A DNA stretch of 64,000 nt from Ministeria vibrans ATCC 50519 (taxonomy: Eukaryota > Protista > Filasterea), in contig CALSCP010001443.1 in assembly GCA_943704425.1 (NCBI GenBank), forward strand, positions 44,299-108,298, in the 5' to 3' direction. Positions 1-64,000 of this stretch are shown piece after piece. Numbering within the stretch: position 1 is the first letter of the stretch; each line of letters begins with the position of its first letter. Below the pieces are notes generated by a model. The model did no database searches. It was not told the origin of the DNA and saw only the letters and a program-made list of their open reading frames with translations. The translations under genes were made by a program, and so were the position numbers.

Positions 1-2543
1 ACGATGAGCTGTTGGAGACGCGTGATCCCGCGTCGATTGTGGCTTGCGAGCGTGTTCTCGCGCGCATCGACGGCACGTCACGTCTACTTCCCGTCAACAA
101 GTCGCGTACACTTCGTCGTGAGGGCATGGCGACCGAGATGGACCCGGAGACGCGCGAGGTTACGCGCATTGTTCGTCTGGTGCTCTTCAGCGACCTTCTC
201 CTCATTGCTGTCGAGGTTGCGCCACACAAGGGCAACAAACGCGGCAGCAGTATACAACAACAACAACAGCAACAACAGCAACAGCAACAACAGCAACAGC
301 AGCAGATGGACGAGGGGCATGGACAAGAGCTGTCTTCGACAAGCATCTCCGGCAAACATGGACTGCTGAGTGGCGTCAAACGACGGCTGGGCGGCGGCAC
401 GACCACTGCTGGTGGTGGGTCAGGTCTCAACAGCCGCACATCCAGTGTGGTATCAACCACTTCACTGCAGCAGCAACAGCAATTACAACAGAAGGGGATG
501 AACCTGGAGCTCGTCTCCCCTCCTCCTGCTGTGCCTATTCGTCCGTCCCACTCGCGTCTGCTCACCCTGCTTCGTGGCAACTCCTCACATCACACAACGG
601 AGACGCAGTGGCGCGCAGACAGCGTTGTCTCCTTGCGCGATCTCTCCGTTGTCGACATGCCGCCATCGCTCAATGCGGAGAATGCGTTTGAGGTGTTCAC
701 GCCCACCCGCCACGCCTTCAACACAGTCTCGCGAGACGAGAAGGCACAGTGGCTAGCGGCGTTTGACAAGGCTCAGCAGCGCTCACGTGCACACGATCAA
801 ATGCGTTTAGAGGCTGAGGAGCGTGCAGCGCAGCAGCGACGACGCGAGTACAAGCGGGTCCAAAGCTACAAGCGGCACAAGGAGGCGGGCGAGGCGGCCG
901 CAAGCATTCTGGAGACGCCGTGGATCATGGAGATGCCGGATGAGTTGGATGTGCATATTGCGCAGCGTGACTTTGAAGCGGCCGCGGCACTTGTGTTGCG
1001 CTCGCGTGCGTTTCTCGGGGAGCAAGCGTTGTCGCCCGTGCGGATGCACATGGAAGGGGCACTGGACGAGCGGGCAGTACTATTGGCTGAGACGGTACAA
1101 CGTGAGCTGCGCAAGCCTATGCTGGGCGGGCGGGCCCTGCGCACGGGCGTCGCGGTGCTCCGACAGCTTGGCCATGTCGACCGTGCTCGCCACCTCCATC
1201 TCGTTGCGGCTGCACAGCGACTTAGAGTCCGTCTCAAAGTGCTCAAAATGGATCACACAGCTCAAGTACGAATCAATAATATGAGTCAGAGATTTTGAGA
1301 AGAAATAGAAGGGAGGAAAAAAGAAAAAAAGTGATAGAGAGAGATAAAGAAAGAAAGAGAGAAATGACAGATAGACGTAGTTTTTATATTGAAAGAAAGA
1401 GAGAAAATAGAGAGAAACGCAGTTTTTATATTGAGAGTGTGACTAACAATGTGATGTTTCAGGCGTACATTGACGCTCTTGGCTCTACATTTGTCTCGGG
1501 CATCACTGACATTGTGCGAGAGTACCTTGAACTGTTTCCCGAGCCCGAAGGACAGTCCATTCTGGTTGTGTGGGCTATTGGGGAGCTTGAGTGCTTCTCA
1601 GAGGTCTTCTCATGGCAGGTCAAGAAGCGCTTATTTTTCTTTTTTTTACTTGTGCATCCTCACTCTCCCTCACGCAAGCATTTTCACTCTCTGTCACTCT
1701 CTCAGCCTTTCTTGCTCACACTGCATGACTCCGTAGGTGTTCCACCGAAATCCCTTCTCAGTTGTCTGTGAGTGTGCGCAGATTGCGGTGGCGCAGCACA
1801 TGCGGACCCTACAGGAGTATGTGGGTCTCGATCTGGTGTTTGTGCTGCAGCGCATTCTCTACGTGGACATTCGTGCGAGCGCCGAACGGGAATATACAGG
1901 AATACTCACTGCGATGGAAGAGGACATTGCCGCAGAGACATGGCAACGTAGGATCTCTTCCATTGCATGTCATGCTCACACACAGTTGCTTTTTTTCTTT
2001 TCTATTTTTTCTTTTTTTTCTCTCTCTTTTTTACAGCTGCGGTGGAAGAGAGTGCGCTGATGCGCTTGGGAGATGAGTCCACCGACTGTCTCTCTCCTGC
2101 GAGTGTGCGCAAGAGCAGTACCGCACAACAAACACTGTGTACTAGCACACTCAACTTTGCCAATGCTCTTGTGCGCTTCAAGCGCTGTGCGGCCAAATGT
2201 GAGAATTCAGATCTGCTCTTTTTCATTGCCGAGTGTTGTGCGCGCGCCATTCGTCATTTTGTCGATGTCCTTGTGCGCAGAGCGTCGCCGCTCAAAGGTA
2301 TATCACAACGCAATTCAAAACTGCTCCACCATATACAATATAACTGTAATGGGCATCATAGACAAACGACTGGCCAAGCTGATTCTTCAGAATGCACAGC
2401 ACGCAAGCACGACACTGGCTCCCAATTTGGAGCGGTCTCTGCGGCAGTGGATTGGGCGCATGCCGCCCGTGTGGCACGACGCAGTTACCTGTGCCGCCTC
2501 CCGCGTCAACGAAGGCTTTCTCAAGATCGACGAGCCGATGTAG
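1..2543 (+). CDS. EXOC8: Exocyst complex component 8 (Exo84), 5' end outside the window
   Basis: PH-like segment (LVLFSDLLLIA...EKAQWLAAF) followed by the Exo84 signature WIMEMPDELDVHIAQRDFEAA. Exons by eye: <1-1265, 1463-1618, 1737-1947, 2037-2297, 2362-2543 (TAG), all with GT-AG boundaries. Confidence 0.85.
255..306 (+). repeat. CAA/CAG polyglutamine tract in EXOC8
   Basis: Mixed CAA/CAG run encoding about 17 Q. Confidence 0.95.
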
Positions 2544-2693
2544 AGTATCTTTGTGAGTGCTGTGCAATGCAAACTGTTTATAATTGTCTTCGAATGGTGT
2601 TAGGACAAAATAATAATAACAATAATTATTATTATTATAGTATTACTATTATTTTGTTATAAATAAAATAATATAAAGTATTTCACTGATGAT

Positions 2694-5134
<2,441 letters not shown>

Positions 5135-5185
5135 AGTGTCGCAAAGGAGTAAGAATTAAGAAATAAGTGACTTAATTCTTATTAT

Positions 5186-5360
5186 TGATCAGTTAACAGT
5201 TGATCAGTTAACAGTTGATCATCCTTTGCCGTTTTTGGCCCTTTAAATTTAAAGGGAATATTGATTATTGCTTCTCTGTCTGACGACTGACAGTCTGACT
5301 CTGTCTGTCTGAGACAGTCTGACTCAGAGTCTATGATCAGACTGTGATCAGACTGACTGC
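5186..5360. promoter_or_regulatory. Divergent-promoter region between PGM3 and the LRR gene, with tandem TTGATCAGTTAACAG and clustered GTCTGAC/TGATCA motifs
   Basis: About 2.5 copies of a 14-mer at 5186-5220, then repeated CAGTCTGAC and TGATCAGAC at 5275-5360. Regulatory function is inferred from position only. Confidence 0.4.
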
Positions 5361-5591
5361 TACTTAGATTATAGAATGAAGTACTATTTCACAAATGAAG
5401 ACCTTTCCAATTTCACAATTTACTTTGTATAATAAACGAAAAGCGAGTGAGTCAAGCGACAAGCCAACAACACCGAACGCAAAGAGCTCATGAGCAGAAC
5501 GCAATTAGCCTCGTTATTATTATAACCCTAATCACTGTCGGATTTGTCATTTTGCGTTTTCGGTAATTCGTTATTCGGTTATTATTGTTGA

Positions 5592-7214
5592 ATGGTTCGT
5601 CGGTCCTTTCGTGTGGCGATCATTGTCATAATCGCCGTTTCCTTTGCGCCAGGGTTCTCTCAGGCAATTTCTCCTGGCCTGTTAACGAATTGGCGTGAGA
5701 AGCGAGAAGAGTTTCAGAGCTTTTATGACGATACTGGATGCCAAGCTCAAATTCCACGATTTTTCAAAGTGGAAAAGCAGTGGCTAGAGCACACGGAGGG
5801 AAGAGAGCGCCCCTGCACCACGGGTGCATGCTCACAGGCGTCGATAGACCTTCTTGACGCGCTGCGGGCGTACGACGACGGCACGTTTGCCCGAAGCGAC
5901 CGCGACAGCTCTGCCTCGAACATTGCCCGCAACTTCTTGCGTGTCCGAAAAAAGGTCGCCGCGAGCCCCGAGGGCCGCGTTGCATTTGGAAACGAGCTGT
6001 TGGCGCCCCTGCTCCCCGCCTATCACCTCGCCGTGCGCGATCGTGACCGCAATCGCCATGACAACCGTTTCGCATTGGCTTCCTCCGACCTCGCCGCCTG
6101 GCAATGCCTGTATGATGCGACCGGCGGCGCTCATTGGAAGGTGTGCAGCCGGGCCCGAGACAGACCGTGCTCGTGTGCCAATGTGATTTGCAAGGCGCAG
6201 CAGCAGCAACAAGAGGGCGGCAGTACCATTACCCGCCTGCGAATCGTCGGCCTCGTGCTGCGCCATGCCAACGTCCGCCAAGGTCTGCCACCCTGCATCA
6301 CCGACTTGAGTGAACTCCGCGTCCTCGACGTGAGCGAGAATCCCAGAATGAGGGGCGGTTGGCCCGAGGGCATTGCAAAGCTCAGCAAGCTGGAGTTTCT
6401 TGCTATGCGTGCGGGTCCAACCGTCCCCGACGACGTCGCACTGCTGCACAACCTTCAAGCGCTGGATCTCAGCTCTGGCGCTTCACTCATTCCGTTCGAC
6501 ACGCTCACGCCGCTCTGCCGCCTGCCCAACCTCAAGTTGTTGGGTCTGATAAACTCGTATGTGGGTGCTCTCCCGCCATGCATTGGAAACCTCACGTCGC
6601 TCTTGCGCCTTGAGCTGAGTGGCAACCGCATGATGAACACGGGCATCCCCACCGAATGGGGTACGCTTGTGAACCTGCGAGTGTTTGTGTCCTTCCAGAA
6701 CGGGGCAGTGTTGTGTCCGCCACCCGATGTCCCGCCCGACACCTGTCGCCCGCTCTACCAGGCTGCGGTTGAGTACGCAACGGAAGAGTCCTGGTTGTGC
6801 CGCGAGCTGGCTCTTGCGGGCCCCATTCCGGACTCACTGCGCAACTGGAGGAAGATTGAGAAATTCTGGGTGGACGCAAACTATCTGTCGGGTTCCATAC
6901 CGGACTGGATTGGCACAGATTGGCCGATGCTGCGCAAGATAGATCTGTTCAACAATGCCTTTACGGGAGCCATTCCCGAGTTGATGGGTCAACTCACGCT
7001 GCTTGACTATGCACAACTGCAGGACAACCAGCTCAGCGGTACCATTCCGCGCGCTCTCTCGCATCTCCCGCGTCTGCGGTTTCTCAACGTCGCACTCAAC
7101 TCGAATCTCACCGGCTGTGTCCGTCCCAACAACTTTCCTTCCTACAGCGCAATGTACAGTGGCTCAGGGGTGTTGCCCTGCAAGAATTCGGAGATTTCCA
7201 ACTCGGACTTGTGA
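5592..7214 (+). CDS. Secreted plant-type leucine-rich-repeat protein (RLP/PGIP-like), intronless
   Basis: 540-aa ORF. N-terminal signal peptide, LRRNT-like LYDATGGAHW..C...C..V.C cap, and repeats of LxLxxNxLSGxIP (ANYLSGSIPDWIG, NNAFTGAIPELMG, DNQLSGTIPRALS). No TM segment. Confidence 0.85.
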   Translation: MVRRSFRVAIIVIIAVSFAPGFSQAISPGLLTNWREKREEFQSFYDDTGCQAQIPRFFKVEKQWLEHTEGRERPCTTGACSQASIDLLDALRAYDDGTFARSDRDSSASNIARNFLRVRKKVAASPEGRVAFGNELLAPLLPAYHLAVRDRDRNRHDNRFALASSDLAAWQCLYDATGGAHWKVCSRARDRPCSCANVICKAQQQQQEGGSTITRLRIVGLVLRHANVRQGLPPCITDLSELRVLDVSENPRMRGGWPEGIAKLSKLEFLAMRAGPTVPDDVALLHNLQALDLSSGASLIPFDTLTPLCRLPNLKLLGLINSYVGALPPCIGNLTSLLRLELSGNRMMNTGIPTEWGTLVNLRVFVSFQNGAVLCPPPDVPPDTCRPLYQAAVEYATEESWLCRELALAGPIPDSLRNWRKIEKFWVDANYLSGSIPDWIGTDWPMLRKIDLFNNAFTGAIPELMGQLTLLDYAQLQDNQLSGTIPRALSHLPRLRFLNVALNSNLTGCVRPNNFPSYSAMYSGSGVLPCKNSEISNSDL

Positions 7215-7510
7215 AAGTGAATGAATGAATAATATTATAACAATGTTGAGCACCTTCTTTTGTATTTACAATTGATGTAGCGGGGAAAGCACCTGCAAAC
7301 ACACAATACTATAGTGATACTAACATGCTACAAACTAATATGATTAATCTGGACTATTTTTGATATTCTTTCTCGCTTGTGCATTTGTCCGTATTTATAT
7401 TTAAATCGATCTGAGTGAGACCCAAAAAATAATTATGTTGAGATTTTCATTTTTGTCACACTTTTTTTTTCTTGATCTTTTTACGACCATTCAAGATCTC
7501 AAGCATCGGT

Positions 7511-9387
<1,877 letters not shown>

Positions 9388-11113
9388 GTAGTTTGTACTT
9401 CCATATAAAAATCTTTTTTTTTATATAGTTCAATGGTGACGATTGTAACACGTGACATTCTTCTGTTCTGAAATATGATTCAACAACAAAAGTATCATTG
9501 TGATTTTTGCACGAATTTTGTGTCTTGACAAAAGAGTATCTTCACATCTTTCACTATAATGTTTCTTGAGTCCTGTACCTTGTTACTCTTTTACACCCTA
9601 TTTAATGACTAATGAGGGTCGAATGAGTTGTGCTGTGCTGTTCCGTACAATAAGATCGAATTGATTACATTGATTTAACTTTTAACTTTTAATTTTAAGT
9701 TTTAGTCTTTTGTTGATTGTCAAGATGCGCGTCGGCCAGTATGTTCCATTGTTCCCACGACGCATGCGGGAAGCACGGTGTTTCGTGTACTTTTCAACAT
9801 TTGGTTCGAGACTTTCCTCTCCATTGTCACTCCTCACCCGCTGTACCCTCCTGACAGCCCTGAGCTTCTACATGACCTTTCTATTTGAATACCCCGACAG
9901 CGGCGAGCCTGATTGCTCTACGAAGGTCAGCCGCAATGGTCTGTGTGTGATATTTTTCTCTGACACGACGAAATCTCTGAGTAGTTTCGAGAATTCACTG
10001 ACGGAACCTACGCTCGATTTCTCGGGCTTCCTGCGCTTCCTTCGAAGTACAAGACGTCCTCAGGGCCGGCAGCTGAGTGATGGACACACACCAGTGGTCT
10101 CTTGCACATACATTTGTAACAAAATTGCGATCTGTCTTTATACTATCTTATAAGCGATTGAGTTGTCCTGTTTGTCTGGGTGGTTCGTGGGTGTCGAGTG
10201 CGTGGCAAGAAGACAGCGCAATGCCCTCTGATCACAGCCAGCAGATGGCAAGCACACACCTCACGACTCTCTTCTCTGTACAGTTGCAATTAAAGGTGTA
10301 TGTGAAACAAAACAAAAAAAAAACAACCAATTCCTCCGGGCTGGACCGCCGGCGCTCGAGCCCACCCCCCACCCCCATGCGGCTGCGCAGCGGGCGTCTA
10401 TTGACCCTTGGGCACGACGAGACTGATGTTTTCGCCAAACACTCCCCAGCTCTCCCAGTTCTTCTACACAGCACAGTGAGATCGCGTGACACTTGAGACA
10501 AGACACCTACCTGGTAGATTACAACCCATACGATCAGACAGACGAGCCAGAAGACCACACTAAACGCCGAAATGGCCATGTCTACGAAAAATCCATTGTG
10601 TCACGCCAAGAAAAACCCACAACGCTCCCTAGACATGACTCCTCTTCAGCCTCAACACTCCACGGACGCCAGCAAGGCACCAAGGGACCCGCTCGATGAG
10701 CCAACCTGCACAGCAAAAACATCTTTGGAACTTACAACTTACATTTCTTGAAAAGACGGTTGGCAGACGGCTCATTGGCGACGCGCCAGAACCACACTAG
10801 GTTAACAAGACCGAGCCAGGGCAAGGCAAGCAGCGAGCCGTACGCGTACTTGCGACAGACGTTGAGTCTGTCCTCTTCGGACATTTTACGCATGTTCATC
10901 GCGATAAAAGTGCTTCAACAAGTCCACTGGTCAACGGACAACGGCTGCAACTATGCCAGGGTACGACAAGACAAAAATTGATTATTGAGTATTGACAATT
11001 TGACATATTTTGACCTTCTCTTACACGATCAAAAAAGATATTCAAAAACCCATTCTTAATCTTCTTCCGTACAGTGCGTCACCACCACCAATAAGCAACA
11101 TCCGAACATCAGC

Positions 11114-11471
11114 ATGGAAGACGGAGTGGGTGCAATGCCGTCGATCCCGACAAACTTTCGCAAGGTTGAACTTATTTCTTCATTCTGTCGTCGCTGAGCG
11201 CCCTCTCGTCAATTCCAGAATCGCCGATGCAGCGTCTCTGCAGAGACCATGACTCCTTCCAGTGAAACTCACGATCTTGTCGAAAAGGTTCGTTAACCTT
11301 TTTGGTAAAAAAAAAAAAAATTGCTGACGTGTTTTTTTCTTCTGTCTCTCTTTCTCTCTCTTAAGGTCGTCATTCCCAAGTCTGATTCTGCCCGTTCGCG
11401 CATTGCGGCTGCCACTGCCAAAAACCTCTTGTTCCGCAACCTCGACGATGAGCAGTTGAAAGGTGCAAAGA

Positions 11472-11503
<32 letters not shown>

Positions 11504-12540
11504 TCAGCGCACAAACCCCCGTCCGGACGTACCGCCGACAGGACGCGCCCCTGCCGCCCCTTGCCCTCCCCGGCCGCCCCTTGCCCTCCCCATGCCCCAC
11601 TTCCATTCCATGCTGGGCCATGCGACCAGCCAACGGGCTGCTTGCGCTCTGTTGCGGTGCAGATTCGGTTTGTCTGAATGGCGTTGTGTTCTGTTGCAGA
11701 TGTTGTCGATGCGATGTTCGAGAGGAAAGTTGAGGTGGGCGAAGAGATTATCAAGCAGGGAGACGAAGGCGACAACTTCTATGTGATTGACGACGGCACC
11801 TTCGACGTGCTGGTGGACGGCAAGAAGGTGGTGACCATTGATGATGGTGGATCCTTTGGCGAGCTGGCGCTCATGTACAATGCACCGCGCGCCGCAACAG
11901 TAGTGGCAACACGCGACTCGCTGTGCTGGGCAGTCGACCGACAGTCGTTCCGTCGTATCCTCATGGACACTACTTCGCGTAAGCGACGCATGTACGAGTC
12001 CTTTTTGGCGTCCGTGCCGCTGCTCGAGTCGCTCACGCACCACGAACGCTGCAAGGTCGCCGATGCTCTTGAACCGGTTGTGTTTGACGCGGGCGCGACC
12101 ATCATCACCGAGGGCGACACGCAGGCCAATACCTTTTACATTGTCGAGTCGGGCGACTGCATTGCCACCAAACTCAACTCGGCGCGTACACAAGAACAGG
12201 TCGCCAGTTACGCCGCCGGCGGTTACTTTGGCGGTAAACTTTCCATCACACCGCGACGCACTCTCTTCCCTCCCCCCGTTACTAAATCAAACCGCACTCC
12301 TCGCTGTAGAACTGTCGCTCATCACGGACAAGCCGCGTGCGGCGTCAATCAGTGCCAAAACAGATGTCAAGTGCGTTGCACTCGATCGCGCCTCATTTGT
12401 CCGTCTGATGGTCAGTCCAGAGAGGAGGAACGACGAGACACTTTAGCACTGACTTGTATGTATGTATGGTGTAGGGTCCTTGTCAAGATATCTTGAAACG
12501 AAACATGTCAAATTACGAGAAGATTAACAAACAGCTCTGA
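11114..12540 (+). CDS. PRKAR: cAMP-dependent protein kinase regulatory subunit
   Basis: Spliced start MEDGVGAMPSIPTNFRK|NRRCSVSAE (inhibitor site RRxS). VVIPKS linker, two cNMP domains (FGELALMYNAPRAAT; YFG..ELSLITDKPRAAS), and C-terminus GPCQDILKRN...*. Confidence 0.95.
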
Positions 12541-12736
12541 CCAATTTAATATCATTTTTTTCCAGCCCAATGGAAGTAAACACACACCTCTAAATGAAAA
12601 CAAAAAAACGCATTGTCTTACTCTAAACAACAAGGAATGAATAGAATGACCTCGAAGGGGTCTCACAGACTATAAAAAAACAAACATTGTCTTACAATAT
12701 ACAGCAAAAAATGAACAGGATGATCTCGAAGGGGTC

Positions 12737-15578
<2,842 letters not shown>

Positions 15579-15727
15579 GTGCCCACTGCAAACTATGCAA
15601 CCGAGTGTAGTCTCACAATCAAAAATAAGTTAATCTTGAACTTTTGTCTTTTCAGTTTTCATTTCTGGGGCGAGATCAAACGAGTAAAATAGAATTGTAA
15701 TACTCACTCTTTCTGTCTGTGTCGACG

Positions 15728-18700
15728 ATGCGCATCGTGAAACCGTCGTGGGTGTCGCACAACGGCGATGCCATCTTTTCGGTGGACATCCATCCAGACA
15801 GGAGCCGCTTTGTCACGTCGGGACACGATGGAAAGGTCATTTTTCCCTCTTCGTCTCATTCCGTCTTGCTCCAACGTCTTTTTTTTTTTTTTTTTTTTTC
15901 TTGTGTGGTTATCTCGCGCGCAACGGTCCTTCATTTACAAGTCCGTTTTTGGCCGCATTTTGCCCTCTTCTCGCCTGAATATCCCCTCAGGCCGCTGGCA
16001 CGCCTCCAGGCCCATGGATCGTGTGGCGTGCAGCCTGCGCTGCCGCTGCATCTCCGCTCACCGTCATCCTTTTTGTCAGTGTGCGTGTGTGTGTGTGTGT
16101 GGTGTGTCTGTGTGTTTTGCGACTTTGCCCCAACTTCCCTCATCAGCACGGCGTAGCCGCCCCCTTGCGCCTTAGCCCAGTTTTGCCACCCTTTCCCCAC
16201 ACTTGTGGTCTTTCAGCGGGTCCGTCCGACGCGCTGCTGCGCCGCGAGAGGCATGATGATGCCAAGTCGCCTCTCTGTCTCTCCTTCGCTCTCTCTCCAC
16301 ACACACACACACACATACACACACACACCAGCCAGCCACACGTATCCACTCACTGCCATCTCAATGTCATGCACAGGTTAAGATATGGAGCATTGCGCCG
16401 CTGCTGAGCGCCGAGGCAGAGTCAGACGAGTCCCTTCCGAAACTGCTGGCGACTCTGCCGAATCATATGCGCTCTGTCAACACTGCACGCTTCTCGCCCG
16501 AGGGTCTTCTGGCGACCGCCTCCGACGACGAAACTGTCATGATCTGGCAAGAGATGCAAAGCGTCGGCAACTTCGCCATGGGCGGCAGTCTGGGCAACGA
16601 CAGCATTGAAAATTGGCGGTGCCGGCATGTGTTGCGTGGTCACTCGGGCGACGTGGTGGACCTCGCCTGGTCCCTTGACAGCCAATACCTGGCGACGTGT
16701 AGTGTTGATACCAGCATCATTGTGTGGGCAACACCCACCGCCACACTGCCGACGTTTCGCGAGGTCAAACGACTCACGGGCCACACAGGTCACGTCAAAG
16801 GGATCTGTTGGGATCCCGTGGGTCGCTTTCTCGCCAGTGCAGGCGACGATCGACGTCTTCTGGTCTGGCGCACCTCCGACTGGGGCATTGAAACAGACAT
16901 CCGCGACCCTTTCGCCACTTCGTCCGGCTCCATTCTCTTTCGTCGTCCCAGCTGGGCACCACACGGCGACCTCATTGTCGCTGCTCATGGCCACAACGAC
17001 ACCATTCCCGTCGCGCCCATTGTCTCTCGTAATCTCTGGGATGCCACCTCGAATTATGTGGGCCATTCGGAACCAGTTATAGCGACTCGCTTCCACCCAT
17101 CCATCTGGAGACAGACCCGAGAAATTCACAGCAAGGGCAAGGGCAAGGGCAAACGGTCGACCGATGCCGCTTCCTCCACCAAAATGCGACTCGAGGCCAT
17201 GTGTGCGCTTGCCGGCAAAGACCGTCGTATCAGCGTGTGGACGACGTTGCGCGAACGCCCGCTCATTGTCATCGACGAGATCTTCAAACGTGACGTGCTC
17301 GACCTGGCGTGGAGCGAAGGCTCGCCCGCACGGCTCATTGCCTGCTCCCTCGATGGCACCGTTGTCTTTGTGGAGTTCGACATGGACGATCTCGGCGCGG
17401 CGCCACTGACAGACGACGAACGCGATCGGACGCTGCGTCAAGCGTACGGTGTACACGCGACCCAGGGTGCAGCCGGCTCGACCGTCGCCATGCGACTGGC
17501 CGAGTCACCCATGCAGCTGCAGCTGGAAATCAAGGCCAAGGTGGCGGCACAGCGGGCGGGAGCCAGTGACTCATTGCGCAGGCAAATTCTTTCGCAGCAA
17601 CAACAACTTGCCGCCAGTGCAGTTGCAGCGACGCCCCAAGAGGTCGCTAAGAAGCAAGTGGAGACACGCACAAAGGACGGCAGAAGGCGCGTCGCGCCTT
17701 CCAACGTGCCCTTAGGCTTTGCAGCGCCCGTGCCCCTCCACACCCGCATGAATGCTACAGCAATGGACTTTTCCCCGGACAATCCTATCGATGCTCCTAG
17801 CACAAGCTCGCTTAATACCCCCCCCATCGCCACTACTGCAACAGCCGGTGTGCCACGAGCACCTACGACTTCGTCATCTCTGGCGGACGCTACACACATG
17901 GGGCGTCTCGAGGCGCGTCTTCTTGGTCGAGAATCCTCCTCGTCCGCCTCGGGAACCACCACGACCGATAACTTTGGTGGCACATCCACCGCAAACAACA
18001 CCATCATTAATGTCGCACCTTCGTCTTCTCCCTCGTCGGGTGAACCTCTCCTGGTCAACATTCGGCGTCGTGAGTCGTCATCGACCCCGTCCAACTCGGC
18101 CGCCGACAAGCCACCGCCAGCCAAGAGACTTCGTCTTGGCTCCTCCTCCACCCCCACCACCACGACGTCCATGTCAACTACCACGGCCAGTTCGGCAGTC
18201 TTCAACGGTGACAACGGAACCACAGCGATCACTGGTGGGCGGGGTCGCCAGTCACGCAGCGCCACGTCTGCTTCCTCATCGCAAGAGCTTCTTGCCCCAC
18301 CCGCCACTCTACCTGAGCTTGTTGCCACACTCAAAGTGCCCGTGTACACTAATACTGCCTCGTCGACGGAACTGCCCGCACGCTCTCTCAGCGAAGCGCT
18401 TCTCAAGATCACCAACGCCGACTCACAAGGTCAGCTTGAGTGTACGTGCGAGCGTGTGCCTCAATGGGTGCTCACGCTCAATACGCCCGTGTCGCTACTT
18501 GCCACTGCCACCAGCTGGTTCGTCTGTGCCTGCCTCGACTCGACTGTCAATGTGTTTTCTTCTGCCAGTGGCGTTCGTTTGCTGCCGCCGCTGCAGCTTG
18601 CGTCGCCGGCCGCCATTGTGGTTGCCGACGGTGACCGTCTCATGACAGTCTGCACAAAGGGTCTCGTGAACGTGTGGAACATTTCTAGTGTCTCGTGTGA

Positions 18701-19490
18701 GCTCGAAAATGTGCTGGTGACGCCCATTGCAGCGTGTGCAGACCAGTCTGTGGCGGTGCGCAGTGCCACGCTGCTTGTGGGCGGCAATCCCACGGTGGCG
18801 CTCACGACGGGCCGCTCGTACGTATACCACCGAGCGTTGCGTGCGTGGGTATTGGTGGGCGACGCAACGATTCCGCGCTACATTGCCGACGTGTCGTCCA
18901 TGCCCATGGGACCTGTTGCACGATTGCAAACCCTGGCCGAGTCTGGCTGTAAGAGCGCCGATGCGTTTGTGCTAGCACGCGAGAGTCAATCGGCCAACGA
19001 ACTGCCACAGCTGCAACGCAACGTGGCGTTAATTCAGTCGCAAATGGCGGCAGCGCAGCTACTGCGCAGTGGCTCCGAATATCGCTACTGGCTATGTGCA
19101 CTCGGACGACTACTGGCGCAGTGCGATGCGCACGTCGACATGTACCGCATTCCCGTGCACAGTTTGTGCCGCGGCCTCATTGGCCGAGCACGCGACCGTG
19201 TATCGAACAAGGAAGACGGCGATGGGTCGCTGGCTCCTGGCGAATGGGCGTCGCACACAATGGTATGAAGAAATGTGTGTGTGTGTGTGTGTGACCTGGA
19301 AAACGTACGCCGTTTTTAATTTTTTTTTTTCATCTTCTCACAGGGACTGAGCAAACGGGAACTGTTACGGGATTTTATTGAGAGTATGAGCAATTCCAAG
19401 CAGTGTCAGGTAGTCGTGAAGGAATTTTACGACGAACTGGCGGATCTGAACAATCATGACGAACGCGACGACTTCGACTCCGTCTTGTAG
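15728..19490 (+). CDS. HIRA: Histone chaperone HIRA
   Basis: MRIVKPSWVSHNGDAIFSVDIHPD, WD40 repeats (LRGHSGDVVDLAWS, GHTGHVKGICWDPVGRFLAS), ASF1-binding B domain KQVETRTKDGRRRVAP, and C-terminal S..EYRYWL. Last exon 19343-19490. Confidence 0.95.
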
Positions 19491-19569
19491 TACAATTATA
19501 TTTAATATACACGTTTCTGTTTCATTCACAATAGGTATGAGAGCAGAACGAAACAACAGAGAATCGTAG

Positions 19570-21209
19570 TCAGAAACAAGAGTGCAGGAAAAAGGCGACT
19601 GACTGTGCCCCGACCGCCCATTGTAGTGTCTCCTCGAGAAAATTGCCGAGGACTATGTGTCGGATGTGGGGCGAGAGTGTACGTAGAGGAGCTGCAATGG
19701 CAGCGTGGTTGCGTGCGAGAGGAGCTGCAAGAAGCGCGGTGGTTGCAGCTGTTGTGGGAAGGTGGCAGTCGGCGTCGGAGTGTGCGTCAAAGGGCACGAC
19801 AAAGGTGTGCAAGAGAGGAGCATAGCGTTGCTCAAAGAGAGATTGCGCAAAGAGACGCAGGTCCGACACGCAGCGGTCCAAATCAAAAGGATGCTGCTCG
19901 CCATCGTTGTCGGAAAGGGACGAGGGGGAAGAAGATGAAAGGTCGCACAGGAGACGCGCAAAGAAGCCGCGGACAGCGGCACTGCGCACGGCAGGAGGCC
20001 AATCGCTTTCAAAGGGCAGGGGCGTCGCATACGACTCGTCCACGGCGCCCATCTCAGACGAGTCGCTCCAGATGTTGACACTGAACGAGGGGGAGAGAGC
20101 GCGCACACGATGGAATGTAAATGGGGGTATATAGAGTACATCACCTTCGTAAAGCGTGACCTACAAGCCATCAAAATGAGTGAGAGAATGAATAGGGAGA
20201 TGCTTATTTTTTTGTCTGACATGCTGGACGAATTTTTGAGGGAAGTCAGAGTGGTCGATGTCAATTTGGCTTTGTCTCGCCGACGGGTGGAGGTACGGGT
20301 AAAGTTGTAGGAGGGGCGTGTGCTGTGGGTGGATGAGCGACCAGCGCTTGCGTCCTTCGAGCTGCACATAGAAATTTGCGTACGCGTCGTAGTGTGTGTG
20401 TGCCGTGACGTTGGCTGCGCCCACCCACAGATGTGCGGAGAAGCGGGACGACACGACAAATTCATCAAGGGGATGGCAGTCTTTGATTCCTTGACCACCC
20501 CTTGAGCCCGTGAGCTCGGTCAGTTCGCAGCTGAAGTAGACTTGATCAGTGCTGCGCTCGACGGCGCGCATGAGCGCGGACACGCTCATTCGTTCGACGT
20601 GAAAATCAGCCGGTTTGAAGCGCAAAAGAGGCATGAGGGGCTTCTCGGGGTTGACGTAGACAAAGGGCAGCGACGCGTTGAGCAGGTGGACCGCTTGCAT
20701 GCTGGCGCCGAACCGCTGTGTGAAGTGCGCGGGAGTCCAGTCGCGCATGGCCGTCCACGCGTCCGCTGGCGATCCCACAAGAACGATCGGCTCGTGCAAG
20801 GCGACAATTTCCTTGGCAATACCCGGACGCCATTGGATGAGGCGCAGCGAGTCGCGCTTCCCAATGAATTCGATTGGGTTTGGCGCGTCGTCGCTGGCTC
20901 TGCCTGGCCCTTTCGTTTCGACTCCGAGCGCCGCTGCGACTTCCGCACGATCAGGCTTCAACGGCATTGCAGGGCTCGTAGGCGAACAATGGTCTAGCGA
21001 GAGGATCCCGACGACGACCATGGCTGTGAGGACCGCAACAGCGACGACTGCAAATTTGACAACATACGTTGCAACCCTACGAGACGTATTCGGTTATTCC
21101 GATGCGATGTGCACAAGGGCGGTGTCTAATCGTACGTTCTAATCTCAACAGAGCTGGTACGGCGAAGAGCTGGGCGCTCCGTTGAAAGGGGGGTCGTGCG
21201 GCGACGCAT
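19570..21209 (-). CDS. JmjC (cupin-like, FIH/JMJD8-type) 2OG/Fe oxygenase with an N-terminal type II membrane anchor
   Basis: Spliced start MRRRTTPL...|VATYVVKFAVVAVAVLTAMVVVGIL. Metal triad in THYD..N and GDVLYIPPFTFHRV; LEGRKRW. Confidence 0.8.
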
Positions 21210-21302
21210 AAAAGAAAGTTCTGAAATTGGATGGGACTATTAGATGATGAGTTGGTGTGTTGTGAACTTCAACAATCAAAATCAAATTCACATCAGAATT
21301 AC

Positions 21303-24300
21303 ATGTTTGCATCGTGTCAGTGGGGTGTAATTGTGTTGGCATTGGTTGCAGTGGTGCACGGTCGGGCACTCGTCAACAGTGGGTCGCCCAGTGACATTCC
21401 GCGCGGTTTCGACTGTGCCATTCGCGCACTGGCGCTCGAGTACGCCCGCTCGATCCAGCCACAGTACGAGCATCGCATGCTGTACGATGCTCTGCAGCTT
21501 GGCGCGTGCGGCAATGCGACGCTGGACGAGCGAGCGAGAGGGCAAACGCACTTTGGCGCCACTGCAGCGACAACACCGTTCCGCGACTACGAATGGGCGC
21601 CACCCCGCCGTGCGCAGCGTCCCTCGGATGCCACCCACACGCTGTTTGTTGATGATACAAAGGGCAATGATGGAAATGAAGGTGAGCGTAACGAGTGCGG
21701 ACACACTTGTTATCTCTTGTGTGTTGTGGTTAGGTTCGTTCTCGCGTCCTATGAAGACGCTCCAGCGCGCCATAGACGCTTCTCGCGTGTCCGCGCGTGC
21801 AGGTGTGAAAGGGACGGGCCAGCGCAAGATTGTGGTGCACGGCGGCACGTACTACTTGAACGAGACGCTTGTGTTGACGGCTGAGGACTCGTCGGTGTCC
21901 ATTGAGAGTGCCGATGGCGAAGAGGTCGTTGTGTCGGGGGGTGTACCGCTCAATGTGAAGTGGGAGGCGCACGAACAATCCGAACCCAGGATGGTACTGT
22001 ACAACAACACGAACGCTGTGTGGGGTCGTGCATCGGCAACGGGCTCAACCGATGCTATTACACTGCTTGGCAAGTTCCCTACGCTTCAAGGCTGTTTTGC
22101 TGCGTGTGCCGCGCAGGGCTGCACGGCATTCACATACAACGGCCCGACGGTCGCTGAAGACTATCGCTTGACCTGCTACAGCATCATCGACGGGAGTTGG
22201 GCGCCTAATGGGCAGGCGGGCATTGTGAGTGGTCGTGTCGAGTCGCGCAACATCTACGTTGCAGACGTGTCGCACCTGACGAGTAGAGGTGGACCGCTAA
22301 GCAACGGCATCACAGGGTTGCGTGTGAACGGGGCCCGTGCTATTCGAGCACGCTTCCCCGATGCGAACCCAGAAACGTCGATGCGACAGGAGGCAATTGC
22401 TGGATGGATAATGTTTGGAACGCGGTGGGTTGCGCCAACAAAGCCTGCGTCGCCTGTACGGAATTCTTGTCGGAAAGGTGTGTCATTGAATGGCGTTGTG
22501 TGGTGTTGTAGGGTGAAGATGTGGTGCTCACGGCAAAGGACTACCCCGATGTGGAATGGCCAATGAGCGAAGAGGTACGTGCACAGGCGTGTGTTATGCT
22601 GTGTGATAGAACCCTTTGGACGCGCGCGTAGGGAGGGAGTACGTGGACGGGCGATGGTGATTGGGGCGAGTACCACATTGGAAAGGGAGGGGCGTGTGCT
22701 CGTGCGACTCCTTCGTTTGGTTACTGGTGTTCCCCAACGTGTCCGCGCGGCACTACCTACGTGTTCCGACAGCCTAGTGGCGTGCGCATCGACGCAGACG
22801 TGCTCCCTCACTCGCCGTATCGCGCTCCCACCGGCGCCATTGTTCATGTCTGGCGACCGGGTCACTGGTAGGTGTGTTGCGGGGTAATGTTCTCCTCTTC
22901 AATTGGTTTATACTGTAGGTTCACGAATATGTTTCGTGTCGGCTCTAACTCAACGGACACCGAGCTGACGTTTGATTTGGGTGGATTCCAGGGCGGAGAG
23001 GGATACGACGCGGGTGCCGAATGGTACATTGAGAATGTGCGAGAGGAGCTGGACAGTCCCAACGAGTGGTTCTTCGACGAAAACGAACACAAACTCTACT
23101 TTTTCTACAATGGAACAGACTCGCCCGACGCGGCGCAATTGATCGCGACGAACCTGAAGGGTACAGTTGAGAACCAAATGAGAAAAAGCTTATACGATTT
23201 GTAGTGCTTGTAAATGTGAGTGGGACGATGGACAAGCCAGTGCGAGATGTGAGCCTGTCGGGATTACTTTTCCGAGACACTGCATCGACCTTTATGGACC
23301 CGCACGGACTGCCCAGTGGCGGAGACTGGGGGCTGCAACGTAGTGCTGCCGTGTACATGACAGGTAAGGCTCAATATAACTATATGGGCGAAAGAAAAAG
23401 ACATGATTCAGAGAGGGGGAGAAGGAACAAATTGAGAGGAGGGAGAAGGAACAAATTGAGAGGAGGGAGAAGGAACAAATTGAGGAGGGAGAAGGAANNN
23501 NNNNNAAATTGCTCAGAAATTGCTCAGAAATTGCTCAGAAATTGCTCAGAAATTGCTCAGAAATTGCTCAGAAATTGCTCAGTAATTATTCCACTTGTTG
23601 AATTTTAGGGTGTGAAAATGTCAGAGTGTCAGAGTGTCTGTTTCTGCGCTGCGATGGAAATGGGCTTTTTATCGATGGCTATAGTCGCAACGCCATGATT
23701 GACTCAAACGAATTTGCATGGGTATGCAAAAAAATACAAAAACCAAGCCTAGGGGATAAAATGAAATGCACACACACACTCTCTCTCATGTGAACTCACT
23801 GCACACACATGTGACTACATCTAACCACCTGTCTGTCCACCACCCACCAGATTGGAGACTCGGCCATGGCGTCATGGGGAGTGACGGAAGCGTTGACGGG
23901 AGTACATGCGGGTGCACTGGGCCCTGACGGACGGGCGGGCGAGCAGCCCCGTGCCACGACCGTGCGTCGCAATCTCGTTCATGAGATTGGTCTCTGGCAG
24001 AAGCAGAGCTCCATGTGGTTTCAGGCGGTAACACATCAGGAGCTTATAGCGATAGATTTGTGCGAAATTACAACACACTTTACTGTGCCCTTCGTTTTCG
24101 TGTAGGTTTCATGCCAGACTACCGTCGAGGAAAACATTTTCTTCAATGGCCCACGCGCCAACATTAACATCAGTCAGTTGAACTACGCACTCTGTCTTTT
24201 GTTGTCATTCTGAATACTTAATGTTACTGTAGACGATGGATTTGGTGGGGGAAACCACCTCACTGGCAACCTTTTAGTGAACGCAGTCCGAGAGAGCAGG

Positions 24301-25015
24301 TCCGCTCCTCCGTTTTTCATTGTCTAATTCTCCATTCTCCTCTCTCATAACGGTCTTCCCCCCTGTATTTCTATATAATATGTCTTTTTATCTTGTCGTG
24401 TGGTGTCTTTATAGTGATCATGGCCCCGTCAACACATGGGATCGTGTACCGTACATCACTACGGTGCGCAACGGTAGTGCCTCAATTATTCCCGCATTCA
24501 ACGAGATTGACCACAATTTCATTTTGGGCACGTACAATACTCAAGAAGGTATCTTAACAACAGAGCGCTAGAAAGAGGGGGAGAGGCAATGATCCATTTG
24601 GCTCTTTGCAGCAATAGACAATGACGACGGCAGCTCGTACTACAAGACACACTCCAATGTGTTTGTGTATGGCAGCGGAGACCTCAAGTCTGACTTTGGT
24701 GGACATGACAACCACCATTTCGGTAATTTGGTTGCGTACACCAACGGTTGCTTTGGCAAGGGCAACAACCTGTCCTTTGTCAACAACACGTGCATCCTGC
24801 GCGCACCCTCAGGTGGCTACAACAGCGACTGCAACCTCAGCTACGGCATGGTTGTCGAGGGCAATGCAGTCCACAACCCGTCTGGCGAGCTCAGCGTGTG
24901 CGGCACCACCTTCGCCCAGTGGACCGCACAGGGTCACGATAAGGGATCTACCCTCGCCAAATGGCCCTCCAACGCACAGGTTGTCGCTCAGGCCCGCAAA
25001 ATACTCAATTTTTAA
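21303..25015 (+). CDS. Secreted right-handed beta-helix protein (GH141-like) with an inserted PAN/Apple-like module, multi-exon
   Basis: Signal peptide; LFVDD..GNDGN; GGTYYL; C...C....C.AFTY module; ARFPD; WYIENVREELDSPNEWFFD; GGDWGLQRS; WQKQSS; NGPRAN; DHGPVNTWDR; DDGSSYY. Family assignment is from recalled motifs. Confidence 0.7.
23411..23582. repeat. Intronic minisatellites flanking an N gap: ~24-mer GAGAGGAGGGAGAAGGAACAAATT x~4 and 11-mer AAATTGCTCAG x7
   Basis: Seen directly; the gap is at 23498-23505. Confidence 0.9.
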
Positions 25016-25121
25016 CAATTTAAAGGAGAAAAAAAAAAAAACTCTTCAAGTAACCGACGAGCTGTTGAGAAAGAATATCGATGGAAAATTAATATAATAG
25101 TGTCATTGTTTGAACGGCCGG

Positions 25122-27125
25122 CTACGCGTTCTTTTCGGCCGCGAGACGGGCATCCTCGGCCTCGGCAAGCTTCTTGCCAATGTGCTCGTCGGTGGGGTCG
25201 CGCTGGACCTTGACTCGCACAGTGTCGCCGTCGCGTGTGGGACCGCTTGTGATCGTGTACAGAAGATTGTTCAATCCTGAGCGTGGAACGAACAAGGGTG
25301 AGTGACCAAAAAAGGAGCAAGACAACCCAACGCAGTGAATACCGTCCTTCTTCCAGCGCTCGCTGCCTTGCGACATCTCCGCCTGCCACTTGCGGGCGGT
25401 ACGGATGCTGCCTGGAGTGAACTTGCGTGCAGTGTGACCGTGCGACTCCAGCGACACATACACGCCCTGTCCGTGCGGCGGTCGGTGCGGCTGGCCCGTT
25501 GCCGTCGTAAATCCGTTTCTCTACACAACACATACCATGAGGACACAAGAGCATTGTACACAGGCAAAGCGTACCCTCAGACGCCAGTACAGGTCGTCGT
25601 CCTCAGCACCCCACCCGTGGTAGTCGTTGGAGCATCCGTTAATCTTCTCAAACTGCTCGTTTGCAAAACTGAACACCCCTCCCCCATAGTTGGCGTAGAT
25701 CACGCCAAACTTGAAGCGGTCCTGCTCGGCACTCAGTTGCAAAGGCATAACCGGTTTCGTATAGGGCACACCTGAATGAGAAAGCAAGCGTGGTGGTGGA
25801 TATAAGAAAAGCACGTCTCAAAACCTCAAAAGGTACCTGGCATGGGCAGGGCATCTACGTCGTGCTGCACAAAGTACGTGGCACCGTCCTTCTTGGCCAA
25901 GTGGTACCCAATATTGATGAGCCATCCTGTGACATAAAGTAAAAAGAAGACAATGCCATGGGATTGGGCGCGTTAGTATTCACAATGCGTGCGTAAGTTG
26001 AGTGTGCATCTGTACCGCGATCAAAGAGATCGTCATCATCCTGTTCAATCACATAGAACCCTTGGAAGCAAATGCCCTGCGTGCGCAAATATACTCTACG
26101 CACTCGTTGGAGAGAAAGAAAACACACACACACGCACACACGAGCACATTAGAATCAAGTGAGCCCAAACACACCAAACGCACCTCATCCACTCGCGGAA
26201 AACACCCAAATGCTCCTCACGGTCGCGAAAGGGAAGCACAATGGCAAGACGATCGGAGTCGGTGCAGTGGGGCAGAGGCTCGACCTTGGTGTGCTCCATT
26301 ATCTGTGACCAAAAGAAGTTATAGTCGTATTTCTTCTCTTCCGAGATATTACCATATCCTTCATCTTTAAGAACACTGTTGGAAGCGTCTTCGAGACAGT
26401 CTACGGGATAGTCAAGGGAAAGACAAGACAGAGTTGGAAAGGCACATTGAGCAGCGCAAATACTTTCCTTCCATCCTGCTACCTCAAGTTCAGCTTTGCC
26501 TTCGCACGTCGGGCACTGTGGGCAGGTTCTCGCTTGAGCTGAGAAAGGAAAAGGAGCACAACAACAACAACAAGAAGGACGACGAAATGAGGTTCGAGCG
26601 GTGGTTGAGAGAGGATTGTGGCGGTGGCGTACGGACAGAGGGGCACACAGGACAGGTCTGGGGTGGTGGCGCTGGAGGGCACTGGCACTCGGCGCAGGGC
26701 GGGCACGACGGCGGCTCGATGCGAGGGCACTGGGGGCAGTTGCAAGGCTTCTCAATGATCACAGGCTCGGCCTGTCGAGCGTCCTTCTCGGCCGAGAGCT
26801 ACGCGAAAAGAGAGCGAAAAAAAAAAAGGTGGATTGGTATGCAGAACGATTGACAGGTCAACCGCATAAGAAGACGGCGAAAAGAGGGAGACGCATAGCA
26901 CAGTGGGGCGAGGCAGCATGTGTCGGGGGCACGGGGAAGGCGACAGGCCCTCTTGGGGAGGAAGGAGAGAGGTTGGAAAGTGCCACGGTCTTTCAAAACG
27001 CCAAGAGGAGTCTTTCGCTCGCATACCGACGACGGTCCTGGTAGTCCAACAAGGGAAACTGTGATGCACGCCCCGATGGCGCAACCCACCAGAAAGGTTA
27101 CCGCCGATGAGAATGAGATTCTCAT
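25122..27125 (-). CDS. GT7 beta-1,4-galactosyltransferase-family type II Golgi protein
   Basis: N-terminal TM (MRISFSSAVTFLVGCAIGACITVSL), Cys/Pro stem, LAIVLPFRDREEHL, FDRG..NIG, QHDVD (DxD), and YGGGV...FEKINGCSNDYHGWGAEDDDLYWR. Confidence 0.9.
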
Positions 27126-27315
27126 TGTCAAAAAAAAAACTGTCTGTCACTAAAATCTAAAATAAGTTTCACATTTTCACTCTCACACAGTTCAAGTGAC
27201 CTGTTGACATTTAAAATACGCAACAAATTGATCATGGTATGTATCCAACCGTCGCGATTTGTGGTGTCGTCTATATTGTACACTAGTGATCGATTGTATA
27301 ATAGCTATTATACTT

Positions 27316-28266
27316 TTATTCATTGGCATAATCATTCACCATTTCGGCAATTGTGTCGCACATGCACGGAACGCACGAGCACAAACACAGTGATGTGATT
27401 GAGACGTGTGAGAAGACAGGCGCAGGGAATGAAGTGGGTGCGGTTGGACAGAGAAATGACCTGTCAAACTTGACATCTTCTTCGTCTGTTTCGCTCTTGA
27501 CGCGGCAGCAAGCAGAGCCGTTGGCTGTTGCAGAGGTGTTCTCCTTGACGCACACACCTGGCTTCTCCGAAAATTGCTTAACAGCAGCATCGTCTTGCCC
27601 CTTGTAGGCCAGCAGAGTCGATGGCCCCGGCGAGAGCGGAGCACAAGCATGAGCACGACGAACCGGAAGTGGTGCTTTTGAGCGTTGCGCCTTTGCATCG
27701 GCCACTGGCGTCTGGGCACGACGACGACGGCCGCACAAGACGCGTAGAATAGAAAGATACACAGCAAAGAGAGCCGCGCCGAGGAGAGATGAAGCGGACA
27801 GGAATGGTTGGGGATGCGGTGCGAAAAGCGACGCGTTTGCAGCAACGGTTGCGTCGGTCGCGTTTGCGGCGGTGGTTGCCGGAGAATTGCGGAGGAATGC
27901 GTAGTCAATGGTCCATTGAGATACTTGTTGCAAAGAGGCGATGACCGAGTGTGTAGTGCGGCCAGTGGAGCGCGAAACGTTTTGCAGCGAAACGCGCCAC
28001 AATTCTTTTAGGACCGTTTGTATGTGTGTCGTAACAGAATGGACACGGTTGTATGTAAATAGCGTCTTGTTACGCATAATGTTGCGTGCGTAGGCAGCGG
28101 TTGTCAGCAGCGTGTCGTAGAAGGGCGTCCGGGGTGGAAACATGGGGCAAAGTGTTGTTGTCTCGAGTGAATACTCACAAAGTGCGTGGCAGATCATGGG
28201 CGCCTCCGCAGAGCAACATGCTTGACAAAAAAAACCCAACAGGATCACGAGCAAGATGGATTTCAT
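27316..28266 (-). CDS. Hypothetical single-pass membrane protein
   Basis: 316-aa ATG-initiated ORF with a signal peptide and a TM helix (LLGAALFAVYLSILRVLC) followed by RRRR. No family recognised. Confidence 0.55.
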   Translation of the reverse strand: MKSILLVILLGFFCQACCSAEAPMICHALCEYSLETTTLCPMFPPRTPFYDTLLTTAAYARNIMRNKTLFTYNRVHSVTTHIQTVLKELWRVSLQNVSRSTGRTTHSVIASLQQVSQWTIDYAFLRNSPATTAANATDATVAANASLFAPHPQPFLSASSLLGAALFAVYLSILRVLCGRRRRAQTPVADAKAQRSKAPLPVRRAHACAPLSPGPSTLLAYKGQDDAAVKQFSEKPGVCVKENTSATANGSACCRVKSETDEEDVKFDRSFLCPTAPTSFPAPVFSHVSITSLCLCSCVPCMCDTIAEMVNDYANE

Positions 28267-28836
28267 TTTGAAAAGAGTGAGAAAGAATAATATTAATTTA
28301 CTTTCTGTTCTCTATCTCCAATAAGAAGTTTCCAAAATCGCCTTTCTCGCTGCTTTGTCAATTCGCACGCTTCTCAGCCATCAAAGTGAGATACATCCAT
28401 ACATATCAAGTGGGGCGTGTGTGTGAGTGTGCAACCGTGCGGGGGTCGGCGGACGGCGGTGGCGCGTCTGCAGGATTGTTCGGAGACAGCTCTTCTTCCG
28501 TTCAGCAGCTCGAAAACGCGCGTTTCTGTGAAATTACACGCGTCTCAACGCTGGCAGTTAGTCACATATGTATCCGCGGGTTGTGTGTGTCCGTTTGCGG
28601 TGGTCGGCAATGTGTGATGCGCACAAGGGAGAGGTTGCATTGCTGTTGAAGTTTTCATTTCATTCATGAGCGCTGAGGGGCTGTTATGCATGGATCAGTT
28701 GCGCAGCTGTAGCAGTGGTCGTCATCAGTGGTCGTGAGGCCAAATGCGCGTGATAATAGATGAGTTTTAATACTAATTTGACATCGTTTTTGTGTTCGGA
28801 TGTTTTTTTTTTTTCAGATATAATTATAATTATAAT

Positions 28837-30119
28837 ATGCTTTCTCTGCTCCTTCTGTGCGTCGTCTCCGTCTCCGTACACGGACAAGACCCCGAGGTCT
28901 ACAGTGAAAATGGGGACCTTGTATTGGCTCCTGCTCTCAACCGATCTGTGCTTATCAAAGGCGAGCTTTTGGTTAACGGGTTGACAACAATGTCTCAAAC
29001 AGACTTTGACGATCGCCTGGCCAATCTACGGTCGAAAATCAGCGGGCTAGAGGCACAGATGGCGTCTTGTTCATGCAACACAACTACTTCGACTACGGTC
29101 GACGAGTGCGTGTCGAGCCCCTGCTCGAACGGCGGTGTGTGCACGGACAGCGAGGGAGCGTTCGTGTGCATGTGCCCTAGCGGGTTCACGGGTGTCACGT
29201 GTGAGATGAATGTTGACGAGTGCGCATCGAGTCCTTGCTTAAACGGCGGCACGTGCATTGACGCGTTGGGTGAGTATTCGTGTACGTGTGCTCTCGGCTA
29301 TGCGGGTGTCCTCTGCGAGTCGGACATCAACGAGTGCGCGTCGAGTCCTTGCTTAAACGGCGGCACGTGCATTGACGCGTTGGGTGAGTATTCGTGTACG
29401 TGTGCTCTCGGCTATGCGGGTGTCCTCTGCGAGTCGGACATCAACGAGTGCGCGTCGAGTCCTTGCTTAAACGGCGGCACGTGCATTGACGCGTTGGGTG
29501 AGTATTCGTGTACGTGTGCTCTCGGCTATGCGGGTGTCCTCTGCGAGTCGGACATCAACGAGTGCGCGTCGAGTCCTTGCTTAAACGGCGGCACATGTAG
29601 TGACGCCGTCACAGCGTACTCCTGCTCCTGTTCCGGTGAGCCAACACAACACAACACAACACGACACGCCTATTTCTTCTATTAATTTTTACCTCCGGCA
29701 ACAGACGAGTTCACTGGCTCCCACTGCGAGACGGTGCTTGCCACCGCGTGCTCCAGCAACCCGTGCGCCAATGGCGGCGCATGCAGCGACAGCGGTGGCG
29801 ACTCGCCGTACTCGTGCTCGTGCTCGTCCTCCTGGCTCGGCTCCCGCTGCCACATTGCCAACCCCTGCCAAGGCAGCCCGCCGGCCAACTGCAACGGCTG
29901 CTCGCCGCGCTCCTCGTCTCCCTACTACACCTGCTCCTCCTGCTTCAACAACCGCTGTGGCGACCAGTGCCAAGGCACCCTCTTTGGCCAAGGTAGTGTC
30001 TGTGTGTGATCAAATAAAGGATTGTACTTTTTCGAAATTACATTTCAGGCGGTACTTTTGGTCCATGTATGATCCAGCTCTGTGATGAACCGTGCTGGGA
30101 TCCAAGTTTATTAAGTTGA
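28837..30119 (+). CDS. Secreted protein: cubilin-N-like segment + coiled coil + 6 EGF (mostly Ca-binding) repeats + Cys-rich tail
   Basis: Exons 28837-29635, 29705-29991, 30049-30119. Signal peptide MLSLLLLCVVSVSVHG, repeats DINECASSPCLNGGTCIDALGEYSCTCALGYAGVLC, no TM. Confidence 0.9.
29218..29594 (+). repeat. 114-bp coding tandem repeat (3.3 near-identical EGF units)
   Basis: Units start at 29218, 29332, 29446 and 29560; nucleotide-identical apart from one synonymous site seen in unit 1. Confidence 0.95.
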
Positions 30120-30356
30120 TATAAAAATTTATTAATTTATTTTGGCCTCTAAAAAGTGATGCTTGCACGGTCTTTATTACTAGCAATCGAGCACAGACTA
30201 CAGAGCAGGAATGACAAGATGGATTTCATCTCAATCATTTTGAAGAGAGAAAAATATTGTGTTCTTGACTTCTTGGGACATTCGAAAAGAGTCAGTCAAC
30301 AGAAAATGGAAAGATAATCGAATCGAACAGAAAATTTTTTTCTATCTTACATTGCA

Positions 30357-30755
30357 ATGAAGAGCCCGTACAGCGTCCCCAGTTTACTCCAACCAGTGAT
30401 CACGTTTACAACGCTGCTGGATGCGCGACGCCAGCCGTTTTCTTTCGACGGGATGATCGCAGTGAGCCCTTTTGTCATTTCCGCTCTGGTCGGCGCCTAC
30501 GCCGGCTCCAAGGAAGAGGACGACTTGAGAACGGTCGTGAGATGGGGAACATTATCGGTGGCGCTGTTTCCTTGGGCGTACGCCGCTACAGCGCGCTTCC
30601 TCTTTGAGGAGGAGGCGGCTGCCGCCTTGGTGCTGTGCACTTCGGGCGCTGGACTCCTGTCTGGCGCAGCCTTGACTCGATATGGCCCCGCAGTGGGGCT
30701 GGGCATTACTCTGGTGACTGGAGTTGTCGTTCTTCTTCGCGTGAGGGCACTGTGA
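30357..30755 (+). CDS. Small multi-pass membrane protein, unknown function
   Basis: 132-aa GC-rich ORF between AT-rich flanks, with about 4 hydrophobic segments. Confidence 0.6.
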   Translation: MKSPYSVPSLLQPVITFTTLLDARRQPFSFDGMIAVSPFVISALVGAYAGSKEEDDLRTVVRWGTLSVALFPWAYAATARFLFEEEAAAALVLCTSGAGLLSGAALTRYGPAVGLGITLVTGVVVLLRVRAL

Positions 30756-30875
30756 GAGACGACGAGTCTTCAGGAGGAAGGATTTTTCAATGTATTATGT
30801 AAAGTATTCATGATTAATATTTTGTTGTATACATTGTTATATACATTGGACAGCTAGCTTAAGCGTTGATGCTTC

Positions 30876-31606
30876 TCATTCATCTTCGTCGGGAGCACAC
30901 TGCATGTTGAAGAGAAACAGGGTGAGAATAAGGAGGACGCGGTACATATGCTTACGTTAAAGTCAACAAATGAGACTTGTCCGTCTTCGCTGGAGGCAAT
31001 GAGAAACTGAAGCGAGAGAAAACCACGCATGTTGATGCGTAACGAGCATTTTTGTGAAATAAGCAAGGCACTCTTGCACTTGCTTAGTTGGGACTGTCGG
31101 TAGAGGTAGTGTTGCGATGTGGAGCAGGCAAAGGACTCCATGGTGGGCGATACGGATGGGATGGACACCTGTGTTACGGGAGGAATGAGTCATACGGAAG
31201 ACGAACAAAAGGTACACAAAGATAACACACCTCTACGGAGCCCGTCACACTGGCACTGGTCAACGAAAGCGTCGCATGTTCAGCATTGACCGTTACGGCA
31301 ATGGTTCCACTTGCGACATCCATTTCGGCAAAGGCTTCTCTCAACGCTTCAGACTGACGACAAAGAGAGAGAGAGAAAGAGATAAAGCGTGTGTGTGTGT
31401 ATATATGTATGTGTGAGATATTATCAAGTATAGCATGGATATTGTGTAGTCATGCGTGAATACGGTTCAAAATACCAACCATCTTCTTACCGCAATGATA
31501 ATTTCCGACACAACCTGTTCACTGTCAAACTCAAAATCGAGTGTGTCTTCGGCATCGCGAGTCATCAGTCGGCATTCGCTAATGACGCCGGCGTGCTCCA
31601 TCCTAC

Positions 31607-31646
<40 letters not shown>

Positions 31647-32182
31647 ACAATCACCCCCCGCACACGCACACGCGCGATGGGCGTACGCCAGTTCGAGCTT
31701 GTGACCGTATCCGCCGTAGAGCATGTTGAGACGCGTACTCGACGCCTGTTTAAGACCAAAAATGGTCAAGCAGTCAATGAGGATGTTGAGTCCAATGTCA
31801 AACTGAGACACTCTTTCGTCGCCGTAGTCGACGCTGTCGGTCTCGGGGTCTTCGTGAAACTCGTACTTTTGGCAGAGGCCCGCCTGCGCAGCGCAAAGAG
31901 AATGAGCCAACGCGACTTGTTTTTTCCTTCGCGACAAAAAAAGGACCTTGAGAATAGCAATGCCCTGGACGCATTTTGAGTGTTCTACAATGAACTTGAC
32001 ACCGGTGCGACTGACCACGACGGTCGCAATCTGCAAAAAGCAAAGTCAACCGAAACGCGTTCTCGACGAGCAAACGACCGACCGACCTCTTGCCACTGTA
32101 TCGCTTTCAACAGTGTCACCAACTTGGCAGCACTGTCCAACTGCAAGTTCAGTACGGCGGCTGTGTCTTGCTGTGATTCCAT
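30876..32182 (-). CDS. RAD1: 9-1-1 checkpoint clamp subunit RAD1
   Basis: LVTLLKAI, GVKFIVEHSKCVQG, LNILIDCLTIFG, YGGYGHKL, CSLRINMRGFLSLQFLI...QVSFVDF. Final exon CAPDEDE*. Confidence 0.9.
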
Positions 32183-32343
32183 GATTGAAAAGAAAGAAAA
32201 TATGAATAAGAATGAAACGAATTAAAAATTAAAACGAACGCAAATCAACGCAGTAACAAAATATTTACGGGTGCTCATAGTTCACACTGGTTTGGGTAAA
32301 CCTGTTTGCTATGCTTTGTTCCTTTTACATACTTATACATACA

Positions 32344-33358
32344 TCAGGGCTTTTTTGAAAATCCAAGATACATGGCTGCAACCGAATTCACTTGGGTGAA
32401 GGAGATGACGTTGCGCAGACGTCCCGTACGAAGAAACGTGAACAGGTCGGACCAGCTGGCATGGGCAATATCCGCGTCGGCCCCCGTAAGACCCTGTACT
32501 GGCGAGAGGCCCGCGCCAGTGAGTGCAACAGTCATTTCATCGGGTGTGATGAACATGCGATGGTCGTGAGTGTTGAGAGAAATCGCTCCTAAAGTGTATT
32601 CCAGGCCCAATATAAACTATGTGAGAAGGTAGAGTGGCGTGTTAGCGGTATATATATATAATATATATATATGTGTGTTTGTGTGTAAAGAAGCAAAAAG
32701 GCAGTTTAAGAACGCACCAGAATGTAGGAGAACCAAGTGCGGTTGATGGTGTCAAACACATACACACCGCCGGGCTTCAGCACTCGATTCACTTCTGCAA
32801 GTGCCGTTGTAAGGTCGTGCAAGTGTTCGAGTACGTCGGAGCACACAATGGCATCGAAGCTGTTGTCGTCGAAGGGAATTCGATACGCTGAGCCTTGGAC
32901 GAAGCGCGCCTTCACCTGGCGCCGCAATCCTTCGGCTCTGGCCGTCTCAAGCGAATTCTTGCTGACGTCGATCCCCGTGATGTTGTAGCCCAGCTCGGCC
33001 AGGGCAAGGGTGGCAATGCCGCCACCACAGCCGACATCGAGCAGTGACACGGCTGTGCGGTCCGTCGTGCCAAGTTCGCGCACGAGCGCCTCATCGAAAT
33101 ACGGAATGCGCGCCTCGTTCACGGAATACAGCCCGCCAATCGCGCTCGTTGGATCGTGCCACAGGCTACACGAGAGCAGTCGGTGGCGCATTCGTGGCGC
33201 AGTGTTGTCAGGAGTGCGTACTTGCCAAGGAAATCGTAATACTCATTGTCGAGCGTCGTCTTCGTCGGATCCACCTTCTGCCGATCGGGGAACGCCGCTG
33301 GTGGCACCAATATGTATGCGCAGGCTGCCAGGATACCCCAAAAGGCAAATTTCAGCAT
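32344..33358 (-). CDS. UbiG/COQ3-like SAM-dependent O-methyltransferase with an N-terminal hydrophobic anchor
   Basis: DNEYYDFLGN|LWHDP...NEARIPYF, LLDVGCGGG, SFDAIVCSDVLEH, LKPGGVYVFDTINRT, THDHRMFITP. Confidence 0.8.
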
Positions 33359-33511
33359 GAGGGCAGTGAATCAAGAGAGAGAACGAGGACTAAAAAGGTT
33401 TGAATTGTGTCAATGAAAGATCAGTCAACAGGCGTGAATAATGAATTAAATAGTAGTCATTGTAATTACTCACACACGACAGTCTGACAGTCCGCAGTGC
33501 CTGCAGCCAGG

Positions 33512-38682
<5,171 letters not shown>

Positions 38683-38810
38683 CATTAAAAATAATTTCTT
38701 ACGTTTTTTTATTACAATAGTAAAAATATAATAATAACAATAATTATAATAATAATAATAAAAATTATATTATGATAATATTGATAATAAAGAATGATAC
38801 ACAGTTTGTT

Positions 38811-41398
38811 CTAGCATTGTGGAGGCATTAGAAGCGCAAATTGATTGGTTTCAAGGAGACACACAACGAGGAGAAAGAGGATAAAAAGCGCAATGTACAC
38901 AGGCGCAACACTACGCTTGAGCAAACAATCACTCAGCGCCACTGAAAATCCCCAAAAGATGGTCTGTAGAGGAAACATCAATAAAAATTAATAATAATAA
39001 AATCAAGTGAGACGGCTTACCATTGTGAAGAGAACGAGTGGAGTATAGTAGAGGCCGGTAGAGAGGACGACAGCAGGGGATGGAAGGGCGGCATTGATGA
39101 GCCAGAGAGGCGCAATTCCGAGGGAGAGAGAGACGAGACCGGTGGCAAGATGAGATGAAATGGCAGCATCGATGGCATAGCCACGACGGACAAGGAAAAG
39201 GGCGGCGGAAATGGAGGGGAGAGAGACGGCGAGGGCGCCTGGGAGCACGCCCATGATTGACGGAGGAATACTGAGAGACGTGGAAATGGCGAGCAGCGCC
39301 AAGGTAAGAACATACGAAAGCGCCGTGACCCACGCTGTGCTTGCCACCATCGCCACGCTGATCCATCTTCCTCTACAATATTAATTATAATTGAAAACAC
39401 CGAGTTTAAGAAAAAGCGGGGGGAGGGTGTTTTTTTGTTTGTTTTGAGTGGTCATGTGTTTTTTTCGTACGATCTCCAATGAGGTCGGGTGCAGTTGGGA
39501 ATAGTGAAGGCAAAGAGAAGCGTTGCGGGAAGGAGAAGGAGCCAGAAGATAAAGCGAAGGGAGTCTGTGAGGGAAAGCGAGTAGAGCGACGACGCGTCGT
39601 AGGGCTGTGCACTTGTGTTGAGCAGTGTGACGCCCTCGCTCTTTGAGGTTCCAGTGCCAGCTAGGTCATGATCAGAGATTCTTGGGCCTTTCATGAGGAA
39701 GCGCGACACCACAAAGCGACTGTGTTCGTCAACAAACAATTCCAGGAGAATACGTTTGATGGCTGTCCAGCGGTGCACGGGACGATGGGGCGGCAGTAAC
39801 ATGTGCCACGCGATGGCCTGTGCCGTGTCGCGCACTGTGCGTCGCTCGGCTGTGAGACGTCCTTCGTCGTTGAAGCACTCGTCGTAATTCTCCAGGGTGT
39901 CTTCTCGCTCAATCATGTCCACACGCGAGTTGTCAAGTGTCTGTGCTCTGGCCGTCCCTGCTCTCGTCGATGGAGCGACACGATTGGGCTTGGTGCCGTG
40001 GTCCTCTGGCCTCTTCTTTTTGGCCTGTTTGCGTGGCGATCGTAGACGCAGGTCAGCTGCAGGACTCACAGCCTCCGATTCGACGCTGTCATACGAGCGT
40101 GAGCTGGCCGACGAGGCATTATGATCACTGATACTCTCATAGTGAGGACTTTCGATTAATTTGGTACAGCGAGGACTCTCGTAAACCACGGGTGAGGGTC
40201 GGCCGGGCACTGCATGCGCAGCCGACAATGTTCCAAGCGACAGGTCCGCACGCGACAGCTGTTGTTGTACGGCGTTGACAATGTTGTTTCGCAACGGCAA
40301 GCGGGATGCCGTCGGTGAGTGCATTGCCATGTAGACGGGCGAGGCGACAATATTGGTAAGGGGTTGCACTGAGAGCGTTGAGGGCATCTGCAACGGCGTG
40401 CTGGTGCCCACCGNNNNNNNNNNNNNNNNNNNNNNNNNNNNNNNNNNNNNNNNNNNNNNNNNNNNNNNNNNNNNNNNNNNNNNNNNNNNNNNNNNNNNNN
40501 NNNNNNNNNNNNNNNNNNNNNNNNNNNNNNNNNNNNNNNNNNNNNNNNNNNNNNNNNNNNNNNNAAATGGTGAGCCCTTGCAGTTCTCGAGCGCATACAT
40601 GGTCGTGCGCGCTTCACGAGTGCACCCGTGGGTTAGTGCAATCGATCCGAGATACGTGGGATAAACAAGAAGAAGAGGGAGACGCCAGAGCCAAGTGGTC
40701 TAAGCCGGTATGAAGGAGACGAGAGAAAAAGAAATTAATAATAATAATAAAATTATTATTATTATTATTATTGATAATCAATCAATCAACGACATCCCGC
40801 AAACGTTAACGGTCGCAATGTATTCTTCACCTCCCAAAGCAGGGCGGCCGCCAGCGCCACAAGGCTAATGCAGAGTGCAACAACATCCCGTCCAATGCGT
40901 GCAGAGAGCTCCAGGCGGTAGGAGGCCGTCGCGGCGAGGGCACACAGCGCAGGCAAGGCGAGAAATCGGAACCCGGCGGCGCCCACAGCCGTGCCCACGC
41001 CCAGGTCGACGGCGCCAGAGGCAAACATGGACACAAACAGAATGGAGAGCTCTGCGAGAGCCCCGGCAAACGCCATGACGGTCACACCACCGAAATCAAA
41101 TCCCTTTTATAAAAAATCGATCGATCGAGCGCGGAATTTGAAAAATGAAAAAAAAATGAGCAAGAGACTTTGAAAGTCAGAAAAGACGTAACAGAATGGA
41201 GCATACAAGGTTGAGACGAGTGGCGATTGCATCGGCGGCAGGCAGAAGGTAACTTTCGACGCAGAGTGTCATTGCGAGCGAAGACCACACGAAGACGACA
41301 ACGAGCCCAGCGAGCCCTGCTGCCGACGCCGTCTCCTCAGGTAGGCCCCACAGACCGCCGTTTGGGATCCATGCTGTGCAGTTTAGCGTTGTGTTCAT
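38811..41398 (-). CDS. Divergent K+-dependent Na+/Ca2+ exchanger (SLC24/NCKX)-like protein; spans an assembly gap at 40414-40564
   Basis: NCKX topology: CVESYLLPA..IATRLNL, alpha-1 GVTVMAFAGALAE..LGVGTAVG, RD, large cytosolic loop, P..LLFAFTIPNC, alpha-2 MGVLPGALAVSLPS..LVRRG, and C-terminus LETN...PPQC*. Confidence 0.75.
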
Positions 41399-41641
41399 GG
41401 CCTGCGAAGGAAAAAAAAATTGAGAATTATCCGAAATCGCCAGGTGTCACCAGTGTGGTGAAAGTCAGAAGGCAATCAGAATTCAAAGCATGCAAGACGC
41501 CAGATGTGCTCATGATCACTCACGATAGTCAAACAGTGCGTCGTTGACACACGAGTAGCGAAACTCCTTTGAGTGATTGTCCTGAGTCTTAAACTTTGAG
41601 TGAACTCTCAAATTTCAATCACTCCGTCACTCTTTTTAACA

Positions 41642-42657
41642 ATGTCGATGAAATACGTGCGATTTTTCAAGGAGCTTTGCAACAAGGACGTTCCCCTTGT
41701 AGGTGGCAAGGGTGCCAGGTGAGGGGTGGTGTGCAGACGTGTTGTGTGTTTCCTTTTGCTTCTTCTCGATTCTCGCACTCGCAACGAAACATCTCGCACT
41801 TCCCCACTTTCGTCATCTGCGCACTTTATTCAGAAAACGGTGGGTATCCCTTGACTGTGTGTGCTACTGCAGTCGCCATGCCGCCCCACTGGTTCCTGTT
41901 TCCGCTGTAGTAGTGTCATAATTCATAATTCCTGAGTCTCTTGTTTTCCTCCACACAATGCACCGTGATGCAAAGCAGTGCCAACTCCCGGTGTCTCGTT
42001 ATCCCTGCATGATGTATCACAAAGATGAGCTTTTAGCACCCGTAAACAGTAGTTCAGATGACTACGCTTTGCGTTTTTTGGTCTATTGTATTATATCACA
42101 CTAATGCAATATTAATTTTTCGTTTCCTTCAGTCTCGGCGAGATGTACGTAGAGCTTGCGTCTAAGGGTGTACGTGTACCAAACGGCTTTGCTGTGACAG
42201 CGGTTGCCTTCAAGGAGCTGATCAAGACGACGGGTGCAGAGGAGAAACTCCGCGCGGCCCTTGCAGGGGTCGATGGCAGCGACATCCACAAGTTGGAGGA
42301 GGCTGGACGCACTTGTCGCGACATTGTGTACACTGCGGGGCTCACCCCTGAGATTCGCAATGAGGTTATTCAGGCATACCGTCAGTTGGTGGAAGAGTAT
42401 GGACCGACGTTGTCAGTTGCGGTGCGGTCGTCGGCCACTGCGGAAGATTTGCCCAACGCGAGCTTTGCGGGTCAACACGACTCCTACCTCAATGTTCATG
42501 GCGAAGCAATGCTCATTGACGCTGTGGCGCGTTGCAACGCCTCGCTTTTTACCGACCGCGCTATTGCCTATCGCATCGAACACAAGTTTAATCATTTTGA
42601 GGTACGAGAGCAACAAACGACTATGTCAGCGGGTGATCATGAGTCGAAGGAGTATTT

Positions 42658-42688
<31 letters not shown>

Positions 42689-44336
42689 ATTAATAATTAT
42701 TATAATAATAATCATTAATTATTTGTTTTATTAGGTGTTCATGTCGGTGTGTGTGATGAAAATGGTGCGATCGGACCTGGCCAGCGCCGGTGTCATGTTT
42801 ACCATTGACACCGAAACGGGTCATAAGGACATTGTCTTCATCACAGGCTGTTACGGTCTCGGTGAGAACGTTGTCCAAGGACAGGCAAGAATGATGATAA
42901 TTATAAATAATTAATAGAAATAAAAGAACTTATGTATTGTAATTAACTCTGTAGGTGGACACGGATGAGTTTTACGTGCACAAACCGACGTTTATCGAGG
43001 GAAAACGGTGTGTGTTGCGACGGTCGCTGGGTCGCAAGCAAATGACCATGGTCTACACCAAAGGCTCGACGCGCTCGCCTGTGGTGAACCAGCCGACGCC
43101 GCGCGATGACCGCAAGCGCTTTTGTCTCGCCGACCAAGAGGTCCTTGAGCTTGCCGACTATGGCATCAAGATTGAAGCACACTATACGGAGCGTGCAGGC
43201 GAAAGCCGACCCATGGACATTGAGTGGGCCAAGGACGGACTCGACGGCCTACTATACATTGTGCAGGCGCGCCCCGAGACGGTGGCGAGCCAGCGGTCGA
43301 GTGTGATGCTGCACGAGGTGGCCGTGGACTCGAGCGGGCACACCCCAGTTGTGACAGGACGCGCTGTGGGAGCACAGTGTGTCACGGGTGCAGTGCGTGT
43401 GGTTAAGAATGCGAGCGAACTGTCCAACTTTCGCGCCGGGGAAATTCTTGTCTCGGACACAACCACCCCCGACTGGGGTCCTGTCATGGCCACAGCCGCT
43501 GCCATTGTGTGCAATCGTGGCGGACGCACGTGTCACGCAGCCATTGTGGCTCGCGAACTGGGCATTCCTGCTGTTGTTGGCGCTGAGACGGCAACAGTCG
43601 ATCTCAAGACAGGCGACGAAGTGAGCGATTATACTAATAATAATAATAATGATTATTCTTATTATTATTGTTAATCTTGTATTATTACGTGATGTAGGTA
43701 ACTGTGTCATGCGCCGAGGGCGATCAAGGACGTGTTTACAAGGGACGAGTTGTGTCGACGACAACAACCACGAACCTGACGTCGCTACCACGGCCACAGT
43801 TCACGGAAGTCATGGTCAATGTGGGCAATCCCGAGATTGCATTTCAGGTCAGCATGCTCCCTTGCGCTGGTGTTGGCCTTGCTCGCATGGAATTTATTAT
43901 TACCAACTACATCAAGGTGCGTAACTTAATTTTAAGAGACGTAAACGCAATGATAATAACAATCGTAATAATGAATTTGGCTAGATTCATCCGCTCGCTT
44001 TGTTGCATCCGAACGAGTACGAAACGACTATTTTTATGACGATTACTATTGACACATAATGTAGCATCAAGAACAGCGTCGAGAAGGAGCAAGTCAAGTC
44101 CTTGCTTGCGCCATATCACCAGGATGGTCGTGCCTACTTTATTGAGCGACTTGGAGAAGGCATCGGAACCATCGCCGCTGCTTTTTATCCGCGTCCCGTT
44201 GTCGTGCGTCTGTCTGATTTTAAGACAAACGAGTATGGCTCGCTGTTAGGCGGCTCTGCCTATGAGCCAAACGAAGAGGTATTTTCGATGTTATAATAAG
44301 AAAAATAACAATAGAAGATCGAGAGCTGTACGCAGA

Positions 44337-44384
<48 letters not shown>

Positions 44385-45100
44385 TTATATATAATATAAA
44401 TAATAATTCGTTTTATATAATTCCGTAGAATCCCATGTTGGGCTGGCGAGGCGCATCGCGCTATGCCCATCCGGGCTATGTGGATGGCTTTCAGCTGGAA
44501 TGCGAGGCGTTGGCCCGTGTTCGTAACGACATGGGCCTGACCAATGTGCGAGTAATGGTTCCGTTCTGCCGTCGCATCGATGAGGCGAAATTGGTAATGA
44601 ATAATAATAATATTTTATTATTATAATTATTATTGTTGTTGTGTTATACGTACGTACGTACGACAACATAGGTGCTGGAAACGATGAACAAATTTGGGTT
44701 AGGCCGGGGGGTTAACGGACTGCAGGTGTATGTCATGTGTGAGATTCCGGCCAATGTGATTTTGATTGATCGCTTTGCGGAGCTCTTTGATGGATTCTCA
44801 ATTGGCTCGAATGACTTGACGCAACTGACGTTGGGCGTGGACCGAGACAGTGAACGCGTTGCATTTGAGTTTGACGAGCGCGACCCGGCCGTCATTGAGA
44901 TGATGCGCCTCGCCGTGCAAGGGGCCAAGCGGAACAAGCGGCACTCAGGCATCTGTGGCCAGGCACCCAGCGACTACCCTGAGATTGCGACTCAGCTGGT
45001 CTCGTGGGGCATCGATTCAGTGTCTGTCACACCCGACCGTGTCCTCCAGACCATCCGCATTGTGCTTGACGCCGAAAGAGCCCTTGTCGCCAAAACTTGA
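41642..45100 (+). CDS. ppsA: Phosphoenolpyruvate synthase (pyruvate,water dikinase), prokaryotic type, 9 exons
   Basis: [41 protein letters not shown], phospho-His [48 protein letters not shown]. Exons 41642-41718, 42133-42601, 42735-42884, 42955-43620, 43698-43916, 43985-44016, 44065-44278, 44429-44593, 44672-45100. Confidence 0.95.
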
Positions 45101-45292
45101 ACGAATGAATTATTCCTGTTTGCTTTGTGTTTGGTTGTTGTTGCTGCTGAATAGCAATAAAAATATAATAATAATTATAATACTTTTTGATCCTGTAATA
45201 TTTTCCTATTGTTCTCTTAATTATTGACATTGAGTACAACACTATATTCTCTATTAACTTCTCTGATTAATAGAGTTCAGCTGTGTGAATTT

Positions 45293-47627
45293 TTACAGGG
45301 CACGCTTCTTGTTTTTGAGTAAAACATAGTCGACAAAGCGGGCTTGCTGGGAACGCAAGAAGGGCACATAGAGGGCGCGGTGGAGAGCAGGCGTAGCCTC
45401 GGGGTCGAGAAAGGATGCGGCAAAGACGCGCTCCCATTGGGCCGTGTCGGCGGCATAGCGGGGTTCTAAGGCTGTCGTGCGTGTGCGGTCGACATCCACC
45501 AAATAGTCACACTCTTCCAAGGGGGTGTAGCGGTCGCGTTCTTCGCGATTCTCGTCGTTGAAATTAAGACGGACGACGTGGGATGCTGAACGGCCTTTGA
45601 GAAAGGGCTGCGGAAGCTGAGCGCGGAATTCAGACTCGACAAAGGATAGTTGAACACTGGGCGGAAAAAGAAAATGAAACGGTGAAGAAAGCATGGAGAT
45701 GTAAGAGTTCGTACGACGCGTCGTTGGGAAGGAAAAAGGAGGAGGGAAAACGGTGCCATTCACGCCCAACGCAGAGAGTGAGAGGCGAGTCCGGAGAGAG
45801 AGTGTGCGTTGGCAGAGTGGTGCGCGCAAAGTGATCATACACATTCAGCGGTGCCCGATAGTTCTGGAGGAGGGAAAGATTGTCAGAATGAAGAGGGTGT
45901 GTTGCGTACCTCGACAAGAGCAGAGGTGCGAGAGAGCGAAAGGACGACAAAGACGGCCACACACGCCCATGAGATGTAGGCGGCGAGTCCGTTGACGCGT
46001 GCAATAGTGCGTTCCTTTGCAGCACCATCGTCACTGTGGTGAGCGGAACGACGGTAAAGAAGAAGGGCGGCGGTGCGATCAAGGGCATAGAGCGACACAG
46101 CACCGACCAGAGAGAAGAGTGGGTAGACGGTGTAAAGGAAGCGCTCTTCCTTGTGCGGCTGGTGGAAGAAAATTGCAATCCTACACACAAGGGAGAGAGT
46201 GAGAGACGCAAGAGAAAGCGGTTTAAACAGTAGATACGTACCAGACAAAGAGGGGTGTGAGAAGGACAAGGAGACGATGCGAAGTCATGTGGAACGTGTG
46301 GAGCATGACCACTTCGTAGGGAGCACGAGCGGCGAGTACCAATAGAAGCTGAAAAAAAAGGGTGAGAGAGAACTACGGAAAAAAGAGGGGGAGCGTACAA
46401 CGGAGAAGGGGGCGAAGAGAGCAAGGGGGAAGACAACGTTGTAGTTGAGGAGGCCGTTGAGGAGGTAGAAAGAGAGAGGCGCTGTGCCGTAGAGGTCGGG
46501 GCCGTTGGGAGAGAAGACGTTGTACAGAACAATGTTAAGGGGTGCGATGGTGAAGCGATTGTAGAAGAACGAGTCGATGGCGATGAGGGGAATCTGTGAA
46601 AGGGTCGGAAATCGATGAGTATGTTAAAGCGACTGCCTTTTGTTTTGTTTTTGTTTTTTGGTACGGCAATGACAAGGAGTGCAATGAAGCAGGTGCGGAC
46701 AAAGAAGAAAAAACGACGGCGCACAATGAGTTGGTCAAGAGCGAGGGGAAGGCCCACGGCTGCGGCAAAGGGCCAGGCAACGAGAGCGGCAATTGCGACG
46801 GCAAAGATGGCCATGGAAGGTCGTTGGCGCAGTTGGAAGGCAACCAGCAAGGCGGTAGTGCCAATAGTGAAGGAAGAAGGAAGAAAGCTGGAGCCGGCAA
46901 AGAACATGCCCGGACTGAAGAGTTGAAAGACAAGAAAGAACACGCCAATGGTGCTGTGGTAGAAGGAGGGCCGAAATGGATTAGAATGGAGATGGAAGTG
47001 AAGTGTGTGTGCGTGTGTGTGTAAGTATGTGTGTGTGTGTGTGTGTAAGTACGAGTATGTATGTATATATATATATGTGTGTGTGTAAGTATGTGTAAGT
47101 ATGTGTGCAAGTGGAGAAGAGGTCGCGGTTACCGATTCATGCGCTGGACAAGGCTTGTGTAGAGGGCCGCTTCGCAGAGGGCGCAGGACAAGCCGATGGC
47201 ACAGCGCACTCCGTAGAAGATGAGGTGCTTGGGGAGAGAAGGCGACGGGGTGAATAGAATGGAATGGATATGTCGGCATAGGTACTTCGTCGTCGACCAG
47301 GAAAGAGACGAGCTTGGCGACGAGGGCGTGCGGCACGAGATAAGCATACGAACGGAGGGCATACTGCGGCGAGTACTCCCACGTCTGGAAAGACTGTCCT
47401 TCGGGACGCACAAGCCAATGCATAGGTTCCCAATAGTTGAAGGTCTCGTCACAGTCGGTGACGTACGTGACGACGGCCGCCAAGAGACGCACGACGAGGA
47501 GAGCGCGAAGAGCGACGGACAATTTCGGAACGTAACTTTCGTCACGCAAAATGTCAATGATCGGACTGTGAGACTCCACGTTGCCCCGCGCAGTCACGTT
47601 TCCATCACTTGGTCCCCGGCGTTTCAT
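45293..47627 (-). CDS. ALG9: Alpha-1,2-mannosyltransferase ALG9 (GT22)
   Basis: DCDETFNYWEP.H, FQTWEYSPQYALRSY, FLPSSF, QPHKEERFLY, CVGREWHRFPSSFFLP, SEFRAQLP, CDYLVD. Confidence 0.95.
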
Positions 47628-47736
47628 TGTACAAATAAAAATAGTGATCTGCAAAGCCAAAATAAAAATGCTCAAAAGTCATAACTCATCATACAAATAT
47701 TGAATTTTCCCATTGCTGTGTCTTTGAATAGGACTA

Positions 47737-48276
47737 ATGATTGCGGGATGGACTGTTGAACAGGAAAATGACTACAGAGAAGCGGTAGAAAAGCGCAATG
47801 CGGCCTGCAGTCGCAAAAGACCTCGAAGTTCGTCCGTAAGCGAGTCCGCCCTGATGGCAGCTGCAGAAGACCGGCCACGGACGCGACGAAGTACCACTAG
47901 CGGTGTGGATGCTGGGACAGCAGAAGAAGAGTTCGACGCAGGCCGGCGTGCGTCCAGTGGAGACGCAAGAGGAGCGATCGACCGCGACAAGGATGAAGGC
48001 GCCAATTGGGTTGTCGAGTGCCGCGCCTGTGCACTTCCCTTGCTCGTGTCTGCCGCGGTGACGCATCACCGACAGTTTCATTCGAACGGACAAGCGGCTC
48101 CATCGAGAATGGAGACTCAGGTTACGCTGCAAACGCGTCAGCCGACCTGCCGTGCCCCCGTCATCAATGTGGAGACCATTCATGCTGAACGCGAAGATAT
48201 TTGTGCACGCATACGCCAGAGACGCAAAGAACTAAGTGGCGAGCACGCGAGCGTTGACGGTGCCGACATATTGTAA
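47737..48276 (+). CDS. Hypothetical protein with a possible C2H2-like motif
   Basis: 179-aa ORF divergent from ALG9, containing CRAC...HHRQFH. Confidence 0.45.
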   Translation: MIAGWTVEQENDYREAVEKRNAACSRKRPRSSSVSESALMAAAEDRPRTRRSTTSGVDAGTAEEEFDAGRRASSGDARGAIDRDKDEGANWVVECRACALPLLVSAAVTHHRQFHSNGQAAPSRMETQVTLQTRQPTCRAPVINVETIHAEREDICARIRQRRKELSGEHASVDGADIL

Positions 48277-48597
48277 AAAGTTATTGCACTCTTTGTATAA
48301 TAATAATAATAATAATAATAAGTATAATTATGAGACGTTATTCTTTGTCGCAAAGCAGTTTGCAGTCAGCATTTCAGTAGGCAGTCAACGGTCAACACTC
48401 AAACAGTGAATATGCTGATAGCTGATGCCTCGTGGCAGATTGAAAGCTTGCATTTTGATTTGAGCTCGTGGAAGAAGATGGATTATTGCTTGACTATTGT
48501 TGTTGTCGTCGACATTGTAATAGAAAAAAATAATAATAATGTTTTTATTATTAGTATGATGATGAATATTAATGTTACTTCTCTCTCCCCTTCAAAG

Positions 48598-50362
48598 TTA
48601 ATAGGCACTACTGGAGTCAATGGACATGCGTGCGCTGACTAATGGCGTCCAGGCAATCTCCATTTCGTCGATGCGGTCGTCGTCCGTCGTAAAGCGAAAG
48701 GGTGCGCTGCGATCGAACGCATCTTCTTCGGCCAGTGCGGTGTGCTCGTGCTCGGCGCCATCGCACGTTCGGCTTCTCTTAGGGGCAGCACTCATCATCA
48801 TTGGAGTGATGTCGTCGTCTTCACCGGGACTGCCGCTACTTGTCATGCTCTGGCTCTGGCTCTGCGCGTCGCCACCAAACTCGGAACCGTGTCCCGGCGG
48901 CGAGTCGACGGGATGCGAGGGCAAGAGCGACTTGAGAATGTCCGCGGCGGATTCGAGCGCGGCATTTCGTGCCTCAACCTCGACGTGCGACAATTTTCGA
49001 TTGGTTTCCTTCTCCTGAAGAGGATCACGTCGTAAGTGACGCGAGCGGCTGCGCTTAAACAAAAAAATGGCGAGCAGCGAGAGGACCGTCACAAGAATAC
49101 CAGTGACCAGGTTGAGGTAGAAGGTCCAGCCCCAAGTGGGCGTGAGGACTGCGTCAGGAAAGGGTATTTGAAGGTCGGGAAAGGCACCGGCGATCTGCTT
49201 GACCATGCCGTAGTAGACTAGGTTGGCCGCAATGAGAGTGAGTCCAGTGCAGAGCGCTCCCGACAGCGCCACCACCCGATTGCTCGGCACAAAGGCAAAT
49301 AGCAAGCAAGTAAGCACCCAAAAGGAAAACGCAATCCACAGCGTTAGCTGGGTGTACAGACCAGCAATGCGGTAGAATCGTCCCCAACGAATTTTTTCAC
49401 CATCAAGGGTAAAGTACTGTGGAAAACGAGAATAACATCAACAACAGTCGGGAGAATACTCTAACTTTTATATTGCGATGAGTGTTTGTACCTCGGCAAC
49501 GTTAAGAATGGGCAGGGGAGTTCCGCGCACCTGGGCTGCTCGAAATCTGACGTTGAAAAACGACCCGTCGTCGGGAGAGAATCCAAGGCGTCCCTGAGCA
49601 AAACTCCACGGAAAATTTTCGTTGTAGTCAATGGTCTGATTGACTTGGTGTTTAGGCTCGCCCAGCAGCGTAATGTTGATGCCGTGCAGTCCAATGTGCA
49701 GCCCCACGGTGGCATGGATGGCAGACGAGAGAAATGCCGTGTACTCCGTCTCGGTCGAGATGGTTGCAGACGCCCAGTCGAACGCAAACAAATTGACTGC
49801 CCAGTAGTGAATAATTCCAGAACGAAAAAAAAGAGAAAAAAGAGTCAGAGTGTGTGTGTGAGAGAGAGAGAGTCCGGAAGACAAAGCACGTAAGAGGAGA
49901 CGCTAGGATTGGATCGAACGAGGGCCCTGCCCCCCCCTGGAGCGCCGCCCAAGGGCGCCCCATGCCGCTCTCGTCGACATTCCATGCAGAGCGTTCCCTT
50001 TTTTTTCCATTTTCCTCTTCTCCGACTCGCACGCATTTAAGATTCATGAGAGACGTACCGAGGATAATGCAGCCTACTATGATACCTCCAATGATGGAGA
50101 ATTCCTTGCCAACGGCTCGCTACAGACGGGAGGGACGACACAGAGCGTTTTAGGAATTAGGACCAAGTGGGGCGGTGGGCCTCTGAGGGGGCCCGACGAC
50201 CATGGCACAGCGCCCGTGTCGTACCTTTGAGGTGAGCTTGAGCGACGGAGAGATGATGAGGGTGGCGCCGACGAGGACGACAAAGGCCGCAATGATCCCA
50301 CTGATGACCACATCGCCCGTCACCGCCGTCTTGTTTTCCGCATACACAATGGGCGCCGGCAT
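48598..50362 (-). CDS. DUOXA: Dual oxidase maturation factor (DUOXA/NIP family)
   Basis: NKTAVTGDV, YTAF..IHATVGLHIGLHGINITL, IDYNENFPW, RGTPLPILNVAEYFTLDGEKIRWGRFYR.AG.Y, WGWTFYL...TG. These match recalled DUOXA1/moladietz motifs, with about 5 TMs. Confidence 0.9.
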
Positions 50363-50645
50363 GCTGCCGAGATACGCTGGCAAGACAGATCAAACAGAGT
50401 AACGACTTACGAGTGATACGACCGGACTTTCCAAATCAGAATGCAGAATTGCAGATTTGGAAAATAAGAAAGTGACTACTGGCAAAGGTTCTTTTTGGGT
50501 ACTGAGTGAACAAACTTAAAACTTTGTTTCAGTTTTCCTTTCTTTCTTTTGCGAAGGTCTCTCTCTCTCCTCAATTGACGTTGTGCCACTCGTACTCTCT
50601 TAATAGTCTCTTTGGGAGGTTCAGGTCTAAGGGGGTTTTAGTGGA

Positions 50646-51739
50646 ATGGACGGTACGAACGAAAATGCTATGGAGAAAAAGACGAAAAAAAAAAAAAAAA
50701 ACGAACGCGAGAGCAAAAAAGCGGTTTTGTGGCTTATTGGGGGGAGTTCACGCGCTCGCTGTGGTGTGTGTAGGGTTACCCAACACGCATTTGAGTGCTC
50801 CCCTCGGGTGCAGCGGCGACGCAACATCTACGGAGTCGCCAGACGGTCGGGAATGGCAGCCGCGCACATCGCCCAGCGCCAGCCGTCGACGCTCGCGCGA
50901 GATCGCCCGTAGCGAATCCCAACACAGCACAACCGACAGCGGGAAGCACCGGCGGAAGCGAACGATATTCACCATCGAACAGCTCAGTATTCTGGAAACG
51001 GAGTTCCAGAAAACACAAAACCTCACGGTTGCGCAGCGAAACGCCCTCGCCGAGGCAATGGGCCTCGAGGCACGCACCATCAAGGTGTGGCTGCAGAATA
51101 GAAAGGCAAAGAAGAGGAAGGACGGCGAGAAGCCGCCGCAGTTGTTGCTCGAGTCGTTGCGTCGCAGCGGTCAATCGCCCAACGCAGCCACGTCGTTCGC
51201 AGGCGCCACCAGCCTGGCCCCTGCCAATCCGGGCTCTTCCTTTGATATGAACATGGCCTCCGTCTCGTGTGATTCTGTACTCAGTCGACCGTTTGCCGCG
51301 CGAATCAAAGTCGAGGAGGCAGACACGCCGAACGAAGAGTCGCCCGTCACGACGCTCTTGCAAAACCGCATCCATCAGCACATGCTTGCCGTCGATGACA
51401 CCTCACACCATAACATGAAACGGCGCGCATCTTCACCTGCTTGGATCGGAACCAACAAAGATTTGGAGCGTCTCTTAGCGGCCACCGCAACAGCAACAAC
51501 TCCCGCCACGACTTCCAGCGACAACCCGTTTTTTTCGTCGGACACCATGCTGACACGCGGTCGTGCACCCTCCCTGACCCCCTCTATTGGAGCAGTCAGT
51601 AGTGTCGGAAGCGCCATCAGCGACAGACCTCTGCAGCACTACCAACCTCACCTGCATCACCAGCATCTACACCAGCAGCAGCAGCCGCAGCAGCAGCAGC
51701 AGCAACAACAACAGCAACAACAACAACAACAACAACAGC

Positions 51740-51784
<45 letters not shown>

Positions 51785-52542
51785 GACTACAGCAGCAATC
51801 AGCGTCATTTCTGCGCGCGTCCTCACTCGATACAAATCTTGCTTCACTCAGAGTCTCAACGTCTGCTCACACATTGCCGCCCGGCACCACCACCACCACC
51901 ACCACCACCACTACGGGCGCCGCTGCAACAGACTCGGCTGTGCCGTCGCGCTCGTCTTTGACGGATCTTATTGGCATGGCTCCGTCGCCGTCTCAACATG
52001 TTACTGCCAACTCTGTGACCGTTCAACACCAGCAGCATCAGTCGGATCAACTGCGGCAGCGTCTGCTGTCCGAACAAGCACAGCAGATGCAACGCTTTCA
52101 TAATCAGTCGTCTGCACATGGACATCACCAACCGGCACTTCAGCATGAATCCCAGCGCATGTCTCAGGTTATTGACTGGCTTGCCACCTCAGAATTTGGT
52201 CCAGGTACGCGAAATGAATGTTTTTTTTACCGGTTTATATTCTTAAAAATGTTTGTTTTACTTTTTATTTTGCAGTATCTCCAGTTGCAACTACGCCTGA
52301 CGTAAACCCCGAAGAGCTGGCGGTACACGATTCAGTGGATATGTCTTTAAATTGACTTGTTCCCGTCGTTTTGCGTTGTTTGTGTTTAGGCGTACGTGGC
52401 GTCGACGCCTGATTCACTGTCGGGTGTCGCGCGGCGCGACAGCGACAAGGCCATTTCACTGGTTCGAAGCATGTCTATTTACATATAATTATATAATTAT
52501 ATTACTGTAATTATATTATATCTGTGTGTATGTGTATGTGAC

Positions 52543-52574
<32 letters not shown>

Positions 52575-53775
52575 TGTGTGTGTGGTGTATGAGTATAATT
52601 ATCTGTGTGTGTGTATGTGAATGTGTGTGTATGTGTTGTGTATTTATGTGTATGAGTATAATTATGTGAATGTGTGTGTATGTGTATGTGTAGTGCATGT
52701 GTATGATAATTATGTGAATGGTATGTGTATGCTTAGTGCTTTGCGCTTAGCAAGTGTGTGCCGTTTCACTCACTTGATTATCATGTTGCAGATTTTGACG
52801 CGCGTTGAGAGCGGACTGTCCAGTGCACTGGAAGAGAGCTCCGCTCCTCCTTCGCCATCAACTCCCAACTACGCGATCGACTCGCCTTTCTCCCAGACGT
52901 CTACGTCGTCCGCACCCCATCTGCAACAGCCCCTTGCCGCCGTCGCATCCATTGCCCGCGCCACCCAGTCCATGTCTCAGCCACAGCTTGCTCATCCGCA
53001 ACCACCGTCACAACAAGAACACACAAAGCAACCACCGCAACAACCACCGTCACCCCAACACCACAGCCGCGTCTACCCTCCCCACATCCCGCCAGCCGTT
53101 CAGGCCCGCTGTGCCCCTGTTCGACGCCACTCGGTTGTGGTGCAGGTGACCGATCCGTGCGGCACCACTACCGGCGATGACAATCCGCCCAACGACTCTT
53201 TAAACGCCCCAGCACATCAGCCCATGGAAGACGTCCTCTTTGTCGGCAACCCCTTCCGCCCTCGTGCGCGCTCTCTCTCCAACATTCACGACGATCGTCC
53301 TCTGCTGGAGACGGTATACTATATATATATGTGTGTGTGTGTATGTGTGTGTTGCCAGATGATTATTGGTTGTTCATTCCTCTTTCCTTTTTTCTGTTCT
53401 CTCTCCCTCGTTGATAATGAATAGGAGGGTGGTCGACTTGGAAGTCCACTGCTTCCACCAGAGCAGTCGGGCTCTGCGCAGTCACTTCTCTCGGACCATT
53501 CGTCTGTTTTCTCTGCGACACAGTAAGTCGTGGACGCCAAAACGCAAGTCAATCATGAACTCGTGTTTGTTTCTTTGCGTAGCGATGAGCTGAGGGCCGA
53601 CGTACTCGATCAAATGATTGCCTTCTACGGCGAGGATTGGTCTGATTTGAATCTGGACGACGTACAATCACATCAGCAGCAGCAACAACCATCGGAGCGA
53701 AACTCATCGCTGTTACCCTCTGCCGCGGTCAGTCTCCGCGCTGTGAAAAGCTTCAATGACTTGAAGCATGTCTAG
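50646..53775 (+). CDS. Non-TALE Q50 homeodomain transcription factor with a long Q/S-rich C-terminus
   Basis: Homeodomain at 50947-51120: HRRKRTIFTIEQLSILETEFQKTQNLTVAQRNALAEAMGLEARTIKVWLQNRKAKKRK. Start ATGGACG| spliced to 50774; 3' exons are less certain. Confidence 0.85.
51673..51798 (+). repeat. CAG/CAA polyQ tract in the homeobox gene
   Basis: Seen directly. Confidence 0.95.
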
Positions 53776-54025
53776 TAAACAAACACCGATCATAATAATA
53801 ATAATAATATTATTATTATAATTATTAGTGTAAGTCTCAGTTCAGTTCTACTCGTCTTTATTGTATCATGTGTGTCGTCCGAGCTGTGTGCCTTGTCGGT
53901 ACTTGTTGTTTTTCGTAATGTCGTTTGTGTTTCGTTCGCTTGTGGGATTTTTGATTAAAATTTAAAAAATTGAATAACCTTATCATCATTATTATCACTG
54001 CTCCTTTTTGCTGTATACATTTGAC

Positions 54026-55858
54026 ATGGCGAAGGGCAAGTCGAAGGGAGGAAAGAAAACGGGTGGGACGGCGTCTGGTTTAGGTCAGCGTCAGACGAGT
54101 GCGAGTGCGGAAACGTCACTCGAGAGCACAGCACACGACGGCGCACTGGCAGCCGGCGGCGAGCCTCCTGTAGAATCCGTAGACGTGGATGCCAATGACG
54201 GCGTGTCGCCATCAGAAGACGACACAGCAGCCAATGCGACCGATGACATGAATGACGAAAACCCCGACGCAAGTCCCACCGAAGCGACTGACGACGCCAA
54301 GCAGCTCGTTGACGAGCCGCCCACCGTCGCATCAGAGGCACTCGACAGCGACAGCGCGGGCACTGCGGACCCTGCAGATGCGTCTGCTGCTGAAATGGAG
54401 ACATCGAGTGAGGTGACAAATTCGTCCGAAACATCTTGCGACGAGATAACGACTTCCCCAGCGGGCGACACGGCAACAGCCGCCCATTCAACTGAATCAT
54501 CGGCTATTTCGACCAACACGGGCGATGTCTGCAATGCGATAGAAGCCGCCGTCGAGGAGGGAGAAGTCGGCAACGCTGACACCGACGTAGCGTCGTTGCC
54601 GTCGTCGTCGTCGCCCGCAACCACGGCGCTGCCCTTTGCTGATCCCCTCAGTACGAGTGTGGATGACATGGACCACCCACTAAGCGCCGCCTCCACCGCT
54701 TCAGTGACCGCGACGGAAACGGCCGTTCACCCGCTCCATCCAGATTTTGCCCCGGCGTCCGTTCCGTCCGTGTCCAGCAAAAAGGGTGCCTCTATTGTCA
54801 CACTGCATCCCGCCGTCGAAGGCTCGGCGAAGATACAACACGCACCCGCTATGAAAAAATCGACACTGGTCAACGCCGCGTCCCGTCAAAGCAACCGTCC
54901 CCAGCGCCGCGTGTCCTTTTCGGACCAGCTCGAGCAACACCACCTCATTCCGGCGCGCGAGAATGCCGGGTCCATCTTTGGCTCGCTCTTCTCGGTTTTT
55001 TCCAACTTTTCAAGTCAGGAAGGTGACTACGGTGACTCTGGCACAACACCCACATCGCCGCAGCCCAACTACGATGACGACCCGCGCGGCGTGTCGCTCG
55101 CGGTAGCGTCCGCCGCCGCGGCAGCCACCTCCCGCGTCACCGCCACCGTCCTCCATCCAAACATGCCTATCCAGCAAGCCCATCCACCGGCCAACGAGTC
55201 GCTTCAGCACTATGCGTCGCTCGGGCGACAGATCCACGCCGAGAACCTCTTCATGGCACTGAAATTGGCAGTGCGCGATCTCATTGCATGTGTCGGTACC
55301 GTCATCACCGACGCGAACCCCTGTCTCGCCCGCTTTTGCGTCGTCTTTGAGCAGGCGTTTCATCATGGGTTTTGCGGTATTCCAAACGCAATGATAGTGA
55401 TAATGCAGTGACACGTTTTTATTGTTTTGTAGGGGTGCGCACTGGGTTCTTTGGCATGACGGAGCGACGCGAAGTGTTTGCGTTGTTTGAGTCGCTGGAA
55501 CAGAACACGGAGATGCCAGAGCTTGCACTGGCACGACAACACGCACGTACTCCGCGCGGGCACTTCCGAGCGTTTGTGCGCTTGGCGCTACTGCACAAAC
55601 GACTGGCGTTTATCATGGACGAACTGCTGCGCAGCGAGCAGCTCCTGTCGATGTTCTTTGAGCCATGGGCACTGTGGCGCAGTGATCATGCGCTTGCCCT
55701 TGCCGGAAACCTTCTCGGCCTCAATCCTATAGACTTCTCCATCTGTCTCAAGGACCAACCCTTCGATCTAGCCCCTGTCGAGAATGTAGTCATTGACTAT
55801 GCGTGCTACCTACGTCGTGTTCCCTCCGATGCGGTCCCCGATGCTCCTGCCGACTGGT

Positions 55859-55943
<85 letters not shown>

Positions 55944-56678
55944 TTTGTATGTCTTTGTGTGTGTGTGTCTTTGTATGTCTTTGTGTGTGTGTGTCTTTGT
56001 ATGTCTTTGTGTGTGTGTGTCTTTGTATGTCTTTGTGTGTGTGTGTACGACATATGGTTAAGGGCATTGCAGGGGAGTGAAGGGAACAGAGCGTGAATGT
56101 TCGTGACATGAAATTGTACCTTGTGCTATCTTGTTTCTGCACTGCAGTGTGCGCATTGACGAAGTGGGAAATCGTCTGGCAATCAGTGCTCGCTCTGCAG
56201 CCAACACTGCTGCACAGCGCATTTCAGAACTGGAGCTTGAGCTAAGACGAGGAGCCGAACAGAAGACATATCTTGAGGTATGTCGAGTTATTTTAAATAA
56301 TAATTATTATTATTACTATTATTATTATTATTATTGTTCTTGTTATTATTATTAATTTATATATTGTTTGTGTTTTCTTATTTTTGATGTGTTTTAATCG
56401 TGGTCACGTAGGACTTTGGGCGACAGAAGCTGGCGCAGGTGGAGGAAGAACGACGGCAGCGAGGAGTGGTGGAAGAAGAAGTGTCGGCGCTGCGGAACGC
56501 GCTTGTTGCGGTGCGGGAGGAGAAGCGCATTGAGCTGAGTGACATGGAGCGAGTTGTGCTGGAACTGCAGCGCAATCTTGAAGAGCTCCAAACAGAAAAC
56601 GCTCGTCTTAAGGCTGACAAGAGCAAATCTTACTCACAGCGCTCTCGCTACCAGTTTGAGGAGTCAGAGCCATCGTAA
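54026..56678 (+). CDS. RUN-domain coiled-coil protein (RUFY-like; no FYVE seen)
   Basis: Acidic disordered N-terminus; FCVVFEQAFHHG; RTPRGHFRAFVRLAL; FFEPWAL; LLGLNPIDFSICLK; EQKTYLE (cf. RUFY DQKNYVEE); coiled coil to the stop. Confidence 0.85.
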
Positions 56679-56765
56679 CCGTTTTCGATTGACTGTATTC
56701 GACAAATTGATGCACCAAGCTTTTAAAACACAAACAGTAGTAATAATTGTTATATTAAATTAATA

Positions 56766-56804
<39 letters not shown>

Positions 56805-57134
56805 TTAATTAATAGTATCAGTATAATTATTTTTGTGGCAATTTGTCAAGAGGTAAATTTAACTTCGGATGCTGATGGTTGCTTCAGACGGATGTATTGA
56901 ATACCCTCTGTGTATGTCATTGAGTGTTGGCACAAGATTACAACAAGCTGTCAAATTTCCCACTCAAACACTCATGAATCAGCAGAAACGTCACGCGTCA
57001 AGGTGGCTACGGGACAGTCAATCGATTATAGTAAATTCTATAAACACATATAATTATGTATTCACTCTAATTAGCACCTGGCTCCACTCTCAGTTGATAA
57101 AAGGTCTCTCTCCGCCACTCGCTCCACCTTCCTA

Positions 57135-59651
57135 CTACTGCCGCACATACTCCACGCAGTATTCGGGGTAGGCCATGTGCCGATCGTACACGATGAACTC
57201 GCGAAACCTCTCCAAGTACGTGGCACGTGAGTCCTCGCGCTTGGATGGCGCCACAACACTGTCGCAGCGGTTGTCAACGCACAAGTGTGGATCAAAGTGG
57301 CCCTTCACACACGGGGGGCGCACGATGTTGCTGTTGCTCGCGTAGACCGTGTGTGGCTTGCCCACCACAACACGGCACACAAAAATGATTAAGCGTTGTC
57401 CGCGGCAGTAGTGATCGCTCTTCGACGACCTAAAACAAAGGTGGATATCAGTGGGCTCGGGAACAACGGCGTCCAAAAATCTCGTACTTCTCCGAAAAGT
57501 AGCAGCCCCGTCCAAACAGACCCACATTAGACACACGCTCCTCGAATCCCTGTTGCTTGATCTGCTCAAAGAACAGCTCCTAAAACACGATAAAAGTGTG
57601 ATATATCATACGTTTTTCTTCTGTGCCTTACGCTCGTTCCGTGGAAGAGGTAATGCTCGCCCGCCTCCTGCCTGCATCAGTCGCTGACGTCCGTCCCACA
57701 TCACCGAGTCCGTACGTACCGCTGGCGTCACTTGCAGCTGCCCCTTGCCTTTCCACTGGTCTGCCACTCGTTGTCGCTCCAGAGCGTACGTTCGCCACAG
57801 AAGCGGGTTCTCGATGCGGGTAGCTCGAGTCACCTTGAAACGCCGAAAGCGAACAGAATGACTGTCTCTGCCAACCCCGTGTGTGTCCGCCTCCGCCGTC
57901 TCGTTCAGCAACCGCTCCAGTCCCGCCCGAACTTCACTGCTCACGGCCATCTCCTTCATCATGGGTTGCTCGAGCGTTGTCAGTGTCCAGTGCAGTGGGG
58001 GCGACACCAGATGCTACAGAACAAGATGAGACAAGAAAAGACGCGAACTATCCATCATACCTTGACCGACTTTTGCAGCTTCTCGACGGCTTCACGGTCC
58101 TTGCGCACCTCTAGCATCTCTTTGCGCAGCCTCGCAGCCGATTCCTTGACCTGCGCCTCGTGTGCCTGCAATGTGCGTCGCGCCACGTCGTCTTCCGCCT
58201 TGCTTGATTCGCGTTCGAGTACGAGCTCAGCCTCACGCGCTGCCTGCTCTTCTGCCGCGCGCTGCACACGCTCCTGCTCTTGGCGTAGCGCTTGTTGGCG
58301 CTCGCGAATCTCCGCAGCAACTTGTTCTGCCGCCACTGCCGCCTCACTCTGTTGCTGCTCCAGTGCAATTGTCTCTTGCGAAACGTCCGCCGAGAAGAAG
58401 TCGGCAGCCGGTGTGAGAGCAGCAGTCGGACGCCCGGCAGCGTCGTCGGTCACCAGCGTCTGAAGCACGCTCATCAGCGACACATTGTCGGCGAGCACAG
58501 GAAGTGTTCGCTGCACTGAAAGCGTCTTCCCCGTCATGGTCCACAGAAGCGTCACGCCAAACGAGTACATGTCGACGGCAGGCGTAGGCTCTTGCGTGCC
58601 GCTGAGGAGCTCGGGCGCCATAAACTGTATCGTGCCTCGCGGTCCAGACGCGGGTGCAGCAACCGTCATCATCATCGTCATTGTGCGCCCACTCACGTCC
58701 AGACTCACATCAAAGTCGGCCAATACAGCCCGCGCCTGCTCAGACTCGCTTGTCATCAGCACGTTCTCAGGCTTCACGTCACAGTGAATGATTCCTTGCG
58801 AGTGCACATACTAAAAGTCAGATTTCACAGTGTTCTCGTCGGCAATTTTCTTGCCTCAATCGCCGTCAGAGTTTCGCGCATGACCCAGCGACGGCGTGCA
58901 GAAAGGACCTCGACGCCACCGCCAGAGAGCCGCTCCAGCCAGGTTGGAAGTGATCCGCCCGCATAAAATGGCATCTTCATGTAGACGTGATCCTTGTGGG
59001 CAAAGCACACACCCACAGACACAACATGCGGGTGGCACAGGCGACGCAAGCGATTGGCCTCCGAGACAAATGTCTTCAGAGCGTGCACTGAGAACTCCTT
59101 GAGCACACAGAGCTCCCCGTCAAAAGACACGAGTCGCACCATGTGTGGCTTGCGCGCCAGAATTTCGACCTGAGAGTAGTCGTCGATTGCTCGGTCTGCT
59201 ATTGCTTGGGAAGATTTTACAGATGGCGCAGTCCCCATTGCCGCTGGCAATCGCTACATTAGCTGCTCGGTCTGCTATTGCTTGGGAAGATTTTACAGAT
59301 GGCGCAGTCCCCATTGCCGCTGGCAATCGCTACATTAGCACCTAGCTGCCCCTTCCCAGCGCAATCTCGAACTTCAAACTGCATCGAGAAGTCCGCATAT
59401 TTGAAAATCGATCGTCCGATGGTCAACCCCCAGCGGCCGATATGGTTCATCACCGCGTCCACACGGTCCGAACGCACCGTGACTACCACTCCGGGGCGCG
59501 CGTCGGCCAGCACGCGGACCGGAACCGGCGCAATGGGGCTCTCGGGTGACCGCTGCACGTCGACCCTCGTTCCCACAGATATCACGTCACCCGCCGCAGA
59601 GCCGAGGCCCTCCTTCACCAGCGCAGTTAGAGCTGCCTTCCCGGGAGGCAT
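57135..59651 (-). CDS. Protein kinase - coiled coil - tankyrase-like PARP/ART catalytic domain fusion (possibly decaying); 5' end uncertain
   Basis: Kinase: VLKE, E(alphaC), HCDVKPENVL, DFD, GTIQFMAPE, DMYSFG. ART: RIENPLLW..Y, EHYLFHGT, GFEER...GLFGRGCYFSEKSSKSDHY, CRVVVGK, FREFIVY...AYPEY. Introns at 57430-57487, 57580-57631, 58014-58060 and 58811-58854 (GC-AG). Confidence 0.85.
59188..59339. repeat. Perfect 76-bp tandem duplication spanning a 3' splice site of the kinase-ART gene
   Basis: 59188-59263 is identical to 59264-59339. Confidence 0.95.
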
Positions 59652-59808
59652 CCAGCCCGCCGGGGCCGGGAAGAAGAGAGACTTTAGTCGCGAAATGTTT
59701 TTCCTCTTTTTGCTTTTTCAAATTTGAAAAAGTTGATCAGATTGATCAACGAACGCCCGGCAGTACGCACAGGAGTTTGCTGGGGAAGGAAGAAATGAAT
59801 AAAACTGA

Positions 59809-59842
59809 CCCTAACCCTAACCCTAACCCTAACCCTAACCCT
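59809..59842 (+). repeat. Interstitial telomeric repeat (CCCTAA)5
   Basis: Five perfect CCCTAA units plus CCCT. Confidence 0.95.
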
Positions 59843-59879
59843 CTCCTTTCTGCCACCCTCCTCCGCCTCCTCCCTCACC

Positions 59880-60550
59880 CCATTCCACAGTCTCATCTCG
59901 ACCCAACAAGAGTGTCTACGCTGCCACCACCGCACCGCCTACGCTCTCACCCCATGTGCTGTCGTTCAAATACGCATCAACATGAAGTCAACGACCGACA
60001 CAGTCTCCCTCAAAGAGGCACTCGCAGACGCCTTTGCCTCAAACCTCGTCTTTGACGCACGTTCTGACCACTGCTCTGACGCTACCACCACCACAACACT
60101 TGCACAGCGTCGCTCTCTCGAGCGCCCTNNNNNNNNGCACTCGCAGACGCCTTTGCCTCAAACCTCGTCTTTGACGCACGTTCTGACCACTGCTCTGACG
60201 CTACCACCACCACAACACTTGCACAGCGTCGCTCTCTCGAGCGCCCACCAGCCTCTCTCTGTCGCCACGTCCAGCGTTTCGACTGGACCAACGGACAGGC
60301 ACACAAGGACCGACGACTCATTGCGCTCGAGTCCCCTCTCATCAAAATTGCCCATTGTCACTACCGTCTCACTGCCATTGTCATTCACATTGGCGATGGT
60401 TCCCACAACGGTCACTTTGTAACATACCGAAGTGATATAAATGGCGATTGGTTTCGCTGCTCCGACGAAACCATCACTCCCATCGAGTGGGCGCTTGTGT
60501 CCCTCTCCGAGGCCTATTTACTCTTCGTTGATCGCATAATTGTGTTACAT
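59880..60550 (+). pseudogene. 5'-truncated ubiquitin-specific protease (peptidase C19) domain
   Basis: Manual translation: FHSLISTQQECLRCHH...VSLKEALADAF...ERPPASLCRHVQRFDW...YRLTAIVIHIGDGSHNGHFVTY..NGDWFRCSDETI...SEAYLLF (USP boxes 3-6). No Cys box upstream. N gap at 60129-60136. Confidence 0.75.
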
Positions 60551-60947
60551 AATAATAATAATAATAATAATTATTATAACATTAATTTTTATAATATAAT
60601 AAATTTATTATTAATGTTTTTATTATTATTATTATTAATTCCGTGACGCAACTATAGTTATCCACAACGTTACTATAGTCTTGGCTTAGTTGGCTACCCT
60701 TATTATAAGAAGGAATGATCAGTGTGACCAATGAGATCAGGGAATATTCGCCAGACGCTTCAAAATTAATTCAGAATTTTTCACGACTTTTGCCCTTCAA
60801 AGAATTCTACACACAACCACGACCGCTACAGTAAGCCAAAAATGGGCCAGGGGGTTGTGTGTGTCCGTTTGCGGGGGTCGGCGATGCGTGGCGCGGGCGG
60901 GATGTACCGTCACATATGACAAAGAAAAAAAACCGTCCACCGACCGG

Positions 60948-60995
60948 GTCGAAGGACGGTCAAAGGATGGTCGAAGGACGGTTAAAGGACGGTCG
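60948..60995. repeat. 11-mer tandem repeat GGTC(G/A)AAGGA(C/T) x~4
   Basis: ggtcgaaggac ggtcaaaggat ggtcgaaggac ggttaaaggac ggtcg. Confidence 0.85.
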
Positions 60996-61836
60996 AGCGC
61001 AAACATTCAAACGAAATCGCCTGCGTATTTTCGCGTGTTGTGTGTTGCCAGAGTTTGGAGGCATTGGTTGGGTAAGGGTGGTGGCGACGGGGGGGAGGTG
61101 CAGGCGGTGGGTTTTACGGGGAAGGCTGAGCGTTCTTTTGTTGCGATTTTCCCGTACGTACAAGTGGGGAGATTGCCAGCGTATTTTGTGTTCGTATGTT
61201 ATTAGGGGTTAGTGTCAGTGGCTGTGTGAATAAGAGTGTGCTGGGGGTGGTGACGGCACTATGCTATGGCAACTGCGACGGCGAGAATACCAGTTTTTGT
61301 GACTTCTTTGTGACGCTGTGACGTGTGAAGCAAAAACGAAAAAAGATATCTTTGCTGTATTGTCGGGTGCCGTATGATCGCAGGGGTTGTGTGTGGTGTT
61401 TGGGCGGTGGAAATGGCGGGGGTTGACCGGGATCCAAGCAAGATTTTTGTGATGCCACATGTTCGCCAGAGGTTTGGAAGAAGTTTGGAAAATCGTTTTT
61501 CGTCACGTGAAAAATTTGACGTTCTCCTCCCCGTTGACATCAGCGGTTGGGATGTGTCTTTTTTACGGGGTCAGCGATGGCTGGCGGGCTTGGGAACTAT
61601 AGCCCCGTGACTGGAAATGCAATACTATATTGCATGACAATTGTACCAATGTTTATGACTCCTTTCAGATTTTGCCCTTATCGAGCCGAAAAAACGATAA
61701 TGGCTGCGTGTGTTTTGTGTGTATGTGTGGAGAGATCAAGAATTTGGTTTCGTGTTTGTAACTGTGTGCCATTATTTGTTGTGTGAGTTGATGCTGAACT
61801 TTCCCGTTTCCCTCTCCAACAGCTCCTTTGAAGAAA

Positions 61837-62586
61837 ATGCAGATCGCCATTGTTCCTGCCGTCATCATGATGATGCTTCTGGTCTCGTCGGACGCTGGTC
61901 CTGTCGCTGGCGGTGGCTGCTTTACTGCCTGCTTCAGCGCATGTGCGGCAATGGGTCCCGGGAAATTTGCGGCCGTCGTTGGTATTGTCTTTGACATTGC
62001 TGGCTGCGCGGCTATGTGTGGTCCCGTATGCGCCATGGGCCTGGCTATTCCGGGCATTTGCTTCGACACCAGCACCACCTTTTCCATCCCTACAGTGAGC
62101 AACCCTACCTCAGCGCTGGAGTTTGCCGAGATTGCAGCAGATGGTGTTAAGGCTGGGTATCAAATCGTGACTCTGTCTTCAAACGGACAACCCATGCTGG
62201 CCAATGTGACTGCGGCAACTGTCATTCCTGGAGACTTTAACTTTGTAGAGATGCATTTTGTCAGCAAAGACACTAACATCACTCAGACGCTGACAGTCAC
62301 CACCAACCACGGCGTTATTGTCGTTGATCCTAACAACGTGTACAACTCGAACGACGACAAGATCATCCCGGCCGGCAATGTCACACTGGGACAAGTCATG
62401 CGCGGAAAGCACAACACCCTTTTTACGGTGGTGTCCACTCACCGTCTCAACCGACAGCGCCAACACTTCATACAAACGGATGTGGGGACTGTCTTGGCCT
62501 CTGGCATCCTTACCTCAACGTCCTGTGTGCACGACGATGCCATTTCTACTCAAAATTTGAGTCCCATCATCGACAATGACTGCTAA
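61837..62586 (+). CDS. Secreted Cys-rich peptide fused to a Hedgehog/intein (Hint) autoprocessing domain, intronless
   Basis: Signal peptide (residues 1-20), 54-aa six-Cys peptide, then Hint block A I|CFD (Cys75 at 62059), VKAGYQIVT, block B LTVTTNH, IPAGNVTLGQ, and C-terminal IQTDVGTVLASGILTST. Confidence 0.85.
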   Translation: MQIAIVPAVIMMMLLVSSDAGPVAGGGCFTACFSACAAMGPGKFAAVVGIVFDIAGCAAMCGPVCAMGLAIPGICFDTSTTFSIPTVSNPTSALEFAEIAADGVKAGYQIVTLSSNGQPMLANVTAATVIPGDFNFVEMHFVSKDTNITQTLTVTTNHGVIVVDPNNVYNSNDDKIIPAGNVTLGQVMRGKHNTLFTVVSTHRLNRQRQHFIQTDVGTVLASGILTSTSCVHDDAISTQNLSPIIDNDC

Positions 62587-63177
62587 CTCCCCCCAAAAAA
62601 AGTTTATTGATTTTTATAAAATCTTCTGACTGATAACACTACAATTGAATTAAGAGAGAAAAAAGGATTGCGTTAGTTAGCAGAGGTATGAACCAGAATA
62701 TTCGGGACTATTTTTTCAAAGCTGGCAAAAAAAACTGAAAACTTAACTGGAAAACTAAAACTGAAAACCGAGCCCTGGGAATACAAGACTGGGTTACAGG
62801 CGGAGCTGAGATATGACACTTTTGGGCGGCAGCGCAGTAGGTGAAGAACGCAGTGATAAGCCACGAGCAGGGGGATGGCCCGAGAGACAAGGTCAAACGA
62901 GTAAGGATGGGTAAAAGCACGCAAGTGCGCGGCTCGTGATATCTCAATACAGTCTAGGTAGTAGTAAGAAGGCAAGTTAAACAAATGATGATGTACAAGT
63001 CAGGGTCCAAGTAGTGTTAATCAAGGGATGTAGAGTATCCAAGGCACACTACTCAGCGCGTTCACATACACTTTTTACTGCCTCTGAGTCAATAAAATTA
63101 ATAATAATAATTATTGTTTATTTCGTTTGATTGATAATAAATTGGAAATGTATTCTTCTTCTTCTTCAATAAATTGT

Positions 63178-63459
63178 TTATAACCACCTATGTCTAAAAG
63201 GATCATTAATATCATACTCGTACAAGACATCAATCAAGTAACTGCGAGATAAAACTTTAAATTCATCGGCAATTTTATAATACTCCTTCCATGACCCAAA
63301 TTCTATTATTTGGTTCTCATGATTGTAGTACAATGTTGCCATCCGAGCAAGGCTATATTTACTGTATTTGAGCATGCGCCTACGGAATTCGACATATAAT
63401 CCTCCTGCAATAACATATATATGAGCACAATCAGAAACACTCAATGTTTTACCTCCCAT
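63178..63459 (-). CDS. Short AT-rich ORF of unknown origin
   Basis: 93-aa ATG ORF, Tyr/Lys/Ile-rich, with codon use unlike the GC-rich host exons. Confidence 0.3.
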   Translation of the reverse strand: MGGKTLSVSDCAHIYVIAGGLYVEFRRRMLKYSKYSLARMATLYYNHENQIIEFGSWKEYYKIADEFKVLSRSYLIDVLYEYDINDPFRHRWL

Positions 63460-64000
63460 TTTTGCTATTGTATACTATTGTAGTACATAATAATATTTCC
63501 TTATGCGTTTTAACTAAGGTTATAATATTGGCATAAATGAAGGTGTGGGTTGAGCGGAAGCGCACGATGGCTGCTCTTCTTTGATCGCATCATTGTGTAA
63601 ATATTTTTTTGTAGAGATAATGTGAAAGATTGATTTCAATTTCCGTCAAGCGTCGCGCCGTCTCGTACGTGTTCCAGCGATGCCTATGGCAGTGAGTTGA
63701 GAGTTCAGTCTCTCCGCTCTCTAATCTCTACTTTTGTCCCCAGGTGTTTTTCGATTTTTCTGGTCGAGTCTTCGTCTCTTCGATGAGAAGCGAATGAGTC
63801 ATTTGTTTTTGTCTTTTGAGCTTTTTTTTTTCCATGTGACATCTTTGCCCCCCGCCACATCTCAAACGTCACAGGGAACCAGGTTCTTGAAGTCGAGTCA
63901 AACGACGAACCCACTCATGCCTCAGATGCCTTCTCCCTAAGGCGACAAATGTAGCCGAGCGTGCCACAAATTGAGATTGGGAAGCGAGCAGGAACCACTA

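Follow-up and report, generated by a model that had tools for sequence, protein, structure and literature searches.

The Ministeria vibrans gene analysed here encodes a precursor of 249 residues that consists of a predicted signal peptide, a six-cysteine cargo peptide and a Hint domain of the Hedgehog type. The gene is real and expressed: three studies yielded spliced transcript contigs, in which an intron of 992 nt is removed from its 5' untranslated region (5'UTR). The Hint assignment, which combines sequence profiles with a predicted structure, is solid. The precursor is probably a single-turnover, self-cleaving protein that releases a small secreted or membrane-associated peptide. The family that it represents, in which a CX3CX3C peptide is fused to a Hint domain, is apparently undescribed: we could not find the architecture described in the literature searched, the coverage of which falls short of most subscription journals.

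In the following, the window is the whole stretch of 64,000 nucleotides that was analysed, and all coordinates are positions in the window. The features of the gene are listed below.

60775..60830, + strand: 5' untranslated exon 1 (minimum extent; 60830 is spliced to 61823 in contigs of X10, X11 and X13)
60831..61822, + strand: 5'UTR intron, 992 nt, GT..AG (992-nt skip in three runs from three studies)
61823..62644, + strand: exon 2, comprising the entire coding sequence and a short 3'UTR (contig ends range from 62593 to 62644)
61837..62586, + strand: coding sequence, 249 codons and a stop, all within one exon
61837..61908, + strand: predicted signal peptide, residues 1-20 or 1-24 (hydrophobic core; predicted cut after Ala20 or Ala24)
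61909..62058 (from 61897 if the start is Gly21), + strand: cargo peptide, Gly25-Ile74 (twin CX3CX3C, 6 Cys, 21 Gly+Ala)
62059..62526, + strand: Hint domain, Cys75-Cys230 (structure match to 1at0, Foldseek, family profile, Pfam)
62059..62061, + strand: Cys75, position-1 nucleophile, with the scissile bond at Ile74-Cys75 (conserved in 60/60; aligned with Hedgehog Cys258)
62299..62310, + strand: block B TTNH, Thr155...His158 (Thr 59/60, His 60/60; aligned with Hedgehog TPAH)
62518..62526, + strand: end of the Hint domain, Thr228-Ser229-Cys230 (Thr or Ser 56/60; Cys230 58/60)
62527..62583, + strand: acidic, non-conserved tail of 19 residues after Cys230 (no SRR/ARR)

Gene structure and expression

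On reading the sequence, the open reading frame (ORF) begins with the ATG at 61837 and ends with the stop codon at 62584-62586. Spliced transcript contigs from three studies cover it completely, and on the exon 1 side one of these contigs (record 3 of run X13) reaches about 25 nt past 60800. The spliced leader contains no upstream start codon, and an in-frame stop is present there. In runs X6-X9 the intron is partly retained or serves as an alternative start; for example, an unspliced contig (X6, record 9) covers 61124-62644. Between strains, the only coding difference seen is synonymous. A foreign origin was also considered on the basis of composition and was rejected, since the GC3 of the ORF (0.60) lies inside the range of the other long ORFs of the window (0.44-0.69).

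The Hint domain

An earlier note, made from the DNA letters, had proposed a Hint domain of the Hedgehog type and had suggested profile searches as a check, and searches by profile and by structure bear it out. When the model of residues 75..230 is compared with known structures by VIA-align, it superposes on chain residues 258..402 of 1at0 (Hh-C17) with a Z score of 20.9 and an rmsd of 1.6 A over 138 residues; 84 chains are found at Z>=8 and, among the matches listed, all are Hint proteins. Foldseek gives an E-value of 7e-8, with Hedgehog-C and inteins as the top matches. At the sequence level, the family profile matches Drosophila Hedgehog-C across the full domain (E 2.6e-11), and hhalign relates it to the genome's own Hog paralogue with a probability of 96%. 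The Pfam family PF01079 matches 46 of the 60 relatives at E<0.01 (best 7e-13); the Ministeria protein alone scores 17.9 bits (E 0.0025) against a cut-off of 29.7. A phmmer search of the PDB sequences with the single protein found nothing, so that the relation to Hint proteins is visible only by profiles and structure.

The residues associated with the N-S acyl shift are conserved. The Cys-Phe pair at the junction, residues 75 and 76, is encoded at 62059-62064, and the block-B TxxH that had been reported as intact is indeed present as TTNH at residues 155-158. The last strand, GTVLASGILTST, is also Hedgehog-like, as had been noticed. Furthermore, it had been claimed that a Thr replaces the terminal Cys of Hedgehog. 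This holds by alignment, since Thr228 is aligned with Hedgehog Cys400 (C143) in three independent alignments, but the claim overlooked the near-invariant Cys230 two residues on. The domain ends with Thr-Ser-Cys. Behind it come 19 more residues here and none in relatives, and the HN end of inteins is absent, in agreement with the first reading. Note that the residue preceding the scissile bond is Ile, compared with Gly in Hedgehog, which speaks against the view of a self-cleaving precursor.

At some other positions the protein departs from its relatives or from Hedgehog. It has Ala at two positions that are conserved in the family, Thr122 (54/60) and Asn127 (42/60), and its activity could therefore be impaired. 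The general-base Asp of Hedgehog (D46 of Hh-C, D303 of fly Hh) has no counterpart in it: Asp46 is an insertion relative to the family profile, and the adjoining column is Asn in 42/60 sequences and Ala in the Ministeria protein.

The absence of a sterol-recognition region (SRR), which had also been pointed out, is confirmed, since Cys230 is followed by no more than 19 residues, which are not conserved; in the nearest relatives the protein stops 1-3 residues past this Cys. Outside a 13-member clade that includes the Ministeria protein (SH-aLRT 98), 36 of the 47 members carry a tail of about 25 residues where Hedgehog has the SRR. This tail consists of acidic residues followed by a Trp located 17-21 residues after Cys230 (27 in one member) and then xxxH, and it is absent from the clade. 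The conservation of this tail in most members suggests that, ancestrally, the nucleophile may have come from outside the precursor.

The signal peptide and the cargo

The features that the earlier note had listed (signal peptide, peptide, Cys-Phe, TTNH and last strand) are all present where it had placed them, although the boundary between the first two is less certain than it had assumed. The hydrophobic N-terminus, the core of which spans residues 3-16, ends with SSDA|GP, and a cut at this point would give the 54-aa peptide that had been proposed. However, the stretch ahead of the conserved Gly25 obeys the (-3,-1) rule of signal peptidase across the family, with Ala, Ser or Gly at position -1 in 50/59 sequences; the median leader length is 22 aa. 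This family pattern suggests that the mature peptide may begin at Gly25 and contain 50 residues, rather than at Gly21. The signal peptide itself stands, and the first residue is Gly in either case; Gly at the predicted mature N-terminus is near-invariant (55/59).

The cargo contains Cys28, Cys32 and Cys36 and Cys57, Cys61 and Cys65, that is, CX3CX3C, 20 residues and CX3CX3C again. Of these, Cys32, Cys36, Cys57, Cys61 and Cys65 are kept in 54-59 of the 60 family sequences. In the AF2 model, which was built with 60 sequences and has an overall pLDDT of 83.7, the cargo forms helices at 26-39, 41-48 and 54-66 with a pLDDT of about 70-80. A helical twin-CX3CX3C peptide directly upstream of the Hint domain, as originally proposed, is therefore consistent with both the conserved pattern and the predicted helices 26-39 and 54-66.

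Lys43 and Asp53 are the only charged residues of the cargo, and its GRAVY is 1.45. The Kyte-Doolittle mean in a 19-residue window reaches 1.92 at residues 46-64, compared with 1.24 for the first half of the cargo. The N-X-S/T sequons of the precursor lie in the Hint domain (123, 147 and 181) and the tail (240), with none in the cargo. The computed reduced average mass is 4656.6 Da for Gly25-Ile74 and 4981.0 Da for Gly21-Ile74; the linear forms with three disulfides (less 6 Da) would be about 4651 Da and 4975 Da, respectively.

Searching the peptide alone against Pfam, with or without its leader, gave no family at E-values up to 10, and the ESM Atlas gave no usable match for it. With the whole protein, the ESM Atlas returned only unnamed clusters, some of which contain Hint.

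The first reading had expected a variable cargo on a conserved Hint domain, and the reverse was found. Compared with the four nearest relatives, the cargo is 70-88% identical and the Hint domain 32-40%, and in 48 of 59 comparisons conservation is higher in the cargo. Since the cargo is under the strongest constraint, we take it to be the functional molecule.

Distribution of the family

Sequence searches recovered four homologues at E 1e-39 to 3e-47 and 91 representative clusters at E<1e-3. The sources include metagenomes, Tetrahymena, a mushroom, a whitefly and small-genome bacteria, and bacterial members with Sec-type leaders exist. An exhaustive search found no stand-alone gene for the peptide, which is always fused to Hint; the short matches are all incomplete: some still continue into Cys-Phe, others are truncated before it, and others end where an intron is likely. 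Paralogues of the peptide had also been anticipated, but the gene is single-copy in the M. vibrans genome, where searches for another copy of the peptide, or for another family member, returned the locus itself and nothing more than a weak match to the Hint part of an ordinary Hog gene. A scan of the GTDB genomes and IMG/VR viral contigs with patterns from 11 sequences gave no confirmed match; this result means little, because the patterns would miss the known bacterial members as well.

Proposed mechanism

In the mechanism that we propose, the signal peptide would direct the precursor to the ER and would be cut off just before the conserved Gly (Gly25, possibly Gly21). The cargo of 50-54 residues would fold into a short three-helix unit with helices 26-39 and 54-66 antiparallel and with the CX3CX3C rows 28/32/36 and 57/61/65 opposite each other, probably forming a three-rung disulfide ladder. 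The Hint domain (75-230) would then perform an N-to-S acyl shift at Ile74-Cys75, aided by Thr155 and His158, and generate a thioester. By comparison with C143 of Hedgehog, a branched intermediate on Thr228 or Cys230 is possible; for the thioester and branched-intermediate mechanism of Hedgehog, see PMC12054796. Finally, a nucleophile would resolve the thioester and free the peptide from the spent Hint domain, which would have acted as a built-in solubilising pro-domain and protease.

Because the clade of this protein has neither an SRR/ARR nor the sterol-activating Asp, we take water as the likeliest nucleophile; the chance that water resolves the thioester and leaves a linear product is about even. 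Hint domains without an SRR make the thioester but hydrolyse it slowly in vitro, as is the case for Hh-C17, and in nature the outcome may therefore be something other than simple hydrolysis. As for the function, our guess from the composition is that this extremely hydrophobic product works, most likely, within or at a membrane, be it as a toxin, an antimicrobial or a signal.

Alternative explanations

A first set of alternatives concerns the fate of the thioester. That the Hint domain uses it to modify the C-terminus of a cystine-ladder peptide, by cyclisation onto Gly, by thiolactone formation or by transfer to an acceptor, and that it does so throughout a widespread, undescribed one-gene family, seems to us rather doubtful. 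Transfer would proceed as in Hedgehog, to a lipid or sterol or to some other acceptor, whether small or macromolecular (a protein or a cell-surface amine), and would leave the peptide covalently tagged or anchored. Hedgehog-C is the nearest solved structure and Tetrahymena BIL2 is among the structural matches (Z 17.9), the latter reportedly attaching the domain upstream of it to lysines (PMC8616854); moreover, 36/47 members outside the clade carry the conserved tail at the SRR site. We nevertheless consider transfer unlikely, since that tail is lost in the clade in question, the cholesterol-activating Asp of Hedgehog has no counterpart, no acceptor can be named, and the cargo is so hydrophobic that a lipid anchor appears needless. 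Loss of the tail is, in turn, a point for head-to-tail cyclisation, which the first reading had put forward and in which the alpha-amine of the N-terminal Gly would attack the Ile74 thioester and yield a circular cystine-ladder peptide of about 50 residues, because the clade has no tail with which to recruit an outside nucleophile. The near-invariance of this Gly (55/59) and the consistent absence of the peptide without Hint point the same way, as does the geometry: an antiparallel ladder (28-65, 32-61 and 36-57) would bring both termini to one end of the hairpin, and the lengths of the two overhangs are inversely related across the family (Spearman -0.63), adding up to 12 in 24 members and to 9 in 13. 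However, this correlation depends on two or three clades and not on independent events, and the conserved tail of most members suggests another acceptor. Engineered intein cyclisation makes use of an N-terminal Cys; compared with such a Cys, the unactivated amine of a Gly is poorly suited to attack a thioester. No Hint or Hog domain is known to us to cyclise its cargo in nature, nor did the literature searched yield one. We regard cyclisation as distinctly improbable.

There are two further explanations. Given the Kyte-Doolittle value of 1.92 at 46-64, which exceeds the usual threshold of 1.6, and the GRAVY of the cargo, the peptide could instead be embedded in the membrane as a proteolipid-like hairpin or anchor, with the Hint domain on the lumenal or outer side, either shed or attached. 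The only basic residue, Lys43, is located in the inter-helix loop, which fits a topology with both ends lumenal, and all the sequons lie downstream, in the Hint domain and tail. On the other hand, at 14, 8 and 13 residues the predicted helices are short, with Gly and Pro interrupting them, the first half of the cargo is less hydrophobic, and the facing CX3CX3C rows with constant i+j suit a disulfide ladder. Together with the Sec-type leaders of bacterial members and the invariant catalytic residues, which make an uncleaved anchor unlikely, these observations leave a membrane hairpin with only a slim chance. A chance ORF or a dead gene is a negligible possibility: the protein scores below the Pfam gathering score and, the gene lies downstream of an interstitial telomere repeat, at a distance of about 2 kb, in a region that the first reading took to be accessory and subtelomere-like, but it has spliced transcripts and full-length homologues at E 1e-47, its catalytic and cysteine positions are all intact, and the strain difference is synonymous. 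The reading that we prefer is still the self-cleaving precursor that releases its peptide.

Significance

Hint/Hog domains are known to deliver cargoes of many kinds. To our knowledge, however, almost no such cargo has a known role outside animals. In the family described here the conserved part is the cargo itself, a 50-residue, almost uncharged peptide with six cysteines. That this peptide never occurs without Hint and is scattered over distant eukaryotes and reduced-genome bacteria suggests a portable, selectable activity that needs Hint chemistry. With 249 residues and a single coding exon, the system is tractable for following the fate of the thioester in a Hedgehog-type domain without an SRR, which bears on the evolution of cholesterol transfer. 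If the product were cyclised or adducted, it would represent a new kind of eukaryotic ribosomal peptide biosynthesis and, if the C-terminal modification holds in general, a new ribosomal route common to protists, fungi, an insect and intracellular bacteria.

Comparison with known systems

CX3C helical hairpins, such as plant alpha-hairpinins and small Tim proteins, consist of two antiparallel helices, each with Cys at i and i+4. The Cys pattern and the predicted helices of the cargo are similar to these. In contrast to them, the cargo would have three rungs rather than two and has a 20-residue middle with its own short predicted helix; it is also extremely hydrophobic, has no homology detectable by Pfam and is made by another route.

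Inteins share with the precursor the Hint fold, Cys1 and the block-B TxxH. The precursor differs from them in that its domain does not end with His-Asn, precedes no C-extein and is not inserted in a host protein, from which it is expected only to cleave and not to splice.

The closest system is Hedgehog-C (Hh-C/Hog; PDB 1AT0 and 6TYY), which has the same order of signal peptide, cargo and Cys-Phe junction, the same block-B TxxH, and the same last strand, G-T-[IV]-L/V, and which likewise ends soon after Hint with no C-extein. Unlike Hedgehog, the precursor has neither the Hedge signalling domain nor the SRR of 60-70 residues nor Asp46/D303. Ile instead of Gly precedes the scissile bond, and Thr occupies the position of C143/C400, with a conserved Cys two residues on.

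Very short cargoes directly before a Hog domain, as found here, also occur in Xiphinema Shog1 and Shog2 and Trichinella Xhog3, which have a signal peptide and a predicted cargo of 15, 25 or 34 residues (PMC2362128). These short-cargo Hogs of nematodes and the protist Hogs keep the ARR, which the present precursor does not have, and their cargoes are unrelated (PMC2362128). Replacement of the motif-J Cys by Thr, Ser or Asp is found in several non-metazoan Hogs (PMC2362128). In the haptophyte example of Burglin 2008 (PMC2362128) the Hog domain is better conserved than the cargo, whereas here the order is reversed; a CX3CX3C cargo is not described in that paper.

BIL domains and Tetrahymena BUBL/BIL2 (PDB 2LWY and 6Y75) have the same Hint fold (Z 17.6-17.9), with a weaker relation in sequence (E about 3e-3, compared with 2.6e-11 for Hedgehog). 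The BUBL cargo is ubiquitin-like and cytosolic, whereas the cargo here is Cys-rich and predicted to be secreted. As proposed here, these domains perform autoprocessing outside the host-protein context of inteins, and the transfer by BIL2 to an acceptor amine is a precedent for resolution of the thioester by something other than a sterol (PMC8616854).

Gene structure and transcription

The coding sequence is a single ORF on the forward strand, and each sequence feature that the earlier note had listed was found where that note placed it.

Features of the gene and its product
61837 (ATG) to 62584-62586 (stop), + strand: ORF of 249 codons
Residues 1-20 or 1-24, + strand: hydrophobic leader
Cys28, 32, 36 and Cys57, 61, 65, + strand: Gly/Ala/Cys-rich segment
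Cys75-Phe76, + strand: start of the Hint domain
Residues 155-158, + strand: TTNH
GTVLASGILTSTSC, + strand: final strand, ending at Cys230
19 residues after Cys230, + strand: acidic tail

Assembled contigs of public transcript runs were aligned to window positions 60800-63800. Runs X10, X11 and X13, each from a different study, each give a contig that connects 60830 with 61823, skipping 992 nt with GT..AG ends, spans the entire ORF and ends at 62593-62627; these contigs represent a spliced mRNA whose 5'UTR is interrupted by an intron in the genome. The spliced leader contains an in-frame stop and no ATG was found in it, so the start codon is that at 61837. Runs X6-X9, which carry a different organism label, give an unspliced contig (61124-62644) that has the same 3' end as the spliced mRNA and represents either a second start within the intron or intron retention. 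This contig shows two intronic T>C differences, at 61553 and 61784. The sole coding difference between the runs and the window is synonymous (62193 C>A). Only one copy of the gene occurs in the 29.7-Mb assembly searched, and its GC3 of 0.60 is similar to that of neighbouring ORFs. Both the structure of the gene and its expression are established.

Some features of the surroundings were also recorded. Five perfect TTAGGG units, none of which would be expected by chance, lie on the - strand at 59809-59838, about 1 kb upstream of exon 1. The contig ends where the window ends, and there is no terminal repeat at that point. Several unrelated contigs of runs X6 and X13 match only at 60850-60883, just inside the intron, and at 63128-63175, in an AT-rich stretch downstream; they share 33-40 nt and then continue into unlike sequence, and the two sites are probably short dispersed repeats.

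Assignment of the Hint domain

Taken alone, the window protein scores 17.9 bits against Pfam Hint (cut-off 29.7) and has no match among PDB sequences. When 1.84 billion representatives were searched exhaustively with phmmer, 91 clusters passed E<1e-3 and 28 passed E<1e-10; most are of 200-280 residues and match end to end. When 60 members of this family were aligned, 46 matched PF01079 (best E 7e-13), and the family profile aligned with the whole Hint domain of Drosophila Hedgehog-C at E 2.6e-11, inteins ranking behind at E 1e-5 and worse. The same profile matched one ordinary Hog gene of the same genome with an hhalign probability of 96%. In the AlphaFold model made from the 60-sequence alignment, pLDDT averages 83.7 and exceeds 90 across most of residues 100-230. 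Residues 75-230 of this model superpose on residues 258-402 of Hh-C17, the Hedgehog-C Hint structure, with Z 20.9 and an rmsd of 1.6 A over 138 residues, compared with Z 15-19 for inteins and BIL domains; Foldseek on the first model agrees with this result. The Hint call of the earlier note is therefore borne out, and what had been a guess is now a well-supported homology. Conservation across the 60 members shows that the residues needed for the N-to-S acyl shift are under strict selection.

Conservation of key residues in the family
Cys75: 60/60
Phe76: 52/60
Thr155: 59/60
His158: 60/60
Thr228 (Thr or Ser): 56/60
Cys230: 58/60

Six further loci, on other contigs of the same genome, exceed the Pfam Hint cut-off, with E 4e-34 to 3e-17. 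One of these (L005) has thrombospondin-type repeats immediately before Gly-Cys-Phe, and another (L002) keeps a Hedgehog-like SCYA followed by a His-rich motif.

The cargo peptide

A conserved Hint domain carrying a variable cargo had been expected, and the reverse was found: identity to the four nearest relatives is 70-88% in the cargo and 32-40% in the Hint domain. In 48 of 59 comparisons conservation is higher in the cargo than in the Hint domain, although the figure for distant members is somewhat inflated by low sequence complexity. The search for cargo paralogues, also proposed earlier, found no second gene with the same cargo in the genome, and exhaustive phmmer searching found no stand-alone cargo gene, its short matches being fragments. 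The cargo is thus conserved and always tied to a Hint domain; it matches no Pfam family.

The position of Gly25 is Gly in 55 of 59 members, preceded by Ala, Ser or Gly at -1 (50/59) and by a small or aliphatic residue at -3 (55/59), and the median leader length is 22 residues. Because a signal-peptidase pattern precedes this Gly, the mature peptide probably begins with it in most members. In the window protein, cleavage is predicted at either Ala20|Gly21 or Ala24|Gly25; the 54-residue peptide proposed earlier is possible through the former, but the family pattern also allows the latter, which would give 50 residues.

Gly25-Ile74 contains 11 Ala, 10 Gly and 6 Cys, and its only charged residues are a single Lys and a single Asp; its GRAVY is 1.45 versus 0.04 for the Hint domain, and the Kyte-Doolittle 19-residue mean is 1.92 at residues 46-64. 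Helices are predicted at 26-39, 41-48 and 54-66 (pLDDT about 70-80). Six is the commonest Cys count of the cargo in the family, and Cys32, 36, 57, 61 and 65 are each present in 54-59 of 60 members. The two rows of Cys have a constant sum of positions (28+65 = 32+61 = 36+57), as an antiparallel three-rung Cys ladder requires, and would pair accordingly. Judging by composition, the predicted product should enter membranes; it may be either a stapled peptide that is soluble or a hairpin embedded in the membrane.

Distribution of the family

In a quick ML tree, the window protein falls in a six-member clade (SH-aLRT 96) nested in a 13-member clade (98) whose proteins end 1-19 residues past Cys230. 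A conserved C-terminal tail is present in 36 of the 47 members outside the larger clade: acidic residues directly follow Cys230, and a Trp 17-21 residues further on (27 in one member) is followed by xxxHis. In position this tail corresponds to the SRR of Hedgehog, and it may serve as a minimal adduct-recognition region; the clade of the window protein has lost the tail.

Individually identified members
Bemisia tabaci (whitefly): 52.8-Mb chromosome record, annotated only as 'Hint domain-containing protein'
Crassisporium funariophilum (mushroom): 3.8-Mb scaffold
Tetrahymena utriculariae (ciliate): family member annotated
Bacterial MAG (G001): 1.3 Mb, two copies, amid Omp85, TamB and RNase E genes and adjoining FYVE and Lcl_C proteins
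Related bacterium (G006): 2.0-Mb genome, one copy

Most remaining members come from environmental assemblies, where their contigs are about 1 kb long. For some 90 clusters the spread is very patchy, and the whitefly, mushroom and ciliate members are not grouped by taxonomy in the tree. Matches occurred in three of 41 relatives searched; the bacterial members (L009, 8001-8750; L012; L013) are full-length, with Sec-type leaders and in small genomes. The FYVE and Lcl_C neighbours in L009 suggest that the bacterium is host-associated and that genes have moved between domains of life.

Proposed mechanism

A precursor that cleaves itself in a single turnover is the simplest interpretation. The protein would enter the ER and lose its leader, the cargo would fold oxidatively, a thioester would form at Ile74-Cys75 and possibly shift onto Thr228 or Cys230, and the cargo would be released. 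Since the clade lacks both the tail and the activating Asp, we give water about an even chance of being the nucleophile that resolves the thioester, and consider an external acceptor unlikely. Attack by the peptide's own N-terminal Gly, which would cyclise the cargo, is judged slightly less likely still. In its favour, that Gly is conserved, the cargo is obligately coupled to Hint and both termini would lie at one end of the predicted hairpin. The lengths of the two overhangs are also inversely related (Spearman -0.63), but a few clades account for this correlation, which does not count as independent evidence. The remaining probability falls to other outcomes, for example a thiolactone or no cleavage at all.

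Comparison with known systems

In Hedgehog, Hint is followed by the SRR, whereas the window protein has nothing SRR-like there. Inteins end in His-Asn and are followed by a C-extein; the window protein has neither, which excludes protein splicing. The lack of an SRR and of the His-Asn end had been noted earlier, as had the Thr in place of the terminal Cys of Hedgehog: three independent alignments put Thr228 at the position of C400 (C143), where the branched thioester intermediate was recently demonstrated to be carried (PMC12054796). The conserved Cys of the family, Cys230, lies two residues beyond this position, and Thr, Ser or Asp at the C400 site has already been described in non-metazoan Hogs (PMC2362128). 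When Hedgehog is aligned with the family, its cholesterol-activating Asp (D46) lies in an insertion; the adjacent family column holds Asn in 42 of 60 members and Ala in the window protein. The residue preceding the scissile bond is Gly in Hedgehog but Ile in the window protein and mainly Ala, Ser, Val or Leu in the family.

A literature search for the architecture of leader, CX3CX3C cargo and Hint found no description of such a family. The nearest precedent was noted by Burglin in nematodes, whose Hog proteins include some with a predicted cargo only 15-34 residues long (PMC2362128). The window protein is probably a Hog-type autoprocessing precursor that lacks an SRR and carries a new, highly conserved cargo.
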